Assembly (NCBI GenBank): GCA_038534095.1
Contig: JBCAXK010000004.1
Span: forward strand, 8,397-72,396
From: Chlamydiota bacterium
GTDB lineage: Bacteria; Chlamydiota; Chlamydiia; Chlamydiales; SM23-39
Direction of reading: 5' to 3'
Length of the DNA: 64,000 bases
The notes below the pieces were generated by a model, which worked only from the letters and a program-made list of their open reading frames with translations, did no database searches and was not told the origin of the DNA. Positions 1-64,000 of this stretch are shown piece by piece. Numbering within the stretch: position 1 is the stretch's first letter; each line of letters begins with the position of its first letter. A program made the position numbers and the translations under genes.

Positions 1-342
1 CTTGCAACTTGCTACGCGGTATCTGACGCTGCAATTGTTGGAGGCAGTTATGTCGACAACATCGGGGGGCACAATGTACTCGAACCAAACTTTTCTGGTA
101 CGCCCGTTTTTTATGGCCCTTTTATGCATGGACAAAAAGATTTAGCGCACCTTGTGGAAAACGCCAAAAGTGGCAAGGTTCTACAAGAACACGAGCTGGT
201 GCCCTTCTTTACCGAGTACTTTGCCTGCCCCAAAGAAAAACACCGCATGAAAAACGCTGCTACTCAGCTGATTTCTTCGTTAGACGAAAATCTTGCAGGA
301 ACAATCCAACGTTTTACCGAGTATGGCGCTTTTGTTCGGTAA
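1..342 (+). CDS. waaA: 3-deoxy-D-manno-octulosonic acid (Kdo) transferase, C-terminal part (5' end outside the window)
   Basis: Frame 1 is open from base 1: LATCYAVSDAAIVGGSYVDNIGGHNVLEP...PVFYGPFM, matching the WaaA/KdtA GGS..GGHNxLEP motif. Confidence 0.88.
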   Translation, partial: LATCYAVSDAAIVGGSYVDNIGGHNVLEPNFSGTPVFYGPFMHGQKDLAHLVENAKSGKVLQEHELVPFFTEYFACPKEKHRMKNAATQLISSLDENLAGTIQRFTEYGAFVR

Positions 343-399
343 ACTTCTTGTCGTAAACTTGCCTTTTTGTTAATCTCTTAGGTAAGTTCGATAAATGAT

Positions 400-472
<73 letters not shown>

Positions 473-479
473 TTTTTTC

Positions 480-553
480 GGCGGTATAGCTCAGTTGGTT
501 AGAGCAGCGGAATCATAATCCGCGTGTCGGCGGTTCGAGTCCGTCTACCGCTA
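480..553 (+). tRNA. tRNA with CAT anticodon, probably elongator Met (Ile2/lysidine not excluded)
   Basis: GGCGGTA...TACCGCT-A acceptor; D-arm AGCTCAGTTGGTTAGAGC; anticodon arm GCGGA-ATCATAA-TCCGC; T-loop GGTTCGAGTCC. Confidence 0.93.
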
Positions 554-778
554 CATTGCAACGTTTTCTCAATTTAGATAAAAATATATCTAGGTTTTAT
601 CTAGCGCTATACGATTATCACCTCATTTTAGATTAGCAAATATTTACTATCGAATTTTCGCTAGATAGATGCATAAATTGGCATAATTAGATTGCGATGA
701 TTTTAGAGAATCGTCTTGATTTTTCCTTAAAGGAAACGGGTAATACCCGTATAGTCTTAAGAAAATAGATCGAGTTAC

Positions 779-1957
779 ATGTCAGAGTCTTACAAATTCC
801 CTACAGCCCCTCCTTCTCTTTGGACTCTCATCTTTTTACTATCGTTTCCTGCTGTAGCTGCCATTTTTTTTACGCCAAGTCTTCCTGCCATTATGGAAGA
901 GTTCCAGTTATCAAAAGCAGAAGTTTCTTTAGCAGTGACCGCTTTTCTCCTCTGTTATGGGGTTTCTCAGCTATTGTACGCTCCTATTGCAAATAAGTTT
1001 GGTAGGAAAAATGCCTTGTATGTAGGCATTTTTTTGGCCATCGTGAGTTCCCTACTAGGAGCTTTTTCTGCCGATGTGAGTTTTCGATTGCTCGTATTTG
1101 CAAGGGCGTTACAGGGACTAGGTTCGGGAGCAGGGCTGAACATCACGTTTACCATCATCAACGACTTTTATTATAAAGAACAAGCAAGAAGAATTCTTCC
1201 CCTTGTTTCTCTCTCTTTTGCTACGCTTCCCGTTCTTGCTATGGTGGTTGCAGGCGTTTTCACTACGTACATCTCTTGGAAATCGGTGTTTTACGCTTTT
1301 GCGCTATACTCTTTATTCATTTTATGGAGAGTCAAAGACCTCCCTGAAACGTACTGTAAAAAAAGCGCGCAAGAGCTCACCATAAAAAGGGCGCTTCTTC
1401 ACTATAGTAAAGGGATAGTAGATCCTCGCCTTGTATCATACAGTCTCCTTTTTGGTTGCACAACTTCGATGATCTATCTTTTTGCAGCCAATGCTCCTAT
1501 TCTCGTTGTGGAACGGTGGGGGTATTCTGCCTCTTTTTATGGATTGCTGAGCCTGATTCCTTCTCTTGGGTACGTAAGCGGGAATCTTCTTGCTAGGGGC
1601 TTGAGTTCGATCGCACAGCCTAGAAACGTGATGGCTTTAGGGATTGTCCTTATGTTGACAGCCACCTCGTTCATGCAGCATTTTTGGGAACAGCTTGGTA
1701 TAATAAGTCTATTTATTCCCGCCTATTTTTTGTATGTGGGCATTCCGCTCTCCCATACAAACGCTTCCCTCTTAGCGACTACCCATTTTGAAGACCGCTC
1801 TAGTGGGTCTAGCATCATGAGCTTTTGCAATGTGACCTTTGCGTTTGTTAGCGTTCAACTCGCTGAAGCTCTTCCAAAGGTTACGATCCCGATCGCTTTT
1901 TTTACCCTTCTTGGACTTATGATGACGCTCTTTGTATATTCTCGTCACTACGATTGA
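779..1957 (+). CDS. MFS drug:H+ antiporter (Bcr/CflA-like)
   Basis: About 12 hydrophobic segments, PSLPAI motif, ANKFGRK loop motif, ARALQGLG. Confidence 0.85.
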   Translation: MSESYKFPTAPPSLWTLIFLLSFPAVAAIFFTPSLPAIMEEFQLSKAEVSLAVTAFLLCYGVSQLLYAPIANKFGRKNALYVGIFLAIVSSLLGAFSADVSFRLLVFARALQGLGSGAGLNITFTIINDFYYKEQARRILPLVSLSFATLPVLAMVVAGVFTTYISWKSVFYAFALYSLFILWRVKDLPETYCKKSAQELTIKRALLHYSKGIVDPRLVSYSLLFGCTTSMIYLFAANAPILVVERWGYSASFYGLLSLIPSLGYVSGNLLARGLSSIAQPRNVMALGIVLMLTATSFMQHFWEQLGIISLFIPAYFLYVGIPLSHTNASLLATTHFEDRSSGSSIMSFCNVTFAFVSVQLAEALPKVTIPIAFFTLLGLMMTLFVYSRHYD

Positions 1958-2678
1958 GTTCTGCGAGTTTGGCATATTTGTAGTAACTAGAAAGCCCTTT
2001 ATAGAAAGAAATTGTCCATCCTGCGCTTCCAAATAGGCACCCTTTTTGCAAAATATAGGCACGAAAAAAGCTCCATAGTCCCCGAAACGCCGCTTTTTTG
2101 TAAGAGGAGGGGGTCCCGTGGTGCTGTTTGGCATAAAGGTCTGTGTAGTACTGCAGCTTCTCGATAAAATCCCTTTCTTCTAAGAAAGGGGTGTGGAGTA
2201 GAGAGCCTGGAAAGTACTTCATCTCAAAGCCCTTTGTTTCTATTTTTTCATGAACGAAATCCTCTGTGAATGCGGTCTTTTTTCTATGGTAAAGACGGAT
2301 CCTTTTTTCATCGTTCCATCCTGAACAGGTGATTTTTTTTCCTCGGAAATAGTTCTCTCGCACAAGGCCATAAACGCAATTAGGATCTAAAGAGGCGGTC
2401 CTGATGGCATGTTCTAAAGAAGGAGAAAGCGCTTCATCGCTGTCAATGGATAAAATCCAGTCATGCCTCGCTTCCAAACTAGCCGCATTTCTCGTGGGAC
2501 CAAAAGTGGAAAATTTTTTTGCTAGAACGCGAACATTGGAATAACTATTTGCAATTTCCAACGTCTGATCAGAAGATCCGGTATCCACAATCAACACTTC
2601 TGGGAATTTTGCGAGTGAGCGCAGGGTGTTTGCGAGCGTTCTAGCGCTATTTTTTGTAAGAATAACAACAGAAATCAT
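1917..2678 (-). CDS. Glycosyltransferase family 2 (LPS beta-1,4-glucosyltransferase, WaaE/LgtF-like)
   Basis: ISVVILTKN, IVDTGSSDQT, WILSIDSDE and VHE motifs. Confidence 0.88.
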   Translation of the reverse strand: MISVVILTKNSARTLANTLRSLAKFPEVLIVDTGSSDQTLEIANSYSNVRVLAKKFSTFGPTRNAASLEARHDWILSIDSDEALSPSLEHAIRTASLDPNCVYGLVRENYFRGKKITCSGWNDEKRIRLYHRKKTAFTEDFVHEKIETKGFEMKYFPGSLLHTPFLEERDFIEKLQYYTDLYAKQHHGTPSSYKKAAFRGLWSFFRAYILQKGCLFGSAGWTISFYKGLSSYYKYAKLAELNRSDENIQRASS

Positions 2679-2781
2679 TTCAAAGTAACAAAAATATAAA
2701 AAATAGAATATATATTTTTAAGAATTCTAACGCTTAAAATTATTGAATAGATAAGATAAACTATATACGAAGGATTTTCTT

Positions 2782-4104
2782 ATGACAAAAGATTTTTTTT
2801 CTGACGAAAGAAAAATTTATGATTCGGTACACGGATTTATCCGCTTAGATACCATCGAAAAAGAACTGATCGAATCTTGGCCTTTTCAAAGGTTACACCA
2901 TATCCGGCAACTTGGGGGCGCTTTTCTTGTGTATCCTGGAGCTACCCATACAAGATTTGAACATTCTTTGGGAGTGATGGAGCTTGCTACCCGCATTTAC
3001 CACAATATTTGTAAGGCGGTGCGTCCAGACGTGTTTGCCCACGTTCCAAGAAAAGGATCGGTGGAGTACCACTACTGGCGCAAAGTACTCAGAATGTCCG
3101 CGCTATGTCATGATCTTGGCCATCTTCCCTTCTCTCACGCAGCAGAAAAGATGTTTTTAGGAGAAAAGGGGCACGAATATTGGACCTGCCGTGTAATTGA
3201 GAGCCCATTTATTCGACCTATCTTAGAAAAGGCGTATGTGGAAGCGGGATTTCAAGAGCTTTTTCCAGATAGGGATTTTGCGCAAGATGTAGCAAAAATT
3301 GCGGTAGGGGAGAGTTCCTGGAAAGCCCTTGGTCATAAGGGACTCTCCACCTGGGAAAAAATTGTTAGCGAGGTGATTACGGGGAACTTTTTTGGAGCTG
3401 ACCGGATCGATTACCTGTTAAGGGATGCAAAAAGTACGGGCGTTGCTTATGGACTGTTTGATTATCAGCAGCTCATTGAAATGATTCGGATTTTACCGAG
3501 CGTAAAAGGGGCTCATGAACTTGCTCTTGGGATTAACGAAAATGGGATGGAATCTTGTGAGGCGCTTCTTCTAGCGAGACATTTTATGCACAGAAGAGTC
3601 TATCAGTACGCTGGGGTAAAATCCTTCAATTTTCATTTACAAAACTTCATGCAAACATTCACCACAAAAGAAACTTTTGAGAGCGTAGAAAACTACATAT
3701 CGCTTACTGACAATACAATTTTGCATGCGTTAGAAACAGCTTATCGGGAAAAAAATCATCCAGGATTTGCAGATGCTGGTGCTATTTTGGGAAGAAAGAA
3801 CCGGTATAAAGCGCTGGGGGTAGGGAAAAAACTGTCGGAAGAACACCTAGCTTCCATTTGCAAACAGGCCAACATTCCTCCTAAAGAGACCTATCTTGAA
3901 AGCGCCGCCACGAAAAATCATGAGGAACTCTTAAGTTTTCCTGTGTCTCGTAAACATTTGATGGTTGAGCCTGCTCACAAAGTCTCTCAGCTCCTCTTCC
4001 GGTTTTTTTCTGAAGCCAATAGCTGGATCTACGTCCCTTCAGAAAATGAATCACGTCTTCGAGATGCGCTAGCCATTTGGAGTACCAAGCCCCATGTTTT
4101 CTAG
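2782..4104 (+). CDS. HD-domain dNTP triphosphohydrolase (SAMHD1/YwfO-like)
   Basis: IYDSVHG, FQRLHHIRQLG..VYPGATHTRFEHSLGV, LCHDLGHLPFSH, ADRIDYLLRD, RHFMHRRVY. Confidence 0.9.
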   Translation: MTKDFFSDERKIYDSVHGFIRLDTIEKELIESWPFQRLHHIRQLGGAFLVYPGATHTRFEHSLGVMELATRIYHNICKAVRPDVFAHVPRKGSVEYHYWRKVLRMSALCHDLGHLPFSHAAEKMFLGEKGHEYWTCRVIESPFIRPILEKAYVEAGFQELFPDRDFAQDVAKIAVGESSWKALGHKGLSTWEKIVSEVITGNFFGADRIDYLLRDAKSTGVAYGLFDYQQLIEMIRILPSVKGAHELALGINENGMESCEALLLARHFMHRRVYQYAGVKSFNFHLQNFMQTFTTKETFESVENYISLTDNTILHALETAYREKNHPGFADAGAILGRKNRYKALGVGKKLSEEHLASICKQANIPPKETYLESAATKNHEELLSFPVSRKHLMVEPAHKVSQLLFRFFSEANSWIYVPSENESRLRDALAIWSTKPHVF

Positions 4105-5350
4105 ACTCCTTAGCCTTCAAGGATTTTCGAACAAAACGGCGCGATTTCTTCTATTTGCTATGGCGTGTAGTTTCTTTATTGCGATGGAATATGGGATTTC
4201 TAGGCCCGCAAGTAGCGCATTTTTTGTATCTAAATTGGGCGCTTCTTATTACCCATACGCTTGGCTTGTCGGCGTGCCGGTCAATTTTTTTCTCATTTTT
4301 CTCTATAACCGATTTCTCCCTAAAATGGGCTGTTTAGCGATGATGCGCCTTGTGATCATGCTCGTGATGTCCATCGGCCTTATGACCTACCTGCTCGTTG
4401 ACCGTAGTGAGATTGCCGTCTTTTGCCATTACATTTGGAAGGATATTTACATACTCCTTATGTTCAAGCAGCTTTGGTCGCTGATCCACAGCACGGTAGA
4501 CACGCAAAAAGCACGGTATTTATACGGGCTGTTTTTCGGCATTGGCGGGCTAGGATCGGTGATCGGAAGCGCTCTTCCTGGCTTTTTTGCGGTGGCTTTA
4601 GGGTCAAAAACCCTATTTTTAGGGACGCTTCCCATCTACCTTTTACTCGGGATTTTCTACCAAAAAGCGTTGAACGAGAGCCAAGTACATTTTGGATTTC
4701 GTGATCCTTTTGCTTCTCCCAGCAACAATCCCTTTTCCTTCATTTTTCAGAAACGATTTTTGTTCTACATTGCCTCTCTTGTGATGTTCATGCAACTGTC
4801 TGTTGCTTTTGTTGAATACCAATTCAACTACTACTTACAAACAGCGCTTCCTACTTTGGACCTGCGCACAGAGTACTGCGGACGCCTTTTCAGCATCATC
4901 AATATGCTCACAACAAGTTTTCAGATGTTGGGAGGATTTTTACTGATACAAACGCTTGGGATAAGCCTGTCCCACAAGATCATTCCACTCCTGTTTTTTT
5001 TACAAGCGGCGCTGTTTGCGGTGATTCCCTCGTTTCGTATGGTGTCCATGTCCTTTGTTTCTGTGAAATCGATTGACCACTCATTCTTTGGAATCATCCG
5101 AGAAATGTTATACATTCCTCTGACAAAAGAGGAAAAATTCCAAGCAAAAGCGGTGATCGATGTGTTTATCTACCGTTTTGCAAAAGCTTTTGCTGCAATT
5201 TTGTTGATCTTAGGGGAGTGGATAGCGCCCGCTTCTATCCTGCAAGTGGTGCAAATGGGATCGTTTCTTGTGTTTGGTCTGTGGATGTTTACCACCTACA
5301 AAATGTTTCGAGAAAAGCATCTCACATCGACTCTGATTGCTTCAAAGTAG
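4094..5350 (+). CDS. TLC/NTT-family (ATP/ADP translocase-like) nucleotide carrier
   Basis: MFS-like hydrophobicity with EYGISRP, W...QKARYLYG..G.GGLG, and REMLYIPLTKEEKFQAKAVIDVFIYRFAKA typical of TLC proteins. Confidence 0.8.
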   Translation: MFSRLLSLQGFSNKTARFLLFAMACSFFIAMEYGISRPASSAFFVSKLGASYYPYAWLVGVPVNFFLIFLYNRFLPKMGCLAMMRLVIMLVMSIGLMTYLLVDRSEIAVFCHYIWKDIYILLMFKQLWSLIHSTVDTQKARYLYGLFFGIGGLGSVIGSALPGFFAVALGSKTLFLGTLPIYLLLGIFYQKALNESQVHFGFRDPFASPSNNPFSFIFQKRFLFYIASLVMFMQLSVAFVEYQFNYYLQTALPTLDLRTEYCGRLFSIINMLTTSFQMLGGFLLIQTLGISLSHKIIPLLFFLQAALFAVIPSFRMVSMSFVSVKSIDHSFFGIIREMLYIPLTKEEKFQAKAVIDVFIYRFAKAFAAILLILGEWIAPASILQVVQMGSFLVFGLWMFTTYKMFREKHLTSTLIASK

Positions 5351-5836
5351 GGAAAAAGGCTTATCGAAATTGGGAAAGTCGCTCATCTCAGGAACGATTT
5401 CTTCAAACAACACTTCGTTGTTTTCATCAAGCACCAAAATGGCGCGCGCAAGTAGTCCCGCAACAGGTCCATCTTTGATCAGTATGCCATACGTTTCTCC
5501 AAACCCTTGAAAGCGGAATGTGGAGAGCATGATCAAATTGGGAATCGATTCTTGTTCGCAATAATGGCTCTGCGCAAAAGGTAAATCGGCAGAAACGACA
5601 ACAAAACTCACCTCTGGTTTCTCTTTTGCTCGCTCTCCAAGATCTTTGCCACTTTTCGAGCAGATAGAGGTCGCAATGCTAGGAACAAAGTAGAAGAATT
5701 TTTTCCCCTTGGCAAAATCTTGTAAAGTGACGTCTTTTAGATCCCGATTCGTGAGGGTAAACGGAGGCGCTTTTGTTCCCACTTGGGGGAGATTGCCGTA
5801 GGTATGGATCGGATTGCCTTTGAAGAGAATTTGCAT
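5342..5836 (-). CDS. tpx: Thiol peroxidase (atypical 2-Cys peroxiredoxin)
   Basis: FKGNPI..G.LPQVG.KAP.F, PSIATSIC, SADLPFAQ..C, GLLARA. Confidence 0.9.
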   Translation of the reverse strand: MQILFKGNPIHTYGNLPQVGTKAPPFTLTNRDLKDVTLQDFAKGKKFFYFVPSIATSICSKSGKDLGERAKEKPEVSFVVVSADLPFAQSHYCEQESIPNLIMLSTFRFQGFGETYGILIKDGPVAGLLARAILVLDENNEVLFEEIVPEMSDFPNFDKPFSLL

Positions 5837-6020
5837 ACTATCTCCATATTTTTCTCTAAAAGTAGCCTGTTTTCCCCCCTTTTGGCAATAGAAAAAGCGT
5901 TTCTATTTCTCCTACGATCTTCTTTTGATGACTCCGTGGACGTTTTCATCACAAACGTTGCTAAAGCGTTTGTAAAATATTTCGATTTTTTGTAACTCAT
6001 AAAAAAAGGGGAGGGGGGAT

Positions 6021-6206
6021 ATGTTTTGGAAAATGACAATGCTGGCAAGCGTTTTTTTTGCCTACAGCTGGTTTATTGGATCAGATGATACAAAAAGTAT
6101 GAAAAAATTAGGGGAAAAAGTCTACGAATCGGTCTGTCACTTTGCTGAAGAGCATGAGATCCGGCTCCATGTGCATACGCCTGCTTGCTTTGCAGAAGAG
6201 GAGTAG
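6021..6206 (+). CDS. Small hypothetical protein with hydrophobic N-terminus
   Basis: ATG preceded by GGGGAGGGGG RBS-like sequence; fills the gap between tpx and the HIT gene. Confidence 0.55.
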   Translation: MFWKMTMLASVFFAYSWFIGSDDTKSMKKLGEKVYESVCHFAEEHEIRLHVHTPACFAEEE

Positions 6207-6208
6207 AG

Positions 6209-6670
6209 CTACTCTTTGCGGATTTGCCTCGCTAAACGATCCAAATCCCGCTCATCAGCCCGTACGTAATCGTGTGAAGAGACGTATCCTTCATATTTTT
6301 CAAAATACTGATCAATATGCGCAGTCATCCCTTGCCATTTGGTATTTTTTTTGATTCCGTGCAAAGGGATGATTTTTATGTGGGCGTGATCAATACCTAG
6401 ACCCTCAGCAATCATCGCGCATCTAGCCACCCCTAACTTTTCATCTAAAAGAAGGCCCACCTCTTTAGCCGCAGCGCATAATCCAGCATAAATTTTCTCA
6501 TGAAGAGAAAATACATAGCTAGGATAATGAATTTTGGAGGTGACTACTGTAAAGCCTTCTGTGTTGGGAAAAATCGATAAAAAAGCGATGAACTCGTCAT
6601 TTTCCCAAATTTTATGGCAAGGAGCTTCTCCTTTCGCAATTTTGCAAAAAATACAAGATTCTTCTGTCAT
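6209..6670 (-). CDS. HIT-family hydrolase
   Basis: CIFCKIAKGE, AFLSIFPNTEGFTVV, variant triad HAHIK; ATG at 6670 preferred over TTG at 6694. Confidence 0.85.
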   Translation of the reverse strand: MTEESCIFCKIAKGEAPCHKIWENDEFIAFLSIFPNTEGFTVVTSKIHYPSYVFSLHEKIYAGLCAAAKEVGLLLDEKLGVARCAMIAEGLGIDHAHIKIIPLHGIKKNTKWQGMTAHIDQYFEKYEGYVSSHDYVRADERDLDRLARQIRKE

Positions 6671-6749
6671 AGAGCCTACTTCCGCTAATAGCAATAGAAA
6701 ATTTTAGAGAATTTTCGATTAATCCTTTTTATAGTATAATATACGATTA

Positions 6750-7856
6750 TTGAATGGAGTCAAATTTTTGTCTGAAATTCCGCCTAATTCTAGCTCTATC
6801 CCACCAGCGAATGGTATTATTGATCCCCCTTCGATCTTGGCTATTTTGGGAGATCACCATTTAGCTCTGATCACTACGATTTTTCTTCAGCTCATTTCTA
6901 CTACGCAAGCTTCTGTGGGAGAATCAGTTATATCTTCATCTCCCAAAGAAGGCAAGAAACCGGCGCCCTCCCAGTTCACACCAATTTCTACTCAGATCGC
7001 TGAAGGGCTCATCGAAACCCATATCTGGATTGCAACCGTTTTGCAGGAGTTACAGATAGTTCTTTCTCAAGATTCTTTTTTACTAAGTAGAGAACAAGAA
7101 TCTGCTGCTGCTCTTAAAAAACTGGATCAACCTACTGAAAAAGAGCTCTTTGTGGAAACTTCGACAAAAAATACCGTCGAAAACGAGGTGTCTTCACCTC
7201 GACATACCCCTCTTTTTTTCCCCGCAGTCCCTGGAAAAACCATCAATAAAACAGGGGAGCACCCTGCGTTTGCTTCCCTTGCGCAGTCTGAGGCGCCTCA
7301 AAATATCTCTAAACTCCTCACCATCAATGTTTCTTTGATCAAAGCCTTTAAAGATTTGACAAAACTCTCTTTCCTTGAGTCCTCGTTTTCAGAGACATTT
7401 TCGAGTCATGCATCAAAAACACCTTTGCATACACGTTCCCTCTCACTGCTTATTGAGGCAGTAAAACTCTCGCAAACCATTCCTAATATCCGAGAAAACG
7501 TGCTTGATGAACCTAAGCTCAAGAAAGCGCTCGAAGAGCGAGTCTTCTCTGCAGAAGCGTCTAAAAGTGAGAAAATGCTTCCTACACAAAAAAACCTTCC
7601 TAGAGCAGAAAAAGGGACCCTCGACTTAGAAACAATTGCTCCAAAAGTCCTTGCAAAAACCCTGGCAAAATTTTTGCAAAGTGAAAGCGCTCCGATGCCA
7701 ACGCTCGTTGGAAAAGAGGAGGGGAAGATGTTCCAACCTTTGCCCTTTTCTCCAAAATTTGCCTTAAGGCGCAAAAAAGATGTGCAAAAAAAGACACCTC
7801 GAGAAGAGACTGACCAGCATCGGGACGAGGACTGCTTGGAAGAAGAGTCGTCATAG
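6750..7856 (+). CDS. Hypothetical Ser/Pro/Lys-rich protein
   Basis: 368-aa ORF with no recognisable motif; start uncertain. Confidence 0.6.
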   Translation: MNGVKFLSEIPPNSSSIPPANGIIDPPSILAILGDHHLALITTIFLQLISTTQASVGESVISSSPKEGKKPAPSQFTPISTQIAEGLIETHIWIATVLQELQIVLSQDSFLLSREQESAAALKKLDQPTEKELFVETSTKNTVENEVSSPRHTPLFFPAVPGKTINKTGEHPAFASLAQSEAPQNISKLLTINVSLIKAFKDLTKLSFLESSFSETFSSHASKTPLHTRSLSLLIEAVKLSQTIPNIRENVLDEPKLKKALEERVFSAEASKSEKMLPTQKNLPRAEKGTLDLETIAPKVLAKTLAKFLQSESAPMPTLVGKEEGKMFQPLPFSPKFALRRKKDVQKKTPREETDQHRDEDCLEEESS

Positions 7857-7986
7857 CTCTAATCCTTCATATCTTCCTTTCGTTCCATTCTAATCACCCA
7901 TGTTTCTAATCATAATCTCCATATTGATACATCTACAATCCTATTGACATAATAAAATTAAAAAAATACCCTAAAATTATAAAGGG

Positions 7987-8670
7987 ATGATTATTTGTAT
8001 TATGAAGTATTTAAAGGGAATCGTTTTTATAAGTTGTTTTCTCTCTTTTGCTTCTTGCTCAAAATCACCTATTGTCCTCGGAACAGAAACAGATATCAAT
8101 CTGTACCATTTATCCCAACTAGATCTTGGAATGAGCTCTTGTCAAGTACGTTACGTCATGGGAAATCCCTCCATGATCAAAGAAGTCGTTGTGGGGGATA
8201 CAACTTATGAAGTTTGGTACTATTTAACGAGTCCCTATAGACTGGAACAAATCAAACCTATTCGTAGAAATTTCACTCCAGTCGTATTCAAAAACGATGC
8301 AGTAGATGGTTTTGGATATCTTTATTTGAAGCATTTACAAGGAGATAAACGTTTTGAAAGAAACAAAGCGTATTACAATACAAGACCTGAGATCGATAAT
8401 GCAGAGTTACAAAGGGAAGGTCATGGATTTGTTCCGCCCCCTCCCTATGAAAATGTAAGCCCTGAAGCGTTAAGAGATCATACAACAACAGCCCAACCGA
8501 AAACGGACCTTGAAGTGGAAGAAATTCTCGATGAAGTGGAATCAAGCTCTAAACAAAAAGGCGATCATCTCAAAAAAACCCGGTCTACTCCGACAGAAAA
8601 TCAGCAAGAACCTCCAGAAAAACCTGCCCTATCTACTCCTCAATCGATAGAGCCGTCTCCTCAAAGATAA
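7987..8670 (+). CDS. Lipoprotein, DUF3192/BamE(SmpA)-like domain
   Basis: Lipobox FASC; L.LGMS..QV..VMG.P, YEVWYY.T, TPVVFKN..V.GFG; start may be 8002. Confidence 0.7.
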   Translation: MIICIMKYLKGIVFISCFLSFASCSKSPIVLGTETDINLYHLSQLDLGMSSCQVRYVMGNPSMIKEVVVGDTTYEVWYYLTSPYRLEQIKPIRRNFTPVVFKNDAVDGFGYLYLKHLQGDKRFERNKAYYNTRPEIDNAELQREGHGFVPPPPYENVSPEALRDHTTTAQPKTDLEVEEILDEVESSSKQKGDHLKKTRSTPTENQQEPPEKPALSTPQSIEPSPQR

Positions 8671-8777
8671 GGGAGACTACAAAAACCATAAGTTCCTCAT
8701 AGAGCAGACCCTCCAACTTTGTAGTAGTCGTTAGAAACATTGTTGTAAAGGATCTATAAAATGGATCTTTAAACGCT

Positions 8778-9062
8778 CTAACGCCAATTCTGCGGGTAGT
8801 ATTGTAAATCCTGTCTAATGATACCCCTTCGCTTCCAACGTATTCTTCTCCAATGGTCTTTTACTCGTGTTTCAGTCGATTTTTTTTGATGGGTTTTTGT
8901 AGTAGGTGAGCTCTTTGTATACGAAAACGCTTGGGAAAAGCACTCTCTAACGATTTTTTGTACTTTCGAGGCTAATTGTTTGAGTTGCTCTCCGATACAA
9001 GCAAAAGCTTTACAACATTGTTCTGGTATCTGTGAGCATAGTAAGTTTTGTACTGTTGTCAT
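8778..9062 (-). CDS. Small hypothetical protein
   Basis: ATG preceded by GGGAGA RBS; Cys-rich N-terminus and basic C-terminus. Confidence 0.55.
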   Translation of the reverse strand: MTTVQNLLCSQIPEQCCKAFACIGEQLKQLASKVQKIVRECFSQAFSYTKSSPTTKTHQKKSTETRVKDHWRRIRWKRRGIIRQDLQYYPQNWR

Positions 9063-9273
9063 TATTTCTCCCTTAAATAATTAGTTAAACTTCCCTAAAA
9101 AATAGCATTAAAGTTTTTTAAATTAAAAACATTCAAATTAATTATATTAAAAAAACCATTAAAAATGAATAAACTTTTAGTTCAATGGCTTTTAATTTTC
9201 TTAAACATATTAATATCAGATGTTTAATGTAAAAAACCAGTCTTTTTAAAATAAAATTTTTTGTTATTGTTGA

Positions 9274-9501
9274 GTGTTATCCATTAAAAACCTGGATAAA
9301 CAAACATCCTCATTATTGACATCGCTAATATACCTTACTTTAGAGGGCAAAAACTTAAGATCTCTTCCAGAAAACATTGGAAATTGCAAATCACTACGAT
9401 CACTCATTTTAGACGGCAAAAAATTCGCTCCTCTCGAACAAAAAATTCAAGGTTTGATGCCACGAACAAGTATCCATTTCGCGTACTACGAGAACGAATA
9501 A
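9274..9501 (+). pseudogene. Leucine-rich-repeat gene fragment
   Basis: LTSLIYLTLEGKNLRSLPENIGNCKSLRSLILDG gives about 1.5 LRR units; GTG start without a clear RBS; only 75 aa. Confidence 0.6.
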
Positions 9502-9588
9502 TCAAAAGAAACAGAAATCACAAATAAGATTTTGGGAATGTTTGCATGATTCATTTCTAGATTCAGGCTATTTTCTGTGAGACTTAGA

Positions 9589-9616
9589 ACGTCTGATAAT
9601 TGGTATTATGTGACAT
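9589..9616 (+). other. Candidate dif (XerC/XerD recombination) site
   Basis: ACGTCTGATAA-TTGGTA-TTATGTGACAT has the 11-6-11 layout; right arm matches E. coli XerD arm TTATGTTAAAT at 9/11; intergenic. Confidence 0.65.
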
Positions 9617-9839
9617 AAAGAAGAAATCAGAAGTGATTGTGCTGTAGGTCCTAAGAGCGCCGCAAGTTTTAACAAGTGTTTTTTTAATAAAGATCATTCA
9701 TCTCTATTATTCACTATTAGTCACATTAAGAATTTCTTTTTTTCTTTTTCTTGTGTTTTTTATTCGCAAAAAGTTCGTCATGTTGAGTATGATTTTATGT
9801 ACTGTATCAGAAACCATAACAAAAAAGGAGTGTTTGTTT

Positions 9840-10769
9840 ATGCATGTTCCTGTTCCTACAGTACAGTACGCCAATTACATAAAACAGCTCCAAACTAGGG
9901 GTCTCTTTTTAGGTTCTATTAGCGAAGAAGTTGAAAAGTTGGCCAATGTACGTGATAGCTGGTGCAATCAGATCCAGAAAATCAACAAATTCATTTTTGA
10001 TCAGATTGTTTCTTCTTTAGAAAAACTGCCTAAAATCATGAAAGCAGCAAAAAATAATCAACCGATCGTAAAAATAGATGAATGCAATCTAGCGCTTGTG
10101 CGAGCCGCATTTATGCAACGCATCCCCCTATATATACAGAAAAAAGACCGCAAAGCAAGAACTTTAAGCCCCAAAGACTTAGTCCCATTTCAATTCGATC
10201 TCTGTTTTGAAAAATGCGCAGAAAACGCGAGGAAAGAACTCTACGCAGAAATGATCCGTTTAGGAGCGAAGTTCAGCAAAAGAGGCTCTGAATTACCATT
10301 CATCGATCTTTTTAACAAGTTGTTCCACAAATCTTCTAAAGCAAAAAATAGCCCGCTACAAATAGCAAACGCTCCTAACACAAAAGAACAGGATGCTCAA
10401 AATAGAGCGTTAATAAAGCCTAGCGATGATGGAGTGATCGTAGAAAAAACGGATGAGGTTACCGAATTTCAGGGCGATCAAAATCGTGTTAAGCAAACTG
10501 CGTATCAGAGGATGCGCGTTCAAAAAACACTCACCACGGTTTTTCAATGGGTGTTTGGTGGCAAAAAAGCTGGGCCACAATACAGGGGTAATTTCGCGGA
10601 TCTTCCAACTAACGCAGAATATAAAGATCACAAGTGCGAACATAAGGTTCCATCATTCGCTGGAGCTGATGAAACTAAGAAAACAGCCCTCTCCTCTCCT
10701 ATCAAAACGTCTAAGGGGAATAACGGATTTATGATCGTTGATCTAAAGCCAGTTATAGCGCTTGATTGA
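9840..10769 (+). CDS. Hypothetical Lys-rich protein
   Basis: Long ORF; ATG at 9840 preceded by AAGGAG. Confidence 0.65.
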   Translation: MHVPVPTVQYANYIKQLQTRGLFLGSISEEVEKLANVRDSWCNQIQKINKFIFDQIVSSLEKLPKIMKAAKNNQPIVKIDECNLALVRAAFMQRIPLYIQKKDRKARTLSPKDLVPFQFDLCFEKCAENARKELYAEMIRLGAKFSKRGSELPFIDLFNKLFHKSSKAKNSPLQIANAPNTKEQDAQNRALIKPSDDGVIVEKTDEVTEFQGDQNRVKQTAYQRMRVQKTLTTVFQWVFGGKKAGPQYRGNFADLPTNAEYKDHKCEHKVPSFAGADETKKTALSSPIKTSKGNNGFMIVDLKPVIALD

Positions 10770-10871
10770 TTCAGCGTAGCAGATAGTCACAATCTTTTCC
10801 ATGCCTGTTTAAGCTCTGTAGATGAACTACTTACAGGAAAGGCGCTCAAAAAGGTGATAGAAACAGGAGGC

Positions 10872-12833
10872 TTATCCAGCCAGATTGCTTTGAAATTTTT
10901 TATACGAAGTCTGGTAACTTCTCCGCTGGTCTTGAAAACCCTCTTTGAGATTCAAAAGAGGATAAGGATTTTTTCTCTTTCGAAGAGCTCCTATAAACAG
11001 ACAAAATAAATAGATCATTTTTGCTTCAATCTTATCTTGTTGGCTAAACAATTTTTCGTGAATGATCTCTTGCTCTTTCGGGCTGTACCAGTTCTTGAGG
11101 CAATTCCCAACATGCATCGATAGGTAGCTTTTGATTCTTTTAACCCTAGAAATAGAGCTCGGAATTTCTTCCATATAGCCCTTGTAAAGGGAATTTTTCG
11201 GGAATAAATGGTACAGCAATTTTACAGGCATTGATACGCCAACATCGAAACTGTTAGAAGATTGTGCCCATCCTTTTGGCATAAACGCGCAAAATTTATC
11301 ATAATAATGGACATCGCCAGAAATCTCGCCGGGAAGTACTCCTGTCAAATCATAATAGAAATGATGTGCATGGATTCTTCGTAAATTCTGTAGCGCGGAG
11401 CGAATTTGCTTTTCAGGGCTCGTTGCGCCCGAATGAGCATTTTCGACAAGGTTGGGTAAAATTTGATCGTATAAAATATCTTTACAAGCTCTTAGGTATC
11501 CGAGTAAACAATACCCTCCAGTTTCGGCTAACGAATATAAAATGAACTGAATGGTTTGTTTGTCTTTTGCTTGCAATAAGTAATGCACGATTTTTTTCGT
11601 GTACGTGTGGGCTGTAAGCAATTTTTCATCGCTTCCTGCGCTAGTACGCTTTTTCAAGCTCATATTATTGATAAAAATCTTCAGTTTATTTCTGAGATAA
11701 TCTTGTAAGAATTGTTCTTTTGAAATTTCTCTACTTGCAGCAATGCTTTGTAGTAAACGATCTATTTTCTGAGTAGTAGCTCCTCTGCATATGGATTCTT
11801 CCTCAGATAACCTATTCATATCCTGTGAAAATTTATTATCAAAGCGCAAGTTTTCTAAAAAAATCTGATAAGTTTTTTGCGTAGGCTTGGGAAAGTATTC
11901 ATCAAAGAGCTCTAGCAGTTTATCAAACTCAGAACTTTCGGGTAGGTCTTGAATATCTACCGATTTGATCATGTTGTAGGAAGGATTTGGTTCAAAAAAT
12001 GTCGAGCGCGTTTTATCGTCGAATAACAGCTCTATTTCTTCGACAGTCAATTGAGCATCTGCTTTCGTAGGCTTTTTGTAGGGCTTGTCAATTTCTACGT
12101 AGGAAGGGCCAGGATGTAGTTCGAATTTCTTAAATGTATCCTTCAAATAGTAACGAACAAGGGAATCTATCCGGTAGATAATCGCTTGTTTCAATCCATG
12201 AACACGTTCGCTAATCTCTAAAACACCTAGAATTTTTGTAAAAATGTCTGGACTGACAAAAGTCAGTACACCCTGAAAAAAGATATTGAAATACTTTGCG
12301 CAGAAAACGCGGACCTTGATTGGTATGCAAGACATTCGGATGAGTTTCGCAATGCCTAAAAAAAGGAGCGATCCCCCCACATAATATAGATCCTCATAAA
12401 GAGTGAGTAAAAATAAGGAATAGGAAAAAATGACTTTTGCAACGGTATCGAGATGTTCGGTAAAAAACCGGGTGATCTGGCGCGTTTCGTAGCTTGTTTT
12501 TTGAGGAAATAGGTGCGTATAAAACCGGTTTTCATGCTGCTTGGGCATTGGAGAAGAATACAAACTTTGTACTGCGAGACAGTATCCTATTGGGAAGAAA
12601 GCGATTAAAGAAGTGCAAGAAATACACGTAGCTAAAAATCCAGTCGCTACGTAGCCAGCTACCTTATGAGCAACGCGTTGCACAATCAGAGTAGTTAGGG
12701 AAAGTATCTGTATATAAGGAGCTAGGTACATGAAGCGATTATTGCCCTGCTTTTGCGCCGCAGATTCTTCAAAAAGCTGTGAAGCAAGGTAACTGGTCGC
12801 AGCTCCTGGTAAAAAAGCCGCTATGCTATTCAT
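10872..12833 (-). CDS. Hypothetical protein with N-terminal membrane segments and a large helical C-terminal domain
   Basis: 653-aa ORF, AT-rich coding sequence, several hydrophobic stretches in the first ~200 aa. Confidence 0.75.
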   Translation of the reverse strand: MNSIAAFLPGAATSYLASQLFEESAAQKQGNNRFMYLAPYIQILSLTTLIVQRVAHKVAGYVATGFLATCISCTSLIAFFPIGYCLAVQSLYSSPMPKQHENRFYTHLFPQKTSYETRQITRFFTEHLDTVAKVIFSYSLFLLTLYEDLYYVGGSLLFLGIAKLIRMSCIPIKVRVFCAKYFNIFFQGVLTFVSPDIFTKILGVLEISERVHGLKQAIIYRIDSLVRYYLKDTFKKFELHPGPSYVEIDKPYKKPTKADAQLTVEEIELLFDDKTRSTFFEPNPSYNMIKSVDIQDLPESSEFDKLLELFDEYFPKPTQKTYQIFLENLRFDNKFSQDMNRLSEEESICRGATTQKIDRLLQSIAASREISKEQFLQDYLRNKLKIFINNMSLKKRTSAGSDEKLLTAHTYTKKIVHYLLQAKDKQTIQFILYSLAETGGYCLLGYLRACKDILYDQILPNLVENAHSGATSPEKQIRSALQNLRRIHAHHFYYDLTGVLPGEISGDVHYYDKFCAFMPKGWAQSSNSFDVGVSMPVKLLYHLFPKNSLYKGYMEEIPSSISRVKRIKSYLSMHVGNCLKNWYSPKEQEIIHEKLFSQQDKIEAKMIYLFCLFIGALRKRKNPYPLLNLKEGFQDQRRSYQTSYKKFQSNLAG

Positions 12834-13050
12834 GATGTACTCTATCCAATACTAAAACAAAAATATGAACAATTATTTTGAATACTTCTCATAAAAACAC
12901 AAGAAAAAATTGCATGGTCCATGCAAAGAAATCAGGATTGTTGTCCCATTTTACCAGGATTTTTCAGGCGGATTTTTACAGAAAAAATCCTGATGAACCC
13001 ATCTTTACTCGAAAAATGGGCACTATACGATCGGTACTAACGTACGTTGC

Positions 13051-14037
13051 CTAAATTAGGTTGCTATCTAGAAGATCTTCCACCTCTTTCAAAGGAGGAA
13101 TCATCGTTGTTAAAAGAGCGTATAAGGGAAAAGCGATTTTATCGATGAAGTCTTGCTGGGAAAGTAGACCGTGAAAAGGGGCGATTTCTTCTTGAACGCA
13201 CTCCCCCTTTTTTTCTAGCTGGTGCATTTTTTCTAGGTAGAGCTCTTTGCGCAGGCGAAAAAACCATTTTTCAGCAAGATCACGTCCTCGGATAAATTGA
13301 CTGAGGTCGGCGCATTTGATGAGCAAAATACTGATGCGCATGTCTAGATTATTGTTCTCATTTTGACAGAATTGAAAAAATTCTTCGTGCCTTTGCATAT
13401 CGGTAGATACGATCAAATGTTCGATATACGTTTCAAGAAAGGCGTGGTGTTTTTTAGGAAACACTGGCGTTTCTGGATCATTCCAGAGGTTTTTCGCCAC
13501 ATCTACATGGTATTTTTCTAGAGTAGATGTTTCTCCATACTTTTCATAAAGCTCAGTAAAGAGTTCCTTCTGATAAGAAGCGCTTTTTCCGGGATGAGCA
13601 AGATCGTGGTTCAAAGCCGCTAAAAAAAGGCCAAAACGTTTCTCTAAAGAAAGCTTTTCTCGCAAGCATCCTTTTGTATCGATCATATAGAGAAACTGGG
13701 TCACTCCCACCGCATGGTGGTAATTGTGGTAGGGATGATCCTCATAATTTTCTCTGACCGATTCTATGTAGGTGCGAAAAACCCCTTCTTGTATGGAGAG
13801 GGCCTCTAAAAAACTTCTAGAATGGAACATCACATAGACAAAATCATCGAGCTCATCCGCCTGATACCGGAGAGCATCAAAAGACCAGCTCTTTAAAACC
13901 GCATATTTTTTATCCACAGTTGATGCATCTTTTTGTATGATTGTTATCACCAGAAATACAGCAAACGGTTTTTTCCGCCTAGTTTTCGTTAAAAAAATTC
14001 TTGATCTTAAGGTCCCTTTTTCTTGCCAAAAAGCCAA
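13051..14037 (-). CDS. Class I 3',5'-cyclic nucleotide phosphodiesterase (PDEase_I)
   Basis: PYHNYHHAVGV, AALNHDLAHPG, STLEKYH, IVSTDMQRH, LIKCADLS, QQDFID in eukaryotic order and spacing; true start probably GTG at 13950 or 13917. Confidence 0.88.
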   Translation of the reverse strand: MAFWQEKGTLRSRIFLTKTRRKKPFAVFLVITIIQKDASTVDKKYAVLKSWSFDALRYQADELDDFVYVMFHSRSFLEALSIQEGVFRTYIESVRENYEDHPYHNYHHAVGVTQFLYMIDTKGCLREKLSLEKRFGLFLAALNHDLAHPGKSASYQKELFTELYEKYGETSTLEKYHVDVAKNLWNDPETPVFPKKHHAFLETYIEHLIVSTDMQRHEEFFQFCQNENNNLDMRISILLIKCADLSQFIRGRDLAEKWFFRLRKELYLEKMHQLEKKGECVQEEIAPFHGLLSQQDFIDKIAFPLYALLTTMIPPLKEVEDLLDSNLI

Positions 14038-14057
14038 ATTTTCCGAACAGTAGTGGT

Positions 14058-14342
14058 ATGGAACCTTCGCTTATTGAGATGAAAAATCAAGCTACTCTGT
14101 GTATGGAAGATCTCTTCGATAAATTAGAGCTTTGCGCGCGTATAGGGATGCTCGATACCTCCTCTTCTTATTACAACGAAGTCCTCCTGTTAAAAAGAAC
14201 AGCCTTTTATTGTACGAGTATTTCCCAGCTAGGCGAAGTGATCGAAGAGGGAAAAACGGTAGAAAAAAACCTGGACCACTGGCTTGCGCAAAAGGGAGTA
14301 GACACAACCGCCTTGCGCTGGCCTAAGATGCCGAACATATGA
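14058..14342 (+). CDS. Hypothetical protein
   Basis: ORF whose stop overlaps (ATGA) the start of the next gene; start uncertain (14001, 14058 or 14079). Confidence 0.6.
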   Translation: MEPSLIEMKNQATLCMEDLFDKLELCARIGMLDTSSSYYNEVLLLKRTAFYCTSISQLGEVIEEGKTVEKNLDHWLAQKGVDTTALRWPKMPNI

Positions 14343-15628
14343 ATGACACCTCTTCTCCCTTTCTCACCTGCCACAGAAAGCGCGTTCTTTTCACGCTAAT
14401 TGCGATCACGTTCATCGATTACATGAGCGTAGGTCTTGTTTATCCCCTATTTTCCTCTTTGATTTTTGATGAGAACGCCCGCTTTTTGCCCAAAGGCTCT
14501 TCCTATGTTCTTAGAGGATTTGTTTTAGGGATGCTTTTTTCACTCATGCCCCTTGTTCAATTTTTTAGCGCGCCAATTTTGGGAGCTTTTTCCGATTTTC
14601 GAGGAAGAAAAGGGGTGCTCATTGCAGCTCTTGTCATCGGGGTGATCGCCTACTGCCTTGCTGTTGCAGGGGTGCATTTTGAGGATTTAACGCTTCTGAT
14701 CATCTCAAGGATGCTTCTTGGAATTGCAGGAGGATCTGCCGCAGTAGTGCAAGCCGTTTTTTCCGATATTAGCACAGAAGAGGAGAAAACCCATTTATTC
14801 AGCCTGTTCAATATGGCTTTGGGGACAGGCCTTAGCATAGGACCATTTATTGGGGGGAAGTTTTCAGATCCCTCATTGGTCTCGTTTGGTTGTTACGCGC
14901 TCCCCTTCTGGATCGCAGCATGCATGATGCTTTTGAACCTATTTTTTGTATGTTTTTTTTTAGAAGAAACGAAAAAAGAACGGAACAAAATGGCGATTTC
15001 TATGAATATTGGCCTAAAAAACCTGTGCCAAGCCCTTCGACTTCCTCGCCTCCGATTGCTTTTTTTCTGCGCCTTTATTTTTACCTTTGGTTGGTCATTT
15101 TTTATCGAGTTTGTCCCTGTTTATCTCATTGGAAAGTACAGATTTAGCGCTTCAGATGTAGGAAATTTTTATGCGTACTGCTCTTTTTGCTACGCAATTA
15201 GCTGTGGAATTTTTATCCGTCCATTTATCAGCTATTTAGAAAATCCTCATATTCTTTTTAGTACTTTTCTCTCGACTAGCCTCTATTTATGCCTCTTTTT
15301 TTTCATACAAAAATCGAGCTACCTTTGGCTCTATTTTCCCTTTCTACTCTTTCTCATCGCACTGATTTTTCCCACCTTAACAAGCCGAGTTTCTATTGAG
15401 GGAACCGCTGAAGAACAGGGGAAAATCCTAGGCATTCTTCAATCGGTTCAATCGATGGCTTTTGCTAGCGCGCCGCTGTTTTCTGGGCCGCTCATAGGGG
15501 TCTTTATCCATATGCCCGTTTTAGTGGGAGCCTTATCGATAGGTATCGCCGCTCTTTCGTATGGCTATTTTTTTAGAAGTGCTCCGAAAGTGGAAGAAAA
15601 CCTCTCATCAGAAGTGGGAGATTTATGA
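14339..15628 (+). CDS. MFS transporter, TetA/DHA1-like
   Basis: QFFSAPILGAFSDFRGRK (motif A), SRMLLGIAGG, G.SIGPFIGG (motif C), EEQGKILG. Confidence 0.87.
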   Translation: MNDTSSPFLTCHRKRVLFTLIAITFIDYMSVGLVYPLFSSLIFDENARFLPKGSSYVLRGFVLGMLFSLMPLVQFFSAPILGAFSDFRGRKGVLIAALVIGVIAYCLAVAGVHFEDLTLLIISRMLLGIAGGSAAVVQAVFSDISTEEEKTHLFSLFNMALGTGLSIGPFIGGKFSDPSLVSFGCYALPFWIAACMMLLNLFFVCFFLEETKKERNKMAISMNIGLKNLCQALRLPRLRLLFFCAFIFTFGWSFFIEFVPVYLIGKYRFSASDVGNFYAYCSFCYAISCGIFIRPFISYLENPHILFSTFLSTSLYLCLFFFIQKSSYLWLYFPFLLFLIALIFPTLTSRVSIEGTAEEQGKILGILQSVQSMAFASAPLFSGPLIGVFIHMPVLVGALSIGIAALSYGYFFRSAPKVEENLSSEVGDL

Positions 15629-16411
15629 TATCTTGCGAGTAGCAAACGCAAGAAGCACCGCTGCTGCAGTAGAGACGTTGAGCGAATGAATATGGCCTTT
15701 CATGGGAATATAGACCGTAGAGTCGGCTTTTTTCCGAATGCTGGAACGCACACCCTCCCCTTCAGCTCCTAAAATGAGGACCATTTTTTCTGGGTAAGAA
15801 ATTTGCGTTCCATCGATCGATCCTTGATCTAAGGAGGCTGCTAGGATTTTGTACCCCTCTTCCTGAAAACGGATCATAGTACTCTCCAGATTGGGGGTCT
15901 CCATCAAGTTTAGGTGCTCAGAGGCTCCCGAGCTCACTTTACTCACGCTAGGTGTGATTGTGGGGCCATGCTTACTAGAAAAAACGATCCCATCGACACC
16001 AAAACACTCGGCTGATCGGAAAATAGCCCCCACATTATGGGGATCTTGGATTTGATCAAGCATAAGGACAAGGGATCGCTTTTGCTCTTTCCGTTTTTCT
16101 AGAAAATGTACCACATTACGAAACTGCCTTTTTTTGATGAGAGCAACAAACCCTTGGTGTGAAGATGATCCGCACAGTTTTTCTAGATCGCTTTTAGGAA
16201 GAGTTTTTGTCGGGATTTTCTGCTGTTCTAATCTCCGACAGAGCGTTTTTTTTCGAAGATTTTTTTTCATCGAGTCTTGCACAAAGACTTGCAACAATCT
16301 TTTTGGATAATGGTGGACAAGTTCATCAATGCAGTGCAGCCCCATCACAATTTCTTCCTGAGAACCAGTTTTTTTTTGCAGGGTTCCTGCTGCTTTGCGC
16401 TTTGTGTTCAT
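15623..16411 (-). CDS. rlmB: 23S rRNA Gm2251 2'-O-methyltransferase (SPOUT/TrmH family)
   Basis: HQGFVA, LDQIQDPHNVGAIFRSAECFG, LILGAEGEG, IPMKGHIHSLNVSTA; ATG at 16411 overlaps the upstream stop. Confidence 0.88.
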   Translation of the reverse strand: MNTKRKAAGTLQKKTGSQEEIVMGLHCIDELVHHYPKRLLQVFVQDSMKKNLRKKTLCRRLEQQKIPTKTLPKSDLEKLCGSSSHQGFVALIKKRQFRNVVHFLEKRKEQKRSLVLMLDQIQDPHNVGAIFRSAECFGVDGIVFSSKHGPTITPSVSKVSSGASEHLNLMETPNLESTMIRFQEEGYKILAASLDQGSIDGTQISYPEKMVLILGAEGEGVRSSIRKKADSTVYIPMKGHIHSLNVSTAAAVLLAFATRKIS

Positions 16412-17331
16412 AGGCACCATCCTAACGTGCATCCAATAGAAAAAGAAGTTTGTCTCATCCGATATGTAACATGCTCATCTGTTTTTGTCTCTACCCCTGT
16501 AAGCAACTCTTTTTCTTGCAGCTCTCTCGTCCCTTCACGAGATCCTGTGAAAAAGTAGCCAAGATGAGAAGAAATTCCTAAAGAAACGCTCTTCGATACC
16601 TTACCTGAAATAGCAAGCTGCCCAACATGTTCATGGGCGCCGTGGAGCGTTATCCTCAGCCGATTTTGCATACTAATGGCCCCTTGATTTAGAAGAAATT
16701 CTGCGTTGAGTGTCTGCTTTTGCGACAAAAATCCGTAGCCATAACGAGCCCGAATCCGTAGATTTGGATAGGGAAAAAAGAAGAGAGCGGGTCCTAAAAG
16801 AACGCCCCACCGTTGTAAACGAAAGGGACTCGGTAAAAATGATTGGGTCTCTTCATTCATCTGAAGAGCCGTTTTTCTTGTAAACGTTTCATAAAAATAC
16901 AAAAAACCTACGTAGGGTCCAAGCATGATCTGATATCTACGTTGAGGGGTAAGGTGAGCTAGGAAACCAAAATCCACTTCCGTTTCGGTAAAAAACGAGG
17001 GTCCCACCCGAAAAAGGTATGCATTCAAGTTACTTTGTCTGGGGGGAGCGTACTGCTGTTCCAACGTTCCATCTCCTAAAAAGCCTAACGTAGCGTGCAA
17101 AGAGGAGTAGATTCCACGGTAGATACTTTCGATCTGGAGCCTCGTAGAAAAAAAGCGGATATTTTGATAATCTTCTTCATACATAAGGGGAGAGCCTGAA
17201 AGGGACTTTTGTAAGGTGAGATCAAGCGACTCTTCCTGATAAGAAGGATATAGCTCTAAGGTGAGAACGTTTTTTCCTTCGATCCATTTTGGACAAAAAA
17301 AGAGGAGGCTAACAAGCAATAGTTTGTACAT
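16408..17331 (-). CDS. Exported hypothetical protein, possible outer-membrane beta-barrel
   Basis: Signal-like N-terminus; alternating aromatic/Gly strands (GPYVGFLYF, RARYGYGF). Confidence 0.55.
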   Translation of the reverse strand: MYKLLLVSLLFFCPKWIEGKNVLTLELYPSYQEESLDLTLQKSLSGSPLMYEEDYQNIRFFSTRLQIESIYRGIYSSLHATLGFLGDGTLEQQYAPPRQSNLNAYLFRVGPSFFTETEVDFGFLAHLTPQRRYQIMLGPYVGFLYFYETFTRKTALQMNEETQSFLPSPFRLQRWGVLLGPALFFFPYPNLRIRARYGYGFLSQKQTLNAEFLLNQGAISMQNRLRITLHGAHEHVGQLAISGKVSKSVSLGISSHLGYFFTGSREGTRELQEKELLTGVETKTDEHVTYRMRQTSFSIGCTLGWCL

Positions 17332-17395
17332 GGAAAAGATTGTACTCTAGCGAATCTTTTTGTCCTAAAGAGGATTTTTTGCTAAGCTTTTACTT

Positions 17396-17803
17396 ATGAA
17401 TGGTGATTCTACGCGCGACTTTTATAGGTCAACTGACGATTGCTGTATTACTGGTTTTTTAGGCGGTCTAGGAGAGTACTTTGGGGTCAATCCCTTCATT
17501 TTTCGTTTGATCTTTTTGCTTGTGGGATTCTATAGCGCTGTTCTTCCTCTGCTGATTCCTTACGTCATTGCGAGCATCATCACCAAAAAAAGACCCTTCC
17601 CTATTGAGAAAAAAAATTACGTGCATCTCTACCGATCTCGTACGAATCGAAGAGTCGGCGGCGTTATTGGAGGCATTGCGCAGATCTATCAGATGGAAGC
17701 GACTCCTTTACGGATTCTTTTTTTGATTTTTGCTATTTTTACCATTGTTCCCTTTACTCTTACCTACCTGTTTTGCTGGGCTCTTTTGCCCATAGAGTCT
17801 TAA
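17396..17803 (+). CDS. PspC-domain membrane protein (two PspC repeats)
   Basis: FYRSTDD..ITG.LGGLGEYFG.NP..FRL and LYRSRTNRRVGGVIGGIAQ...LRILF. Confidence 0.85.
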   Translation: MNGDSTRDFYRSTDDCCITGFLGGLGEYFGVNPFIFRLIFLLVGFYSAVLPLLIPYVIASIITKKRPFPIEKKNYVHLYRSRTNRRVGGVIGGIAQIYQMEATPLRILFLIFAIFTIVPFTLTYLFCWALLPIES

Positions 17804-18061
17804 AGTTTGATCAGATCTCCTCTTGGGCCCTTCTTTAATACCTATACAATGTCCCCTTTTTCACCTACATGCAAAAATATTGAGCATAAGGTTAGCTCTC
17901 CCCCACTTTGCTGAAAGCAAGAAAGGTTTAAGGTTTAAGGAGCAATTCAAGGCCATAGCCACCTGCGCAATCGGCGCATGAAAACAAGAGCAAAGAACGT
18001 ACATGTGGAAACGCAGCAACAAGGAGGGATAAAACTGCCCCTGGTAAAAAAGAAGAGAGCA

Positions 18062-18781
18062 TTAGATGGAAGAAAACGCCCGGTTTCTTCGAGGGATCGC
18101 TAATTGAGGCACAGAACTTTCTTCTCGATTTTCCCAGTACTCTGCCCCATAGTCGTATGTAAGCTGTTCCCCTTTTTGAATATCTCTTGCCGTAACGAGA
18201 ATAACCCGCATGATCCCTTCATGGAAAATGAGCTTAGAAACACAGTTCCCTTCTTGCGCGTGGTTGATGAATCTTGTGTGATTCCCATAATCCTTGGCAT
18301 CAATCGTGTAATTTGTTTCCCGGTCTCCAATTACATACTCAAATCCATAACCATTTTTTTCATCGTTTTTCCGGGATTTTTTCCGAAGAGACCCAGTATA
18401 TTCACCAACAAAAGTGTTTTGTAACAAACCCTCTTCTGCAAATACGCCAAATTCCAAATGTTCAATCCAATGAATGGAGAGTGGAGGAAGCCTTTGCTCC
18501 ACAATTTCCTGATGAAAAAACGCGCCTAACCATTTTTGTTCTCTTGAAATGTGGCCTGCAATCAGCGCCCGATGCACCTGCTTTTTCACCTGTTTACAAG
18601 TAGCTTCTGAAGCAAACTCCAGAAAAAACGTATAGGTGACGCCAAGACGTTTTTTGTATTCCTCTTTCGTACTTGCTAACAAGTTATTTTTCTTAAAAAT
18701 AGGCACTACTGGAAAAACCTGAGTAAGGTCTTGCAAAGCACTAAAGAGAGAAGAAGGGTTGTGATAGGAATCGTGTTTCAT
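18062..18781 (-). CDS. SET-domain lysine methyltransferase
   Basis: FGVFA, FVGEYTG, IDAKDYGNHTRFINH, GEQLTYDYG..YW. Confidence 0.9.
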   Translation of the reverse strand: MKHDSYHNPSSLFSALQDLTQVFPVVPIFKKNNLLASTKEEYKKRLGVTYTFFLEFASEATCKQVKKQVHRALIAGHISREQKWLGAFFHQEIVEQRLPPLSIHWIEHLEFGVFAEEGLLQNTFVGEYTGSLRKKSRKNDEKNGYGFEYVIGDRETNYTIDAKDYGNHTRFINHAQEGNCVSKLIFHEGIMRVILVTARDIQKGEQLTYDYGAEYWENREESSVPQLAIPRRNRAFSSI

Positions 18782-19476
18782 TGCGCAAAAAATAGCTTAG
18801 CCCAAAAAGTGCCATAATTCATAGTTAGCTCCTCTCCAGATTCTACAGGTCTTTTTGTCACAAAAATCATACGGATAAGACCGTCTATCAGTGTAGATTT
18901 CATCTCCAAATTCGGATTTTTTTCATGATTGATGTAACGGGTAAAATTGCCCGTTTTTTCCGCGTCAATCACAAATCCCCGAAAAGAAAATATAGGCGTT
19001 GGGTAAGAAACAGAATAGGGAGAGAAAAAAGTAGAGAGCCCCCCTTTTCGAACCATGCCTACGTACTCTCCTACGTAAGCATGTTTTCCCAACGATTTTC
19101 CTTCGAGAAAAACGCCATCACCACTTCCTTTAGAAGAGGGCTTGATGGAAACAGGAGGATGCCATTTTGTCCGAATTTCTTCTCCGAAACAAACGGACAA
19201 AAATCGTTTTGTAGGGTCTTGATTTTTGCTCCACATCCTCAGAAATAGGGCCTTATAGGCCTCTTTTTGAAAGAGCAAGTTCTCGGAATATCGGATGCCT
19301 AAAGCAGAAAATTTCTTTAAAAGAAGCCGTTTATTGGGTGGTTTCATGAGGTTTTTTTTTCTTAGCTGTTCTCCTAGCACTCGGCTTTTTCTTAAAAAAC
19401 GCAGGAATGCAGCAGTGACCAGTAGAAAGAGAAGTAAACAAAAGAACCGAAGTAGGAATCGTTTGAAAAACAACAA
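18778..19476 (-). CDS. SET-domain lysine methyltransferase (second copy)
   Basis: GDGVF, YVGEYVG, IDAEKTGNFTRYINH..NPN, GEELTMNYG; start TTG 19476 or ATG 19347. Confidence 0.88.
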   Translation of the reverse strand: MLFFKRFLLRFFCLLLFLLVTAAFLRFLRKSRVLGEQLRKKNLMKPPNKRLLLKKFSALGIRYSENLLFQKEAYKALFLRMWSKNQDPTKRFLSVCFGEEIRTKWHPPVSIKPSSKGSGDGVFLEGKSLGKHAYVGEYVGMVRKGGLSTFFSPYSVSYPTPIFSFRGFVIDAEKTGNFTRYINHEKNPNLEMKSTLIDGLIRMIFVTKRPVESGEELTMNYGTFWAKLFFAQ

Positions 19477-19844
19477 AAGGACCTAAACAAGAATCGGTTG
19501 AAGGAAAAATTTCAAGGTGGTGCATAAAGTCTATCCAGGAAAATTGAATACAAAGACAGTACAAAATAGAAGATTTTGCGTCAAATAGGCTGAAATTTTT
19601 CCTAGGGCTTTTCAAGAACAGTAAGCCGCTTTTTGCCTGAAAAAACCTTTTTGAAGATTCCAAAGATCCGATGTGCACTTTCCACTGCGTTTAAGAGGTT
19701 TTTGTGCGAAAAGTGAGACGTAGAGTCAATGTTTGAAGTATGTCGCACTGCCCTTTACAACAAAATTTTTTTTAGTTTCTTGCCGTAAGAATACCACTGC
19801 TGTTAAACTAACAAAGACATGCAACCGATCTAGCGCGAGGTATT

Positions 19845-20282
19845 ATGACCAAACAGTTCCCTCTTTTCTTTGAAATAGAAGCTTCCTCTGAAAGCGGTAT
19901 CGATAAAAATTGGGTTGCAAAAAATACTGATTCAGATCCGGTGCCTATCGCCATTCCCCCAGAATTTTCGGGGCCTGGAAAAGGGTATTCTCCCGAAGAC
20001 CTTTTCGCTATGGCATGCGTGAACTGTATGATTGCTACCTTCAAAGTCTACGCGCAGCATGCTAATATACAGTTTCAAAACATCACAGCTAGAGCGACTG
20101 TGACGGTGGACAAAGATCTTTCTGCTCACTGTTTGTGTATGAGCAATATTGATGTCACCTTCACCCTCAAAGCCCCCTCCCCGGCTGAAAAAGCGAAATT
20201 GACACTTGAAAAAGCAATTAAAGATTGCGCCGTTTGTAATTCCATCAAATCGGTCAAAAGCTACCACATTAATATCGAATAA
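19845..20282 (+). CDS. OsmC/Ohr family protein
   Basis: PPEFSGPG.GYSPEDLF..ACVNC...C.VCNSIK. Confidence 0.87.
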   Translation: MTKQFPLFFEIEASSESGIDKNWVAKNTDSDPVPIAIPPEFSGPGKGYSPEDLFAMACVNCMIATFKVYAQHANIQFQNITARATVTVDKDLSAHCLCMSNIDVTFTLKAPSPAEKAKLTLEKAIKDCAVCNSIKSVKSYHINIE

Positions 20283-20342
20283 AAAGAAAAATCGTGATAA
20301 AATTTTAGAGTTCGCCTTTTTTTATCCACGTCTGAGGCGCCT

Positions 20343-21146
20343 TTGAAAAATTTAATTGTTGTATGGGCCATCTTCATGTCTACGTTGTCTCTTCATTCTG
20401 CTAATCTGGCTACTTCTAAACAGCCCAATAGTTTCCTTGTCGAAGATCCGCTTGTCATTATTTTATTGGGGCCTCCAGGATCTGGGAAGGGAACGCACGC
20501 CGGCCCGTTAAGTGCCCATTTTTCTTTACCTCACATCTCTACAGGAGATCTGTTCCGTTTTCATATGAACGAAAATACAGATCTTGGGAAAAAAGTGCGC
20601 GCGTACATCAATCGAGGAGCTCTCGTCCCTGATGAGCTCGTTTTAGGAATGTTATTTGAAAGGCTGCAGCAAGAAGATTGTAACAACGGATACATTCTCG
20701 ATGGGTTCCCAAGGTCGATTGCCCAAGCAAAAATTTTAGAACAAAATATTCAAGAGCAAGCGTTATTTGTTGCCATTCATCTTGATGTGTCCGATGAAAT
20801 CATCATAGAAAGGATTTTAGGAAGGCTTCTTTGTCAAGATTGTCAGCGCTCTTTTCATCGGGTCTTTTGCCCCCCCACCAAAGAAGGTATCTGTGATTCC
20901 TGTGGAGGAACGTTAGCGCAAAGAAGTGATGATAATCGGGAAACAATTGCCAAACGGCTATCTGCCTATCATCAGGAAATTGCTCCGATTTTATCTTTCT
21001 ACCGCGCAAAAGGGCTTCTTAGAAGAATCTCCGCAGCCTCTAGGAAACAAGAGATTTTTGCGACAACGCTCACAACCATTGAACGATTTGTTGCGAGTAA
21101 AAAACAGGTCAAGGAAGAAGCGGTAAAAAAGCGCGTAAGAGCTTAA
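20343..21146 (+). CDS. adk: Adenylate kinase (Zn-binding LID) with N-terminal extension
   Basis: GPPGSGKGT, HISTGDLFR, GYILDGFPR, CxxC...CxxC LID, RSDD. Confidence 0.93.
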   Translation: MKNLIVVWAIFMSTLSLHSANLATSKQPNSFLVEDPLVIILLGPPGSGKGTHAGPLSAHFSLPHISTGDLFRFHMNENTDLGKKVRAYINRGALVPDELVLGMLFERLQQEDCNNGYILDGFPRSIAQAKILEQNIQEQALFVAIHLDVSDEIIIERILGRLLCQDCQRSFHRVFCPPTKEGICDSCGGTLAQRSDDNRETIAKRLSAYHQEIAPILSFYRAKGLLRRISAASRKQEIFATTLTTIERFVASKKQVKEEAVKKRVRA

Positions 21147-21152
21147 AGGTTC

Positions 21153-22112
21153 TCAGCGCTCTTCTAAAATGAACAGATCAGAGACTACCGGAAGGTGATC
21201 TGATGGGAACACCCCATCAAAGCAATCGCTAAGCACTCCATGAGTCATAACAGAAATTTTCTTGCTCACAAAAATATAGTCGGGTTTGACGCCAGGTTGC
21301 CCCGCTTCTTTAAAACCAGACCAAGTTCCAGTAGGTCCATGGTGGGGGAAATAGGCCTTGTTTTTTGCGTCGGTTAAACTCGGCTCTTGCCCTTGCTTTT
21401 TGGTAAGAAGTTTGTAAGTTTCTTCTTCTCCCATTTCTGGAAAGAGATTGAAATCCCCTGTGACGATAAACGACCTATCGCCCGCAATTTCTCCAATCTT
21501 TGTACGTAAAAGACGGGCGCTTTCATTGCGCGCTTTTTTGCTGTGGTAGTCAAAATGCGTGTTGAATACGAAAAATTGTTTGCCCGTTTTTTTATCCTCT
21601 AATTCGACCCAAGTCACTCCCCGAGGAAATTTGGCATTCCACGAAATACTAGGGACAGAAGGGGTCGATGAAAGGAAAAAGTGTCCTGTAGCTTTTTTGG
21701 CAAAACGGTTTTTTTTGAATAAAATCCCATCGATGGGACCCTTTTGCTCCCCATCTTCCCAGCCAACCCCGTAGCAATCATAATCGGGTAAAAGAGCCAA
21801 AAGATCGTCCAATTGCTGTTTAAAAGGCTCTTGCAAACCAATGACGTCCGCTTTATGAAAACGGATCATACTCGCAATCTGTTCTTTACGCTTTTCCCAG
21901 CTGCATGGACAAAAATCAGAGTTGAGCTCATTTTGCCATAAAATATTGAAGGACATCGCTCTAAATACCTCTTTTTCATCCAGAAGGGATAAAATTTTTA
22001 CTTTATCCTCTAGCGAGGTCGCCTCATGATACATAGCGGGCTTTTCTTGTACCTGTTGATCTACTCCTATAGGGGAGCAAGAGGACAAAAATAAGGGTGA
22101 TTTGTATTTCAT
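21153..22112 (-). CDS. Endonuclease/exonuclease/phosphatase (EEP) family protein
   Basis: MSFNI, DVIGLQE, FNTHFD, TGDFN, DYIF, PSDHLPV. Confidence 0.9.
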   Translation of the reverse strand: MKYKSPLFLSSCSPIGVDQQVQEKPAMYHEATSLEDKVKILSLLDEKEVFRAMSFNILWQNELNSDFCPCSWEKRKEQIASMIRFHKADVIGLQEPFKQQLDDLLALLPDYDCYGVGWEDGEQKGPIDGILFKKNRFAKKATGHFFLSSTPSVPSISWNAKFPRGVTWVELEDKKTGKQFFVFNTHFDYHSKKARNESARLLRTKIGEIAGDRSFIVTGDFNLFPEMGEEETYKLLTKKQGQEPSLTDAKNKAYFPHHGPTGTWSGFKEAGQPGVKPDYIFVSKKISVMTHGVLSDCFDGVFPSDHLPVVSDLFILEER

Positions 22113-22174
22113 AGGGCTGATTATATTATAATTTCATATATTATTCAAAATAATAATAATTAATTTATTATTAT

Positions 22175-22951
22175 TTATGTTCTTTTAAAAGAAGCTTTGC
22201 TGATGCATATATAAGAACAAACATAAAACAAACCAAAAAATATTGTTACGAAAGCCACTGAAAAGCTTGGTTGTATCTCAGAAACAGAAAAAAATGCGTA
22301 GCGAAAGCTATCGATGTAATAAAACATCGGATTGCAGTAGGCAATTTTTTGCCAAAAACTGGGCAAATAATTGGTAGGATAAAAAATCCCACCTAAGTAA
22401 ATGAGAGGAAGAAGAATAAACTGGCTGATCGAATTCAACGTTTCAAATGTTTTAGCGGTCGCACCTACCGCTGTGCTCAAGAGACCAAAACTGTATCCTG
22501 CAACCCATACGATATAGAGAGCCAGCAAGGGATGATTTGGCACAAGCCATGTATCTAGTTGCGCTTTGCAAAAGATATTGCCCACAAGAAAAATAGAGAG
22601 CGCTACTAAAAACGCGCGCACGCTGGAGGCAAGAGCCATCCCCTGTAAAATCACAAAAGTGCTCAAAGGCGCTATTTTCAAATCTTCGATATCTCCATAG
22701 TACTTTGAAATAATCAGGGAGGAACAGCTATTTAAATACGCATTGTTGATAGTCCCCATCATGATGAGCCCTGGAAGAAGAAATTCCAAATAATTGAGCG
22801 AAAAAAACTGCAACGACTTGGCAAGGCTCACGCCAAAAATCAAGAGGTATAAAGAAGAGGTGACAATGGGAGTTAAAATCGATTGCCCAGGCACGCGTAA
22901 AAATCTTTTGCATTCTCTTCGAAATAGGGCGTAAAGCGGCAAAAAGACCAT
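22175..22951 (-). CDS. ABC-2 type transporter permease (YadH-like)
   Basis: RRE.KRFLRV..QSI.TP, YLEFLLPGLIMM, PLIYLGGIFYP, NPMFY.IDSFRY. Confidence 0.88.
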   Translation of the reverse strand: MVFLPLYALFRRECKRFLRVPGQSILTPIVTSSLYLLIFGVSLAKSLQFFSLNYLEFLLPGLIMMGTINNAYLNSCSSLIISKYYGDIEDLKIAPLSTFVILQGMALASSVRAFLVALSIFLVGNIFCKAQLDTWLVPNHPLLALYIVWVAGYSFGLLSTAVGATAKTFETLNSISQFILLPLIYLGGIFYPTNYLPSFWQKIAYCNPMFYYIDSFRYAFFSVSEIQPSFSVAFVTIFFGLFYVCSYICISKASFKRT

Positions 22952-23880
22952 TAAAAGCCTCCTAAAATATTACAAAAGGCCTCCTCTAACGTACCTTCAG
23001 TAATCGAGAGATCCTGCACATTGGCTAGATCGATCCCAGCTGTGAGAAAAAGGGTAGAAAAGTCGATGTTTCGAGGTATTTGCAAGGTGACTGTGCGATC
23101 ATTTTGCTGAGTCAGGTAGGGGGACTTCAGCGAAGGAAGAGATTTTTTTAGTGTGATCACCACATTCCTTTTTGTTAACTGATCAATGAAGGTAGCTGTC
23201 GTGTCTACCCGAATGAGCTTTCCTGCTCCAAGAATCCCAATGCGATCACAAAGCTTTTCGGCTTCTTGTAAATAATGTGTGGTTAATAAAATGGTCATTC
23301 CTTCTTTGCTGAGCTCTAGAATAAAGTCCCATAGAGCTTGCCGGATCTCGATATCAACACCTGCAGTAGGTTCATCTAGGAAAAGGAGCTTGGGCTTATG
23401 CAGTAGCGCTTTTGCGATCATCAAACGGCGCTTCATGCCTCCACTTAGTTGGGAGCAGGTTTTTTCTTTGTGCTGAAAAAGGTCCAATTTTTTGAGCAAC
23501 ACCTCGATCCAGTTATCATTATTCTGAATGGAAAAAAATCCTGATAAATAGCGCAACACTTCAATCACGGTAAAAAAACCGTTCGACGTGATTTCTTGAG
23601 GCACAATCCCCATCAGGTGTTTTGCGTGAATAGGGTTTTCCAAAATATCGTGACCAAAGACCGAAATGCTCCCTTGCGTGAGCTTTTCTAACCCTGCAAT
23701 CATCGATAACGTGGTGGTTTTCCCTGCGCCATTAGGCCCTAAAAGACCAAAGATCTCCCCAGGACGGAGAGTAAGATCGATTCCATCGACAGCGCGAAAC
23801 GTGTCATAATCTTTTGTCACTCCATTGAGCACTAAGGGAGCAGGCTCCTTCGCAGAGGACGTTTGATAGGAGGGCTTCAT
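22951..23880 (-). CDS. ABC transporter ATP-binding protein (YadG-like)
   Basis: GPNGAGKTT, LSGGMKRR, LFLDEPTAGVD, LTTHYL. Confidence 0.92.
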   Translation of the reverse strand: MKPSYQTSSAKEPAPLVLNGVTKDYDTFRAVDGIDLTLRPGEIFGLLGPNGAGKTTTLSMIAGLEKLTQGSISVFGHDILENPIHAKHLMGIVPQEITSNGFFTVIEVLRYLSGFFSIQNNDNWIEVLLKKLDLFQHKEKTCSQLSGGMKRRLMIAKALLHKPKLLFLDEPTAGVDIEIRQALWDFILELSKEGMTILLTTHYLQEAEKLCDRIGILGAGKLIRVDTTATFIDQLTKRNVVITLKKSLPSLKSPYLTQQNDRTVTLQIPRNIDFSTLFLTAGIDLANVQDLSITEGTLEEAFCNILGGF

Positions 23881-24980
23881 AAGCCTAAAACCTCTGTTGT
23901 CTTTTCAAGATGCTCCAAAGACCAGTTAGGTCTTTGTAAGACTTTGATGTTTTCATGCACATGGGTTTCTGCTTTCATTCCAACAACGACAGAAGAGACC
24001 CAAGGATACGAGACGGTAAATTGCAGAGCTTGCATCGATGGGGAGAGTTCCTTAGGCATTTGATCGAAAATACGTTTTGGCAAAGAAAGTACGCGAGATT
24101 CCATCAAAGGAGAACAGATCATAACATGAATCCCTTTTTCTTGGGCCACCTCAGCAATGGTTTTGTCTTCGGTTTGATTCTTTGTTTTGACCACCTCAAG
24201 CATCACCATATTGAACGGAAGCTGAATAGCGCTAAAGTGGTGATTGCTCCCTGCAACCATTTCAGCGCAGCGGCAAAGACCTTCGAGATCGAGAAGCCCT
24301 TTTGTGCCCGCTTTTTGCCGAAAACCATTCCAAGTCGCCACTCCATAACTCCGAATTTTCTCCTCAGCCACTTTTTCCTCAAGAACTTCAAAAGCGGCGT
24401 AAATTCTTTTATCAAACTCCTCTTTACCAAGATGCAAGTTAATGAGTTCTGGAAGGTTGATGTAGTAGATATCGATGCAGCTGAGCCCCATATTTTCCAA
24501 GCTGTGGTGAATCTCTTCTGCAATGAACTTAGGAGCCATCGAATAAAAGCCATGAAGAATATCATTTTGGCGTAAGATGCCCCTTTCTACGTAGTGAGAA
24601 CGTATGTAGCCTTCATGGCTTTCAGAAGCAGCGTGATCGGGGATCAGTCCTGCTTTTGAAGAAATGATCAGCTGCTCCCTTGTAATGCCAAGGCTCCTTA
24701 ACTCCGGAAGAGCTCTTTTCAGCAGTTTTTCGCTCCGCTGCTGCCGGTAACTGGAGGCTGTATCAATGGCATTGATCCCATGAGTGACTCCCAAAACAAT
24801 CGCATTGATGTAGGCTTGATCTGTGATCTCGTCAGGAGCACCTGAGCAGGTACCCATCGATATACCAGATAGCCGTAGATGATTGATGGTGCGTAATTTT
24901 TCGGGATGAATATTGTGCTGTTCGAAAAAACGTTTTGTCCCTTGTGGTGTCGCAAAAAAAGCGCTTGTATCAAGAGCCAT
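23877..24980 (-). CDS. Aldo/keto reductase
   Basis: GINAIDTASSY..QRSE, ISSKAG, SLENMG...IDIYY, KIRSYGV, IQLPFN. Confidence 0.85.
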   Translation of the reverse strand: MALDTSAFFATPQGTKRFFEQHNIHPEKLRTINHLRLSGISMGTCSGAPDEITDQAYINAIVLGVTHGINAIDTASSYRQQRSEKLLKRALPELRSLGITREQLIISSKAGLIPDHAASESHEGYIRSHYVERGILRQNDILHGFYSMAPKFIAEEIHHSLENMGLSCIDIYYINLPELINLHLGKEEFDKRIYAAFEVLEEKVAEEKIRSYGVATWNGFRQKAGTKGLLDLEGLCRCAEMVAGSNHHFSAIQLPFNMVMLEVVKTKNQTEDKTIAEVAQEKGIHVMICSPLMESRVLSLPKRIFDQMPKELSPSMQALQFTVSYPWVSSVVVGMKAETHVHENIKVLQRPNWSLEHLEKTTEVLGL

Positions 24981-25602
24981 AAATAACGCCCCTCATGATG
25001 ACCCAATTTTTTTCACTAAAAATGGCCTGGTCAGTCCTTCCCAAAGAGCGAGCGTTTAAACGGCTATAAAAAAATACGCTGTTGTTTTTTGGCATCTGTA
25101 AAGGACTTTTTGCTCTTCGCACAAACATGTAGACCCTTTCGACCTCTGCGCTTGGGCCCTATTTCTTGTAAAAGGGAACTCTTTTGCTCCTTGAAATAGG
25201 TACCTGGCAGGGCTTTAAGGGGAAGACCTTGTTTCAACTCTATGCAATCACAAACACATACACAAGTTTGGATTGAAAAGGATCTTCCTTAGTATTTATT
25301 TTGTGTAAAAAACGGGTTTATAGCAAGAGAAAACAAGATGCATTTAAAAGCGTCTAGTGAACATCGCCGCTCCAGATCGAACGCTCCTGTAGTGTTTTTT
25401 TGTATGGCCTAGGTCTTAATCTGAGCCTTATCTCCGCTTTATCTCTGAGTTTTCGGGAAGAAAAAGGCCGATAGAAAGAGCGCTTAAAGACCTCTTCGAG
25501 CGAAGGCAACAGTTTGAGCCTAGGCTTTTAGGAAAAAATCTACCCAGAAAAAAGAGATAAAAGGATTGCCAGAAGAGCGAGTTTTCAGTAAATGATAAAG
25601 GT

Positions 25603-26583
25603 ATGAACTCCCTCGAAGAATATGCTTTCTCGCATTGGATGTTACTCGTTTTCGCCTCACTGTTCTTAGGGGGATGGATCCATAGCTTTAAATGCGCAAG
25701 AGGGTCCCGTTTTGAAATGTACTACCTCGATTTTATGATCGGGATGGTTTGCTCGGCGGCCCTTTTTCTCCTACTACAAAGTGTTTTTTCTAGAGACGTG
25801 TTTTTGATGATGAAAACTGTCTGGCATGAGAAGCGCTTTCTTGCAACCCGCGCTTTTTTTGCAGGAGTTCTTATCAACCTAGTTAACGCCTTTCTTCTCG
25901 CTTCCACCTCTTTTAGTGGAATGAGCATGACCTTTCTGACCGTTTTTGGCTTGGGTTTGATGGTGGATCAAGGCATTTATCTTTATCTCTACGAAGCTTC
26001 TAAAGAGTGGTGCTATTTCCTAAGCAGCTTCTTTCTGCTTTTGGCGATTTCTCGGATCTGCTTGATACAAAGGACCATTCGTCTTGGAGCTGCAAAAAAA
26101 ACGATTTTTTTATCGTGCATGGGAGGGATTTGTCTCGGTTTATTCTATACCTTATTTGACCGGTCTTTAGATACGCCAACTACAGGCGGATTGACTCCTG
26201 GGATCGCAAGCCTTTTTCTTTCGTTAGGGATGATTTTTTGTTACCTATTTCTAGGCCCAGTTCTGTGGAAAAATCCTATTTTTGGACATCCTCTCGATCG
26301 TTATATGTACTACAAAACGCCAGTTCGCGCCCACTTTTTGGGGATACTTGGTGGCGTGATTTGGTTTACAGCCATATGCTTAAAACTTTACGGACAAAAC
26401 CTGCCTCATGAAAAAGACGTATTTTTCGCTGTGCAGTTCGCTCCCCTTCTTGCTTATATAGGGGGCATTATCTTTTGGAAAGAGATCCCGAAAAAACTGG
26501 GGTATCAAGCGTCTTTATATGCCATTTTTTCTCTCTATTTTTTAGGCGTAATCCTTATGGCCTATTTTCGGTACGGATTGTAA
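25603..26583 (+). CDS. DMT-superfamily transporter (ureide permease/GRP-like)
   Basis: About 10 TM segments; LFLGGW...RFEMYYLDF.IG, HFLGILGGVIW, GIIFWKE. Confidence 0.65.
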   Translation: MNSLEEYAFSHWMLLVFASLFLGGWIHSFKCARGSRFEMYYLDFMIGMVCSAALFLLLQSVFSRDVFLMMKTVWHEKRFLATRAFFAGVLINLVNAFLLASTSFSGMSMTFLTVFGLGLMVDQGIYLYLYEASKEWCYFLSSFFLLLAISRICLIQRTIRLGAAKKTIFLSCMGGICLGLFYTLFDRSLDTPTTGGLTPGIASLFLSLGMIFCYLFLGPVLWKNPIFGHPLDRYMYYKTPVRAHFLGILGGVIWFTAICLKLYGQNLPHEKDVFFAVQFAPLLAYIGGIIFWKEIPKKLGYQASLYAIFSLYFLGVILMAYFRYGL

Positions 26584-26650
26584 ACAGGAAAAATAGGGAC
26601 AACCGTTGCCTCTTTTCATTCTGAAACAACGGCCCTAAACCTGCAAACAA

Positions 26651-29359
26651 TCAAGGGACCGATTTCGTGCAGAGATAAAAACGCTCTTTTTCTTCCATTT
26701 TGAAGCCAAATTTCTTCATTAAGGCGCGCATTTGTAAATTTTCTTCAATGAGCTCCGCAAAAACGAGAGAGATCTCTTCATCCGCTGCGATGCTCAGTAT
26801 TTTTTCCATAAGCAAAGATCCAATGCCCCGATTTTGCCAGTCATCGCGCACAACCATCGTTAAAACAGCCCGTTTTGAGCCTGGAATTTTACTCAATCTG
26901 GTGATTCCCACCACCTCTTTTGAAGAGCAGGCTAAAAGGGTGATATCCCTTTCATAATCGCTAAAGCAGATCTGATGGATACGGGTTTTTTTTGTCGCCT
27001 CATCGTAGTGCAAGGATTTTACGTAGCGAAGCTTGATACTTTTTTCTGAGAGTTTCTTATGAAAATCGATGATTTCTTGTGTATCCTCTGGCAAACTGGG
27101 CCTGATGCCGATCTTCGCGCTATCTTGGAGGGTATGAGAAGAGGCCCAGTGGGAGGGGTAAGGTCGGATGGCTAAAGGTTGCGCCGTTTCTTCTTCGTCA
27201 TACAAAACGATGCGCGCATCCAAAGCAATGATATTTTCTTCACCAACTAACAGGGGGTTGATATCACACTCTTTGATCCAGGGCTCCTCAGAGATCACTT
27301 TGCTGAAACGGACAAGAAGCGCTTCTAGTTTTTCTAAGGGAACCGATTTTTTCCCCCGAACCCCTTTAAGGGCCGTATAGATTTTGGTTTGTTCCATCAT
27401 TCTTCTGGCTAATGTACTTGTTAGAGGAGGTAACCCTAAGGCCCTATCTTGAAACACTTCGACTAGCTGTCCTCCTAAACCAAACAGAATCGTAGGCCCA
27501 AATTCAGGATCGACAGAAGATCCTAAAATTAGCTCATAACCCTCTAGGGAAACCATCGGTTGGACACTGACCCCCTCAAAATCACTAGCTGACGCCTTTT
27601 CCGAGACACTTTTTTCAATATCTGCGTACGCATTGACCACTTCACTCTGGTTTTTTAGGTTGAGTTTTACTCCTCCCACATCAGATTTGTGGGTGATTGT
27701 TGAGGAGTGGAGCTTCAGCACAACGGGAAACCCGATCGCTTCTGCATGTTTTTTTGCTTCTTCTTGTGAAGAAGCGACAAGGGTGAGAGCGACATCAATC
27801 CCGTAAAGATGCAAGATTTTTTTGGCTTCGTATTCGGTCAAAATTGTACGCTTTTCTTTCTTTGCTTGTTTGCGCGTTTTTTCAATAAACTCTTTGCGCT
27901 CATCCACTTTTTTGGAAGAGAGTTCCTCAAACTTTGTCGGTTTTTCATAAATACCTCGAAGATTCTCTGCGTAGCGCCACATATAACCAAAGGCTTTTGC
28001 TGCTTCATCGGGATATTCAAAGGTGGGAATTTTTGCGTTATTGAGCATTTGCGCCCCCTCTGCCACCATTTCTCCCCCCATCCAACTAGCAAATAGCGGC
28101 TTTTCACTCTCAGCTTTTGTAGCAAGGTATTTTGCAGAAGCTGTTGGATCGGTCATATCTTGGGGAGTTAAAATCACAAGGGTTCCATCCGACTCTGGAT
28201 TATCCTGAGCCACCTCGACCACTTTCCCGTAGACTTCAGGGCTTGCGTCCCCCAAAATATCAATAGGGTTGTTTCTACTCCACTGGGGAGGAAGGAGGGC
28301 GTCCAAGGCTCCAAACGTCTTGGAACCAATCGGGGCTAATTTCCCTTGATTTTCGATCAAAGCATCGGTGGCTAAGACTCCAGGGCCTCCTGCATTGGTC
28401 ACAATACTCAAACGGGGGCCTTTAGAAAGGGGTTGTTTGGACAAAATATCTGCCATACTGAATAGATCGGCGATCGTATCCACGCGAAGAACCCCTACCC
28501 GACTCAGCGCTGCGTTCAATACGCCATCAGAGCCAGCAAGAGCTCCTGTGTGGGAAGCGGCTGCTTTTGCCGATTCTTCACTTTTCCCCGCTTTGATCAA
28601 GATCACTGGCTTGGTCATAGCTACCTCTCTTGCTGCAGACAAAAACGATCGGGGGTTGCCAATGCTTTCCATATAGATCAAAATGCTTTTTGTGTTTGGA
28701 TCTGATCCAAAATAATCGATCAAATCTCCCCAGCTAATATCAATCATCGATCCAATGGATACGATCGAACTGAAACCCACCTTTTGCTCCAAACTCCAAT
28801 CGAGAACGGCTGTCAAAAGAGCTCCAGACTGACTGATGAAAGCTAGGTTCCCAGGAAGGGCCATGCCCGCTGCAAACGTCGCATTGAGCCCCAAAGTAGG
28901 ATTCATGACTCCTAAACAATTCGGGCCAATAATTCGTATATTAGAAGATCGGGCGATAGCAATGATTTCTTCCTCGAGCTTTTGTCCAGGGGGTCCCATT
29001 TCCTTAAACCCAGCTGAAATAATGACAAGGGAACGCACCTTAGCAGCAGCGCACTCTTGCACAAGAGAAGGAACCGTTTTTGCTGGAGTCACAATAATCG
29101 CTAAGTCGACTCTTTCAGGAATCGATCCGATATTTGGGTAGGCTTTAAGCCCCATCACAGAAGAGCGTTTTGGATTGACCGGAAAAATCACCCCACCAAA
29201 AGGAGTTTTCAGAAGGTTGGTTACAACTGTTCTGCCCACGCTATGCATTTTTTCACTAGCCCCAATCACAGCGACTACCTTTGGAGCAAATATCGCATCC
29301 AGCTCCTTATAGGGGCGGTGCAAAATGTTCATGGAAGGATCAAATCGAGAATCTGTCAT
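26651..29359 (-). CDS. Acyl-CoA synthetase (NDP-forming)-like plus GNAT fusion (Pat/YfiQ-type protein acetyltransferase)
   Basis: [48 protein letters not shown]-grasp HKSDVGGV, C-terminal [16 protein letters not shown]. Confidence 0.9.
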
Positions 29360-29602
29360 AGTAGTACTTTTGGGTAAGTGGGATTTATTTACCTAGAGGC
29401 CATTTTCGCTCTAATCTATCAATCACAAGATAACAGATTGAAAAAGTTTTGCAAGCAGGATCAAGACTCCCATCTTAAAGTCTTGCCATCCTACTCTCTA
29501 TTGTTAGGAAGGAACAAGCAAACAAAGCAGCCCTATTTTTCTTGATCTCTTACGCAAAAAAACAGTAAAACTTTTGGAAAAATTGATGATTTGGAGAAAC
29601 AC

Positions 29603-30475
29603 ATGTCAAGTTCAGTAACAGAGCAATCTTGCCTCAACCCTAGTTTTCATGGAGTCAGGGAGGAAATCAGGCAGCAAAACCAAACCCCTGAAAGTGTTCG
29701 AGAAGCTTTTGAGAACCTCGATCCACGTGGCCGTGACAACCTAGGTATTTGGCAACAGCTTTATGATCTAACGCCATCGATCGATAAAAGCAATCCGCCT
29801 CTTTGGCTTATTTTAAAACAATCCTTAGAACGCTCTCCATACAAGCTTACCGAAAGCAATCACCTGGAATATCAGGCTACTTTCATAGAAGATGATCAAG
29901 GCACTATAAATGGCATTACTCCTAAACACCTAAAAGTCTCTACTGTGATGTGGGGGAAGGATCCCCGGCGCCGTTTGTTTATCGCTATCCGTGTGGTGAA
30001 GTGGCTGGAGAAGTATGAGAAGCAAGATAAGCCTAGCAACGTAGAAGAAAGGAAAATACAACTACGGTTTGTACTGACAATTTCTCAGAAATATGCAGAT
30101 GAGAATTGGTTTGTAGTATCTGGAACAGCGAATACCGTTTTCAATACAACGCTTTTTGGGAATGAAACGCCTTTTGGGACCGCTCGCCCTTCTCAAACTT
30201 TGACTCACGAGCATATGCCTAGTATCAAACGTTTACTAAACAATCGCATGATTGATCACAATCACCGTTCCTTATGTTTTGCGTTTCAGAAAAATACTCA
30301 TCCTCAATTAAGCACTTGGACTTGCAGTCCTGTTTATCTCAAAGGAGACTATTGCACTCAGCTTTTTCATGAAAGAAAGGGCTTCAGTAGGGATGCAAAA
30401 CAAAGTACAGGCATAGAAAAAGAGGATAAAAACAGGCTAGAACTAGAACAGGGAGAATCTAAAACTAGCTCTTAA
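29603..30475 (+). CDS. Hypothetical protein
   Basis: About 290-aa ORF; ATG at 29603 preceded by GGAG; Ser-rich N-terminus; followed by a terminator. Confidence 0.7.
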   Translation: MSSSVTEQSCLNPSFHGVREEIRQQNQTPESVREAFENLDPRGRDNLGIWQQLYDLTPSIDKSNPPLWLILKQSLERSPYKLTESNHLEYQATFIEDDQGTINGITPKHLKVSTVMWGKDPRRRLFIAIRVVKWLEKYEKQDKPSNVEERKIQLRFVLTISQKYADENWFVVSGTANTVFNTTLFGNETPFGTARPSQTLTHEHMPSIKRLLNNRMIDHNHRSLCFAFQKNTHPQLSTWTCSPVYLKGDYCTQLFHERKGFSRDAKQSTGIEKEDKNRLELEQGESKTSS

Positions 30476-30504
30476 GACGCATGTCACTTGCTTCAAAAAA
30501 CGTC

Positions 30505-30541
30505 AACAGATTGGAGTCCTATCCTTCCAATCTGTTTTTTT
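30505..30541 (+). terminator. Intrinsic terminator
   Basis: AACAGATTGGA-N10-TCCAATCTGTT followed by a T-run, 30 nt after the stop codon. Confidence 0.7.
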
Positions 30542-30580
30542 GTGAACGATACCTTCGTAACATATTCGGAAAAGGAATTC

Positions 30581-31651
30581 TTAGCCTTTTAGAAGATGCT
30601 CATCCAAAAACATTAAAAATTTGACAATATCTATTGAGATTTTTGCGTCCCAAGCATCTTCTTTTACATAATCTGGGTAGTACCCAAAATAATGACAACC
30701 CAATTTCCTTGCAAAATCCTGATAAAGGCTTCTCGGTTCGTCCATTGAGCCGTGATCTATTTCCACTACCACGGTTCCTGGATGGGAAAAAATGAGATTG
30801 GCAAATCCCGATCCATGAGGGCCAACAATGATCTTTGCAAAAGAAAAAAGCGCTGCTTGCTCTTGCGGATCAAGATCTTCGAGACAAATGCTTACAAAGC
30901 CTTTCTTTTCTAACGCTTTTAATAGAGTTTCTTCTTGCACAATACGCCTTGAGCAGGCCTTTCTTCGAGAGATGTAGAGGCGCTCTGGGAAAGTGCTCTC
31001 CCACTTTTTCGGCAAAAATGCATCACGAATACAGGCTTTTAGCCAACTTGGGAAAGCAGGTGATTTACTGGGGATAAAGGGAACTGAGGGTACAATCAGC
31101 AGATCGGCTTTGATGATCGTATCCCCATTTACGAATAGAAAATCCCTCTCTGACAAGCCAAAATGTTCCATGAATATCTTGAGGGAGTTTTTCTGCCATG
31201 GGTGATCTAGATTGGCTAGATAGATCCGGTCATATTCTATTCCCGATTGAGCGAGGATCTTGAGCCTTGGGAGCACTTGGAAAAGCCAGTGGTACCAATT
31301 TTCCTGTCCTGAAGAAGAGATAACGGCCAACTTTCCTGGGAAAAACACCCAATCTTCGTTGGCTATATTGCGCTTTGGATTCAAAAGATTGTGCCGATGT
31401 GTAAGGTAGACTTCTGTATTTTGAAACACCTCTCCCCTGCTTGTCACAATTTTCCCTTCATTGACAACGACGCCATTTTTTAGAAAAAGGAGGAACTGTC
31501 TAGAGTCGGGCTCTTCTAAGAGGTACTCCACAAAGTCCCCCTTTTCCTCACACTCTTTTAACGAGATCAATCTGTCAGGGTGTTGCAGAGAAAAGCCCAT
31601 AAAAGGTGGAAAGAGGCAAACAATAAAAAAGTATGCTGTGACTAAGCGCAA
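30581..31651 (-). CDS. Glycosyltransferase family 61 (DUF563)
   Basis: NWYHWLFQVLPRL, RLYISR...RRIV.E, EQAALF..AKIIVGPHGSGFANLIF..PGT.VVEI. Confidence 0.87.
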   Translation of the reverse strand: MRLVTAYFFIVCLFPPFMGFSLQHPDRLISLKECEEKGDFVEYLLEEPDSRQFLLFLKNGVVVNEGKIVTSRGEVFQNTEVYLTHRHNLLNPKRNIANEDWVFFPGKLAVISSSGQENWYHWLFQVLPRLKILAQSGIEYDRIYLANLDHPWQKNSLKIFMEHFGLSERDFLFVNGDTIIKADLLIVPSVPFIPSKSPAFPSWLKACIRDAFLPKKWESTFPERLYISRRKACSRRIVQEETLLKALEKKGFVSICLEDLDPQEQAALFSFAKIIVGPHGSGFANLIFSHPGTVVVEIDHGSMDEPRSLYQDFARKLGCHYFGYYPDYVKEDAWDAKISIDIVKFLMFLDEHLLKG

Positions 31652-31698
31652 AGCAGGCCCCTTGTTTTTGTGAAAAATTAGGTAACCACTATTCAGTT

Positions 31699-32241
31699 TT
31701 ACGCATATCTTTTAAAGAAAAAGAGAAAAATAATGAAGAAAATCGCAGCAAGTACGTTCGTAGAGTTGGGAGTTTTGTGCTCGATTTCGCTTTTTTCCTC
31801 TTGATCCCAAGCCGTTGTTCCTGTTTGCAAATATCTGGAATAGGCAACCGACATGGAAAAGAAATAGATCCAAACAATCCCTAACCCCATTCCCCGAAAA
31901 TAAACCTTGAGCGATCGCCGAAAACTCGTTTTTAAAGAAAGAGGTTGGTCATATTGCCCCACCTTCATACGAAGGAGCATTTTTCCAGGGCTTGCTCTAC
32001 CAAACCGTAAAAATAGGGACTCAATGGGGACAAAAAGCAGGTACTCTATCGGAAAATAGTAGAAAAAATAGAGAGGGAAAGAGGTGAAGTATTTTCTAGC
32101 GATATAGACCGCTAAGTACACAAGGGAATAGTCAAACATGCGCGCTAGAAATCGGATCCAAACAGCCGATCTACGATCGATGAATGCCTCTTGGGTAGAT
32201 GAGTCTAAAATCTCTGAGGGATAAGCAATATCATCGACCAC
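31699..32241 (-). CDS. RDD family membrane protein
   Basis: WIRFLARMFD, SPGKMLLRMKV, TTAWD. Confidence 0.85.
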   Translation of the reverse strand: MVDDIAYPSEILDSSTQEAFIDRRSAVWIRFLARMFDYSLVYLAVYIARKYFTSFPLYFFYYFPIEYLLFVPIESLFLRFGRASPGKMLLRMKVGQYDQPLSLKTSFRRSLKVYFRGMGLGIVWIYFFSMSVAYSRYLQTGTTAWDQEEKSEIEHKTPNSTNVLAAIFFIIFLFFFKRYA

Positions 32242-33178
32242 TAATGGCTGCCTTCTCTATGCGGTTCATGAGATCCTCCTCTTGAAGAAGGGTCTTATCT
32301 AGATAAATACCAATGGTTTTTTTCTTCAGTGTATCTGCTTTACGGAAAAGAGCGTATAAATTTTTCTTAAAAAAGGGGCAGGATCTGGGGAAAAGAGCAC
32401 GTTTGTAGGATAAAAGCAGAGTCTCTTCCGGATCAAAAGTATCTAACTCCTTAAGATTCTCAAAAAGGACCACTTGGGCATTTGGCGCGTAATGGGGGTA
32501 GGCGACTCCTGGAGACCGGCCTTTGTCAGAAAGGGCGATCTTCACATCGAGTGATAGAGCTTTACCAAGCGCCTCTTTTGTGATCACTCCTGGGCGCAAA
32601 ATGCGGGGAGAATCGGTGAGGTCAAGGACGGTTGATTCCAAACCAATCGAGCAAGAGCCCCCATCCACAATGCAAGCAATGTTTCCACCAAGATCGTGAA
32701 GAACATCTGCCGCGCAAGTGGGACTTGGCTTTCCTGATAAATTGGCTGATGGAGCAATTAAGGGTTTTTTCAAAGTGCGTAAAATTTCGAGAGCTAGCGG
32801 ATGATCTGGGGCGCGAAGCGCTACTGTTGTTTTTCCTCCTAGATGGCGCTGTATGCGCGGGTGGGCAGGTAAAATCAAGGTCAAAGGTCCTGGGAAAAAT
32901 GAGCCAAGTTTTTCTAAAAATGCTTTGTGGTTAGGATCAAGCTGGGTTAACGGCTCGATAGTACTCATCGCAAACGAAGCAACATGGACAATGCAAGGAT
33001 TGTCTAAGGGGCGGTTTTTCACCTGGTAGACCGCTTTTTTTGCCTCTTCATGCCCAAACAAAGCTCCCAGTCCATACACCGTTTCTGTCGGGAAAGCAAC
33101 CAGCTGCCCTTCCTGAAGGAAGTGTTTGACTTGCTGCAGAAGCGGTTTGGTCAAATAAGTGTAGATTTCTGTTTTCAT
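32231..33178 (-). CDS. sua5: Threonylcarbamoyl-AMP synthase (Sua5/TsaC)
   Basis: VAFPTETVYGLGA, KNRP.DNP.IVHV, PGPLTLIL, APSANLSG, GLESTVLD, SPG....HYAP. Confidence 0.93.
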   Translation of the reverse strand: MKTEIYTYLTKPLLQQVKHFLQEGQLVAFPTETVYGLGALFGHEEAKKAVYQVKNRPLDNPCIVHVASFAMSTIEPLTQLDPNHKAFLEKLGSFFPGPLTLILPAHPRIQRHLGGKTTVALRAPDHPLALEILRTLKKPLIAPSANLSGKPSPTCAADVLHDLGGNIACIVDGGSCSIGLESTVLDLTDSPRILRPGVITKEALGKALSLDVKIALSDKGRSPGVAYPHYAPNAQVVLFENLKELDTFDPEETLLLSYKRALFPRSCPFFKKNLYALFRKADTLKKKTIGIYLDKTLLQEEDLMNRIEKAAISGR

Positions 33179-33255
33179 CTATTCTAGGATACTTTGCTGG
33201 ATTTTTGTTGTCCAAAACTCAAAATTTTCTTAAGGATTCTTAGGTAGATTGTTTG

Positions 33256-34011
33256 ATGAAATCGATAGAAATTGTACCCCTTTTGCAAGATAACTACAGT
33301 TATCTGATCCGTTACGGAAAAAAAGCTTTTGTGGTCGATCCATCAGAAAGCGGTCTAATCGCGCAGAAATTGCAAAAAAAATCCTCTACGCTATCCCATA
33401 TCCTTGTGACGCATAGTCACGCAGATCATGTAGGGGGCGTCGCCGAGCTCGCTAAGAGGTATGGAGCGTCTGTTATCGGCCCAAAGGACCCAAAAATTCC
33501 CTGCTTGGACCATCCTTTGGATGACGGGGAGCGTGTCATTATCGGGCCTTATTTCGTAAGAGCCCTTTCCACTCCTGGGCACAGCTCTGCCCACCTCGCC
33601 TTTTTGCTCGAAGAGGAGCGCATCCTTTTTACGGGAGACTTGCTCTTTGGATGTGGGGCCGGGAAGCTAGAAGAGGACTCGCAAGATTGCGCCCATACCA
33701 TGTGGTCTTCGTTAGAAAAAATCTTAGCATTCGAAGAGGATACGCAGATTTATCCGGGACACGAATATACAAAACAAAATCTTAGCTTTGCTGCCCATCT
33801 CGAAAAAGAGAATCCTTGGCTAAACGAGCGAGCCCTCTCCTTGGAGAAAAAATCAGCAAAGCTCGTGCCCACTACGCTCGGTCTAGAAAAAAAAACCAAC
33901 CCTTTTTTGCGCGCAAACAGGATAGAAATGCAGCGGTTGGTTGCGCAAGAAACGGCAACTCCTGGAGACGCTCTTTGGGAAATACGGAAACGGAAAAACC
34001 GATTTTCTTGA
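33256..34011 (+). CDS. gloB: Hydroxyacylglutathione hydrolase (glyoxalase II)
   Basis: DNYSYLI, THSHADHVGG, TPGH, FTGDLLF.CGAG, GHEYT..NL.FA, EKKTNPFLR. Confidence 0.9.
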   Translation: MKSIEIVPLLQDNYSYLIRYGKKAFVVDPSESGLIAQKLQKKSSTLSHILVTHSHADHVGGVAELAKRYGASVIGPKDPKIPCLDHPLDDGERVIIGPYFVRALSTPGHSSAHLAFLLEEERILFTGDLLFGCGAGKLEEDSQDCAHTMWSSLEKILAFEEDTQIYPGHEYTKQNLSFAAHLEKENPWLNERALSLEKKSAKLVPTTLGLEKKTNPFLRANRIEMQRLVAQETATPGDALWEIRKRKNRFS

Positions 34012-34087
34012 AGGAAATTTTTTAGGCGCTTGCTAGAGATTGTGATTTGTGCGATCTTCTAATCAAGTTCGCTTGGAGGAAAAAACT

Positions 34088-34423
34088 ATGCCTATACAGA
34101 AATCTTTTGCCGTTCTGCTGTTTTTTTACGCCGCCCTTGTCTGCCTACTTGGGATCATGGGTTATCGGGCAGCTGGTAGCACAGCTTCTCTCTATTCGGG
34201 ACTGTTTTTCGGGATGGTCAGTTTGGTAGGGTCTGCCCTTATGTTGATTGAGCGCCCATTAGGCTGTTACCTAGGACTTTGTTCCTCGCTGATTCTGGGA
34301 ATTTTTTTCTCGTTGCGGTTTCAAAAAACTCTCCAATTCATGCCTGCAAGCATAGCTCTTTTGAGTCTGATGGTTTTTTGCATGATGTCTTACGAGACCT
34401 ACCAAATTAACCGACGGAGTTGA
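34088..34423 (+). CDS. TMEM14/FAX-family small membrane protein
   Basis: YAALV.LLGIMGY..AGS.ASL.SGL.FG ... RF.KT..FMPA; RBS GGAGG before ATG 34088. Confidence 0.8.
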   Translation: MPIQKSFAVLLFFYAALVCLLGIMGYRAAGSTASLYSGLFFGMVSLVGSALMLIERPLGCYLGLCSSLILGIFFSLRFQKTLQFMPASIALLSLMVFCMMSYETYQINRRS

Positions 34424-35072
34424 ACCGTTTTTCGATCAAAGGCCAGTCAATTTCTCGAAAAAAGGCTTCGATATACCGCCTGCGATTAAGATGAAATATG
34501 GTGATGTAAGCATGCTCCCACACGTCCATGACAAGTAGAGGGGCCAGTCCAACAAGATTTCCTAGGTTGTGCTCCTCAATCCAGATATTCAAAAGAGCGC
34601 CTGTTTGCTCATCGAGACAAAGAACGACCCAGCCAATACCTCGCATCATCCCTGTCTGCACAAAATCGTGTTTCCAAGCCTCATAGCTCCCAAATTGCTC
34701 GATCAAAGCATCGATGAAATGGGAATGGCTTGCAGGGACTCCTTGCCCGCCGAGCTCCGAAAAGTAGTATTCGTGCAAACGGAGACCACTCATCTCAAAA
34801 TTTAGCCGCCTTTTCAACGCTCCATAGGCGTATGTTTTCTCACTTCCTTCCTTCCGCATTTCTGCGAGCTGTTCCAGTAGCTTACGAGCGTTTTTTACGT
34901 AGCCTTCATAAAGCTTGATGTGGAGTTCTAAAAGCTCTTTAGGAAATTTAGAGGTGCTAAAAAGAAACGAAAAATCTTGGGCTTCATATAACTCGAACGG
35001 AGCCCCCTGCCCTTCTTCGTCAGCGCAAATGGTCCCTGCTAGAAAAAAAACTGCGAAAAAATACCGCTTCAT
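34407..35072 (-). CDS. Fe/Mn superoxide dismutase with signal peptide
   Basis: H.KLYEGYV, LHEYYF, GIGW, DVWEHAY metal ligands; MKRYFFAVFFLAGTICA signal; ATG 35072 preferred. Confidence 0.87.
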   Translation of the reverse strand: MKRYFFAVFFLAGTICADEEGQGAPFELYEAQDFSFLFSTSKFPKELLELHIKLYEGYVKNARKLLEQLAEMRKEGSEKTYAYGALKRRLNFEMSGLRLHEYYFSELGGQGVPASHSHFIDALIEQFGSYEAWKHDFVQTGMMRGIGWVVLCLDEQTGALLNIWIEEHNLGNLVGLAPLLVMDVWEHAYITIFHLNRRRYIEAFFREIDWPLIEKRFNSVG

Positions 35073-35356
35073 AATCATTTCCCCTATCCTTCTAGCAAAT
35101 AGCCAATCAGGTATTTGTTTTCTAGTCTTTGATCCAAAAGAAGACGGTTTCTCCATTCTAAAGAGGGCAAGCAAGGGCCCCTAGGAAATACAAATACGCG
35201 GTTTCATAGGGATTCTACCGAAAAAACGCCCATGTTTTAGGAAAGGTGCGATCAAGTCCGTTACGAAGAGATCTCTTTTAAAAAAAATCCTCTCTCAAAA
35301 AATAGTCTATTTTCCTATATTGGTGATTTTACCAAGAATATCTCAAAATAGAGCGC

Positions 35357-35935
35357 GTGATGAAAGCAAGAACACCCGATTATCCCATTGATCCCATGAT
35401 TTTATCCCGAAGATCTTCTCGGGCCATGTCTGGAGAACCGATGACAAAAGAAGAGCTCATGCCCCTCTTTGAGGCAGCTCGGTGGGCGCCGTCGAGCTAC
35501 AATCATCAGCCCTGGCGATTTATTTACGCATGTAAAGGCTCCCCCGATTGGGAACGTTTTTTTTCTCTCCTCTTTGAAAATAACCAGCTATGGGCCAAAA
35601 ACGCGGCGGTTCTAGCCCTTCTTGTTTCTAGAAATCGGTTTGAAAAAAACGATGGACCTGCCCGGCTGCACAGCTTTGACGCAGGATCTGCTTTTGAGAA
35701 TCTCGCTCTCCAAGGGACAAAAAATGGATTTGTCGTTCATCCAATGGAAGGGTTTGACGCAAAAAAAGCACAAAGCGATTTACAGGTTCCTGAGCACTAT
35801 TCGGTACAAATTATGCTGGCCATAGGGAAACCGGGTAAGGTAGAAGACCTCTCCGACTCGCTTAGGGAGCGTGAGGGCTTTACAGATCGAAAACCGATCT
35901 CCTCTTTGGTGATGGAAGGGACTTTTTTGGAATAA
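35357..35935 (+). CDS. Nitroreductase family protein
   Basis: RRSSRAM, FEAARWAPSSYNHQPWRF, FDAGSA. Confidence 0.9.
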   Translation: MMKARTPDYPIDPMILSRRSSRAMSGEPMTKEELMPLFEAARWAPSSYNHQPWRFIYACKGSPDWERFFSLLFENNQLWAKNAAVLALLVSRNRFEKNDGPARLHSFDAGSAFENLALQGTKNGFVVHPMEGFDAKKAQSDLQVPEHYSVQIMLAIGKPGKVEDLSDSLREREGFTDRKPISSLVMEGTFLE

Positions 35936-35968
35936 AAAAAGTCGAGTAAAACGATCTTTACCCGACTT
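35934..35968 (-). terminator. Intrinsic terminator of the histone-like gene (possibly bidirectional)
   Basis: Minus strand AAGTCGGGTAAA-GATCGT-TTTACTCGACTT then a T-run. Confidence 0.7.
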
Positions 35969-35979
35969 GACTAGATGGC

Positions 35980-36432
35980 TTAAGCAGTTAGCAGAGCTAA
36001 AGGACTGGTCAGTTTCTTCTTGCTCTTTCTTTTCGCTGTAGGCTTTTTTTTCGCTACTTTTCTGCGAACTACCTTTTTCTTTGTCGCTCCAGCTCTCTTA
36101 GTGGCTGTTTTTTTGGCCGTTTTTCTTTTTGTTGCGACCTTTTTCTTCGCTTTTCGCTTAGTTGCCGTTTTTCTTGCCACTTTTTTTGCTGGCTTCTTCT
36201 TGGCAACTTTTTTGCGTGTGGCTTTTTTCGCTGGCTTCTTCCTAGCTACTTTCCTTTTAACCGGTTTTTTTCTAGCGGTTTTTTTAGCCGCTTTACGAGC
36301 TGTTTTACGCACGACTTTCTTACGAACCGTTTTTTTAGCGCTTGTAGCTTTTTTTCGAGAAGCGACCTTCTTACGGACGACTTTTCTCTTAACAGGCTTT
36401 CTAGTAGCAGCCTTTTTTCTTCGCTTTAACAT
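35980..36432 (-). CDS. hctB: Histone H1-like DNA-binding protein (Hc2/HctB type)
   Basis: Almost entirely K/R/A/V/T/P in repeats such as VARKK, TARKA and PAKKA; GGAGGAG RBS 6 nt before ATG 36432. Confidence 0.75.
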   Translation of the reverse strand: MLKRRKKAATRKPVKRKVVRKKVASRKKATSAKKTVRKKVVRKTARKAAKKTARKKPVKRKVARKKPAKKATRKKVAKKKPAKKVARKTATKRKAKKKVATKRKTAKKTATKRAGATKKKVVRRKVAKKKPTAKRKSKKKLTSPLALLTA

Positions 36433-37001
36433 GAACAACTCCTCCCTTTTGTTCTAAATCTTTTCTTCTGACAAGCAGAATGTTTAGTATTTTTAAAGCA
36501 TTACCTTACATTTGTTAATATAAAATATTTCAAATAAAAAAATCAAATTTACCTAAGTTTTTTTTTGATTTTAAAATTGCAAAATATTCAAAAATCCCCT
36601 TTAAATAGGCTCCTGAGCTATTTTTTCTCAGAAAAATTTTCTTCTAAGCATTCGCGATTTTTTGCGGCGATTATTGGCAAAAAACGCGCCCCATATTGTT
36701 TTCTTCAGCGCACTTGAGATGGGAAAATTTCCGATTTCGAAAGCGCAGATCATAGCCAATCCCGATTTGGATCGTCGCTTGGCTTCTACCCATCATCAAA
36801 AACGGGCAAAATAAGATTGGTTGGACGCACCGAAATCGGGCCCGTTAGCCAGACCTGCCCCCTTTGCCTGCTAAGAAAAAAGGCGTTTGAATAGGTTGGG
36901 AGCAGATTGGGAAAAAATTGCACTACTAGCTTCTAAGTGAAGGTCTATTCATCGATTCTTATCCAATCCCTGACTTGGAGCTCCGATCAGCGATCAGTAT
37001 T

Positions 37002-37400
37002 TATACCATTCCTATAAACAGTAAGATCATCAATTTCATTTCTGCAATCGCCTAGACTCTGTTTTTAAAAAATAGGAGCTATCGTAGGCGAGGCAGGAAA
37101 GCAGTTCCTTTAGAAGGTAGGTATCTACATGATTTTGATCAGCTAGCTAGAAAAGAAGGCACTTCTCGTTAGCGGAGGCGATTTTTAGCCTACTTGCGCA
37201 TCTTCAAGAAGGAAAAAACTTTACCGAAGCTGCAAAAGCAATGCGTGGTTCGTTTGAGATCTCTCATGACATGGGTTGAAAGATTTTGAAAAGAAGGCTT
37301 AGAGGGGCAAGCCTAGTAGAGGTGTGAGGACAAATTTCCCTACAAGCGGCCCAGAAGAGATCTGGAAGAAGGAGGTTCTAGGAGGTTTCACGATCAAGGA
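37002..37400 (+). mobile_element. Decayed IS630-family transposase N-terminal (HTH) remnant
   Basis: Frames joined across stops and shifts read GRKAVPLEGRYLHDFDQLARKEGTSR*RRRFLA/LAHLQEGKNFTEAAKAMR/VRLRSLMTWVERF*KEGLEG/KPSRG; TATACCA at 37002 may be the left end; boundaries approximate. Confidence 0.65.
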
Positions 37401-37494
37401 ATCAATAGTCACAAGGCACCTTGCCTATCTTTTTTGTAGAGCTTGCCTTTGATACTTCCTTTATGGTGTAATTCTTCTTAAAAAGAGGTGATGT

Positions 37495-37749
37495 ATGCAA
37501 CTTGTCTTGTACTATAGAAAGCGCTGCCCGTTTTGTAGAAAGGTTCTAAGCGCGTTAGAGGGGATGAATCTTCAAGTCCCGATGAAAGAGCTCTCAGAAG
37601 ATCCTGCCTATCCTGAAGAGCTACAAAGCATCGGAGGCAAGACCCAGGTTCCCTGCCTAGTGCAAATAGACGCAGAAGGGAAAAAAAGCGCTCTTTACGA
37701 ATCAGATGATATCATTGATTGGTTCAAGGCGAAAAACACCCCGCTCTAA
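37495..37749 (+). CDS. Glutaredoxin / GST-N domain protein
   Basis: CPFC, GGKTQVPCL, LYESDDII. Confidence 0.88.
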   Translation: MQLVLYYRKRCPFCRKVLSALEGMNLQVPMKELSEDPAYPEELQSIGGKTQVPCLVQIDAEGKKSALYESDDIIDWFKAKNTPL

Positions 37750-37763
37750 CTCTTTCTAAAGAG

Positions 37764-37794
37764 AGACGCTCTCTAAAAGAGCGTCTTATCTTTT
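37764..37794 (+). terminator. Hairpin / terminator between convergent genes
   Basis: AGACGCTCT-CTAAA-AGAGCGTCT followed by TATCTTTT. Confidence 0.6.
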
Positions 37795-37863
37795 CGTCCA
37801 TTCGCGAAAAAAAGGGCCTTATCAAACTGCACAATTCTGGAAGCTGCTATCTTCAGCGAAGAG

Positions 37864-38673
37864 TTACAACGAGCGTTTTACGTCCTCTTTAGCCGCTGGA
37901 AATAGGCCGTGGTCTTCAAAGGAAAATACCTTATTTTTCGAAGCGCTGCTTTTCTCTTGCTGGGCAGGATGACCCGATCCTTGAAACACGCCATTTTTGG
38001 AAATGAGGATCTTCACCTTCCCAATTTCATCTACAAACAGCATGCTGGAAGGGCTTTTTCCATGCATTAAAATCCCCTCATTACCCATACCTCCTGCAAT
38101 CAGAAGATGGGGCACCTGTTGGATCATACCCATAGCAGCCATTGGCTCATTATTCGGAGAAAAAAAGGAAACGCTCGGATTGCTCCCACCACGCAAAATA
38201 GACGCTGCAAAACCCTCTCCTGTAGCAAGACCGATCCCTGTTCCTCCTCCTTGCAACATGGTCCATGTACCTATGACTTTATTTTGCCGGTTCTTGATGA
38301 ACATCCCAGCTCCAGGTCCTCCGGTCAAAGAGAGCTGGTCTGCCGTCGTGCGATCTCCTAACTTCAGCTGCGCATGGTCATTTTTTGCCACAACCTGGAA
38401 AACAGAATCTCCTTCCGTTTGGATGGTGATTTCTGGGGTCTCTCCTCCCAAGATTTGTACGCTTGTTGCTCCAGATTCGCTCCTCATCGTCAAGGAGGGC
38501 TGGTCGTTTTCGCAGCTGATCTCTATCGAACAAGAGCCTGTTTCATTTTGCAAGAACAACGTTTTTGCGTGTAAAACGTCGTCTTGACTTCCTTGTGAAA
38601 AACTGGCAGTCAAAAACCAGCAAAATAGTACCAGATTGCTAGCTGCGCAGATATTCATGATTGTTTGTCGCAT
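37864..38673 (-). CDS. Hypothetical Gly-rich beta-strand protein with N-terminal membrane anchor or signal
   Basis: 269-aa ORF, hydrophobic residues ~8-24, repeated short beta-like segments. Confidence 0.65.
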   Translation of the reverse strand: MRQTIMNICAASNLVLFCWFLTASFSQGSQDDVLHAKTLFLQNETGSCSIEISCENDQPSLTMRSESGATSVQILGGETPEITIQTEGDSVFQVVAKNDHAQLKLGDRTTADQLSLTGGPGAGMFIKNRQNKVIGTWTMLQGGGTGIGLATGEGFAASILRGGSNPSVSFFSPNNEPMAAMGMIQQVPHLLIAGGMGNEGILMHGKSPSSMLFVDEIGKVKILISKNGVFQGSGHPAQQEKSSASKNKVFSFEDHGLFPAAKEDVKRSL

Positions 38674-38792
38674 CCCGTCCCCTTTTGTGCATCATACCTA
38701 TCCACTTCGTTGTGTCTGATTTTCCGCTTCTTGTCAACAATAGGATTTTTTTATAGAATTTTTTCTAATTATTATTTTTGCTCTCTCATTTT

Positions 38793-40175
38793 ATGGTTCA
38801 TCTCACCTCGCTTAGAAAAAATAAGATTCATCTTCAGGATTATCCTTACAAAGAGGATATTCAAAATAGGCTACTGCTCTCTCACCTTACGGTTACCGAA
38901 GTAGAGCTCTTAGAAGAGATTCTCTTTAGTCGCTTAGAGATCCCGATTGCTAAGCTAAAAAAACAGTTCCCCGCGCTGTCTTACGAAGATTTGCTTGAAA
39001 ATCTCAATAAACTCACCCCTCTTGGTCTCTACACCTTAAGGGAAAACCGCGTATATGTGGATAAAGAGAAACGGAAGTATTATGAATCACAACTCGTGAA
39101 ATTTGATGAAGACTTTAAGCCAGATATGGACTGCCTATCCCACCTGCTCAAGAAAGTGCCTATTCACGTTTTACCCACCTGGTACTCAATTTCTAAAAGT
39201 TCGAACAATATTTTTGCATCCATTTTGGACAAATTCTTAACAACTCCCCAAATTTACCAGAGGTACTGCTCAGAACTTGGATATCCCGATCCAGTATTTC
39301 TCAATATCATTACCGATTTATTTCAGGCTAAGCACTTTGAGCTTTACGCCTCTGACCTAAAAAAGAAGTACAACCTGACCGATGAAGCCTTCCACGAGTA
39401 CGTACTCCATTTTGAATTCAACTTCATCTGCGTCCTTGGATATAAGAGAATCGGGGACGTTTGGGAGGAAATACTCACTCCCCTCTACGAATGGAAGCAA
39501 TTTTTATTGTATCAGCAAAAAGCGCGTCCCGTTCCCATCAACAATATTGCTCGGATTGATAGGCTCCGCTCTAGCCCGTTTGCTTTTGTAGAGGATATGA
39601 CAGTTCTCTTGAAAAAAGCTGCGGAAAAACCGATTCCAGCTACCCCCTCTTCTGTCCAAAAAGTGCTCGGATTACCCAATACTGAAGAAGCACAAGGCTA
39701 TACAAAAGAGCTCATGGAGAAACTAGAGGAGGTCCGCTTTACCTCATTAGATACGCATGTAGAACTGCGCCCTCTTGCAAAGGAGTTTCTACTACTTGAT
39801 AAGGAACAACAATCATTGTACCTATATCGCCATATCCACCATCAATCTAGTGAAGAGCAGCCCCGGCTGTTACACGAAAGGCACCAACGAGAAATTGAAA
39901 GGAGTCTCAAATCGTTTGCTGGGTCAGATTGGATCTATTTTGAAGATTTTGTCCAAAGTTCGATGATTGCTCTCAGAGATCAGCAAAAAATCTTCCTCAA
40001 ACAAAAAAGCCCCAAAAGTTGGAGCTACTGTTTTCCCGAATATTCTTCTGAAGATAAAAGCATTATTTTCAACTACATGCGTCTTTTGTTCCACTGCTCT
40101 ATGGTTGAAATAGGAAAAATGCATGGTCAAGACTGCTTTTCCTTAACCGAGTTTGGGCGCAAATTATTGATTTGA
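38793..40175 (+). CDS. Hypothetical protein (probably conserved in chlamydiae)
   Basis: About 460-aa globular-looking ORF; no catalytic motif recognised. Confidence 0.75.
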   Translation: MVHLTSLRKNKIHLQDYPYKEDIQNRLLLSHLTVTEVELLEEILFSRLEIPIAKLKKQFPALSYEDLLENLNKLTPLGLYTLRENRVYVDKEKRKYYESQLVKFDEDFKPDMDCLSHLLKKVPIHVLPTWYSISKSSNNIFASILDKFLTTPQIYQRYCSELGYPDPVFLNIITDLFQAKHFELYASDLKKKYNLTDEAFHEYVLHFEFNFICVLGYKRIGDVWEEILTPLYEWKQFLLYQQKARPVPINNIARIDRLRSSPFAFVEDMTVLLKKAAEKPIPATPSSVQKVLGLPNTEEAQGYTKELMEKLEEVRFTSLDTHVELRPLAKEFLLLDKEQQSLYLYRHIHHQSSEEQPRLLHERHQREIERSLKSFAGSDWIYFEDFVQSSMIALRDQQKIFLKQKSPKSWSYCFPEYSSEDKSIIFNYMRLLFHCSMVEIGKMHGQDCFSLTEFGRKLLI

Positions 40176-40459
40176 TCACAGGTTTCCAAACGTTTTTTCA
40201 AACGTGAAGAATCGGGTAGTCAAAGGAGTCGCTGCAGCCCTCAGACTCTCCTACGAAAAATGCCAAGTAGGGCAAGCGTTCATCTTGTCTCATATTCCTA
40301 AACGGAAAGTAGCTCACCCTCACTTATAGCAATATGTATTTTATTTCAGAAATAGAAAAGCGCAAAGCGTCAGCAAGTAAAAAATCTCTTCTTACCTTTT
40401 CATTGAAAAGAGTAGGGGCAAAATCTATAATGAAATGAAATTTGTATAGGGCAAAATTT

Positions 40460-42346
40460 ATGTGTGGCATCTTTGCTTATTTGGGCCCTGAAAACCCTTT
40501 AGCAACTTGCGTTAGAGGTCTAAAAGGCGTTGAAAGTCGTGGGTACGATTCTGCAGGAATAGCTGGATTCCTCAAACGGAGAGAAAAAAAACAGCCCAGA
40601 GGGAAAAAACATCGAGGAGAGATTTTCTTCTTTAAGCAAACAGGGAGCGTTGACGCGTTAGCTCGCAATATCCCCCCCGAAAAATTGGCCTTAGCGATTG
40701 GTCACACAAGATGGGCAACCCACGGAAAGCCTAATGATCGTAACGCGCATCCGCAGCTAGATGCTTCTAGCGAGCCTGCCATCGCCCTTGTGCACAATGG
40801 CGCGATTGATAATTATGCCCATTTGAAACATCTCTTGGAAAGAAAAGGGCGTCTATTCCGCTCAGACACCGATACAGAGGTCATCGTCCAACTCATCAAA
40901 GAGTATTACCGATCCAACCTGCTCGAGGCTTTTGCAAAAGCCTTAAAAGAGCTAGAGGGGTCTTTTGCGATCGTCGCAATCCATAAAGACCATCCCGATC
41001 AAATTTTAGCAGCAGCGAGAAGCTGCCCTCTTGCCATCGGATGGAACGCAGAAAAAAAAGAACATTTGATCTCTTCTGATCCCAATGCGTTTTTTAAACG
41101 GGGAGACCTTAAGGTCACTTTTTTAGAAAACGATCAAATCGCCGTTGTTCGTGAAGGGAGTTTGGAGGTGTTTGATCAGAACCTTGAAGCGATTTCCCAC
41201 AAACAGGTGCCTTTTTCAGCAAGGGACTTGCCCGAACCATCAAAAGAAGGCTTTGAGCACTACATGCTCAAAGAAATTTTCGATCAACCTGCTGTGATGG
41301 CAAATATGCTATCGAAACGGACAAAGCATTTCCCTTTTCTTGATGAGCTTGTTCCTTACACAAACGCATTTTCTGAGATCGATCAGATCACCTTACTTGG
41401 GTGCGGCACATCTTGGCACGCGGCTCTATTAGCCTCCTACTTAATCGAAGATGTCGCAAAAATTACAACAAGGGCTGAAATTGCTTCAGAATTTCGCTAC
41501 CGAAATCCTGTTCTTGGGAAAAATTCTCTTGTGGTAGCCATCAGCCAGTCTGGGGAAACAGCCGACACCATCGCAGCTTTACGAGCTGCCAAAATGCGGG
41601 GCGTTCGCACTCTCAGCATTTGTAATGTCAATTATTCCACACTTGTGCGGGAAGCGGATCACACGCTTTTATTGGAAGCGGGTCTTGAGATCAGCGTATG
41701 TTCGACAAAAGCGTTCACTTCACAGATGGCTATGCTCTCATTATTCTGTTTGCACTTGGCCAAAGTGCAATCGATCCCTGTTGCTGATGTGTGGAATCTC
41801 CGTTCTTTGCAATCGATCGCTCCTATGATGAAAAGCATTTTAGGCAAGAAGGAAGAGATTGCCCGGGTGGCAAGCCGGTACGCGCACTACAAAAAATTCA
41901 TTTTCCTTGGGAGAAACGCTATGTACCCCGCCTCATTAGAAGCGGCGTTAAAACTCATGGAAATTTCAGGGATTGTTGCCAACGGCTATCCTGCTGCCGA
42001 GCTAAAGCATGGCCCAATTGCTCTGATTGATGAAAGCTTTCCTGTCGTGGCTTTTTGCGCCAACAAGCAAACCCACGCAAAAATGGTGAACAATCTACTC
42101 GAAGTGAAGGCAAGAGGCGCCCCTATCCTCGCAATGACTTTTGAGGAGGATCAAGAAATTCCAAAGATCGCCGATGATACCATCCTTCTCCCAAGAGGAC
42201 TGGATGAGTGGTCGTTAGTCTTCGCCTCTACTACAGCTGCGCAGCTTTTGGCCTACGAAATTGCGAGAATTTACGGCCAAGAAACAGACTATCCTTACGA
42301 TATTGATAAACCGCGCAATTTAGCCAAATGCGTCACTGTGGAATAA
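40460..42346 (+). CDS. glmS: Glutamine-fructose-6-phosphate transaminase
   Basis: MCGIF, RGYDSAG, GHTRWATHG, HNG, SDTDTEV, SQSGETADT, ELKHGP, PRNLAKCVTVE. Confidence 0.96.
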   Translation: MCGIFAYLGPENPLATCVRGLKGVESRGYDSAGIAGFLKRREKKQPRGKKHRGEIFFFKQTGSVDALARNIPPEKLALAIGHTRWATHGKPNDRNAHPQLDASSEPAIALVHNGAIDNYAHLKHLLERKGRLFRSDTDTEVIVQLIKEYYRSNLLEAFAKALKELEGSFAIVAIHKDHPDQILAAARSCPLAIGWNAEKKEHLISSDPNAFFKRGDLKVTFLENDQIAVVREGSLEVFDQNLEAISHKQVPFSARDLPEPSKEGFEHYMLKEIFDQPAVMANMLSKRTKHFPFLDELVPYTNAFSEIDQITLLGCGTSWHAALLASYLIEDVAKITTRAEIASEFRYRNPVLGKNSLVVAISQSGETADTIAALRAAKMRGVRTLSICNVNYSTLVREADHTLLLEAGLEISVCSTKAFTSQMAMLSLFCLHLAKVQSIPVADVWNLRSLQSIAPMMKSILGKKEEIARVASRYAHYKKFIFLGRNAMYPASLEAALKLMEISGIVANGYPAAELKHGPIALIDESFPVVAFCANKQTHAKMVNNLLEVKARGAPILAMTFEEDQEIPKIADDTILLPRGLDEWSLVFASTTAAQLLAYEIARIYGQETDYPYDIDKPRNLAKCVTVE

Positions 42347-42354
42347 GCTCTTTT

Positions 42355-43764
42355 ATGAAACGGTTCGTTCGGTATAGTTTTCTACTTGCAATGATCTTCT
42401 GTATATCCCTCCTTTTTTTACCGAAATTATCGAGAACTTGGGTGGGGAAACAGCTCTTTTTGCGGATTATTTCCAATAAAGTGGGCACCGAGCTTTCTGT
42501 AGAAAGTTTTGATCTTGCCTGGTTTGGACCACAAAAATGCACCCAACTTGTGTGCAAACGGCCTGAGTTTGACCTGCAAATTGATGACTGCTCCTACCAT
42601 GTACCTCTATGGAAGCTTTGGAAAGCCTTCGATAAACTCCACCTTTGCCAAGTAGAAGGAACCCTTGATTTACAAAATGCCAGCTTAGCGATCGACCCTT
42701 TGGGTAGAGCAGAAACGTTGTTTGAGCACATTTACGCAAAAATCACAGAAAAAGTGCCCGATGTACATATCGATTTGGATTTTTATGCGCGCTCTAGAAA
42801 CGCTGCGAATATTGGAAAATGTTTCTTACACGGAACGGTTTCCTCCACCTCTTTTCATGAGCTCGTGATGGATTGGAGCGATTTATCTTGCGACTTACAG
42901 CTCAATATGAAACGCCTTCCCGTCTCTTTTTTTGATCTATTTTCTGAGGCGCCATCCCTTTTTCAAAGTATCTTTGGCAAATACCTTTCCTTAGAAGGTT
43001 CCCTCTTTTTGGATCACGGCCTAGGAGATATCAAATGTGACATAGCCTCTTCCAACCTAACAGCGACCCTAAACGGCCACCTTGAAAACGATCGACTCCT
43101 ATTGAACTCTCCATTACAGATCAAATTTTTTCCAAACAACCTACTAAGTTACCTACTTTTAGGAAAAGTGCACCCCTGTTTCTCATCCATCCTCTCGGCC
43201 GATGCGCCCATAAAAGTGGAGATCGACCGGGACGGTTTTTGTTTGCCTAAGAACTACCGAGATCTAAAAATCGCTAAGGGGAGATGTGATCTTGGTAAAC
43301 TCTATGCAAAAAATACCGGGATGCTCGCCTCGATCTTAACCATGATGAAAGAGGAATCATTATTTGGGGTGCAAAAAATGCATGTTTGGTTCACTCCACT
43401 CGAGTTTTCTGTGGAAAACGGCCTTGTTCAAACAAAACGGATGGACCTTCTTATAGGAGATACGTTCCACTGCTTTACTTGGGGGAATATCGACTATCTC
43501 AATGATCAGGTACATCTCACTCTTGCTGTCGAAGCTCCTATGTTAAAAAACTCGTTCGGTATCGAGCAGCTGCAAGAAGATTTCACGCTACTTTTCCCCA
43601 TAAAAGGACCAACAGACGGGCCAAGCATCGATGAAAAATTAGCAAGTGGAGCGATTGCTCGGCTGATTTTAGAAACAAGCGGCAACTTTTTAGGGAAAAA
43701 AAGCATGCTCTCTGATCGCCAAGAAACCATTCCAAAAGCCCGTCCTTTTCCTTGGAGAAATTAG
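42355..43764 (+). CDS. AsmA-like membrane-anchored hypothetical protein
   Basis: N-terminal TM followed by a beta-rich body ending in WGNID...FPIKGP..GP. Confidence 0.6.
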   Translation: MKRFVRYSFLLAMIFCISLLFLPKLSRTWVGKQLFLRIISNKVGTELSVESFDLAWFGPQKCTQLVCKRPEFDLQIDDCSYHVPLWKLWKAFDKLHLCQVEGTLDLQNASLAIDPLGRAETLFEHIYAKITEKVPDVHIDLDFYARSRNAANIGKCFLHGTVSSTSFHELVMDWSDLSCDLQLNMKRLPVSFFDLFSEAPSLFQSIFGKYLSLEGSLFLDHGLGDIKCDIASSNLTATLNGHLENDRLLLNSPLQIKFFPNNLLSYLLLGKVHPCFSSILSADAPIKVEIDRDGFCLPKNYRDLKIAKGRCDLGKLYAKNTGMLASILTMMKEESLFGVQKMHVWFTPLEFSVENGLVQTKRMDLLIGDTFHCFTWGNIDYLNDQVHLTLAVEAPMLKNSFGIEQLQEDFTLLFPIKGPTDGPSIDEKLASGAIARLILETSGNFLGKKSMLSDRQETIPKARPFPWRN

Positions 43765-43815
43765 GGACATTTCCAAGAGGTTCTGATCCAGCTTACAGCT
43801 TTCTAAGAGGCCTGT

Positions 43816-44862
43816 TTAGGCGATCGTGATCTTCGGGTCTCTGTAGACATCTTGAATGCTATGCAAGATCTTAATCCCTTCTTTCATCGGTTTTTGAAAC
43901 GCTTTTCTACCAGAAATCAGTCCCATGCCTCCAGCTCGTTTATTGATCACTGCTGTTTTTACCGCTTCTCTGAGGTCATTCTTTCCCGATGCGCCCCCAG
44001 AATTGATGAGACCAACCCTTCCCATAAAATTGTTCACGACTTGGTAGCGGCAAAGATCTACAGGGTGGTTACTGCATAAATTGGTGTACATCTCATCTGT
44101 GTACTTACCAAATTTGAGTGTAGGGTACCCCCCGTTATTCGTGGGGAGTTTTTGTTTGACAATATCCGCGCCAATCGTCGCTCCTAAATGGTTAGCTTGA
44201 CCTGTTAAATCGGCGGAGCTATGGAAATCTTTGTCCCCTGTTTTAAACGCTTTGTTCCGTATGTAACACCACAAAATAGTGGCCATGCCCAGATCGTGAG
44301 CCTGCTCAAACATTTGGGATACTTCCATAATTTGACGCCGGCAATCTTCTGAACCAAAATAGACTGTAGCTCCTACAGCAACGCATCCCATAGCGTAAGC
44401 CTGATCAATGGAAGCAAAAAGATTTTGATCATGAAGATTCGGAAAACTGAGCAGTTCATTATGATTGAACTTCAAAATGAAGGGAATTTTGTGCGCATAC
44501 TTTCTTGCAACTAGGCTCAAAACGCCCAATGTACTGGCAACGCCGCTACACCCCCCTTCTATCGCAAGCTTCACAATATTTTCTGGATCAAAGTAGATCG
44601 GATTTGGGGAAAAAGAGGCTCCTGCTGAATGCTCAATGCCCTGATCTACAGGAAGAATCGATAAGTACCCCGTATCCTGAAGGCGTCCATGAGAAAAAAG
44701 GGTTTGTAGTGAACGAAGGGTCCTACAAGAGCGGTCGGAATCCCCAAAAATATCGTCCACCCAGCCAGAATGAGGTAGATGAAGAGACTCTTTTGGCACC
44801 ACCGACCTGTGCTCTAAAAGGTCTTTTGCTTCATCACCTAATAATTCTTCTACATTTTTCAT
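43816..44862 (-). CDS. fbaB: Class I fructose-bisphosphate aldolase (DhnA type)
   Basis: [43 protein letters not shown]. Confidence 0.95.
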
Positions 44863-44907
44863 AACTGCCTCCAATCATCTTAAATTCACATTACAAAAGA
44901 AGCCGTT

Positions 44908-46224
44908 TTATTGCAGCATGTTATTCAAAAAAGCTTCGAGCATCTCTTGCCGACCCGAGTGGGGTTTTGGATCGAGTTTGTGCTGGTCTACAAGCTGCGC
45001 TACTTCTTCTAATGGGAGATTTTTTTCCAGAATTTCTTTCCCTAAAGAAGAGTGCCATTGCTGGTATCTTTGAGTAAGATAGGATTGTAAACATCCATTT
45101 TGTACCATTTTTTCTCCAATTTCCAGGCTTCTTGCTAGAGCGTCGATTCCAGCAATGTGCCCATAAAAAAGATCGGTTGTATCGATACTTTGCCTGCGCA
45201 CCTTAGCATCAAAATTGAATCCTCCAGACAGGCTTTTTCCCTCTCGTAATAAAAGATACATGATGTAAGAAAGTTCTGATAATTCCATCGGGAATTGATC
45301 GGTATCCCAGCCAAGTTGCGAATCTCCTCGGTTCGCATCAATCGAACCTAAAAGGTCGTGGGCAAGAGCGTAAGCTACTTCGTGCGCAAAGCTATGGCCT
45401 GCTAAAGTAGCATGGTTGGCTTCTAAATTGAGGGAAAATTCTTTTTCTAACCCATGCTTGAGGAGAAAGGCATGCACCGAGGCGCTATCGTGATCATACT
45501 GGTGTTTTGTTGGTTCACAGGGTTTGGGTTCAATCAGAAAAGCGCCTTTAAACCCAATTTTCTGCTTGTAGTTGCAAATCATGTGAAAAAACCTTGCCAT
45601 CTGCTCTGTCTCTTGCCGCATATTGGTGTTTAATAGGGTTTCATAGCCCTCTCTACCTCCCCAAAACACAAAGTTTTCACCCCCCATTTCATGGGTAATA
45701 TCGAGCGCGTTTTTTACCTGGGCAGCAGCTACGGCAAAGACTTCAGGATTTGGATTGGTAAATGCTCCTGCCATGTATCTTGGATGGGAGAAAAGATTCG
45801 CAGTTCCCCAAAGAACCTTAACGCCTGTTTCTGCCATTTTTTTCATGAGGTAATCCGCAGAGGTTTTTACTTCATAGAGCGTTTCTGCAAAAGTCTCCCT
45901 TTCAAAAGCAATATCTAAATCGTGAAAACAAAAATAATCGACACCAAGCTTTGTGAAAAACTCGAAGGCTGCGTCTGCTTTGTTACGCGCCTTGATTTGA
46001 GGAGAACTTCCCTCGTTCCAAGGTCTGTCTAAAGAAGGGCTCCCAAAGGGATCGCTACCAGGCCAGGTAAAGGTGTGCCAGTACGCAACAGACAACTTTA
46101 GCCATAGCCTCATAGGCTTGCCTAAAATCAGCTTTTGTGGATCGTAATAACGGTAACTTAAGGGATCTAAGCTTTTTGGCCCCTTATACGCAACTTTTTG
46201 TACCTTTGGAAAATACTCTCGCAT
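44908..46224 (-). CDS. xylA: Xylose isomerase (class II)
   Basis: AYWHTF, FCFHD, WGTANLF, WGGREGY, IEPKP.EPTKHQYD, EANHA, DANRGD..LGWDTDQFP, NFDAKVRR. Confidence 0.96.
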   Translation of the reverse strand: MREYFPKVQKVAYKGPKSLDPLSYRYYDPQKLILGKPMRLWLKLSVAYWHTFTWPGSDPFGSPSLDRPWNEGSSPQIKARNKADAAFEFFTKLGVDYFCFHDLDIAFERETFAETLYEVKTSADYLMKKMAETGVKVLWGTANLFSHPRYMAGAFTNPNPEVFAVAAAQVKNALDITHEMGGENFVFWGGREGYETLLNTNMRQETEQMARFFHMICNYKQKIGFKGAFLIEPKPCEPTKHQYDHDSASVHAFLLKHGLEKEFSLNLEANHATLAGHSFAHEVAYALAHDLLGSIDANRGDSQLGWDTDQFPMELSELSYIMYLLLREGKSLSGGFNFDAKVRRQSIDTTDLFYGHIAGIDALARSLEIGEKMVQNGCLQSYLTQRYQQWHSSLGKEILEKNLPLEEVAQLVDQHKLDPKPHSGRQEMLEAFLNNMLQ

Positions 46225-46373
46225 ACAAACTCCGAGTTTTTTTCATCATAAAAAACCTCTGTTTTTCTTCCACAAATTCTTGGTGTTTTCCTGAAAAATG
46301 TTTTTTGGACAAAGAGGTTATTTTGCGGTTTGACGATCTAGGAAAGGTGCGCGTTTTGTATGATCTTGGTGCT

Positions 46374-47849
46374 TTACGTCTCTTTCGTCCAACCTTCTAT
46401 TCTTCGTTCGGAAAACAGATCTTTTAGAGCAGGGTACAAGGCATTGAAAAGCGCTTCTTTTTTCTGATAATAGGTTTGGTGCTTTTGATTGGGGCGTAGG
46501 GCTTCATAGGAAGAGCCTTGGGGGAAGGCTTCTTCTAGAGAGCCTCCTAAAGCAGAAAAACGGGCTAATTTTGCCGCCCCGTAAGCCGCCCCAAAATGGG
46601 CCTGCTTGTGGATATACAGGGGCTTTTGCAAAACCGAGGCGATCACATTCAACCAAGAGCGGCTTTTGACGCCCCCACCTAAAAGGTGTATCACACCCAT
46701 TTTTGCTCCTGCGCGAAGGAGAGCATCTTGCCCATTTTTACAAGCAAATGCCGTACCTTCCATCACCGACTGGACAAGATCTCCCCTTGTTGTCTTGTTG
46801 GACAAGCCAAAAAACACCCCTTTTGCGTAAGGGTCGTTGTGGGGCGTTCTCTCTCCTGAAAGGTAGGGAAGAAAGATGGTGGAATGATCTGTAGGGGTTG
46901 TTGCTTCCTCTAAAAGAGCGTCGATGCTTGTAGAAAAAATCTTTTCCAAAAAAGAGAAACAGCTAGCAGAACTTAGGTGAACGCTCATCTGATGCCACTT
47001 TCCAGGCACTGCGTGGCAATAGGTATGAATCCCCTCTTGAGGCAAACTCTGAGCAGTATCCTTAGCGGTGAATAAGACGCCAGAGGTTCCCAAAGACAAA
47101 AACGCTGTTCCTTCAAATAGGCACCCTACGCTAAGACCGCTTGTGGCATTATCACTCCCGCCTGCGATCACAAGAGCCTTTTTAGAAAGCCCTAGCGCAT
47201 TTGCCACGTTTGGCAATAGCGTTCCTGTGAGATCGGGACCTTCAAATAGCTCAGGCATCTGCTTTTCTGACAGTCCGCAAGCACTTAGCATCTTAGGAGA
47301 CCAGGACCTTTTGCTGATATTGAGCCAAGAAGTACCAGAAGCATCGGACATGTCGGTAGCAAACGTTCCTGTAAGTAGATAACGCAGATAGTCTTTGGGT
47401 AAAAGCACCCGAGCGGTTTTTTGAAAAATCGCAGGTTCGTGCTTTTTCACCCAAAGTACTTTAGGCGCCGTGAATCCAGGCATGATGAGGTTAGCTGTGA
47501 TGGCTTGATGATCGGGCACTTGCTTTGCAATCTCGGCGCATTCGCAAACGGCGCGCCCATCATCCCATAACATCGCAGGGCGAAGGGATTTGCTCTCTCT
47601 ATCCAAAAGAACAGCTCCGTGCATCTGCCCTGTAAGACCAATGTGGGTAACCCCCTTTCTGAGCTTGGGAGACAATTGCAAAATCGCCTGTTTGGTCGCT
47701 TGCCACCAATCTTCTGGATTTTGCTCAGAGTAGAGCATCTTGGGTCTTTGTACTGTTAAAGGAGACCTGCTTTCACCTAAGACGCTACTATCTGGGCTTA
47801 AGAGGAGCATTTTTACGCTGGAAGTCCCAAGATCAATGCCAAGATACAT
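46374..47849 (-). CDS. xylB: Xylulokinase
   Basis: MYLGIDLGTS, GQMHG, PGFTAPK, LLPKDY, TDMSDASGT, FLPYLSGERTPHND; adjacent to xylA. Confidence 0.93.
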   Translation of the reverse strand: MYLGIDLGTSSVKMLLLSPDSSVLGESRSPLTVQRPKMLYSEQNPEDWWQATKQAILQLSPKLRKGVTHIGLTGQMHGAVLLDRESKSLRPAMLWDDGRAVCECAEIAKQVPDHQAITANLIMPGFTAPKVLWVKKHEPAIFQKTARVLLPKDYLRYLLTGTFATDMSDASGTSWLNISKRSWSPKMLSACGLSEKQMPELFEGPDLTGTLLPNVANALGLSKKALVIAGGSDNATSGLSVGCLFEGTAFLSLGTSGVLFTAKDTAQSLPQEGIHTYCHAVPGKWHQMSVHLSSASCFSFLEKIFSTSIDALLEEATTPTDHSTIFLPYLSGERTPHNDPYAKGVFFGLSNKTTRGDLVQSVMEGTAFACKNGQDALLRAGAKMGVIHLLGGGVKSRSWLNVIASVLQKPLYIHKQAHFGAAYGAAKLARFSALGGSLEEAFPQGSSYEALRPNQKHQTYYQKKEALFNALYPALKDLFSERRIEGWTKET

Positions 47850-47850
47850 A

Positions 47851-49251
47851 TTAAGTACGCCTTTTAGGGAAAAATTGCCCGCTGTAGAGTCTTTTTTCAA
47901 TTCTTTCTAAAGAAATTCCCTTGGTTTCTGGAACGTAAAAAAATACAAAGAAAAAGCCGAGTATGGTGATGAGAAAATAGAGAAAAAATGTGGCGGGCGT
48001 TCCAAGGAGATCCAAGATTGAAAGAAATGTAGCTGTGACAAGAAAATTCGCTATCCAATTGGTCGATGTCGAGATACTTGCTCCCAAAGCGCGGAAATGT
48101 AAAGGAAACACCTCGGACATCATCACCCACATGATCGGGCCAAGACCGATCGAAAACCCAAAAATGTAGAGCATCATCGTGATGAGACTCATGCTTTTTG
48201 TGAAAGAAAACGTGCTAAATAGGCTAGTAAAACTGAGGGACAGTCCTAAAAGCCCAAGTCCCATCAAAAAGATTCCGACTAACAATAGCACCCTCCTTCC
48301 CAAGGTATCGACCAGAAAAAGAGAGAAGCCTGTCGATAAAAATAAAACAGCGCCTACGCCCATTGTAGCTAAAATGGCTGAAGAATCACTCACAAATCCC
48401 GCTTTTTCAAAAATGGTTGGAGCAAAATAGATGATGGTGTTGATCCCTGTTACTTGTTGAATGAACGCAAGGCCTGTTCCTACAAAAAGGGCGGGGCGCA
48501 GCTTTTTTTTGAACAAAGCTCGCACAGTCCCCTTTTCGAGATGCATGTTGGCTTGAATTTGCTCAATTTCTCTTGTCGCCTCCAACGAAGTCTTCCGAAT
48601 TCTTTTGAGCACTCTTAGAGCTCTTGCTTTCTGTCCTGCAAAGACCATCCAACGGGGACTTGGAGGTAAGAACAGCATCCCTGCAAAAAAGAAGAGAGCA
48701 GGCAATACCCCAGCGAGCAGCATCGATCTCCAAGCGCTCTCATCCGCTAGGCTATAATCGACTACGTAGGAAAGTAGAATACCAAAATTGATCGCTAGCT
48801 GATTCAACGATACAAGCGCTCCACGATGCTTTGTGGGAGAGATTTCTGACACATAAAGGGGAGCTACGTAAGAGGAGATCCCGATTGCGATCCCCACAAT
48901 GAAGCGGGCAAAAATCAGCAGAGTCATATTCCAGGCTAGGCTAGATAGAATGGTCGCTAGACAAAAAAGGACAGCGTCCCAGAGAAGAACGACCTTTCTT
49001 CCAAAAAAGTCGGCTAGCTTACTACTAAAAAGGGAGCCTGTAAACGCTCCTAAAAGAACAACACTGATGACCATGCTAGTGTTTGTATGGGTAAGCGCAA
49101 ATTCCTCATTGATGAACAAAATAGCCCCTGAAATCACGCCTGTATCGTATCCAAACAAAATGCCAGCAAAAGCGGCAATCAAAGAAATCAGAACGAAAAA
49201 ATACTCTTTTGCAGCTTTGTGTTTTTTTCCAATGTTGACCGGTTTTCTCAT
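47851..49251 (-). CDS. Sugar porter family MFS transporter (XylE/GalP/AraE-like)
   Basis: LFGYDTGVISGA, D.FGRK, Y.SEISP..HRG, PPSPRW, QQVTGINTI.Y, SEVFP, PETKG.SLE. Confidence 0.92.
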   Translation of the reverse strand: MRKPVNIGKKHKAAKEYFFVLISLIAAFAGILFGYDTGVISGAILFINEEFALTHTNTSMVISVVLLGAFTGSLFSSKLADFFGRKVVLLWDAVLFCLATILSSLAWNMTLLIFARFIVGIAIGISSYVAPLYVSEISPTKHRGALVSLNQLAINFGILLSYVVDYSLADESAWRSMLLAGVLPALFFFAGMLFLPPSPRWMVFAGQKARALRVLKRIRKTSLEATREIEQIQANMHLEKGTVRALFKKKLRPALFVGTGLAFIQQVTGINTIIYFAPTIFEKAGFVSDSSAILATMGVGAVLFLSTGFSLFLVDTLGRRVLLLVGIFLMGLGLLGLSLSFTSLFSTFSFTKSMSLITMMLYIFGFSIGLGPIMWVMMSEVFPLHFRALGASISTSTNWIANFLVTATFLSILDLLGTPATFFLYFLITILGFFFVFFYVPETKGISLERIEKRLYSGQFFPKRRT

Positions 49252-49643
49252 CGCCTTTTCCAAATCATCGCGCAAAACAAGAGAGCTTTCCCTGCGGGAA
49301 GACAATGACGCCCATACCGAAGATAAGCTCCCTGATTGCAAGGGTTCTCTCTAATCGCAAATTCTTCTTTTTTAGATAGTAAGTCAAGAGAAATTTGTTG
49401 GCGTTTTTTCTCCTCCGTTTTACAAAACTGCGAACAATCTGGACCTTTGGATTGCGGAGGAATATGGAGGGGAATACAAGAAAAGAAGGCTCCCTTCTTG
49501 AGACGCACGCTGGTAAAAACAGGGCTATTTCTGACATGGCCAAGGTTGGCTAGGCCTGAAAACAACCTAGAAGATGAAGGGGCTTCTTACAAAAGCAAGG
49601 CAAAATACTGCCTTTACGAGGATGTTACCCCAAGGAAAAAATT

Positions 49644-51014
49644 TCAACCGACGACTGTTAGAGGCGAGTTGCTCGAAGCTTTTGCAAGAACCTTTCCGAC
49701 AAGATCGTACCCGTTCACATCGGTAATTTCTACCTCATACCTCTGATAAAGCGCATCTACAATTTCAAAATCATTGAGAATCACAATCCCGTCTACATCG
49801 GGAGCTTGTCCATAATACCTGCCACGTAAAAGGTAGGAAGACTCTTCGTGGTACCCCTCAACAATCACAGATAACCTTTTTCCAATAAGACGTTGATTAT
49901 TTTTCTGAGCGCTTTTTTCTTGCGCCTGCATCAACCGATGGTAACGCTCATTTTTGATCTCTTCTGGGAGATGCCCGCTGAGCTTATGGGAGTACGAACC
50001 TTTTTCCCGGGAATACATAAAGACGCCCGCGTGATGGAAATGCCCCTCTTCTACAAATGCAAGAAGCTCTGCAAACTCCTCTTCTGTTTCTCCGGGGAAC
50101 CCGACCATAAGACTTGTTCGGATCACGACACCGGGCAAATGTTTTTTGAGGGTTTCAATGGTGGTAAGAATGTCTTTTTTTGAGGTTTTTCGGTGCATTT
50201 TCCGAAGAATTCGGTCCGAAATATGTTGGATTGGCATATCGAGATAGCGGCAAATTCTTCGATCACTCGCCATGATCTCGATCAGCTCTTCATCAATTTC
50301 ATCGGGATATAAGTACAAAAAGCGGAGCCAATAATCCCCTTTTTCCTCTAGCATGGCCCGAACGAGGTGATGTAAGCCCTGTTTTTCTTTCCGATCTTTT
50401 CCATAATCGCCAAGATCTTGCGCAATCAAGATCACTTCCTCCACCCCATCTTGCAAAAGACTGCGAAACTCTTTTAAGACTCTTGCTTCTGTTTTGCTCC
50501 GAAGGGGTCCTTTGATATCGGGAATAATGCAAAAAGAGCACCTCTTTTTGCACCCCTCAGCAATTTTTATGTAGGCATAATTCTGGGGCGTGATCCGAAA
50601 TTCTGGCACCTCTCCTGAGGCCAAATAAGACCTGGCGTCTGATACCATTTGCCCTCTATTCCCTCGAACTGCGTCGATGATGTGCTCCACATCTCCAGAA
50701 CCAAGTAAGTAATGGACCCCTGGATACTCGGCTTCAATCACGTGACGATAATTTTGTACCATGCAGCCAGCAACCACGACTTTTGCCGAAGACTTTTTCG
50801 TAGCAAAAATCTCGCCTAGAACATCGAGCGCCTCTTGCCTAGATGCCTCCAAAAAACCGCACGTGTTGACGATTAAATAATCGGCCTTCTCCTCTTCACC
50901 TGTGATTTCGTAACCGTTTTTCAAAAGTTTTGCGATCATTTCTTCACTGTCCACGAGGTTTCTTGCGCACCCTAAAGAGGTGAAATGGAATTTATTGCGT
51001 CTTATTCGGAGCAT
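49644..51014 (-). CDS. rimO: Ribosomal protein S12 methylthiotransferase
   Basis: SLGCARNLVDSE, NTCGFL, KIAEGCKKRCSFCIIP, YLYPD, C-terminal TRAM APDVDG. Confidence 0.94.
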   Translation of the reverse strand: MLRIRRNKFHFTSLGCARNLVDSEEMIAKLLKNGYEITGEEEKADYLIVNTCGFLEASRQEALDVLGEIFATKKSSAKVVVAGCMVQNYRHVIEAEYPGVHYLLGSGDVEHIIDAVRGNRGQMVSDARSYLASGEVPEFRITPQNYAYIKIAEGCKKRCSFCIIPDIKGPLRSKTEARVLKEFRSLLQDGVEEVILIAQDLGDYGKDRKEKQGLHHLVRAMLEEKGDYWLRFLYLYPDEIDEELIEIMASDRRICRYLDMPIQHISDRILRKMHRKTSKKDILTTIETLKKHLPGVVIRTSLMVGFPGETEEEFAELLAFVEEGHFHHAGVFMYSREKGSYSHKLSGHLPEEIKNERYHRLMQAQEKSAQKNNQRLIGKRLSVIVEGYHEESSYLLRGRYYGQAPDVDGIVILNDFEIVDALYQRYEVEITDVNGYDLVGKVLAKASSNSPLTVVG

Positions 51015-51047
51015 ATTTACACTAAATTGGATTGGAAAGTGCTTATT

Positions 51048-51965
51048 ATGATGAAATTCTGGATAAAAAAAAGCGTTATTTATCTTTTTTCTTCTTTTAT
51101 TGTTCTCACAGCGACTTTTTGCGCCCTGCGCGCAATACCGGGAGATCCTTTTACAAGGGAGATGACTCTTCCAAGAGAGATCGTGCTTGCATTAAGGAGC
51201 CATTACGGCCTAGATGAGCCTCTCCTCTTCCAATATTTCTCCTATCTGCAAAAAATGGCAACGCTCAATTTTGGCCCTTCTTTAACTTATGAAGGGAGAA
51301 CTGTTGGTGAGCTGATTCAAGAGGCGCTTCCTATCTCATTTCTTTTAGGCCTATTGAGTGGTATGTTCTCCCTATTTTTCGGGTACACGTTAGGACTTTT
51401 CTTTGCAAAAATCCCCCAAAAATCCTCCATCACCCGATTCGTGAACGCAGCTTGTCTCAGCGTTCCTACATTTGTTCTCGCCCCTTTTTTACAATATTTT
51501 TTCTCACTAAAATGGTCGATATTTCCCATTGGAGGCTGTGCTGGAATCGATAGTTTAGTACTTCCAATACTTACGCTATCTTTTATTCCCATCTTTCAAA
51601 TTGCAAAAATTGTGCACGCAAGCACCCGAGCAATTTTGCAAGAGGACTACATCAAAACGGTCCGAGCAAAAGGGATGGGAGAAAAAGAGTTATGGAGATC
51701 ACATGTGAATAAAAACGCTCTTATCCCCGTACTCGATTACTTAGTTCCTCTAACCTCCTATTTGCTCATGGGAAGTTTTGTCGTAGAACAAACCTTTTCT
51801 CTGCCGGGTCTTGGGCAACTGATGGTGCGTAGCATTGAGTCGCGCGATTACGGCTGCGTCATGGGTCTTGTGTTTGTCTACTGTTTGGTTCTTTTCTCTG
51901 TGGAGTGGCTTGTGAGCGCATTAAAACCCCATCTTGATCCAAGGATGCGTCATGAAATTGCCTAA
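51048..51965 (+). CDS. oppB: Oligopeptide ABC permease
   Basis: PGDPF, YGLD.PL..QY, L.EDYIKT.RAKG (EAA loop), E..F.LPGLG, RDY. Confidence 0.85.
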   Translation: MMKFWIKKSVIYLFSSFIVLTATFCALRAIPGDPFTREMTLPREIVLALRSHYGLDEPLLFQYFSYLQKMATLNFGPSLTYEGRTVGELIQEALPISFLLGLLSGMFSLFFGYTLGLFFAKIPQKSSITRFVNAACLSVPTFVLAPFLQYFFSLKWSIFPIGGCAGIDSLVLPILTLSFIPIFQIAKIVHASTRAILQEDYIKTVRAKGMGEKELWRSHVNKNALIPVLDYLVPLTSYLLMGSFVVEQTFSLPGLGQLMVRSIESRDYGCVMGLVFVYCLVLFSVEWLVSALKPHLDPRMRHEIA

Positions 51966-52734
51966 ATGCAGCCTAGGATTTCTCCTTTTAGCCCTGGTCT
52001 TTGTGTGCATAGGCCAACTATTTTCTCCTAAAGAAACGATTATTTTAAGCAAGATCCATCTCTCGCCCTCTTTTTCCCACCCTTTTGGGACTGATGATCT
52101 CGGTCGAGATCTCTTTCTCCTTTGTTGCAATGGACTGAAAACTTCCTTAACAATTGGCCTCATTGCCGCCTTTTTTGATCTTTTCATCGGCGTTCCTTAT
52201 GGCGCTTTAGCAGGATTTTACGAAGGATCCCTCTCTGTTGCGATGCTACGCCTTGCCGATATCTTGCACATCATTCCCCTCATCTTACAAATTCTACTCT
52301 TCATGAGCATCTTTGGATCGGGCCTTTTCCCCATTGTTTTATCTCTGTTTTTAAGTAGCTGGACAACAATGGCGCGCGTTGTCTCTAGTCAGGCGCGTAT
52401 TTTACGAAGTAAACCCTTTGTCCTATATGCCAACATGATGGGAGCATCCTACCTGCACATTTTTTCCACCCATTTGCTCAAAAATCTTTGGACGTTCATC
52501 ACACCTATTCTCACCTACACAATCCCAAAAGCCGTCTTTACAGAAGCCTTTCTAAGCTTTTTGGGCATGGGAATTTCTCCCCCAGCAAGTTCTTTAGGGA
52601 TGCTGATCGCGCAAGGGATGGCCACTATGGAATTTTTCCCATGGCGCCTTTTCTTCCCTTCCCTTCTCCTTTTTGCTGTTTTACTCTCTTTGCACAATGT
52701 CGGAAACTTTTTACAAAGAGACGCTCCTTTATGA
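51952..52734 (+). CDS. oppC: Oligopeptide ABC permease
   Basis: HPFGTDDLGRD, EAFLSFLGMG..PP..SLG. Confidence 0.87.
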   Translation: MKLPKCSLGFLLLALVFVCIGQLFSPKETIILSKIHLSPSFSHPFGTDDLGRDLFLLCCNGLKTSLTIGLIAAFFDLFIGVPYGALAGFYEGSLSVAMLRLADILHIIPLILQILLFMSIFGSGLFPIVLSLFLSSWTTMARVVSSQARILRSKPFVLYANMMGASYLHIFSTHLLKNLWTFITPILTYTIPKAVFTEAFLSFLGMGISPPASSLGMLIAQGMATMEFFPWRLFFPSLLLFAVLLSLHNVGNFLQRDAPL

Positions 52735-53405
52735 AAAAAAAGTTGCTCACTTTTGAAAAGGTTTCTCTAATGATCGGGGAGGAGAGGCTACTTGCTCCCT
52801 TTTCTTTCACCTTGCATGAAGGGGAAGCTATCGGTCTTGTAGGCCCCTCTGGAGCGGGAAAAAGCCAGTTGTTACAGGCGATCGTGGGCCTGTCTAAAGC
52901 AAGAGTGGAGGGGAAGATCCTGTACAAAGACCGCCCCCTTCACTGCCTAAGAAAAGAGGAGTTACAAGCCATTCGAGGAAAAGAGATCGGACTGATTTTA
53001 CAAAATCCGTTTGCGCAGTTCAATCCTACAAGGACGGTTGGCGCGCAGCTTCTAGAAAGCTTTTCTACGAAAACCAAAAACCGTGAGGAGCGCGCCTTAG
53101 AGGCAGTCACTCTTTTGGATCAGCTCCATATTGAGGATCCCACCAAACTGCTAGCCTCTTTTCCCCATGAAGTGAGCGGCGGGATGTTGCAAAGAGCGCT
53201 GATTGCGATGTTCCTGCTGATAAAACCATCTGTTTTGCTCAGTGATGAGACAACAACCGCCTTAGATCCGGTGAGCATACATCACCTGTTTCGGGTGCTA
53301 AAAACATCGGATACCTCCCATATTTTTGTGACGCACAATCAAAAAGCGGCCAGCTACTTTTGTGACCGGGTCTTTTTCATCAAAGAGGGGGTCTTATGCT
53401 CTTAA
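52731..53405 (+). CDS. oppD: Oligopeptide ABC ATP-binding protein
   Basis: GPSGAGKS, RGKEIG.I.QNP, FPHEVSGGMLQR, DETTTALD; ATGA overlap with oppC. Confidence 0.85.
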   Translation: MKKKLLTFEKVSLMIGEERLLAPFSFTLHEGEAIGLVGPSGAGKSQLLQAIVGLSKARVEGKILYKDRPLHCLRKEELQAIRGKEIGLILQNPFAQFNPTRTVGAQLLESFSTKTKNREERALEAVTLLDQLHIEDPTKLLASFPHEVSGGMLQRALIAMFLLIKPSVLLSDETTTALDPVSIHHLFRVLKTSDTSHIFVTHNQKAASYFCDRVFFIKEGVLCS

Positions 53406-54139
53406 AATTATCCCAGGTAAGCAAAGTATTTTCTCCAGGAACGGCCCAAGAAAAGCGGGCTCTAAACAACGTAAACTTATCGTTACAAGAAAATGAGGTG
53501 CACGCTCTTGTAGGGAGATCTGGCTCGGGAAAATCTACAATCGCCTACCTCATCATGGGGCAGATCGCCCCAACCGAAGGGAGCCTGTTTTTTCTAGAAA
53601 ACCGCCTGTCAAAAGAAAGGGGCTCGGCTCTCCGATCGGAGATACAGATGATTTTTCAAGATCCATCAGGATCGCTCAATCCCTATTTATCGCTTAGACA
53701 AATCTTAGAAGAGCCTACCCATATTCTTGGGAAAAAGCTCTCTTGGGAGGGTTTGTGTGCGCTTTTTGATTCTGTCGAATTGCCGCGGAGTTATCTGAAG
53801 AAATTCCCTAAGGAATGCAGCGGCGGCGAGCTGCAAAGAGTCAGTATTGCTAGAAGCTTGAGCGTAAAACCCAAACTTCTGATTTGTGATGAAATTTTAG
53901 CTTCACTAGATCAACCAAAACAAGAACAGGTCATCTTGTTATTAGAAAACTTGCTGCAAGAAAACCGCTTGAGTTGCCTGTTCATCACGCACAATCTTTC
54001 TTTAGCAGAAAAGTTGAGCCACAAAACCACCGTTTTGCTCCATGGGGAAGTGGTGGAGCAAGGAAAAACAAAAGAGGTGTTTGACAATCCTCAGCATCCC
54101 TACACGCAAGATCTCATCACCTTTGGCGCTTTGTTTTAA
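53396..54139 (+). CDS. oppF: Oligopeptide ABC ATP-binding protein
   Basis: GRSGSGKST, QMIFQDP..SLNP, SGGELQR, ICDE, PQHPYTQ.L. Confidence 0.87.
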   Translation: MLLKLSQVSKVFSPGTAQEKRALNNVNLSLQENEVHALVGRSGSGKSTIAYLIMGQIAPTEGSLFFLENRLSKERGSALRSEIQMIFQDPSGSLNPYLSLRQILEEPTHILGKKLSWEGLCALFDSVELPRSYLKKFPKECSGGELQRVSIARSLSVKPKLLICDEILASLDQPKQEQVILLLENLLQENRLSCLFITHNLSLAEKLSHKTTVLLHGEVVEQGKTKEVFDNPQHPYTQDLITFGALF

Positions 54140-55095
54140 GACGCTTCGCTAGAAGCGGCTTTTTTTTCAAGGGCGCTACGCAAATTTTTGGGAAGATCAA
54201 ACACCACTTCTTCTTTTTTGTGCAAAACCTCCTCGATACTCGTCACACCTAGCTCTTGCAACCGCTCGATGCATTTTTGCACAACCGTTTCTGGGGTCGA
54301 GGCTCCTGCGCTCATGCCAATCACCTGGCAACTTTGCAGCCAGTCGGGATCAATCTCCTGTTCATCATTGATCAAATACGCGTTAGGCCCCTCACTCTTT
54401 GCAATCTCGCAAAGGCGATTCGAGTTGGAGCTCGTGGAGTCTCCTACAACAAGAAAGAGGTCGGTGGTTTTAGCAAATTGACGTAATGCAACCTGCCGGT
54501 TTGTTGTCGCATAACAGATCGAAGAAGAGGGCAACGTTTCTATCTGCGGATACTTCTCGACAAGTTTTTGTACAATTTGCTCCACATCTAGTACGCTCAA
54601 AGTGGTCTGCGTGAGGTAAAAAAGGGGATCACTGGGAGAAAATGTCAGCCGATCGACATCGCTTGGATTTTCCACAATGTGCGTAGCTTCTGGAGCTTCC
54701 CCAGCAGTGCCAATCACCTCAACATGATCTTTATGACCAATCAAAATGATTTTGTACCCCCGTTTCGCCCACCTTTTTGCTGCTGAATGGACCTTGGTCA
54801 CTAAGCCGCAAGTCGCATCAATTTCGGTGAGGCGCCTATCCTTAGCTTCCTGTCGAACTTGGGGAGAAACCCCATGGGCCGAATAAATAATCACAGAACC
54901 TTCTGGCACAAGAGAGAGATCTTCGATGAAACGAGCCCCTTTTTCCTCTAAATAGGAAATCACATGCTTATTGTGCACAATTTCATGCTTTACGTAGACG
55001 GGAGGCCGGTAGAGCTCTAAGGTTTTTTCTACCGTATGAATCGCTCTTTCGACTCCGGCGCAAAAACCCCTAGGACTTGCGATAAGAAGTTTCAT
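54136..55095 (-). CDS. ispH: 4-hydroxy-3-methylbut-2-enyl diphosphate reductase
   Basis: PRGFCAGVERAI, IVHN, SAHGV, DATC.LV.KVH, ICYATTNRQ, SSNS, AGASTPE. Confidence 0.96.
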   Translation of the reverse strand: MKLLIASPRGFCAGVERAIHTVEKTLELYRPPVYVKHEIVHNKHVISYLEEKGARFIEDLSLVPEGSVIIYSAHGVSPQVRQEAKDRRLTEIDATCGLVTKVHSAAKRWAKRGYKIILIGHKDHVEVIGTAGEAPEATHIVENPSDVDRLTFSPSDPLFYLTQTTLSVLDVEQIVQKLVEKYPQIETLPSSSICYATTNRQVALRQFAKTTDLFLVVGDSTSSNSNRLCEIAKSEGPNAYLINDEQEIDPDWLQSCQVIGMSAGASTPETVVQKCIERLQELGVTSIEEVLHKKEEVVFDLPKNLRSALEKKAASSEAS

Positions 55096-55113
55096 AAATG
55101 AGATGGGCTCGCG

Positions 55114-57030
55114 TTAGTGCACATCGGCTGCGCACCTAAAACCGTAAGTACGGTTGACTGTTCCAGGGTTATTCCGATGCCTATGAGAATACCGTAGATC
55201 TTCTTTCAAACTTTTCCAACAACCACCACGAAGTACTCTGTAGACTCCTTGCAAAGGACCTTTCGGATTTTCTGGCTCCTGCAAAGAAGCGTCGTAATAA
55301 TTGTATGCATACCAATCTTCACACCACTCGTACACGTTCCCTGCCATATCGTAAAGGGAGAAAAACCCTGCAGGATAGCTCATTACAGGGGTGGTATCAC
55401 TACTGAAGAAATTGGCTTGGTTTCTCTCTATTTGATCGCCTGTAGGGTAGACGCCCGTATCTTTTCCTCCACAGCCGGCCACTTCCCATTCCGCTTCTGT
55501 AGGCAGCCTTTTTCCTATCCATTTCGCATAAGCCACCGATCCGTACCAAGTGACACCTACAACCGGATGTTTGTTGTAGCCAGATTCGATAATGAACTTA
55601 CCCGCTGTCTTTTTGATTCTTGAATCCCTTAGACGGATAATGTCGTTGTTATTCCCATCTTTTTCTCCGCCCATAGCCATCAAAAAACGAACAAACTGCT
55701 CATTTGTTACAGGGTGAATATCGATAGCAAAACTGCTCAACGTCACTGCGTGACGGGGCATCTCATCCCGGGCTCCTGTATTGCTCCCTCGAAAATAGGT
55801 TCCTCCAGGGATGATCACCATTTCGGAGAAAATGGGTTCCACTTCACGAATCTCCACCTTAGTAGGCTCATAACGTGATACGCTAAGCTCTCTTTGAAAA
55901 ATGGCTCCTGGATCTGGTTCGTAAATAGGACGTTCGATTTTCGGAGGATTGATCACAGGTTTTAGAGCAGATGGAGGAGCAGGAAATGCGTAGTAGGCTG
56001 AGGGTTTCTCCCCTCTAACCGCACGTTCGAAAGGGAAGGACATTTGCATCTTATCCTCTACCCGCTTTTCGATCGCTTTCCAAGGAAACAGCGTCAGATT
56101 TTTTTCTTCGGAAGGAGTATTTTCTTCTTTTGTGCTCGAAGAGGAGGTGTCATCAGCCTTTTTATGTAAAAGATCTTGCATCGTTTTTTCAATATAGGCA
56201 GGCCTTTTTGCAGGGTCCTTATCTAGTACGTAGCGGAGTAAAAGATCCCAAGAAAGATGCATGGTAGGCGCTAATTTTGCAATCGGCTCAATCATCGCTT
56301 CGGGAAACTCTTTCGTTAGCAAGTAATACGCAAGGACGCCAAAGGCATAAACATCTGACCTAGAATCCTGTTGCGCATTTGATAAACACTGTTTTTGCTC
56401 TGGGGCCAAGAAATGAAAATTCCGAATATAAGAGCGGTAGTGTTTGTAATCTTCCATCCCCTTTTCCGATTGAAAACTTTCGGCAATGTTCACGTACGCT
56501 TGGAGCAAACATCTGCCTATCCCTAAAAGTTGCATAAGACCAAAATCGCTCAAAAACACCTGCAAAGAACGGTCCTTTTTTTGCACTAAGATATTGCTCA
56601 GTTTCAGAGCTCCATGGATCCAATGACCATCTCCTTTGGTCACTGTATGCGCGTAATCAAGGGCAGATCCGACTTGCAATAGAATCTGTTCAATTTCTGA
56701 CTCTGAAAGAACGGTTCCTTGTAAATCGAGGTAACTATCGAGATTCATGACCTGACCAGACTGATCCACAATGGGATCCATCACAATAAAATATTTTCCA
56801 TCTGCAAAGGAAATATTGTGGATTTTCACAATCGAAGGGTGGTCTAACTGCGCTAAGGAAGAAACATTTTTCTCAAACCTTTCCACAAATGTGGGATCAG
56901 CAACAAGAGATGGTGCTAGCACCTTGATTGCAAACGTTTTTTTCATCAGCCTATGTTCTGCTAAATAAACATCTGCAAACGCATTTCGCCCAAGGTTTTG
57001 AAGGATATAATAATCGCCTATACTGTCCAT
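55114..57030 (-). CDS. pkn1: Ser/Thr kinase-like domain plus FGE-sulfatase domain (chlamydial Pkn1)
   Basis: AIKVL, LDHPSIVK, SDFGL, FLAPEQ, DVYAFG; C-terminal HPVVGVTW, RLPTEAEWE, DMAGNVYEW, RGGCW, GFRCA. Confidence 0.9.
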   Translation of the reverse strand: MDSIGDYYILQNLGRNAFADVYLAEHRLMKKTFAIKVLAPSLVADPTFVERFEKNVSSLAQLDHPSIVKIHNISFADGKYFIVMDPIVDQSGQVMNLDSYLDLQGTVLSESEIEQILLQVGSALDYAHTVTKGDGHWIHGALKLSNILVQKKDRSLQVFLSDFGLMQLLGIGRCLLQAYVNIAESFQSEKGMEDYKHYRSYIRNFHFLAPEQKQCLSNAQQDSRSDVYAFGVLAYYLLTKEFPEAMIEPIAKLAPTMHLSWDLLLRYVLDKDPAKRPAYIEKTMQDLLHKKADDTSSSSTKEENTPSEEKNLTLFPWKAIEKRVEDKMQMSFPFERAVRGEKPSAYYAFPAPPSALKPVINPPKIERPIYEPDPGAIFQRELSVSRYEPTKVEIREVEPIFSEMVIIPGGTYFRGSNTGARDEMPRHAVTLSSFAIDIHPVTNEQFVRFLMAMGGEKDGNNNDIIRLRDSRIKKTAGKFIIESGYNKHPVVGVTWYGSVAYAKWIGKRLPTEAEWEVAGCGGKDTGVYPTGDQIERNQANFFSSDTTPVMSYPAGFFSLYDMAGNVYEWCEDWYAYNYYDASLQEPENPKGPLQGVYRVLRGGCWKSLKEDLRYSHRHRNNPGTVNRTYGFRCAADVH

Positions 57031-57434
57031 AACACTCTTGTAGAATTTGATCATAAAAATGCCGGATCTTTAATGCAAGAATTCATAGCAAAACGGGGAG
57101 AAAAATGCGAAGCAGGCCTCCATATCGTGGTACGACATTGTTTTGCGTGCGGGTCTTTTCGAGAAAAAGAGGACGCCCATCGCCTAGCTCCCTTCCTCAT
57201 CGAGAAAAAGATCTAGAGCATCGACAAAGCTCTCATCAAAATAGTAAATCATTTTTTAGCGCTTTTGATGCGCTCGTGATGTTTACTTGCCGACAAGCGA
57301 TCTTCAAGTGGGCATGAAGGGAACGTGACCTTACGGTAGCTTTTATTAAAATTATTTTTTTATAATAAACCCCCCAATAAAAATGTTTTTTGTATTTAAA
57401 AAAAACGCTTTATTTTATATAATTAATTACAATT

Positions 57435-59324
57435 ATGAATATTCATCCAACAACAGTTTATCAAAAAAACCTTAATCATTGTGATCAAAGGCCGCAAAAA
57501 GCCTCTTTGTTCTCTTTTGATTTCCTGACCACCATCACACAGATTTTTTCTTGTTGCGTAAGCGCTTTTTCCTGGCTATTTCCTTGCTGTTTCCAGGGCG
57601 CTAAGGTGGAGACGGGGGCGTTTGTGAAAAAAGCTATTTCGCAAGAACAAACCAAACGTCATCCTTCGGTAAAAAAACAGGTTATGGAAGAAAAGAGCCT
57701 AGATCTTTTAAAAGCGCCTCTTTGTAGGGAAACATCTGGTAACAAAACGGCGGCTCTTTTCACCGGCAACAATGCCGTTACCGAGACCGCTCTTGTCCCT
57801 TACGTTAGGAGGTACGCCCATCCGATCGATTTTTCGGAGAGACCTCCAAGCAAAAAGCCCTCACAAGAAGAGGGCTTTAGCGACTTCAACCTCGCTGATC
57901 TGCTAGAAAAATATGGTAAGGAAATCGATTTTTCCAAAAGCCTTTTATCAGAAAAGTCCTCACAAGAAGAGGGCGGTAGCGACTTCAGCCTCGCTGATCT
58001 ACTAGAAAAGCACGCTGAAGAGGTTGTTACCGAGAACAACGCTGCGGGTAGCAAGACGGGTCCGATCTTAGACAGAAAAATGAGTCAGAGGCATCAGCTA
58101 CCTGTTTTCTCTTCTGAAGCTTCAAAAGGCAGCGCTCCACCTTTGCTCTCTAAAAAAGGTAGCACTAGGAAATCCTATGGGATTTTTTCAAACATTCCAT
58201 ATAAAGAAGAAATGGAAGCCTTAACAAGAGGATGTTTTGGCTACTTAGGAGCGCCTAAAGTAGTTTTTGGCTCGATCTTAAGCAACCTCATTGGCGCCTG
58301 GTATGTAATGAGCGCTCACTCTGGTCAAAGTTTACCTAAGTTGAGTGCAAAGGTGGCTGAAGGCTTTTCTTCTGCTACAAGAAACGCTTCTTTAGCTGCT
58401 ACGACCTCCCCAAAGCCTTTCTCGTATTCTGAAAGTATTCTACCAAATTCAGCTACCCTTACGACTCTGATTGCCTGCGGGATGCTCACATTTTTGGGGT
58501 ATAAGGTCTTCTCGTTCTACAATCAATCGATCACATCAAAAACAGGGAAAAGAGCGATCCGTTCCTGCGAAAGAACCGCTCTTTGCATGAAAATGGCTCT
58601 ACTCCCTACTTTTTTGACGATGATGATCTACTATTTTTCTAGGCAAGAAGGGATCTACTTGTCAGGAACGTATCTGAAACACGCTGGCGTTATCACCATC
58701 CAGCAATCGAGCCGCCTACTTGTTTCACTCATGAGCTTTTACTGTCGATTATTGTACAAGGAACCTGTCGCTGCAGTATTTTTCCCAGGTTTTTCTGTGG
58801 GCATTCTTACCCACACTTACTACGGCGCTTTAGAAATACAAAAAAACCAAGATAAGAAGAAGACTCTTTCTAAAAAAGAGATCGTGAAGCCCTTAGAGCG
58901 TCCAGCTAAGGTGGAAGAACAAAGGCTCTATCCCACCAATTCTTATGCATTGCCTCTAAGCATTAGCAGGAATATTCTAAGGATTTTCAGGAATATTCTT
59001 CTCGCGCAAGGAACGCAAGAGCGCTTCTCAACGCCATACAATCGGTTAGCGGGAATCGATACAGAAAAAAACAGCGAGGTTCGGGCGCAATTTTTAAGAA
59101 AATTATTTGGTAACGGGTTCTTACAGGCGGTGAAATACCCTCTATTTCAAAAAACCCTCCCAAGCTTTTCTTTCCTAGAAAAAAAAGATGACAAGAAAAA
59201 CTCTTCTGCTACCACCTTACCTCTAACAATGACCTCTATTCTCACACCGAGCGAAAAACTCACTTGGAAAAACTACTTCTCCCTACCCTCTCGTAAAAAA
59301 TGGATCGGAAAAAATAACAACTGA
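57435..59324 (+). CDS. Hypothetical protein with internal repeat and several hydrophobic segments
   Basis: 629-aa ORF after an AT-rich promoter-like tract; no recognisable family. Confidence 0.7.
   Translation: MNIHPTTVYQKNLNHCDQRPQKASLFSFDFLTTITQIFSCCVSAFSWLFPCCFQGAKVETGAFVKKAISQEQTKRHPSVKKQVMEEKSLDLLKAPLCRETSGNKTAALFTGNNAVTETALVPYVRRYAHPIDFSERPPSKKPSQEEGFSDFNLADLLEKYGKEIDFSKSLLSEKSSQEEGGSDFSLADLLEKHAEEVVTENNAAGSKTGPILDRKMSQRHQLPVFSSEASKGSAPPLLSKKGSTRKSYGIFSNIPYKEEMEALTRGCFGYLGAPKVVFGSILSNLIGAWYVMSAHSGQSLPKLSAKVAEGFSSATRNASLAATTSPKPFSYSESILPNSATLTTLIACGMLTFLGYKVFSFYNQSITSKTGKRAIRSCERTALCMKMALLPTFLTMMIYYFSRQEGIYLSGTYLKHAGVITIQQSSRLLVSLMSFYCRLLYKEPVAAVFFPGFSVGILTHTYYGALEIQKNQDKKKTLSKKEIVKPLERPAKVEEQRLYPTNSYALPLSISRNILRIFRNILLAQGTQERFSTPYNRLAGIDTEKNSEVRAQFLRKLFGNGFLQAVKYPLFQKTLPSFSFLEKKDDKKNSSATTLPLTMTSILTPSEKLTWKNYFSLPSRKKWIGKNNN
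57825..58022 (+). repeat. Two imperfect 99-bp in-frame tandem copies
   Basis: IDFSERPPSKKPSQEEGFSDFNLADLLEKYGKE / IDFSKSLLSEKSSQEEGGSDFSLADLLEKHAEE, units starting at 57825 and 57924. Confidence 0.9.
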
Positions 59325-59465
59325 TCTAGTGATTAAACCACTCGGGAAAAATACCCTTTTTCTCCAAGGTAGGGCTAAAAATCACGAAAAAACATCTACT
59401 TCGAACCCAGCTCGAAAAAAAATCCCGATCCATGTACTATGAATATTTCAGCGATGTGATGGCCC

Positions 59466-60752
59466 ATGGAAACACTTAGCGTAAGCGCGCTTACCTCTTT
59501 CATAAAGAAAAATTTAGAAAAAGACTTTTGCTGGCTCAAAGTCCAAGGAGAAGTCAGCAATGCAAAAGATTCGTCTGGGCACCTCTATTTTACCCTCAAG
59601 GATGATTCTGATGCTGGAAAAGCGCAAATTTCCTGCGTATTTTTTAAAAAAGATCGTATCAAGTCGGGGCAAACCTTTGAGAATGGTGATCTGATCGTCG
59701 TTGAAGGGAGCCTCTCTGTATACCCACCTAGAGGGTCTTACCAGATCATTATTCGGAGCTTTTCTACAGCGGGCTTAGGAACTCTTTTACTCAGGCTGCA
59801 CCAAACCAAAGAAAGGCTGCAAAAGGAGGGTTTGTTTGATGAAAAACATAAGCAACCTTTGCCGCTTTTTCCCAAAACCATTGGAGTGATCACTTCACCG
59901 ACTGGAGCAGTGATTCAAGATATTTTGCACGTATTAAGGCGCCGTTATCCTGGGTTTCATCTGATTCTTTTCCCTGTAAAAGTCCAAGGGGAAGGCTCTT
60001 CTGAAGAAATTGCTTTGGCCATTAAAGAGTGTGACCGTTACGAGCTTTGTGACCTTTTGATTGTGGGCCGAGGGGGAGGCTCTTTAGAAGACCTTTGGGC
60101 ATTCAATGAAGAGCGGGTAGTTAGGGCTGTTTTTGAGGCAAAAAATATTCCCATTGTATCGGCTGTTGGTCATGAAACCGATCACACTCTGATCGATCTT
60201 GTTGCCGACAAAAGAGCTCCCACCCCATCTGCTGCAGCTGAGCTGGCTGTTCGGGAAAAAGCCTCGTTACAACAGGCTCTTGAAGAAAGAAAAAAGCAGA
60301 TGGCTTACTGTTTACAAAAACAAGTAGAAGAAAAAAGGCAGAGGCTGAACGTCTTGAGCAAACTACCCCACTTTTCAGATCCCACCTATTTTTTAGCGAA
60401 ATGGTCACAAGAACTCGACGAAAAACGCTCAGAACTCTGCGTTGGTGTGCAAAAAAAACTCGAAGAAACAAAGCGCTCTTTTGCCTATTTGCAAAAAGGG
60501 TATCAAGAAAAAGACCCGACTCTCCTTATCCAAGAGAGAAGAAAGTCTTTAGCCAGATGCAAAGAGCACCTAGCTGCAATTGATCCAAAACTGCTTGTAA
60601 AAAGGGGATACACGATCCTTTTTTCGAAGAATACAGGAGAGGTGATCGTCTCTGCCGACCAGCTGCGGACGAGTGATGAGATCACAGCCACATTAAAAGA
60701 TGGAGCCATTGAGGCCCAAGTCAAGCGCGTTACGAAAGGAACAACCCCATGA
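59466..60752 (+). CDS. xseA: Exodeoxyribonuclease VII large subunit
   Basis: GEVSN...SGHLYFTLKD, IGVITSPTGAVIQD, GRGGGSLEDLWAFNEE, SAVGHETD, RAPTPSAAAE. Confidence 0.96.
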   Translation: METLSVSALTSFIKKNLEKDFCWLKVQGEVSNAKDSSGHLYFTLKDDSDAGKAQISCVFFKKDRIKSGQTFENGDLIVVEGSLSVYPPRGSYQIIIRSFSTAGLGTLLLRLHQTKERLQKEGLFDEKHKQPLPLFPKTIGVITSPTGAVIQDILHVLRRRYPGFHLILFPVKVQGEGSSEEIALAIKECDRYELCDLLIVGRGGGSLEDLWAFNEERVVRAVFEAKNIPIVSAVGHETDHTLIDLVADKRAPTPSAAAELAVREKASLQQALEERKKQMAYCLQKQVEEKRQRLNVLSKLPHFSDPTYFLAKWSQELDEKRSELCVGVQKKLEETKRSFAYLQKGYQEKDPTLLIQERRKSLARCKEHLAAIDPKLLVKRGYTILFSKNTGEVIVSADQLRTSDEITATLKDGAIEAQVKRVTKGTTP

Positions 60753-60988
60753 AATCATTTGAAGAGCTTTTTGCTCGTTTAGAGACCATTTTACAAAAGA
60801 TGAACGAGCCAGGTACATCGCTAGAAAATTCCCTGACACTGTTCACCGAAGCAGATCTCTTAATCAAACAGTGTGAAAAAAAACTCGGTGAAGCCGAAGA
60901 AAAAGTCCAAATTTTACTCAAAAATCGGGATGGGTCTTTAAAAACAGATGAAGAAGGCCAACCCGAAATTGTAGAATTTTCTTCTTGA
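60749..60988 (+). CDS. xseB: Exodeoxyribonuclease VII small subunit
   Basis: SFEE...LE.I...M....SLE.SL..F......C...L..AE; ATGA overlap with xseA. Confidence 0.92.
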   Translation: MKSFEELFARLETILQKMNEPGTSLENSLTLFTEADLLIKQCEKKLGEAEEKVQILLKNRDGSLKTDEEGQPEIVEFSS

Positions 60989-60989
60989 G

Positions 60990-62888
60990 GTGTTTCTGAA
61001 ATACTTACCTCATGTAGATCACATCAAAACTTGGACGCTTGCTGAACTTTCTTTGCTTGCAGAGGAGATCCGTCAAGAAATCATTTCTGTACTTTCTGTC
61101 AATGGCGGGCATCTATCTTCGAATTTAGGTACTGTTGAGCTTAGCATTGCTCTGCACTACGTATTTTTTTCCCCAAAAGATCGTTTTATTTTTGATGTGA
61201 GTCACCAAACATATCCCCATAAACTACTCACAGGACGGCTCGAGAAATTTTCTACGATTCGTCAGTTTGCTGGTCTTTGCGGTTTTGCAGACCCTTCAGA
61301 GTCTTCTCATGACCACTTTTATGCAGGACATGCCGGAACTGCGTTATCGCTAGCTTTGGGAGCGGCTCACGGGAGAGATTTGCAAAACGAACCACATCAC
61401 GTAATTCCGATTTTGGGCGACGCCGCCCTGACTTGTGGCGTCACATTAGAAGCTCTCAACAATATCCCAAAAGATTTGAAAAAGTTCATCGTTGTGCTCA
61501 ATGACAATAAAATGTCGATTTCAGAAAATGTGGGCAACATCACAGGAATTTTAAGCCGTCTGATCAATCATCCGATCTCCAATAAGCTCTACCACGATCT
61601 CCAAGCCCTTTTAGGGAAAATCCCAGGTTGCGGAGAAAATTTAGCCAAGCAAGGGCAAAAGCTGACTGAATCGATGAAAAATCTCGTATCTCCTGCCGTC
61701 TTTTTTGAGCAATTTGGTTTAGATTATGTCGGCCCAATTGATGGGCACGACTTAGGGAAACTCGTAACCACCTTCCGAGCGATACAAAATACTGATAGAC
61801 CGGTCCTATTGCATGTGATGACTACAAAAGGGAAAGGGATGCCGATCGCTTCTGAAAACCCCACCTCCTACCATGGGGTCAAACCTTTTGATACAGAAAG
61901 TGGTCTTTTCCTGGAGACAGCCAAACCTAAAATCACCTTCCCAAAAGCCTTTGGGAAAAAGCTATTGGACATGGCAGAAAAATCGACACGTATTGTAGCG
62001 ATCACCCCTGCGATGCCTGCTGGCTCTTGCCTCACGCAGTTCATGAAGCAGTACCCTGAGCGTTGCTTTGATGTGGGAATCGCAGAAAGCCATAGCGTCA
62101 CGTTTGCTGGAGGGATCGCCAAGGATCTCCGTTTGAAAGTCTACATGGTGATCTACGCCACCTTCTTACAAAGAGCTTTAGACAATCTGTTCCACGATGT
62201 CTGTTTGCAATCTTTGCCGGTAGTATTTGCTATTGACAGGGCGTTCATTTCAGGTCCTGACGGCAGTACCCATCATGGAATCTATGATCTTGGTTTCCTT
62301 TACGCGATGCCCCATCTGATTGTTGCGCAACCAAGGTCAAAGGCGCTTCTTGAAGAACTCTTGGACGAGAGCTTGTCGTGGACAAAGCCTGCTGCGATCC
62401 GCTATCCCAATTTACCAGCAACGAGCCTTGCGCTCGATCGGGACCGGGAAAAACAACCAAGACCGATTGGTCAGGGGGAAATCCTTGCGGAAGGAAGCGA
62501 CGTTCTTCTCATTAGTCTGGGTCATATGTGTGAAACAGCTTTTGCGGTGAAAGAGCTCCTTGCGAAAGAGGGGCAAAGCTGCGCGATTGTCGATCCTATC
62601 TACATAAAACCTTTAGATGAATCACTATTTTTACGCCTTTTTCGTCAGCATAACCGGGTTGTTGTGATCGAAGAGCACGCCTCTTTAACGGGATTATCTT
62701 CCATCCTATCGAGTTTTCTACTAAAACATCAGTTTACCGATATTCACCTTCTTTCTTTTGGGGTGCCGGATGAGTTTGTTCCGCATGGACAAAGAGAGAA
62801 GCTTCTCCATGCAATCGGCTTAACTCCCTTACAAATTGCAGAAAAAATCTTGAAGCATTTCTGCTGGAACGAAATAGCCATCTTATGA
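60990..62888 (+). CDS. dxs: 1-deoxy-D-xylulose-5-phosphate synthase
   Basis: GGHLSSNLG, DVSHQ.YPHK, GDAALT.G..LEALN, NDN.MSI, GPIDGHD, DVGIAE, FLQRA.D, GPDGSTHHG. Confidence 0.96.
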   Translation: MFLKYLPHVDHIKTWTLAELSLLAEEIRQEIISVLSVNGGHLSSNLGTVELSIALHYVFFSPKDRFIFDVSHQTYPHKLLTGRLEKFSTIRQFAGLCGFADPSESSHDHFYAGHAGTALSLALGAAHGRDLQNEPHHVIPILGDAALTCGVTLEALNNIPKDLKKFIVVLNDNKMSISENVGNITGILSRLINHPISNKLYHDLQALLGKIPGCGENLAKQGQKLTESMKNLVSPAVFFEQFGLDYVGPIDGHDLGKLVTTFRAIQNTDRPVLLHVMTTKGKGMPIASENPTSYHGVKPFDTESGLFLETAKPKITFPKAFGKKLLDMAEKSTRIVAITPAMPAGSCLTQFMKQYPERCFDVGIAESHSVTFAGGIAKDLRLKVYMVIYATFLQRALDNLFHDVCLQSLPVVFAIDRAFISGPDGSTHHGIYDLGFLYAMPHLIVAQPRSKALLEELLDESLSWTKPAAIRYPNLPATSLALDRDREKQPRPIGQGEILAEGSDVLLISLGHMCETAFAVKELLAKEGQSCAIVDPIYIKPLDESLFLRLFRQHNRVVVIEEHASLTGLSSILSSFLLKHQFTDIHLLSFGVPDEFVPHGQREKLLHAIGLTPLQIAEKILKHFCWNEIAIL

Positions 62889-63742
62889 TCATTGCTATCT
62901 TCCCCAATCACCACTTCAAAGAGTCTTTTCAGCTCGCAGAAAAGATCTACGCATTTTTGAAAAAAAAGCAGATCACAGTGATTGCTGAAGAGCCTGTCGC
63001 AAAAAAACTGGGCTGCAAATCGCTACAAGAGATTCCCATCAAAGAGGTCGATTTTCTGATCGCTATGGGAGGCGATGGCACCATTTTACGCCTTTTCAAT
63101 CAATACCACACAAAAAAAGCGGCTATTTTAGGGATCAATCTAGGCCATTTAGGGTTCATGGCCGATATCCCAGTTGCCGAAATCTTTCTCGCTTTGGAAG
63201 ACCTGTTAAATGGGATGTACACCGTTCATAAGCGGATCGTCTTAACCTGCATTTCACCAGCGAAGGAAGAGTATACAGCGGTCAATGACGTCGTGTTGCA
63301 CCGAAGTCACAATCAAGGTTTGATCGAAATTTCTATCTCGGTGAGTGGTATGTACATGAACACCTACATTGCAGATGGGATCATTGTAGCGACTCCAAAC
63401 GGTTCTACTGCCTACTCCCTTGCTGCCGGAGGTCCTATTTTAAGTCCTAGCGTAGATGCTTTGGTGATCACACCCATCTGCGCCCATACCATTTCCAATC
63501 GGCCATTTGTCCTTACAGCCAAGCACACACTTACCATAAAATGCGCCTCTTGCAAGGAGCCGGTCGAAGTGAGCGCTGATGGATTAAAGCGCTTTACGAT
63601 GTCACCTCAGGAAGAGATTTCAATCATGAAATCGAAAGAAACATTCCGTTTGGTGAGCCTCACGAAAAGGAAGAATTACTTCGACACTTTGCGAGAAAAG
63701 TTGGGCTGGTCAGGTACTTTGTTCCAAAACTTCAAGAAATAG
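62885..63742 (+). CDS. nadK: NAD+ kinase
   Basis: GGDGT, GINLGHLGF, ND, DGIIVATPNGSTAYSLAAGGP. Confidence 0.95.
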   Translation: MIIAIFPNHHFKESFQLAEKIYAFLKKKQITVIAEEPVAKKLGCKSLQEIPIKEVDFLIAMGGDGTILRLFNQYHTKKAAILGINLGHLGFMADIPVAEIFLALEDLLNGMYTVHKRIVLTCISPAKEEYTAVNDVVLHRSHNQGLIEISISVSGMYMNTYIADGIIVATPNGSTAYSLAAGGPILSPSVDALVITPICAHTISNRPFVLTAKHTLTIKCASCKEPVEVSADGLKRFTMSPQEEISIMKSKETFRLVSLTKRKNYFDTLREKLGWSGTLFQNFKK

Positions 63743-64000
63743 TACATCTAAACAGGCGCTTAGTTGCATGTGGAGATGCTGGGCATCTTCCAAACATTGT
63801 AAGATTTTTGCTATTGCTGCGAGATCTTTTTTGGGCTTTTTTTCGGGCATTTCTTCTGGGAAAAAGTGTTCTGGCTTTTCTAAAAGATCCCGGTACCAGA
63901 GAAAAATGTAGGAAAAAAGTGGTTCTTTTTCCTCATCACTCAACGCAGCAATTTGATGAGAGATTTCTTGGTAGGTAAGATAATCAAAAGATGAAAGCAG
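63710..64000 (-). CDS. C-terminal part of a gene extending beyond the window, probably DNA polymerase III delta' subunit
   Basis: Frame open to the window edge (LLSSFDYLTYQEISHQIAALSDEEKEPLFSYIFLWYRDLL...); W(Y/F)RD motif resembles the HolB C-terminus. Confidence 0.5.
   Translation of the reverse strand: MLSSFDYLTYQEISHQIAALSDEEKEPLFSYIFLWYRDLLEKPEHFFPEEMPEKKPKKDLAAIAKILQCLEDAQHLHMQLSACLDVLFLEVLEQST

Follow-up and report, generated by a model that had tools for sequence, protein, structure and literature searches.

The 64,000-nucleotide stretch of DNA analysed here (the window) carries a gene for a class I cyclic-nucleotide phosphodiesterase (PDE) on its minus strand. One ORF in the ORF listing spans exactly 13051..14037 and encodes 328 aa from a TTG start. 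The gene caller assigns to the same frame a shorter product of 288 aa (P0001), which is 100% identical to the ORF translation over its length. The frame is intact, which confirms the ORF that a first-pass annotation of this DNA had placed there, and the gene contains no introns. The locus comprises the following features:

12910..12926, minus strand: terminator-like hairpin followed by a T-run, about 125 nt past the PDE stop codon (consensus scan)
13051..13917, minus strand: class I cyclic-nucleotide PDE coding sequence, catalytic domain only, 288 aa from the gene-caller start GTG 13917
13147..13521, minus strand: codons of the LEKYH, STDMQRH, KCADLSQ and SQQDF motifs, placed by alignment to PDE9A
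13588-13608, minus strand: HDLAHPG codons (metal-binding/general-acid His/Asp motifs), paired with PDE9A cHDldHpg
13711-13731, minus strand: YHNYHHA codons (metal-binding/general-acid His/Asp motifs), paired with PDE9A fHnfrH
13918..14037, minus strand: in-frame 5' extension to TTG 14037, encoding a basic stretch and the hydrophobic run PFAVFLVITII
14058..14342, plus strand: divergent 94-aa neighbour, a core gene of the family and a marker of the conserved locus
14339..15628, plus strand: gene of an MFS transporter (PF07690, 125.6 bits), following the small ORF

The hairpin suggests that the PDE gene is monocistronic, a sign that is weak on its own, since the scan gave two terminator-like sites where shuffled sequence would give 1.4. 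As it separates the PDE gene from the downstream orphan of 653 aa, the latter was rejected as an operon partner; the only relative of the orphan that was seen, in the same-genus genome G001, is 25% identical over 170 aa. A promoter scan returned two sites, both on the opposite strand, against 3.4 expected by chance.

The 94-aa neighbour is found in 30 of the 36 genomes of the chlamydial family and in none of 24 other families. The genes next to the PDE in two further genomes of the family (G020 and G015) share 46% and 34% identity with it, respectively. It has no match in Pfam or NCBIfam, and retrieves only weak helical-bundle look-alikes in a structure search. Most of its 30 carrier genomes lack the PDE, so it was discarded as a PDE-specific functional partner. 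The PDE adjoins this same small ORF in the window genome (G000), G020 and G015, which represent three genera, and tblastn synteny shows that the window shares the arrangement of PDE, small ORF and MFS transporter with G020 and G015. In composition the PDE gene is ordinary: its GC (41.0%) and GC3 (42.1%) deviate by no more than about 1.3 SD from the values for the 41 long ORFs of the window (43.9±2.2 and 43.7±3.4). The AT-rich orphan patch that the first-pass annotation had described next to the gene is real (GC 0.304 at 9001-10000, against 0.43 for the window); this stretch with its orphan ORFs lies on one side of the PDE only.

The protein belongs to the class I PDEs. The Pfam profile PF00233 (PDEase_I) matches the window ORF over profile positions 1-234 of 238 with 131.4 bits (E=5.9e-38), far above its gathering cut-off of 24.8 bits, and with 132.3 bits in a whole-genome profile scan. 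The window PDE is thus a member of a known enzyme family. A Pfam scan of the protein returned no family besides PF00233 and the structural model agrees, which bears out the earlier description of a bare catalytic domain that has neither GAF nor PAS module. All the motifs listed in that description were found as well, each residue paired in an HMMER alignment with a catalytic residue of PDE9A. In the numbering of the 288-aa form they follow the order YHNYHHA (63-69), HDLAHPG (104-110), LEKYH (133-137), STDMQRH (171-177), KCADLSQ (201-207) and SQQDF (253-257).

Ten active-site residues (H64, H68, H104, D105, H108, E134, H137, T172, D173 and D204) pair with their PDE9A counterparts. All of them are invariant in the three alignments A1, A2 (40 sequences) and A3, with the exception of H137, which is invariant in A1 and A3 but not in A2. 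Their roles within the two-metal site are assigned partly as general for the family and partly after a description of PDE4B (PMC13095499). Asp204 in KCADLSQ is the fourth metal ligand, and SQQDF supplies the purine-reading Gln and the clamp Phe: its first Gln and its Phe take the places of Q and F in PDE9A 'aQigF', and F257 is nearly invariant among relatives.

An AlphaFold2 model of the window PDE (pLDDT 94.9, pTM 0.93) consists of 16 helical elements. Its best fold match in Foldseek is PDE9A (3dy8_A), with E=1.1e-14, a TMq of 0.90 and 27% identity, and the matches listed, PDE9A, PDE4B/D and Salpingoeca RhoPDE, span TMq values of 0.85-0.91. By sequence, too, human PDE9A (3dy8, 2hd1) is the best solved relative (E about 1e-30), covering residues 47-319 of the 328-aa ORF, followed by trypanosomatid PDEB1 and PDE4B. 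The two enzymes share the metal ligands, the general-acid His, the purine-reading Gln and the clamp Phe. The window PDE differs in being shorter (288 aa), in lacking the N-terminal regulatory region, and in having Ala instead of Asn after HDxxHPGxx. PDE9A is cGMP-specific, so that cAMP is a candidate substrate only, whereas the cyclases of the window genome resemble adenylate cyclases.

Textbooks present class I PDEs as enzymes of eukaryotes, and they are major drug targets. For bacteria, class III enzymes are usually named instead (PMC8115329). The window PDE comes from a Chlamydiota metagenome-assembled genome (MAG) of 87 contigs that is 96.6% complete with an estimated contamination of 0.32%, and the contigs most closely related to it are labelled Chlamydiota, Chlamydiae or Chlamydiales, so the genome was rightly called chlamydia-like. 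Among chlamydiae, PF00233 is rare: it exceeds the cut-off in 3 of 401 sampled genomes of the phylum and in 5 of 61 relatives. The PDE therefore does not belong to a bacterial clade that is both widespread and inherited vertically, the placement that the first-pass annotation had named as speaking against its account. Four genomes of the chlamydial family conserve the ORF in intact form. Of the library proteins, 6726 match at E<=1e-3, and the named ones that were looked up outside the clade of the window PDE are eukaryotic; the enzyme family is patchy in the presumed recipient group and broad in the presumed donor group, as would be expected of a transfer. Contigs from JGI/ENA metagenomes yielded 290 relatives among 556 pattern matches, and of the 80 relatives kept, three are at least 45% identical, all of them known already. 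A literature search, with subscription journals outside its coverage, found no paper on a chlamydial class I PDE.

Two other groups of bacterial class I PDEs were compared with the window PDE. Other Chlamydiales encode PAS-PAS-PDE proteins (G041 locus L002; P0157, P0128, P0158). These proteins of 650-720 aa have two PAS sensor domains and are much nearer to the Pfam consensus (304 bits for the G041 protein), but they form a separate clade in every tree (support 100/100), and their identity to the window PDE is only 27%. The second group, from SAR324, Lambdaproteobacteria and other MAGs (L012-L016, L018-L024), consists of single-domain proteins in frames of 326-364 aa that align over the full PDE domain; they are only 26-30% identical to the window PDE and likewise form a clade of their own (support 100). 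A PDE9-related fusion of a class I PDE with a class III cyclase, CAPE, is reported from streptophytes (PMC8115329). CAPE has the PDE at its N-terminus and the cyclase at its C-terminus, in reverse order to a clade relative of the window PDE (P0013), and the window PDE itself lacks a cyclase domain.

The window PDE falls into a monophyletic clade of short PDEs from chlamydiae and metagenomes (support 98 to 100/99) that comprises the orthologues from G001, G020 and G015 as well as P0003, P0005-P0008, P0010, P0012, P0013 and P0017. Its members are 28-56% identical to the window PDE. Apart from P0013, in which a class III cyclase domain is fused in front of the PDE, all consist of the bare catalytic domain and are 255-310 aa long. 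The stem of the clade is long and its nearest outside relatives are 25-34% identical. The trees, which included no CAPE sequence, resolve no sister group, and their backbone is a polytomy. AU tests did not reject joining the clade to PDE9-like rows from eukaryotes (p=0.707), to SAR324-type rows from bacteria (p=0.585), to the chlamydial PAS-PDEs (p=0.439) or to all bacterial rows (p=0.607). The trees lend the joint clade with the SAR324-type PDEs no support either. These tests were run on 48 rows under LG+G4, which is more prone to long-branch artefacts than the LG+C20 PMSF mixture model, with groups named after the trees had been seen; moreover, three of the four constrained searches reached a higher likelihood than the free 'quick' search, and hence we use only the non-rejections. 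An algal donor was considered and rejected: the nearest outside rows, one protein from Cymbomonas and three short fragments from metagenomes, are joined to the clade by open forks only. A link to giant viruses was dropped as well, since viral contigs gave only partial matches of 26-27% identity, with 4 relatives among 89 pattern matches.

The first-pass annotation had called the enzyme host-derived, and as stated this is not supported: no eukaryotic sister was found, the composition is ordinary and the same locus is present in three genera. Neither composition nor synteny shows signs of a recent arrival, and because the locus is shared by three genera any transfer must be old. Judged from its locus and composition, the PDE has long resided in a sub-lineage of the chlamydial family and was not captured recently. 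A eukaryote is one possible ultimate source.

What the enzyme might act on is indicated by the rest of the genome. It encodes two PF00211 cyclases (99 and 85 bits), both with N-terminal parts that resemble transmembrane and HAMP segments; for one of them, every one of the best solved relatives is a bacterial adenylate cyclase. Two PF00027 cNMP-binding proteins are present as well, one of 138 aa and the other an NDH-2-like fusion. The cyclase and receptor genes lie on contigs C7, C16, C1 and C3 and are not adjacent to the PDE gene, which is on C4. The established bacterial enzymes with the same presumed job, removal of cAMP, are CpdA (NCBIfam NF008359) and the class II PDEs (PF02112), whose folds are unrelated to that of the window PDE. 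Neither is detectable in this genome at 96.6% completeness: there is no class II PDE, and the better of two metallophosphoesterases scores 19.2 bits against the CpdA cut-off of 225. Among the 61 relatives, a class III cyclase occurs in 5 of 5 genomes that carry PF00233 and in 26 of the 56 others, a comparison of small counts among related genomes. These 26 have cyclases and no class I PDE, which indicates that chlamydiae do not generally depend on the enzyme for cAMP signalling.

Since the genome has two each of cyclases and cNMP-binding proteins but lacks any further recognisable cNMP PDE, erasure of the bacterium's own cAMP is the most likely role. We give a probability of roughly one half to the reading that the window PDE is a minimal, catalytically competent class I PDE that would act in the cytoplasm and switch off this signal. 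Two membrane-bound sensor adenylate cyclases would make cAMP and the two cNMP-binding proteins would read it. The PDE, as a two-metal HD-type hydrolase, would open the cyclic phosphate of cAMP, and possibly of cGMP, to yield the 5'-monophosphate, and in this way end the signal. Activity, substrate, cellular location and the pairing with the cyclases are all predicted here, from sequence and gene content. Of the two functions offered by the first-pass annotation, control of the bacterium's own cyclic-nucleotide pool fits the genome better than secretion.

The cytoplasmic location depends on the start codon. Initiation at GTG 13917 gives a protein that has no signal peptide, and it is from this form that we infer a cytoplasmic enzyme. 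Among the 12 clade members, however, four (P0003, the G020 orthologue, P0006 and P0010) have Sec-type N-terminal signal peptides, with a basic n-region, a hydrophobic core of 10-15 residues and small residues preceding the mature domain; examples of their ends are ...IEAFA/MDQ (G020) and ...LSLSA/TQK (P0003). The basal cyclase-PDE fusion P0013 begins with a hydrophobic anchor, and the short PDE lineage may have been exported ancestrally.

An enzyme that is exported, from TTG 14037 or by another secretion route, and destroys host cAMP or cGMP outside the bacterial cytoplasm (periplasm, inclusion lumen or host cytosol) is a less probable alternative, though a serious one; its purpose would be manipulation of host signalling or protection of the bacterium against cyclic nucleotides of the host. 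In its favour, chlamydiae live within eukaryotic cells that signal with cAMP and cGMP. In the window the frame is open up to the TTG codon and the run PFAVFLVITII is intact. The best 11-residue mean hydropathy of the TTG form (2.80) falls within the range of the signal-bearing relatives (2.41-2.94). The four clade members with Sec-type N-termini reach 2.41-2.55, as opposed to values of at most 1.96 in the eight members without a signal peptide. The DNA of the extension can moreover be aligned with the stretch that encodes the signal peptide in the G020 orthologue, and is recognisably conserved between the two. Against export, the ATG that starts the G020 signal peptide is CGG in the window. 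The sole upstream start is the TTG at 14037, which lies 20 bp from the ATG of the divergent gene and would create an unusually long n-region of 23 residues. By eye, the QKDAS/T that follows the hydrophobic run does not offer small residues at both -3 and -1. In the same-genus orthologue (G001), finally, the hydrophobic stretch is broken and no start codon lies upstream of it. The extension is a relic of a signal peptide, or possibly one that is still used. The proposal of a secreted enzyme therefore has some support in so far as a third of the clade bears Sec signals, and falters on the ancestral start codon, which the window has lost.

Both sets of observations can be combined in a scenario that we regard as speculative and rather improbable. 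The short chlamydial PDEs would be ancestrally Sec-exported enzymes with which environmental chlamydiae destroy host cAMP and cGMP at the envelope or in the inclusion, and the genus of the window would be re-internalising its enzyme, through loss of the start codon and decay of the signal peptide, for use in its own cyclase-receptor circuit. If this were true, the exported form would be a bacterial effector opposing the many toxins that raise cAMP, and the re-internalisation a change of compartment caught part-way.

It is unlikely that the enzyme acts on something other than cAMP or cGMP (another cyclic mononucleotide, a 2',3'-cyclic nucleotide or a different phosphodiester), or that it is a weakly active relic. 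The long stem of the clade and its distance from outside relatives would fit such a divergence. So would the Ala that the window PDE (HDLAHPGKSAS) and its closest relatives have after HDxxHPGxx, where five other clade members (P0007, P0008, P0010, P0011 and P0012) have Asn. The PROSITE-type signature, which we take to be HD-x-x-H-x-[AG]-x-x-[NQ], expects Asn or Gln at this position. Furthermore, the purine-reading Gln is replaced by Arg in the G001 orthologue and is also replaced in P0017. It is nevertheless retained by 9 of the 11 clade members whose sequences span this position, among them the window PDE, which also keeps the clamp Phe and all metal ligands, superposes as a model on PDE9A and PDE4, and is encoded by an ORF that four family genomes preserve intact. 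Misbinning of a contig or gene from a eukaryotic host or another organism could be suspected in an 87-contig MAG, class I PDEs being overwhelmingly eukaryotic according to PMC8115329, but is effectively refuted by orthologues with the same surroundings in three other family genomes, and the gene has no introns, has typical GC, belongs to a genome of very low estimated contamination and lies within a contig no shorter than 72 kb, between SpoU, MFS and BamE-like genes and the small ORF of 30/36 family genomes.

A lineage of obligate intracellular bacteria thus has a class I PDE, fully intact, fixed at a conserved locus. Together with the cyclases and receptors of the same genome, and with no other recognisable cAMP PDE beside it, this offers a concrete and testable entry point to the cAMP signalling of environmental chlamydiae. 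The export signals of some relatives raise the possibility of cyclic-nucleotide degradation directed at the host. More broadly, the gene strengthens the case that true PF00233 enzymes occur in several separate bacterial lineages, namely the short chlamydial PDEs, the chlamydial PAS-PDEs and the SAR324-type PDEs, which matters for the question of whether the family arose in eukaryotes in the first place.

The open reading frame proposed in the first-pass annotation is present exactly as claimed and encodes 328 residues when read from a TTG start. The public gene call (P0001) starts 40 codons inside it, at GTG 13917, and yields a protein of 288 residues. All the motifs ascribed to it were found, and each lines up with its PDE9A counterpart in the HMMER alignment. 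The gene and its motifs (288-residue numbering) are:

13051..14037, minus strand, class I cyclic-nucleotide phosphodiesterase (PDE), long form, 328 aa from TTG
start GTG 13917, minus strand, P0001, public gene call of the PDE, 288 aa
residues 63-69, PDE motif YHNYHHA
residues 104-110, PDE motif HDLAHPG
residues 133-137, PDE motif LEKYH
residues 171-177, PDE motif STDMQRH
residues 201-207, PDE motif KCADLSQ
residues 253-257, PDE motif SQQDF

The description as a bare catalytic domain is confirmed: the domain is complete, no module is added, and PF00233 (PDEase_I) is the sole Pfam-A match (E = 5.9e-38; 131.4 bits, gathering score 24.8), spanning profile positions 1-234 of 238. No NCBIfam model matched. 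Among PDB sequences, the catalytic domains of human PDE9A match best (E about 1e-30), with trypanosomatid PDEB1 and human PDE4B next (about 1e-19 to 1e-20). An AlphaFold2 model computed from a 40-row alignment contains 16 helical elements (mean pLDDT 94.9, pTM 0.93), and Foldseek matched it to PDE9A (3dy8_A; E = 1.1e-14, TMq 0.90, 27% identity) and then to PDE4B/D and Salpingoeca RhoPDE. One published account describes the class I PDE catalytic domain as having 16 helices and two metals (PMC13095499).

The genome that contains the window (G000; 1.615 Mb in 87 contigs, estimated completeness 96.6%, contamination 0.32%) has one PF00233 copy; the window is a stretch of contig C4 in this assembly. 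Among its relatives the distribution is patchy. Five of 61, G000 counted among them, exceed the cut-off: G000, its congener G001, G015 and G020 from other genera of the same family, and G041 from another family of the Chlamydiales. Not counting G000, the domain occurs in 3 of 36 genomes of the same family. Across 401 evenly sampled genomes of the phylum it is above the cut-off in three (G000, G001 and G041), and three more hold sub-threshold fragments of about 19-20 bits. The species-representative genomes closest to the locus are titled 'Chlamydiota bacterium', 'uncultured Chlamydiae bacterium' or 'Chlamydiales bacterium'.

A word-indexed search of 5.8 billion proteins returned, among those of similar length, six relatives, one of them the window protein itself. 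Exhaustive HMMER searching of 1.84 billion representatives gave 6726 proteins at E ≤ 1e-3, only eight of which reached E ≤ 1e-30, and the named proteins looked up immediately outside the close group all come from eukaryotes (a euglenid protein, a tunicate PDE9A-like and a bird PDE4D-like protein, and proteins of Stygamoeba, Syssomonas and Cymbomonas). When 185,579 species genomes were scanned by pattern and tblastn, 21 loci were found. Four duplicate sequences already in the set, five are weak partial matches, mostly in DPANN archaea, and 12 are full-length stand-alone PDEs of SAR324, 'Deltaproteobacteria', Lambdaproteobacteria and unclassified MAGs (26-30% identity). Metagenome contigs yielded no new close relative (at least 45% identity in only 3 of 80 kept loci, all known before), and viral contigs only partial PDE matches of 26-27% identity. 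Class I PDEs are held by several bacterial lineages. The short relatives of the window protein carry a precomputed PF00233 column, so automatic pipelines already tag them; the literature searched held no description of a chlamydial class I PDE.

For phylogenetic analysis, an HMM made from alignment A1 served to cut out the PDE domains. It matched 221 proteins or ORFs; requiring coverage of 80% or more of the model kept 194 and lost the truncated P0006, and removal of four duplicates left 190. Three trees were inferred: FastTree on 190 rows, IQ-TREE LG+C20 PMSF ('quick') on 77 chosen rows, and IQ-TREE LG+G4 ('careful') on 48 rows, with a bootstrap that had not fully converged (correlation 0.952). 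In all three, the window protein falls into one clade (support 99, 98 and 100/99) with its orthologues from G001, G020 and G015 and the metagenomic proteins P0003, P0005, P0007, P0008, P0010, P0012, P0013 and P0017, the last of which, having a very long branch, was omitted from the 48-row tree. By these sequences, this short-PDE lineage is real and distinct.

Two further bacterial clades are each supported at 99-100. One is a coherent group of stand-alone PDEs from SAR324, Lambdaproteobacteria and other MAGs (loci L012-L016 and L018-L024), whose reading frames span 326-364 aa and each hold a full-length PF00233-type domain. The other, a further class I PDE lineage of the Chlamydiales that stands apart from the short one, comprises a G041 gene (L002:1450-3591, minus strand) and P0157, P0128 and P0158; unlike the short PDEs, these proteins of 650-720 aa have two PAS domains preceding a PDE domain that is very canonical (304 bits). 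The backbone linking the three bacterial clades to the eukaryotic families has no resolution in any of the three trees. AU tests (48 rows, LG+G4, a simpler model used in place of the mixture model, with groups picked after the trees had been seen) rejected none of four unions: the short-PDE clade with the SAR324-type proteins (p-AU 0.585), with the PAS-PAS-PDE proteins (0.439) or with PDE9-like eukaryotic rows (0.707), or all bacterial rows together (0.607). The short PDEs may therefore be of eukaryotic origin or may belong to an old bacterial stock. The host derivation proposed by the first-pass annotation is not supported by these tests, which allow the PDE9-like union and the bacterial unions alike.

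In the window, the PDE is adjoined on one side by a divergent gene:

14058..14342, plus strand, small ORF, 94 aa, followed by an MFS transporter gene and then a SpoU methyltransferase gene

This small ORF belongs to the core of the family: it was found in 30 of the family's 36 genomes, in none of 24 from other families, and not in G001. Its product is helical, with only weak structural look-alikes. PDE, small ORF and MFS gene have the same arrangement in G020 and G015, and the identities of the neighbours to the window drop in step with that of the PDE: 46% for the PDE, 46% for the small ORF and 60-65% for the MFS protein in G020, and 33%, 34% and 39-40% in G015. The PDE gene is also ordinary in composition (GC 41.0%, GC3 42.1%), deviating by at most about 1.3 SD from the 41 long ORFs of the window (43.9±2.2 and 43.7±3.4). 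Together, the shared arrangement, in-step identities and composition point to an old presence and vertical descent in part of the family, and they speak against a recent capture tied to the AT-rich patch at 9-13 kb. In G001, the PDE lies between SpoU and a weak relative of the 653-aa window orphan described below, without small ORF or MFS gene; in the two PDE-less genomes inspected (G004 and G013), an amino-acid-permease-like gene lies ahead of the small ORF instead.

The AT-rich patch itself includes the lowest 1-kb bin of the 64 kb (9001..10000, GC 0.304 against about 0.43 for the window) and two orphans:

9753..10769, plus strand, orphan ORF, 338 aa, no Pfam match
10872..12833, minus strand, orphan directly downstream of the PDE, 653 aa, no match in Pfam or NCBIfam

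The N-terminal 100 residues of the first weakly resemble TrbJ of P-type conjugative transfer (TIGR02780; 31.3 bits, cut-off 100.55, E = 1.3e-7), and it may be a conjugative-element remnant. The second, which could be a membrane protein specific to the lineage, has several N-terminal hydrophobic segments and a weak relative downstream of the PDE in G001 (L005:2478-3659; 25% over 170 aa, E = 7e-7).

The main rival to a cytoplasmic role is that the enzyme is exported and acts on host cyclic nucleotides, which we consider possible but doubtful. Four of 12 aligned clade members (P0003, P0006, P0010 and the G020 orthologue read from an upstream ATG) begin with a typical Sec signal peptide, with a basic start, a hydrophobic core of 10-15 residues and small residues ahead of the mature domain; their best 11-residue hydropathy is 2.41-2.55, against at most 1.96 in the eight others. 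Such signal peptides speak for an ancestral role outside the cytoplasm. Upstream from GTG 13917, the window's frame is open to TTG 14037 and encodes ...KTRRKKPFAVFLVITIIQKDAS..., with a hydropathy of 2.80. This upstream DNA can be aligned with the part of G020 that codes for the signal peptide, but where G020 has ATG the window has CGG, and in G001 the homologous stretch is interrupted by charged residues and lacks a start codon. No such hydrophobic stretch was found upstream of P0005 or the G015 orthologue. Because of the four Sec N-termini, the lost ATG and the broken G001 stretch, the signal peptide was probably present in the ancestor of the clade's inner part, if not earlier, and decayed in the window's genus; the window protein may still be exported from the TTG start. 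That the short PDEs are ancestrally Sec-exported, degrade host cAMP and are being re-internalised in this genus seems rather unlikely. A different substrate or a relic enzyme is improbable; HMM, metal site, Gln/Phe pocket and fold are all those of a class I PDE, and one position of a PROSITE-type signature differs, Ala for Asn.

The best reading, to which we give a probability of roughly 0.5, is that the window protein would be a cytoplasmic cAMP phosphodiesterase. G000 encodes two class III cyclases (487 aa and at least 672 aa), both with membrane/HAMP-like N-terminal parts and both presumably adenylate cyclases by the Lys/Thr specificity rule. Every one of the best solved relatives of the 487-aa protein is a bacterial adenylate cyclase (a phytochrome-AC fusion, CyaB, cyanobacterial CyaC and photoactivated ACs). 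In G050, G016, G048 and G058, class III cyclases have very high PF00211 scores (159-211 bits against 85-99 in G000) and may be eukaryote-like. The basal member of the short-PDE clade, the metagenomic P0013 (596 aa), is a fusion that opens with a hydrophobic anchor (hydropathy 2.94) and carries its class III cyclase domain (185 bits) ahead of the PDE, the reverse of the order in plant CAPE; by its residues, this cyclase domain looks eukaryote-like or guanylate-cyclase-like. Cyclases occur in all five PDE-carrying genomes and in 26 of the 56 others among the 61 relatives, a co-occurrence that is only suggestive, as the genomes are few and related to one another. Against this reading, the PDE gene is linked to no cyclase or receptor gene in G000, and the PDE is absent from most cyclase-bearing relatives.

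G000 also encodes two cNMP-binding proteins, the second next to a HAMP-containing protein:

L032:1435-3120 (contig C1), minus strand, NDH-2/pyridine-nucleotide-disulfide-oxidoreductase-like protein with a C-terminal cNMP-binding domain, 561 aa
L033:1390-1806 (contig C3), plus strand, stand-alone cNMP-binding domain, 138 aa
L033:1743-3032, plus strand, HAMP-containing protein, 429 aa, its start overlapped by the 138-aa gene

The first suggests that a respiratory or redox enzyme is under cAMP control. The HAMP protein has weak similarity to the phosphatase SiaA and to sensor kinases, and the gene pair may form a partner-switching or phosphatase module regulated by cAMP. The G000 genome yielded no class II PDE, and both its metallophosphoesterases fall far below the CpdA model (the better at 19.2 bits against 225), which leaves the class I PDE as its sole recognisable cAMP eraser, at an estimated completeness of 96.6%. 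As a cytoplasmic enzyme, it would end the cAMP signals that the bacterium itself makes.
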